Below are positions 1 to 7,450 of a DNA stretch of 7,450 nt, one piece after another. The notes under the pieces were generated by a model. That model was not told the origin of the DNA and searched no databases. It was given only the letters and a program-made list of their open reading frames with translations. The translations under genes were made by a program, and so were the position numbers. This stretch comes from Paraspadella gotoi (lineage: Eukaryota; Animalia; Chaetognatha): assembly GCA_051294375.1 (NCBI GenBank), contig JBJCIZ010000627.1, forward strand, positions 1-7,450. The letters run 5' to 3'. How positions within the stretch are numbered: position 1 is the stretch's first letter; each line of letters begins with the position of its first letter.

Positions 1-377
1 ATTTTTTGATCAAAAGCATTACTTACATTATTATTAATATTATATTTATAACATAATATTTTTAGTCGGATCAGCTTATTGCAGATTCCGATTCTATAAT
101 CCACTTTATCAGTCCTTTGGTCCTACCCAAAATTTTTTTTTGTAAATCATTTTTATCATATCAGAACCTTAAATTATAATAAATTATTATAAATTATGTC
201 TGTTTCTTTGTTGCACTAACAAAAAACTTTAATTACTCGTGATTAGATGAATAGATTGGAATAAAATTTTGTGAATAAGTAGAAAACTGTATGATTGAAC
301 TGAATGTAGTTTCGATGGAATTGTGAAATTGAGTTTAAATGAATAAAATTAAATATTACTTTTGTTTGAATTTTTAT

Positions 378-466
378 AAAGTTATACAAATTAAAAAAGT
401 TTTACAAGTTGAAAAAATTATTTAAGTTAAAAAACTTGTAGAAATTAAAAAATCATGCAAATCAAA
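378..466 (+). repeat. Degenerate 18-bp minisatellite, ~5 units (copy at 5047-5135)
   Basis: Units: aaagttatacaaattaaa / aaagttttacaagttgaa / aaaattatttaagttaaa / aaacttgtagaaattaaa / aaatcatgcaaatcaaa. Confidence 0.75.
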
Positions 467-542
467 ATAATGAACAAAATATTTAAAATATTGAAGAAAC
501 AGTAATTATTGTAATGTGTTAGTAACAGAACCGTTCAATATA

Positions 543-618
543 AGCAGTCCCTGAACTTCGGATCAGGCTGTAACACCATGTTACAGGCGGGTTAAGCGCC
601 CCGTCCCTCTTAACTGCC
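543..618 (-). ncRNA. Candidate twister self-cleaving ribozyme, type-P5 permutation, with minimal P1
   Basis: Minus strand: GGCAGUU-AA-GAGG-GA-CGGG-GCGC-U-U^AA-CCC-GC-CUGUAACA-UGG-UGUUACAG-CCUGA-UCCGAAGU-UCAGG-GACUGCU. P5 GGCAGUU/GACUGCU; P3 8 bp perfect; P4 CCUGA/UCAGG; 8-nt L4 UCCGAAGU (consensus-like UCCYAAGC); T1 UCCG/CGGG; T2 GC/GU; conserved GA and UAA. P2 is imperfect (CCC with GAGG, one bulged A). Predicted cut between 594 and 593. Confidence 0.8.
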
Positions 619-620
619 AG

Positions 621-692
621 ACGACCACCGGGCTAGAACCCCGGACCTTTGGGTTGGGAAGCGAATGACTTGCCTCCGGCACCAATGGCCGC
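621..692 (-). ncRNA. tRNA-derived head (Gly-like, degenerate anticodon arm); SINE-type Pol III promoter module
   Basis: 72 nt. Acceptor stem GCGGCCA/UGGUCGU, D-stem GGUG/CAUU with A-box-like UGGUGCCGGAGG, T-stem CCGGG/CCCGG with B-box-like GGUUCUAGCCC. The anticodon stem pairs poorly, so it is unlikely to be a decoding tRNA. Confidence 0.75.
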
Positions 693-1016
693 TGATGAAC
701 GGTTGGTAGATTTTAGTCCACCATAATATTATATTTGATAACATTTTTTTTAATGCGCAGCCACAAGTTTTTTGACTTATTGATCAATTGATTTATAAAT
801 TTTTTAAAAAATTTATTTAAAAATCTATTATAATTTATTTTCCTCTTTAATAAACTGATTACCGCTAAATTATTATAGATCTAACATTGTTTGCTCAAAC
901 TTGTTTTATCAGATTTGGAGTAAAAAATAATCCTTAGCAAATAGTGAAAAGGATTAATCCCTATAAAATAAACCAGGCTTGAATTATTGCTGCATAATAT
1001 GATTATTTTTTTTTTT

Positions 1017-1229
1017 TTAACAAAATCTTTAAGGAATAACAGATTTTTTTAAAGTTCAACAACGAATTTTTTATTTCATAGGGACATGTTTCGACTCTGT
1101 GGTTAAGAGTCTTCATCGAAACATGTCCCTATGAAATAAAAAATTTGTTGTTGAACTCGAAAAAATCTGTTATTCCTTAAATTCATAAACACAACGAAAA
1201 AGAAAATCATAACAATATTAACAAAATCT
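1017..1229. mobile_element. Palindromic Penelope-like-element (PLE) remnant with 12-bp target-site duplication
   Basis: Inverted arms 1028-1094 and 1116-1181 (~66 bp, about 3 mismatches and 1 indel) around a 21-nt spacer, then a 36-bp unpaired tail. TTAACAAAATCT is directly repeated at 1017-1028 and 1218-1229. A hammerhead core sits at the centre. Confidence 0.75.
1083..1117 (-). ncRNA. Truncated minimal hammerhead ribozyme core (PLE type), probably inactive
   Basis: Minus strand (UC)GAUGA-A-GACUC-UUAACCACA-GAGUC-GAAA-CAUGUC: 5-bp stem II, GAAA, palindromic ACAUGU in place of stem III, GUC triplet. The CU of CUGAUGA is lost at the fold-back junction. Confidence 0.7.
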
Positions 1230-1376
1230 AAAATTTTTTTTTTGGACTTGTTTAATACTTAAATCTGATAATACATTCACAGATAAATAAAAATGATAAT
1301 TTTTGCGTACAGAAAGGTTACCCAAAGCTTTTATTAATATTTTATAATATAAAAAAAAATTCTGGAACATTTACAG

Positions 1377-1431
1377 NNNNNNNNNNNNNNNNNNNNNNNN
1401 NNNNNNNNNNNNNNNNNNNNNNNNNNNNNNN
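1377..1431. other. Assembly gap (55 N)
   Basis: Run of N. It corresponds to ~102 bp (6041-6142) in the second copy. Confidence 1.
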
Positions 1432-1544
1432 AAAGGTAAAGATTTTTAATAATAATAGCTTAATTAAAAAATATTAAAAAATAACTGGAAATTAATATAT
1501 TTTGATACTTTCTAATATAAAAAAAATATTCTGAAACATTTACA

Positions 1545-1554
1545 NNNNNNNNNN
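1545..1554. other. Assembly gap (10 N); homology to copy 2 ends here
   Basis: Run of N. Sequence after it does not match 6255 onward. Confidence 1.
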
Positions 1555-1592
1555 AAATATTTGAATTTTACTGACTCTTAATTTAAAACAAT

Positions 1593-3108
1593 TTAATAAA
1601 ATTTTAATATGTTTAATTAAGCTAAGTCAGTTATATTTAATCTTTTAAAATTTTAAGTTAAAATTGTCAAAAACTTTTGAGGTATCAGGCCGCCAAAATA
1701 GCCTGTCGAGAGTCTGGAGCAAGATTCCTTACTAAATGAATGGATACTTTTTAATGCTAATTTTATAGTAGAAGTTATTAGTAAACCTTAGCTAATTCTT
1801 TAACTTGTACCAAATATTTAGTTATTTAATTATATTTAAGTTTAATTTATTATGATAAATAGCTTTAAAATAACCCTAACCTTGTGTTAAATAATAACGA
1901 CAGAATAGTGCCCATTTATATTTTGTAACTTAAGAAAAATAGTACAGAAACCAGCACAAAACTCTCATAACGACGCCGATCTGACGACGCTGAATACTCT
2001 CGCCAAAGACGTCAACACGCGTGGTGAAGCCGATACGCGACGTCAATGTCAGCACTTTATATCAGTTATTTGCTACACATACCAAAAAGAATAAGTTTGA
2101 ATGCAATCCAATTTTTCATTTCTAGGAAATATTTAAACACTTTAAAACAGATAAAGTTTGATAACCACATACAGGGGTGGGACCCTATATCGAGATAAAA
2201 CTTAACGTCCTGCCATGTCTGAACGATTTGGGATACAATAATAAAATCAAAATGAGTGGCAAAAGTTTATTCTGGATTTTTACTTTTATATACAATAAAA
2301 AAGAAATTTTTAAGCAACTACAAGGCGTCGTGGATGTTTTCAAAACATTTGGTCGTTTTTATGCGCATTGTATTGCATACAATATAAGCCATACTTGTTA
2401 ATATTTTTCAGTAATCGTTTCTGAACATGACAGTGTTATGTCTTATCAGCAATTCACCTGATTTTAAGCTTTTCATCACTATCCAAATTAAACCTATTTA
2501 ATTTTTGACTTATTTTTACATTCGCCTACCGGGATTTTTTGGTCGGTTATTTTTTTTTCGCTTCTTATGAAATCTCGGTACGCAAAAATAAAAAAAAGAC
2601 ATTGGTAAGGGGGACATATGTAAAAAGTGAGTCTTTTTGGGTTTTTTAAAAATTACTTAATTTTTTAATATGAAACATTAAATTATTAAAGCAAACATTT
2701 AAATTATATAAGATATATCATTTTTACAAAGCTTAATATATAATTTAATGATAAAAAATAACCCTAAACTTATGTTTTACATGTTTACTATCAGTATCAC
2801 TTTCATTGATGGCTTCTGTACCATTTTCCTAATATTAAGTAATCCTAATCGTGAATGGCAAATCATGTTAAGAGCGACACACTTTAAAAATGATTGCTAT
2901 TCTCTCGTTATTATTTAACACAAGGTTTGAGTTCTTTTAAAGCTATTTATCAGAAAAAAATTAACTTAAATATAATTATATATTTGAATATTTGTCACAC
3001 GTTAAAGAATTCTCTGAACCAGGAGTAAAGTAACAAGAATGCAGGAAAATAATATATTGACATCAGGAAAAAATCTTAGCTTAATTAAACATTTTAATAT
3101 TTTATTAA
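1593..3108. repeat. Diverged long inverted repeat (fold-back-like or inverted duplication)
   Basis: Three collinear inverted blocks: 1593-1626 vs 3075-3108 (32/34), 1794-1908 vs 2897-3011 (100/115 ungapped, hand count), 1930-1953 vs 2810-2832. Confidence 0.88.
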
Positions 3109-3491
3109 CTTTTATTAATGTTTTATCCGAACATCAAAATTTATTTTTAGCCCAAAAGACAAGTTAGTTCGGCAAAAACATGTACAAAATATGTACTTCG
3201 ATTTTTAATGTATTAGTAATTTATATAAATGTTTATGATGCATATTTATATCATATTATTTTGAGTATTTGATTACTATTTTCTAATAAAATTAAGTTTA
3301 TACACTTTTTTCATTTTTTATTCAGAAATATTTATTACATTTCTGTTTACCATAAAAAATATTAATTAATACTATTATTAAATATAATCAGTATATTTTT
3401 ATATATTTTTATCAGTAATCACTTAAGTAGTATAAATATTTTAAATTTGTATTTTAAAAAGAATTAATATGACAGTCTGCTATCTATAATT

Positions 3492-3578
3492 TTAAAAAAA
3501 CCCCAAAAAACAAAAAAAACCTAATAAAACCCAGCTCGCTGGTTTTTTTAAAAAAAACCCAGGTTCTTGCCAACCCAG
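3492..3578 (-). mobile_element. Solitary DNA-transposon terminus, hAT-like
   Basis: Minus strand reads CTGGGTTGGCAAGAACCTGGGTTTTTTTTAAAAAAACCAGCGAGCTGGGTTTTATTAGGTTTT. This resembles, from memory, invertebrate hAT ends starting CAGGGTTGGCAA with GGGTTTT-type subterminal repeats. No partner end or TSD is visible. Confidence 0.5.
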
Positions 3579-3714
3579 ATAACAGATTCGGATTCGTCAG
3601 AAAAAAATAAGAAACTTTTGTAAAATAAGTTTTATAATATTTTAATGTTAAAGCTGCGAAAAATTACAAAAACAATTTATCATATAATAGTGAAAAAGTA
3701 AAGAATTTTGACTG

Positions 3715-4258
3715 TTAAAATTTAACACTGTCGCAGACGTATTTGCTGAGAACTAGACAGACGTCGTCCTTGAGCGGATGACTTTGGTAAACGGATTCCC
3801 TCTCCGTGGTTCTTGCAAAACTAACAGCAGCGGCGAACGGAGGTGAGAGGAATTTTTCCGTGGTCGGATGTAAAACTGATGGTTTGTGCGGGACGCCAGC
3901 CGGGAATGATGGGGAAGAGTCGTTTGATGGTGGAGGCGAAGCCTTTGGCGTAGTTCGTAGTGATAGTCGGTCTTGGGAAGGCGGTCCTGGTGGCGGCGGC
4001 GACAAGGAGCGAGCCCGATCGTCGAGCGTTGCCCATAAGGTATCCTCGGCGGGAGAACGAGCGTCACACCCCCAAGTCCCAGGAAGAGGCGACGGCGCAG
4101 AATAATGGAACCAAGATAGCCACGGAGGTAATACGAAGGAGATTCAGTGATAACGCCGGAAAGTTATCTCCTGGCGTCGGAAAGCGGCGTCGACGCCGCC
4201 GACTTCGGAGACGAGATTCGGCATCGTAGGGGTCAAAGTCACTCGTCAGAGCAAATTC
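3715..4258 (-). other. GC/CpG-rich coding-like block of unknown identity (possible decayed exon or TE ORF)
   Basis: Sharp GC rise with several overlapping short ORFs. The Pro/Ser-rich minus frame ending at 3715 is open from about 4143, and an acceptor-like TTTAG precedes 4258 on the minus strand. No recognisable domain. Confidence 0.3.
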
Positions 4259-5211
4259 TAAATTTAAACAGACAGTTAATAAATACTACTACTAATTAAT
4301 AAAAGTAATCACTATGAAACACAAACAGTATCAAATATAAAAAGTAAATACGAGTCCCATGCCATGAATCGCGTACGGAGGCAGACGATCATAAAAGTAC
4401 CATGATGGAAAAAAAAATTGTCGCGGTTTTGAAAAGTTAATTTCATTATCAAATATATTTTTAGTATAATTATTAATAATAAATTAATCAATTAATCGAT
4501 CAAAAACATTTCAGATCAAATTGCCTAATTAATTAAATAATTAACTTGAATAAATTAATTATTAATTAATTAAATACTGATAATGATTGTAGGCAGATCT
4601 GACATTGTTTGCTCAAACTTGTTTAACCAATAAATAAGTTTAATATATAATATAACCTCCTTGGGATTAAATTTTTTGATCAAAAGCATTACTTACATTA
4701 TTATTAATATTATATTTATAACATAATATTTTTAGTCGGATCAGCTTATTGCAGATTCCGATTCTATAATCCACTTTATCAGTCCTTTGGTCCTACCCAA
4801 ATTTTTTTTTGTAAATCATTTTTATCATATCAGAACCTTAAATTATAATAAATTATTATAAATTATGTCTGTTTCTTTGTTGCACTAACAAAAAACTTTA
4901 ATTACTCGTGATTAGATGAATAGATTGGAATAAAATTTTGTGAATAAGTAGAAAACTGTATGATTGAACTGAATGTAGTTTCGATGGAATTGTGAAATTG
5001 AGTTTAAATGAATAAAATTAAATATTACTTTTGTTTGAATTTTTATAAAGTTATACAAATTAAAAAAGTTTTACAAGTTGAAAAAATTATTTAAGTTAAA
5101 AAACTTGTAGAAATTAAAAAATCATGCAAATCAAAATAATGAACAAAATATTTAAAATATTGAAGAAACAGTAATTATTGTAATGTGTTAGTAACAGAAC
5201 CGTTCAATATA

Positions 5212-5286
5212 AGCAGTCCCTGAACTTCGGATCAGGCTGTAACACCATGTTACAGGCGGGTTAAGCGCCCGTCCCTCTTAACTGCC
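5212..5286 (-). ncRNA. Second copy of the candidate type-P5 twister ribozyme
   Basis: Identical to 543-618 except one G fewer in the G-run (GA-CGGG-CGC-UUAA). Predicted cut between 5263 and 5262. Confidence 0.75.
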
Positions 5287-5288
5287 AG

Positions 5289-5359
5289 ACGACCACCGGG
5301 CTAGAACCCGGACCTTTGGGTTGGGAAGCGAATGACTTGCCTCCGGCACCAATGGCCGC
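5289..5359 (-). ncRNA. Second copy of the tRNA-derived head
   Basis: Identical to 621-692 except one G fewer in the T-arm G-run. Confidence 0.72.
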
Positions 5360-5683
5360 TGATGAACGGTTGGTAGATTTTAGTCCACCATAATATTATA
5401 TTTGATAACATTTTTTTTAATGCGCAGCCACAAGTTTTTTGACTTATTGATCAATTGATTTATAAATTTTTTAAAAAATTTATTTAAAAATCTATTATAA
5501 TTTATTTTCCTCTTTAATAAACTGATTACCGCTAAATTATTATAGATCTAACATTGTTTGCTCAAACTTGTTTTATCAGATTTGGAGTAAAAAATAATCC
5601 TTAGCAAATAGTGAAAAGGATTAATCCCTATAAAATAAACCAGGCTTGAATTATTGCTGCATAATATGATTATTTTTTTTTTT

Positions 5684-5894
5684 TTAACAAAATCTTTAAG
5701 GAATAACAGATTTTTTTAAAGTTCAACAACGAATTTTTTATTTCATAGGGACATGTTTCGACTCTGTGGTTAAGAGTCTTCATCGAAACATGTCCTATGA
5801 AATAAAAAATTTGTTGTTGAACTCGAAAAAATCTGTTATTCCTTAAATTCATAAACACAACGAAAAAGAAATCATAACAATATTAACAAAATCT
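5684..5894. mobile_element. Second copy of the palindromic PLE/hammerhead remnant
   Basis: Palindrome 5695-5847; TSD TTAACAAAATCT at 5684-5695 and 5883-5894. Confidence 0.73.
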
Positions 5895-6008
5895 AAAATT
5901 TTTTTTTGGACTTGTTTAATACTTAAATCTGATAATACATTCACAGATAAATAAAAATGATAATTTTTGCGTACAGAAAGGTTACCCAAAGCTTTTATTA
6001 ATATTTTA

Positions 6009-6430
6009 TAATATAAAAAAAAATTCTGGAACATTTACAGCATTTTTTTTAATACCACTCTTTTTTAAGATAAAAATTAAGATTCATCCCTGAATCTATC
6101 CTAATGAAGATGATGCAATAAACATTTAATATGAGACTGAAAAAAGGTAAAGATTTTTAATAATAATAGCTTAATTAAAAAATATTAAAAAATAACTGGA
6201 AATTAATATATTTGATACTTTCTAATATAAAAAAAATATTCTGAAACATTTACAGCATTAATATATTTTTAATACCACTCTTTTTTAAGATATAAATTAA
6301 TATACATCCTTAAATTTATCCTGATGAAGATAATGCAATAACTATTTGATATGAGATTGAAAAAAGGTAAGGATTTTTAATAATAACGGTTTAACTAAAA
6401 AAATATTAAAAAACATCGGAAAATAGTATA
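6009..6430 (+). repeat. Diverged tandem duplication, period ~214 bp
   Basis: Units start at 6009 and 6223 and share, in order, aacatttacagcatt, tttttaataccactcttttttaagata, atgaagat-atgcaataa, tgaaaaaaggtaa-gatttttaataataa. Confidence 0.92.
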
Positions 6431-7017
6431 AATAAAAAATATAAATATAAAAAAGATAAAAAAAAAGAAAGCATTTTTTGAACAACTCATTTTATTTTTC
6501 ATAAAACTTTTGTATTTTTATTTTTTTTTTTCCATCATGGTATGAACGTTATAACCGTAACACCATCCGCGAATTGCAGTGTCAAGTCCGCAAAACAATT
6601 TCCGCTAATAGAGTCAAGTAAAAAAATATTATAACTTACCACGTTCTTTTTATGTGCCATTAAATCATAGAGATTAAAAAAAATTATTTTGAGATATTTT
6701 TTTTTTGTAATGGGACAGGTTCCATAAAATTAACAGCAATAATAATATTTTAAATAGTTCAAAAATAACAATATTATAGTACTCGTAGCTCGTAGTGTTA
6801 GGACCCGCCGGTCCGTCCCTCGGCGAGCCGCTTCGGGCAAATAGTTGAAGGTTCTCGCAAACTATTTGTAACATAGTCGGGACTCCTGGTCAAAACGCCG
6901 CAGTTTTACGAAATCTCAAAATTGTTTTAAAACAAACAACAAATGTACATATTTAACGTAAAATCTATTTATTAATTATAATTTTCGTAAAAAAAGAAAA
7001 AAAATCGAGCGGGAATA

Positions 7018-7426
7018 ATGTTTATAAACTCGCGAGTCAACAAAACCTCTGATTCGTGAACCGCGGCTGGCTCGACGAAGTGCCATGGCTTTCGGTTTGG
7101 TTCTTGCGGTAACGTAAGTTATGCGCATTCAGGGCCGTATAAAGAATCCCAGAGCGAACAAAAGTCGGGGATTTAATTGTATTTCATTTAAAAACACGAT
7201 TGCGCCACGATTGCTCCACCGGGAAACAAATGACAACGCACAAATTGATCTCTTGGTCAATTTAAAAGAAATAGTTAAGGACGGCGATACGTGGAAAATA
7301 AAGCCCGAAAAACCAGTTAATTGGATTGTTAAATTAAACAAGCAAGCTTGGTAAAATTTAAAGAAAAAAAGATACCCTGTCTTCGCCAAGACAAGAGTCT
7401 ATCTGACTGGGTAACCATACCCATGT
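7018..7426 (+). pseudogene. Possible decayed coding sequence of unknown product
   Basis: Moderate GC. The 77-aa ORF 7121-7354 reads protein-like (AQIDLLVNLKEIVKDGDTWKIKPEKPVNWIVKLNKQAW) and the frame continues past single stops on both sides. No family recognised. Confidence 0.25.
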
Positions 7427-7450
7427 ATTTAGTATAGTCTAGGAGAACGA

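Follow-up and report, generated by a model that had tools for sequence, protein, structure and literature searches.

A dispersed 234-bp repeat with a tRNA-derived head and an atypical twister-like core: a tentative Pol III-driven LTR retrozyme in an animal genome

The SINE-like repeats of Schistosoma that bear hammerhead ribozymes are the Sm-alpha repeats. These place a Pol III promoter upstream of the self-cleaving motif, often occur in tandem and yield monomers from multimers, as described in PMC6765202. Most genomic twisters have yet to be given a biological role; the one met in the literature covered is the processing of the 5' ends of RTE elements, and in the 5' twister variants of Perere-3/RTE the cut sets the 5' end beside the target-site duplication (TSD; PMC8501958). 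Plant LTR retrozymes (Cervera 2016) carry a ribozyme, a type III hammerhead, inside each of their 300-400-bp LTRs, come with TSDs of 4 bp, with solo units and with RNAs in circular form, and have had these circles demonstrated (PMC4918200); the RNA of animal retrozymes can be circularised in vitro by RtcB according to PMC7229834. The Helenus TRIMs (TRIMp3; Kojima 2024) combine a non-functional tRNA promoter inside LTRs of 120-323 bp with 4-bp TSDs in animals and with solo LTRs, and in the supplement to their description three wasp Helenus LTRs start with TA and two are seen to end with CA (PMC10886601).

The unit considered here spans 492-725 on the minus strand of a 7,450-nt stretch of DNA from the chaetognath Paraspadella gotoi (assembly GCA_051294375.1, contig JBJCIZ010000627.1, positions 1 to 7,450; henceforth the window). 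With Helenus, as presented in PMC10886601, it has in common a dead tRNA with promoter boxes inside a putative short terminal repeat, a putative 4-bp TSD, read from one insertion, a TA start, the occurrence of solo units and its size; unlike Helenus, it has a box A-like word that differs from the TRGCY of most of those elements, it lacks both the terminal inverted repeats of Helenus LTRs and the T-run that most of them show after the tRNA part, and no internal part was found for it. With plant retrozymes (PMC4918200) it shares the position of the predicted ribozyme inside the repeat and away from its end, the putative 4-bp TSD, the solo units and a proposed circle-based copying, but in place of the plant hammerhead it has a twister core that follows a promoter derived from a tRNA, its genome is AT-rich, and its circles are predicted. 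Like the Perere-3/RTE variants, it would place a twister in an animal retroelement, but its predicted cut lies about 100 nt inside the unit (PMC8501958); unlike the Schistosoma repeats (PMC6765202), its family is dispersed, has fixed ends and carries a twister fold. We class the unit as one that would function in the manner of both an LTR retrozyme and a Helenus LTR without being proven to belong to either group, and its twister as atypical, since it departs from the consensus in three features.

The repeat family, its ends, its anatomy and the conservation of its core are established. The explanation of these that we prefer, and regard as evenly poised between right and wrong, is that the unit is a solo LTR of a Helenus-like miniature non-coding LTR retrotransposon that uses retrozyme logic. 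The complete picture of a Pol III-driven animal LTR retrozyme, with a Helenus-type LTR, an active minimal P5-order twister, a circular RNA template, thousands of solo LTRs and invisibility to Rfam, is put forward tentatively. If true, it would join two element types that have been described separately, namely Pol III TRIMs without ribozymes and the hammerhead LTR retrozymes of plants, and a twister fixed in a repeat with a tRNA promoter allows a second role for this ribozyme, the cutting out of a unit for circularisation, to be tested directly. Should an atypical twister missed by Rfam prove to cleave, current models would undercount eukaryotic twisters; should there be no cleavage, or should the unit be an ordinary SINE, what is left would be a repeat family that is new but only modestly interesting. 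A tRNA-headed repeat with a twister is apparently an undescribed combination: in the literature covered, mostly open papers, we found neither a tRNA-headed twister element nor a twister-bearing TRIM; the family or its motif may stand in Repbase or among the about 2600 twister candidates of PMC11662667.

The repeat unit, its ends and its family in public contigs

Eleven public runs contain the stretch, nine of them from one organism, and contigs from four runs were aligned on 380-860 (15,823, 2,683, 991 and 1 contigs, the single one being that of run X10, from organism B, which covers 492-552 only); run X11 supplied one contig over 528-608 at depth 2. Piles of loose ends mark both limits of the unit, with 104, 57 and 23 contigs ending at 725 in X1, X5 and X9, and 50, 34 and 14 at 492 in the same runs, where X10 adds one more. 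Beyond these positions the flanks are unrelated among contigs (agreement 0.39-0.45 in X1, X5 and X9, three runs from three studies). The piles and the unrelated flanks together define a unit of 234 bp, which extends 33 nt upstream of the tRNA-like head and 51 nt past P5 of the twister core. Its GC content is 50%, against 14-16% in the flanks, and its RNA strand starts with TA and ends with CA. Immediately outside lies a 4-bp direct repeat, ATAT at 726-729 on the RNA 5' side and identical to 488-491 on the 3' side, which falls exactly at the ends defined by the reads and is read as the TSD; given the flank composition its chance is about 0.02 for this one insertion, and in such AT-rich DNA the same register can also be read as a 6-bp repeat. 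The first-pass annotation, made from the letters of the window, had noted neither a poly(A) tail nor a close TSD. The absence of poly(A) stands, in that neither poly(A) nor a run of four U occurs in the unit, and the loose-end consensus likewise lacks a poly(A) or microsatellite tail, whereas the absence of a TSD gives way to the 4-bp repeat at the true ends. The T4 at 488-485 that it had proposed as terminator lies outside the element, in the host flank.

Over 533-702 the contigs of X1 add up to a depth of 3.6-4.8 million, as against 155-315 for the listed long contigs, which points to thousands of dispersed copies, with the reservation that summed depth is not copy number. The 234-bp family is real, abundant and testable. 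It forms a dispersed repeat in its own right, and the earlier suggestion that it might be a resident ncRNA of a larger element is not supported: the two members of the surrounding 1376-bp duplication (1-1376 / 4671-6040), which ends at an N gap, differ by six homopolymer indels of 1 nt each, without any substitution. This duplication, which is probably an uncollapsed assembly overlap, encloses the second window copy (5161-5392, minus strand), which has one G fewer at two homopolymers, neither deletion being among the listed family variants. The two window copies thus represent a single insertion within the duplication and were dropped as independent support. A further near-perfect duplicated pair, 1432-1544 and 6143-6254, lies beside N gaps.

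Several minor features accompany the ends. Additional loose ends at 523-534 mark an older or sister subfamily that has a different 3' tail and the same terminal motif. In all seven rows at 725 and 492 the loose sequence opens with C or G, possibly because of a target preference or a bias of the alignment. In X1, and in neither X5 nor X9, the loose-end consensus behind 725 (104 ends) is pyrimidine-rich, at an agreement of 0.41; on the RNA strand this stretch would be a PPT-like purine run just before the unit.

Within the unit, the 33 nt ahead of the head contain a predicted 7-bp hairpin at the RNA 5' terminus (704-723, minus strand), which would be U3-like if the unit is an LTR, and at 708 the family majority (97-99.7%) converts a G.U pair of this hairpin to G-C. 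The last part of the RNA strand, 492-528, is an AT-rich tail that varies more among subfamilies in the contigs and holds a short palindrome at 497-514. Head and ribozyme are enclosed by a 9-bp inverted repeat whose predicted arms lie at 696-704 and 529-537 on the minus strand (704-696 pairing with 537-529), a length reached by 14 of 3000 shuffles. Such an arrangement recalls non-autonomous rolling-circle elements of the HINE/Helitron2 type, in which an asymmetric inverted repeat and hairpins would form the ends and the tRNA-twister cassette would be cargo. The arms do lie inside both ends, with the 5' end bearing a hairpin and the 3' end the palindrome, and the 3' arm is 37 nt from its end, near the 38-60 bp reported for HINEs in PMC4067079. 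The known repeats, however, measure 12-15 bp and stand 2-4 nt from the 5' end, with TT on their flanks and no TSD (PMC4067079, PMC5148889), whereas the repeat of the window unit is 9 bp long, lies 21 nt inside and is accompanied, in this one copy, by the 4-bp duplication, and the loose-end consensus does not start with TT. As the DNA folds of the ends are also weak (z -0.05 to -1.5), and the 9-bp repeat works equally as a closing stem in RNA, we consider a rolling-circle origin very unlikely. A TIR transposon was ruled out, there being no terminal inverted repeat. The predicted cut site was likewise rejected as an element end: among the rows listed there is no pile of loose ends at 593/594, and one contig ends at 592.

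The tRNA-like head and the twister core

The 72-nt head, the 2-nt gap and the P5-order twister core that the first-pass annotation had placed between 692 and 543 on the minus strand are borne out in all coordinates by the strand reading and the pair table, and the association of a tRNA-derived, Pol III-type head with a P5-order twister core is now supported within a repeat family. The head (621-692, minus strand) is a degenerate, Gly-CCC-like tRNA, identified by ARAGORN at a lowered threshold, by the pair table and by family variants. It comprises a 7-bp acceptor that includes two G.U pairs, a 5-bp T-arm, a box A-like word at 684-673 and a box B-like word at 640-630, with GGTTC at 640-636. Its anticodon stem forms three of five pairs, and the majority letters of the family leave it broken, while family variants at 621 and 624 turn acceptor G.U pairs into G-C. 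With default settings ARAGORN makes no call on the head; at the 85% threshold it reports a Gly(CCC) pseudo-tRNA, as one of four calls of which two are unrelated AT-rich stretches. A functional tRNA gene is ruled out by the cloverleaf, which is not intact, and a ribozyme that trims tRNA 3' ends by the position of the predicted cut, 27 nt past the acceptor end. On its letters the head reads as a promoter rather than a tRNA gene, and would be used by Pol III.

The twister core (543-618, minus strand), recognised by the pair table, a descriptor and the family variants, begins after the 2-nt linker with P5 (618-612/549-543), which has seven pairs in the window copy. The catalytic G and A of the twister consensus are present as G605-A604, and the L1 residues (N-A-A) as U594-A593-A592, the predicted cut falling at 594/593. 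The T1 pseudoknot has three Watson-Crick pairs (603-601/561-559) and T2 has two pairs (588-587/556-555), one of them a G.U in the window copy. P3 occupies 586-568 (7 bp, 19 nt), P4 forms 5 bp (567-563/554-550) and L4 has 8 nt (562-555). P1 is vestigial, with at most two pairs in a 6-nt region. Compared with the type-P5 twister of Rfam (RF02684), the part order, the G-A, UAA and GC residues, the 8-nt L4 and both pseudoknots are alike. The differences include three deviations from consensus, namely that there is almost no P1 (6 nt in the region, against 18-20 in three positive controls), that the 5' strand of P2 has 3 nt where all three positives have 4, and that P4 is closed by A-U where all three have G-C; in addition a 19-nt P3 is inserted and there is no model match. 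The outer T1 pair is C-G where the Rfam P5 consensus has G-C; the T1 swap noted in the first pass thus stands as a difference from that consensus, but not as covariation among copies.

The resemblance was assessed with a lenient P5-order descriptor, composed after the window motif had been seen, that asks for the core residues and for pairing in T1, P2 and P4 and makes no use of P3 and P5. It matches both window copies and three Rfam-confirmed phage twisters, but none of 15 other loci, and finds two matches per 2.5 Gb of random DNA. P3 and P5, which it ignores, also pair in the window motif. This chance rate, taken together with the pairing of P3 and P5, puts the match far beyond chance and identifies the motif as an atypical twister; that it is of the twister class by design is very probable. 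The Rfam twister models gave no match to the window copy, either in the whole window (E 5) or in the 201 bases of 520-720 (E 10); the absence of a covariance-model match was one of three refuting outcomes that the first-pass annotation had named. As a control, seven viral loci were fetched by a generic core pattern, of which three, L012:97-151(-), L015:99-154(+) and L017:98-154(+), all type-P5 twisters in viral contigs, matched Twister-P5 above the Rfam gathering score. That model, of 58 positions, includes a P1 hairpin of 8 bp and a P2 of 4 bp but lacks P3, and we attribute the miss to its shape.

Published work bears on the three deviations in both directions. Natural twisters tolerate the loss of P1 and bulges or length changes in P2 (PMC11662667, PMC5408937), and wobbles in the 2-bp pseudoknot were tolerated in the large test of PMC11662667. 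The G-C pair that closes P4 is, however, termed essentially invariant in the review PMC5408937, which also passes on the suggestion that the active site may be disturbed when P2 changes in length. The folding z-score is about -2.6 for the head and for the ribozyme part separately, and -2.7 for the entire 234-nt unit. By nearest-neighbour energies, which leave pseudoknots uncounted, a competing nested fold reaches -29.9 kcal/mol, against -21.7 for the nested part of the twister fold, and P2 is able to slip onto G605 at -24.2.

Variation among the contigs leaves the core largely unaltered. The U at 555 is private to the window copy, and the C of the family, found in 98.7, 99.8 and 99.8% (X1, X5 and X9) and also carried by the one X11 contig, makes T2 Watson-Crick. 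Within 543-692, X1 shows six variants of non-CpG type at 10% or more, of which those at 578, 579 and 678 lie in loops and those at 618, 621 and 624 interchange G.U and Watson-Crick pairs. At a 1% threshold, 16 of the 19 variant rows over 520-632 are changes of the C>T or G>A kind, which peak at CpG sites and have the look of decay that followed insertion; one such CpG-type change, at 559, would break T1 and reaches 13.5% in X1 and 2-4% in X5 and X9. No variant is listed at G605-A604 or at U594-A593-A592, and no position of the twister core varies beyond deamination-type decay. Two-sided covariation does not appear among these unphased copies, in which the changes are one-sided exchanges of G.U and Watson-Crick pairs and changes in loops. 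Across 532-701 the C>T and G>A changes of X1 concentrate at CpG sites, suggesting methylation of the repeat by the host.

The predicted twister probably cleaves. The contrary explanation, in which the element is real, whatever its mover, and the twister-like part is a relic or misfolds and does not cleave, draws on the three deviations and the more stable alternative fold, on the Rfam miss, and on the consideration that low variation may merely reflect a young family. We hold it to be somewhat unlikely, in that the family majority retains every catalytic and pseudoknot residue next to an anticodon stem that has lost its pairing, and about 94% of natural twister candidates cleaved in a large test (PMC11662667). 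Because this explanation overlaps the other rivals, the probabilities attached to them are not additive.

A pattern of the family type had no match in viral contigs and 11 in metagenome contigs, none of which passes the lenient descriptor; the exact 31-nt twister core had none in the genome contigs searched. A short-P2 twister pattern had 32 viral matches, none with four P4 pairs, and no phage record matched. No second twister with the same deviations was thus found in the viral or metagenome contigs searched, and the single match to a tRNA-head pattern, in a GC-rich bacterial contig, was put down to chance. The main text of PMC10886601 mentions no ribozyme (the word 'twister' occurs 0 times), and six core words searched in its supplement, where line breaks may hide words, revealed no LTR with a twister L4. 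In the same supplement, a 12-letter word of 597-586 recurs in both consensus sequences of Ajax LTRs, and the Ajax internal parts end near an L4-like word; by eye these lack the catalytic G and T2, and the resemblance may be coincidence.

Routes of transcription, cleavage and mobilisation

From this anatomy we infer transcription, cleavage and a route of mobilisation. If the unit is the LTR of a retrozyme-like element, Pol III would start the element RNA from the tRNA-derived head, the twister in each LTR would cut this RNA at 594/593, and the RNA between the two cuts would be circularised as in plant retrozymes, the circle serving as template. The 33 nt upstream of the promoter would be restored from the second LTR, both arms of the 9-bp stem (704-696/537-529) would be present in the circle, and solo LTRs such as the window copy would be dead ends or products of recombination. 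The LTR-retrozyme reading accounts for the upstream 33 nt, for ends that differ from the cut, for a cut in mid-unit, for the missing terminator and for the 9-bp stem. It is supported by the sharp ends at 492/725 with the 4-bp duplication exactly there; against it, the termini are almost without inverted repeat, unlike those of the Helenus LTRs compared. Neither a two-LTR copy nor a primer-binding site or polypurine tract appears in the joints and loose ends listed, and no joint from 725 to 492 is among the 15 listed of 47 joints. That the full circle-based cycle operates for the family is possible, though we lean against it.

The SINE-like family that the first-pass annotation had named as one of two possibilities stands as a repeat family, while its SINE character is weakened. 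A tRNA-headed SINE would be moved by a LINE enzyme through target-primed reverse transcription, its twister being slow, regulated or active on multimers, like the hammerhead of the Schistosoma repeats. The A- and B-box words of the head and the lack of an internal terminator in the unit would suit it, as would the depth, whose fall sets in sooner at the RNA 3' end than on the 5' side. On the other hand, 33 conserved nt precede the head, so that about 40 nt lie before box A. That is more than a Pol III transcript should include. The loose ends carry no poly(A) or microsatellite tail, and a 4-bp TSD with TA...CA ends fits a plain SINE poorly. There are precedents for several of the parts: PMC6765202 describes the hammerhead-bearing SINE-like repeats of Schistosoma as transcribed by Pol III, PMC8501958 places twisters at the 5' ends of RTE elements, and according to PMC5786205 SINE bodies take up 5' parts of RTE. 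In the P5 order, however, half of the ribozyme lies upstream of the cut, an arrangement that the RTE 5' twisters do not have, and a cut in mid-unit would destroy a SINE template; where a ribozyme follows the head of a SINE, PMC5786205 leads one to expect 5' truncation. The copies are dispersed and not tandem, and their ends differ from the cut site. Taken together, we judge a SINE of this kind unlikely, and keep to the LTR-retrozyme reading.

Other features of the window

A long fold-back at 1028-1181 (with a copy at 5695-5847) reaches z -12.6 for 1060-1150 and contains the remnant of a hammerhead-like core on the minus strand. It presumably resembles the hammerhead-bearing fold-backs found in Penelope-like elements, and its presence suggests that such elements probably occur in this genome. 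This raises the alternative that Penelope-like enzymes move the 234-bp family as a short element whose end repeat holds the tRNA promoter, an explanation favoured by the fold-back with its hammerhead-like remnant. Both ends of the unit are sharp, however, and none of the joints listed changes strand; the hammerhead-like words on the plus strand of the unit (692-698, 496-500) assemble no hammerhead by inspection, the words being there and the stems absent, and a plus-strand hammerhead was rejected as a candidate. A Penelope-driven element is accordingly held to be highly improbable.

On either side of the element, 18-bp tandem units and a separate stretch of raised depth (373-452 and 771-838) represent two more repeat families. 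Inverted arms of 127 nt at 1794-1920 and 2885-3011, 84% complementary and 964 nt apart, have a MITE-like arrangement. Finally, a GC-rich island holds a Pro/Ser-rich frame at 3715-4005 (minus strand), possibly a gene exon or a fragment of one, with a weak match to zf-nanos (E 0.005, 17.4 bits against a cut-off of 27), the sole match in a Pfam search of 8 of the 11 window ORFs.

Follow-up and report, generated by a model that had tools for sequence, protein, structure and literature searches.

The minus strand of positions 617-544 carries what is, judged by its letters, a real twister-type ribozyme motif, a variant that Rfam leaves unannotated and that lies in an unusual repeat element. The window, that is, the whole stretch of DNA analysed, is 7,450 nt of Paraspadella gotoi (contig JBJCIZ010000627.1), and the motif was recognised there in the type-P5 order by sequence inspection and with a descriptor. 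Its P1 stem has collapsed to a linker of six bases. The results showed that the collapsed P1, together with a short P2 strand, is the state of the family and no private deletion of this copy. We tentatively favour the reading that this collapsed-P1 twister would cleave itself slowly as a single molecule, and that the palindrome of its linker would be unneeded.

Layout of the motif and state of its linker

The motif opens with the 5' strand of P5, GCAGUU (617-612), which pairs with GACUGC (549-544) and is followed by AA. P2' is GAGG (609-606) and pairs with CCC (591-589), so that P2 (589-609) is imperfect, with three pairs and a bulged A in place of a 4-bp stem. G605, the predicted general base, and A604 follow, and then the T1 3' strand (T1'), CGG (603-601), which is complementary to 559-561. 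After the linker GGCGCU (600-595) comes U^AA (594-592). By analogy with known twisters (accessible text of PMC11662667), the scissile bond is predicted at U594^A593 and A593 is the predicted general acid. The T2 letters GC (588-587) lead into the P3 hairpin (586-568, from folding) and a 5-bp P4 (567-563 with 554-550, pair probabilities 0.98-1.0). P4 is closed by L4, UCCGAAGU (562-555), which bears the T1 and T2 strands.

All twister core letters were found, namely U^AA, GA, GC...GC of T2 and U-NNN-A-A-G-C of L4. Every pair named in this layout is standard. T1 has three pairs (C603-G559, G602-C560 and G601-C561); its CCG/CGG spelling is the less common type, yet it is complementary. T2 has one G.U in copy 1, where 98-99% of the family depth has G-C. 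Both pseudoknots and every catalytic letter are thus intact in sequence. The P1 stem is a different matter: at most one or two intramolecular pairs are available, and a 1-bp hairpin costs +5.6 kcal/mol. In the window, the type-P5 descriptor matched only the two repeat copies. It matched none of 20,000 dinucleotide shuffles made from 492-725, and none of another 20,000 made from 540-625; the descriptor had been drawn up to admit the 3-nt P2 strand seen here and is biased towards this sequence. None of the Rfam twister models (RF02684, RF03160 and the P3 model) matched the window at E up to 1, and Rfam on 500-740 at E up to 10 returned no twister, tRNA or other ribozyme. In a control, Rfam recovered ordinary type-P5 twisters in 6/9 phage loci. 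A plus-strand hammerhead candidate (CUGAUGA near 692-698) was rejected on inspection, with no GAAA past the partner strand.

The minus strand reads G605 A604 C603 G602 G601 G600, then G599 C598 G597 C596, then U595 U594 ^ A593 A592. The initial annotation had described a 4-nt gap, GCGC, between T1 and U-U^AA. The letters were right and the length was recounted: a 4-bp T1 gives four bases, whereas the L1 3' strand of the Rfam Twister-P5 model has 5 nt (GA plus 3 nt), and the linker is accordingly counted here as a 6-mer, GGCGCU. Its self-complementarity, also noted at the outset, holds for the GCGC core (599-596) and for the hexamer. G600.U595 falls at the position of the top P1 pair, which places the hexamer in the exact P1 register. 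By itself the palindrome says little, its chance being 0.062 for the 4-mer and 0.024 for the in-register 6-mer.

The second repeat copy (5161-5392, minus strand) lies inside a duplicate of the same locus of at least 1.4 kb, and the sequence bears out the earlier remark that this copy has one G fewer at the linker. Window positions 1-1550 recur at approximately 4670-6260. Over 1,376 columns the two show 0 substitutions, and they differ by six deletions of one base each, every one of them in a homopolymer run. N gaps lie between the copies, with N at 1377-1431 and 1545-1554. The second copy is likely an assembly duplicate with homopolymer errors of the long-read type, the missing linker G among them. 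No indel of at least 1% over 540-630 was listed in the contigs of 4/4 public runs. Because of this, and because the deletions of copy 2 are all homopolymeric, the linker spelling of copy 1 is that of the family.

The family state was judged among copies at least 80% alike. Within that likeness, the case in which homologues keep a normal P1 that was lost only here did not occur. The P2 5' strand, one base short (CCC against GAGG) and unmentioned in the initial annotation, is likewise a family state. Only two changes were listed at the linker. One is 598 G>A, at 1.9%, 0.4% and 0.5% of depth in runs X4, X6 and X9, respectively; the other is 596 G>A, at 2.9% in X4 and below 0.1% in the other two runs. 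The variant table skips sites near stretch ends (555 is absent, though it stands at 99% in another tally), and the linker is central. As to whether homologous copies retain the palindrome, the family is near-invariant at the linker, and no compensatory change was listed at 1% or above. In a single rearranged contig the linker is AGCCCU, which keeps the outer two pairs and breaks the inner pair. From a second organism (run X10, share 0.10) came a single contig of 250 nt with one difference over 540-630, which is uninformative for covariation and spread.

The repeat that carries the motif

The window is AT-rich, with a G+C-rich island near 525-715 that recurs 4,667 bases on. Depth and loose contig ends define a very abundant dispersed repeat of 234 bp at 492-725, read on the minus strand, whose plus strand starts with TG (492-493) and ends with TA (724-725). 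In runs X1 and X4, the summed contig depth was approximately 0.6-2.7 million at about 524-721, and about 200-7,000 in most bins of the flanks. This sum is not a copy number; it shows that the dispersed repeat is very abundant. High depth was also seen over a low-complexity stretch at 398-433. Loose contig ends cluster before 491/492 and behind 725-729. ATAT stands at 488-491 (from sequence) and at 726-729 (from sequence and loose ends) as a candidate 4-bp target-site duplication, which rests on one locus in AT-rich DNA. The contigs matching through 729 numbered 20 and 33, where independent letters in the flank would give 1.3 and 2.1, and shared flanks or AT-rich alignment run-on may inflate these counts. 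As ATAT flanks both sides, copy 1 is solo.

The termini are TG...TA on the plus strand and TA...CA on the minus strand and differ from the canonical TG...CA. The loose letters behind 725 begin with CA in 3/4 runs, so the family end may lie two bases further. Copy 1 departs from the 97-99% majority at five listed places; three of these are paired, all of them G.U here and G-C in the majority. Copy 1 thus looks slightly decayed relative to the family majority.

A degenerate tRNA-like segment at 618-691 of the minus strand, a candidate Pol III internal promoter, adjoins the 5' end of the ribozyme. It was found with a covariance model built from 14 E. coli (bacterial) tRNAs and run unfiltered over the whole window. 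The segment 691-618 scored E 0.042 and that of copy 2 scored E 0.15, the top two of 12 window matches, at full model length and with rough calibration. The pairwise likeness to tRNA was weak, since the best score was reached by 99/1,000 shuffles and the summed score by 27/1,000, and neither ARAGORN nor Rfam reported a tRNA in the element. BLAST of the tRNA-like part against phages and of the whole element against plasmids gave short chance matches only. A B-box-like motif with one mismatch lies at 640-630 (minus strand) and is not significant alone. The tRNA-like segment starts 34 nt inside the element, not at its 5' end, and ends where the ribozyme begins. Runs of four U disfavour Pol III transcription; the minus strand has none, which fits, and the plus strand has one.

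Folding of the minus strand gave a 9-bp outer stem (approximately 705-697 with 536-528) that would enclose the tRNA-like segment and the ribozyme (528-705), and a terminal hairpin is seen in the sequence at 703-723. The 3' end at 492 is sharp, with no clear A-rich or simple-repeat tail. Counted from the minus-strand 5' end, the predicted cut site stands at 132 nt, well within the element. Tandem joints reached a depth of no more than about 85-110 in X4 (about single-locus) against about 2 million for the family, in contigs that show two-LTR elements poorly. No internal region of an LTR element (primer site, purine tract) was seen in the window. We lean, at somewhat less than even confidence, towards a solo LTR that stems from a small, non-autonomous LTR element of the Helenus or retrozyme kind. 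A SINE-like element is a weaker possibility, and something other than these two is slightly less probable still.

The window holds further features. A near-perfect foldback (z = -21) lies at 1026-1183 and again at 5693-5848. Its centre (minus strand, 1117-1083) contains a minimal hammerhead-like remnant composed of GAUGA, a stem, GAAAC, the palindrome ACAUGU and UC, with the first two core letters absent. We take a foldback with such a remnant at 1026-1183 to be typical of the ends of Penelope-like elements (PLEs). Nested long inverted repeats (1794-1920 with 2885-3011, 84%; 1583-1626 with 3075-3118, 89%) suggest the termini of a DNA transposon or MITE. The G+C-rich stretch 3715-4260 has several open frames and an AG-like splice context near 4256, and is possibly a minus-strand exon of a low-complexity protein. 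A 220-bp unit occurs twice in tandem at 6001-6458 (approximately 85% alike). Another G+C-richer stretch, 6796-7150, starts with TGTTAGG and resembles the start of a Gypsy-type LTR.

Predicted folding and routes to cleavage

The folding energies given here omit pseudoknots, Mg2+ and tertiary contacts. In the pseudoknot-free ensemble, a blocking hairpin of 603-600 with 591-588 was predicted with a pair probability of approximately 0.99. In the predicted fold, this hairpin would hide T1', P2 and T2. The blocked fold lies 7.8 kcal/mol below the twister's own pseudoknot-free secondary structure; for comparison, the minimum-energy folds of 3/3 phage type-P5 twisters contain P1, P2 and P4. The 6-bp duplex of GGCGCU has an energy of -8.3 kcal/mol. 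When two molecules swap strands and share this duplex as their P1, the dimer, a nested structure, reaches -52.7 kcal/mol. Relative to a pair of open monomers this is a gain of 11.3 kcal/mol. Relative to a pair of blocked monomers it is a cost of 4.3 kcal/mol, compared with 15.6 kcal/mol for two monomers that refold alone. Because the uncounted pseudoknots and Mg2+ favour both active forms alike, the dimer has the smaller barrier. A swapped dimer would thus possibly offset part of the predicted blocking hairpin, which leaves the dimer idea alive. The cofold minimum, for its part, joins the copies through P3 and not through the linker. We discarded a kissing-loop dimer in which no strands are exchanged, since its geometry would put G600 and U595 at opposite helix ends.

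For the attenuated single-molecule twister that we favour, the following course is proposed. The tRNA-like segment would serve Pol III as promoter for the minus strand, and most molecules would be held in the blocking hairpin. In a minority, T1 and T2 would form and the RNA would be cut at U594^A593, with the six-base linker merely bridging the place of P1. Such damped cleavage would fit the mid-element position of the cut site. If the element is an LTR, two cuts in a full element would yield a unit able to circularise, as in plant retrozymes.

Studies have shown that P1 is dispensable in twisters and that its deletion keeps a near wild-type rate (accessible part of PMC5408937); those experiments used free ends and no covalent 6-nt linker as here. 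The cleavage of a P1-less twister was called inefficient in an excerpt of PMC8501958. Among approximately 1,950 scored natural type-P1 twisters, cleavage was no lower where P1 or P2 had flaws or the pseudoknots had wobbles, and G.U in T2 was tolerated; of the natural twisters tested, approximately 94% cleaved, many of them imperfect (PMC11662667, as far as its accessible text goes). The ribozymes of plant retrozymes are likewise predicted in a blocked conformation (accessible text of PMC4918200).

The initial annotation had suggested a ribozyme that was possibly P1-less or dimer-activated. Its first half agrees with the family-wide collapsed linker and with the dispensable P1 of other twisters. 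The second half was not demonstrated, and we regard dimer activation as possible but unsupported. In such a dimer, the GGCGCU of two copies would form a shared 6-bp P1 by strand swapping, the left half of one copy working with the right half of its partner, which we consider rather unlikely. It is equally doubtful that efficient cleavage occurs only when copies meet, either in trans or as LTRs or tandem units of one transcript. The exact register of the hexamer, in which G600 pairs with the base beside the partner's U-1, argues for the dimer, as does an energy nearer to the blocked state than that of lone monomers (4.3 against 15.6 kcal/mol above it). PLE and amphibian hammerheads with a short palindromic stem III are a precedent (accessible parts of PMC6765202 and PMC7761336), but that precedent concerns a stem which is needed there, whereas P1 is dispensable in twisters (PMC5408937 and PMC11662667, in part). 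In addition, loop loss leaves a palindrome in any hairpin, whatever its function, and chance alone gives one at 0.024-0.06 anyway. In the family contigs no compensatory change of the palindrome reaches 1%, the rearranged contig with AGCCCU breaks the inner linker pair, tandem joints look rare (about single-locus depth), copy 1 is solo, and the cofold minimum uses P3 for the dimer contact. In the hatchet ribozyme, a 4-nt palindrome makes dimers, yet catalysis is as good without it (accessible text of PMC6561176 and PMC7357161). The fullest form of the idea is an animal twister LTR retrozyme, Pol III-driven and non-coding, whose hairpin-shut twister is opened when the two LTRs of a full-length transcript pair via GGCGCU; we judge it quite improbable. 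If it were true, only complete elements would cut and circularise and many solo copies would be near silent. The twister would then be dimer-gated in nature, and no report of such a case was found in the open-access literature.

An inactive relic is also conceivable at a low probability. Its founder would have been inactivated by two deletions, of the P1 loop and of a single base in P2, and amplification would have followed, as an RNA that no longer cuts itself in mid-element is a better template. The two lesions are fixed in the family, and the dominant predicted blocking hairpin fits a silenced ribozyme. The internal cut site points the same way, since an internal ribozyme would truncate a SINE (accessible text of PMC5786205), and record starts or ends do not pile up at the cut site in the contigs, which are the only records considered. 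The intact catalytic letters and pseudoknots speak against a relic, but weakly, because recent amplification preserves them without selection; that most tested natural twisters cleave in spite of imperfections (PMC11662667, in part) also stands against it. An accidental likeness to twisters, or a short linker produced by the assembly, is very improbable. The missing Rfam match and an assembly with homopolymer errors and N gaps would agree with it, but no shuffle matched and the same linker spelling occurs in independent public runs, and this reading is largely refuted.

Relatives and comparison with known systems

Relatives were sought by pattern scans. No viral locus matched the relative pattern, and 15 metagenome loci that did match had no twister stems on inspection. 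Another 14 viral loci with the P4/L4 motif were rejected, as 0/14 had the upstream UAA..GC. A search for short-P1 type-P5 twisters took at least 271 loci from four pattern scans to six distinct descriptor matches among the matches listed; these scans cover only common P4/L4 spellings and one reached about a third of the collection, so the sample is small and biased. Two of the matches, L071 and L139, have 3/4 P2 pairs and a 3-bp P4 and are likely chance. The 6-nt 'linker' of L124 and L153 was rejected as the junction of two tandem type-P1 twisters. On these phage contigs (L124, 39-138, minus strand; L153, 20-119, plus strand), the two twisters lie head to tail with almost no spacer and below the Rfam gathering score. 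Three of the six matches listed were judged real; these phage or prokaryote type-P5 twisters have linkers of 18, 20 and 12 nt (those of L022 and L025 are longer by Rfam), against 6 nt here.

No report of a natural twister that is P1-collapsed, dimeric or LTR-borne was found in the open-access literature; truncated twisters at the 5' ends of RTE elements are mentioned as unpublished in a review (accessible part of PMC7761336). Rfam misses twisters whose P1 is this collapsed, which can leave even a very abundant family without annotation, and others may hide likewise. The element offers a natural test case for two questions, how small the P1 of a twister can be and whether pairing can switch a twister on, as in minimal hammerheads. 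With a tRNA-like promoter fused to a permuted twister inside a repeat that resembles an LTR, the retrozyme-type elements would come to include a second class of ribozyme.

Compared with the type-P5 twister (RF02684), the motif has the same order, P2'-GA-T1'-P1-UAA-P2-GC-P3-P4/L4 with the ends at P5, the same core letters, and complementary T1 and T2. The RF02684 model has an 8-bp P1 hairpin, whereas a 6-nt linker and a 3-nt P2 5' strand are found here and Rfam gives no match. The mini-twister without P1 (Kosutic 2015, as cited in the accessible text of PMC5408937) likewise has no stable P1; it is engineered and has free ends, whereas the motif here is natural and has a 6-nt covalent joint. The hammerheads of PLEs and amphibian satellites share the shrinking of a stem to a short palindrome in a mobile repeat, and cleavage as dimers was proposed there. 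They differ in ribozyme class, in lying in tandem and in needing stem III, while the P1 of twisters is dispensable. In the Schistosoma SINE-like hammerhead repeats, a Pol III promoter is followed by a ribozyme, as here, but these are hammerheads in tandem arrays (PMC6765202, in part). The P3 start of S. mansoni twisters (accessible text of PMC8501958) resembles that of P3 here; the Perere-3 (RTE) twisters are of type P1, lie at the 5' end of the element and obtain P1 from the target site, whereas the motif here has the type-P5 order and is internal.

The element's motifs matched none of the Helenus entries in the supplement of PMC10886601. The Helenus TRIMs have, like this element, a tRNA-like sequence inside a short repeat and not at its start, a 4-bp target duplication in animals and many solo LTRs; their LTRs end in TG...CA and no ribozyme is described in the accessible text of PMC10886601, whereas a twister motif and TG...TA are found here. 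The plant LTR retrozymes are also non-coding, with a permuted ribozyme in a unit the size of a terminal repeat, a 4-bp target duplication, solo copies and a predicted blocked state. They carry a hammerhead, LTRs of approximately 330 bp and a known internal region (accessible text of PMC4918200), in contrast to the twister, the tRNA-like segment and the lack of a visible internal region here. Overall, the anatomy appears closest to that of a solo LTR of a Helenus-type TRIM or a plant-type retrozyme.
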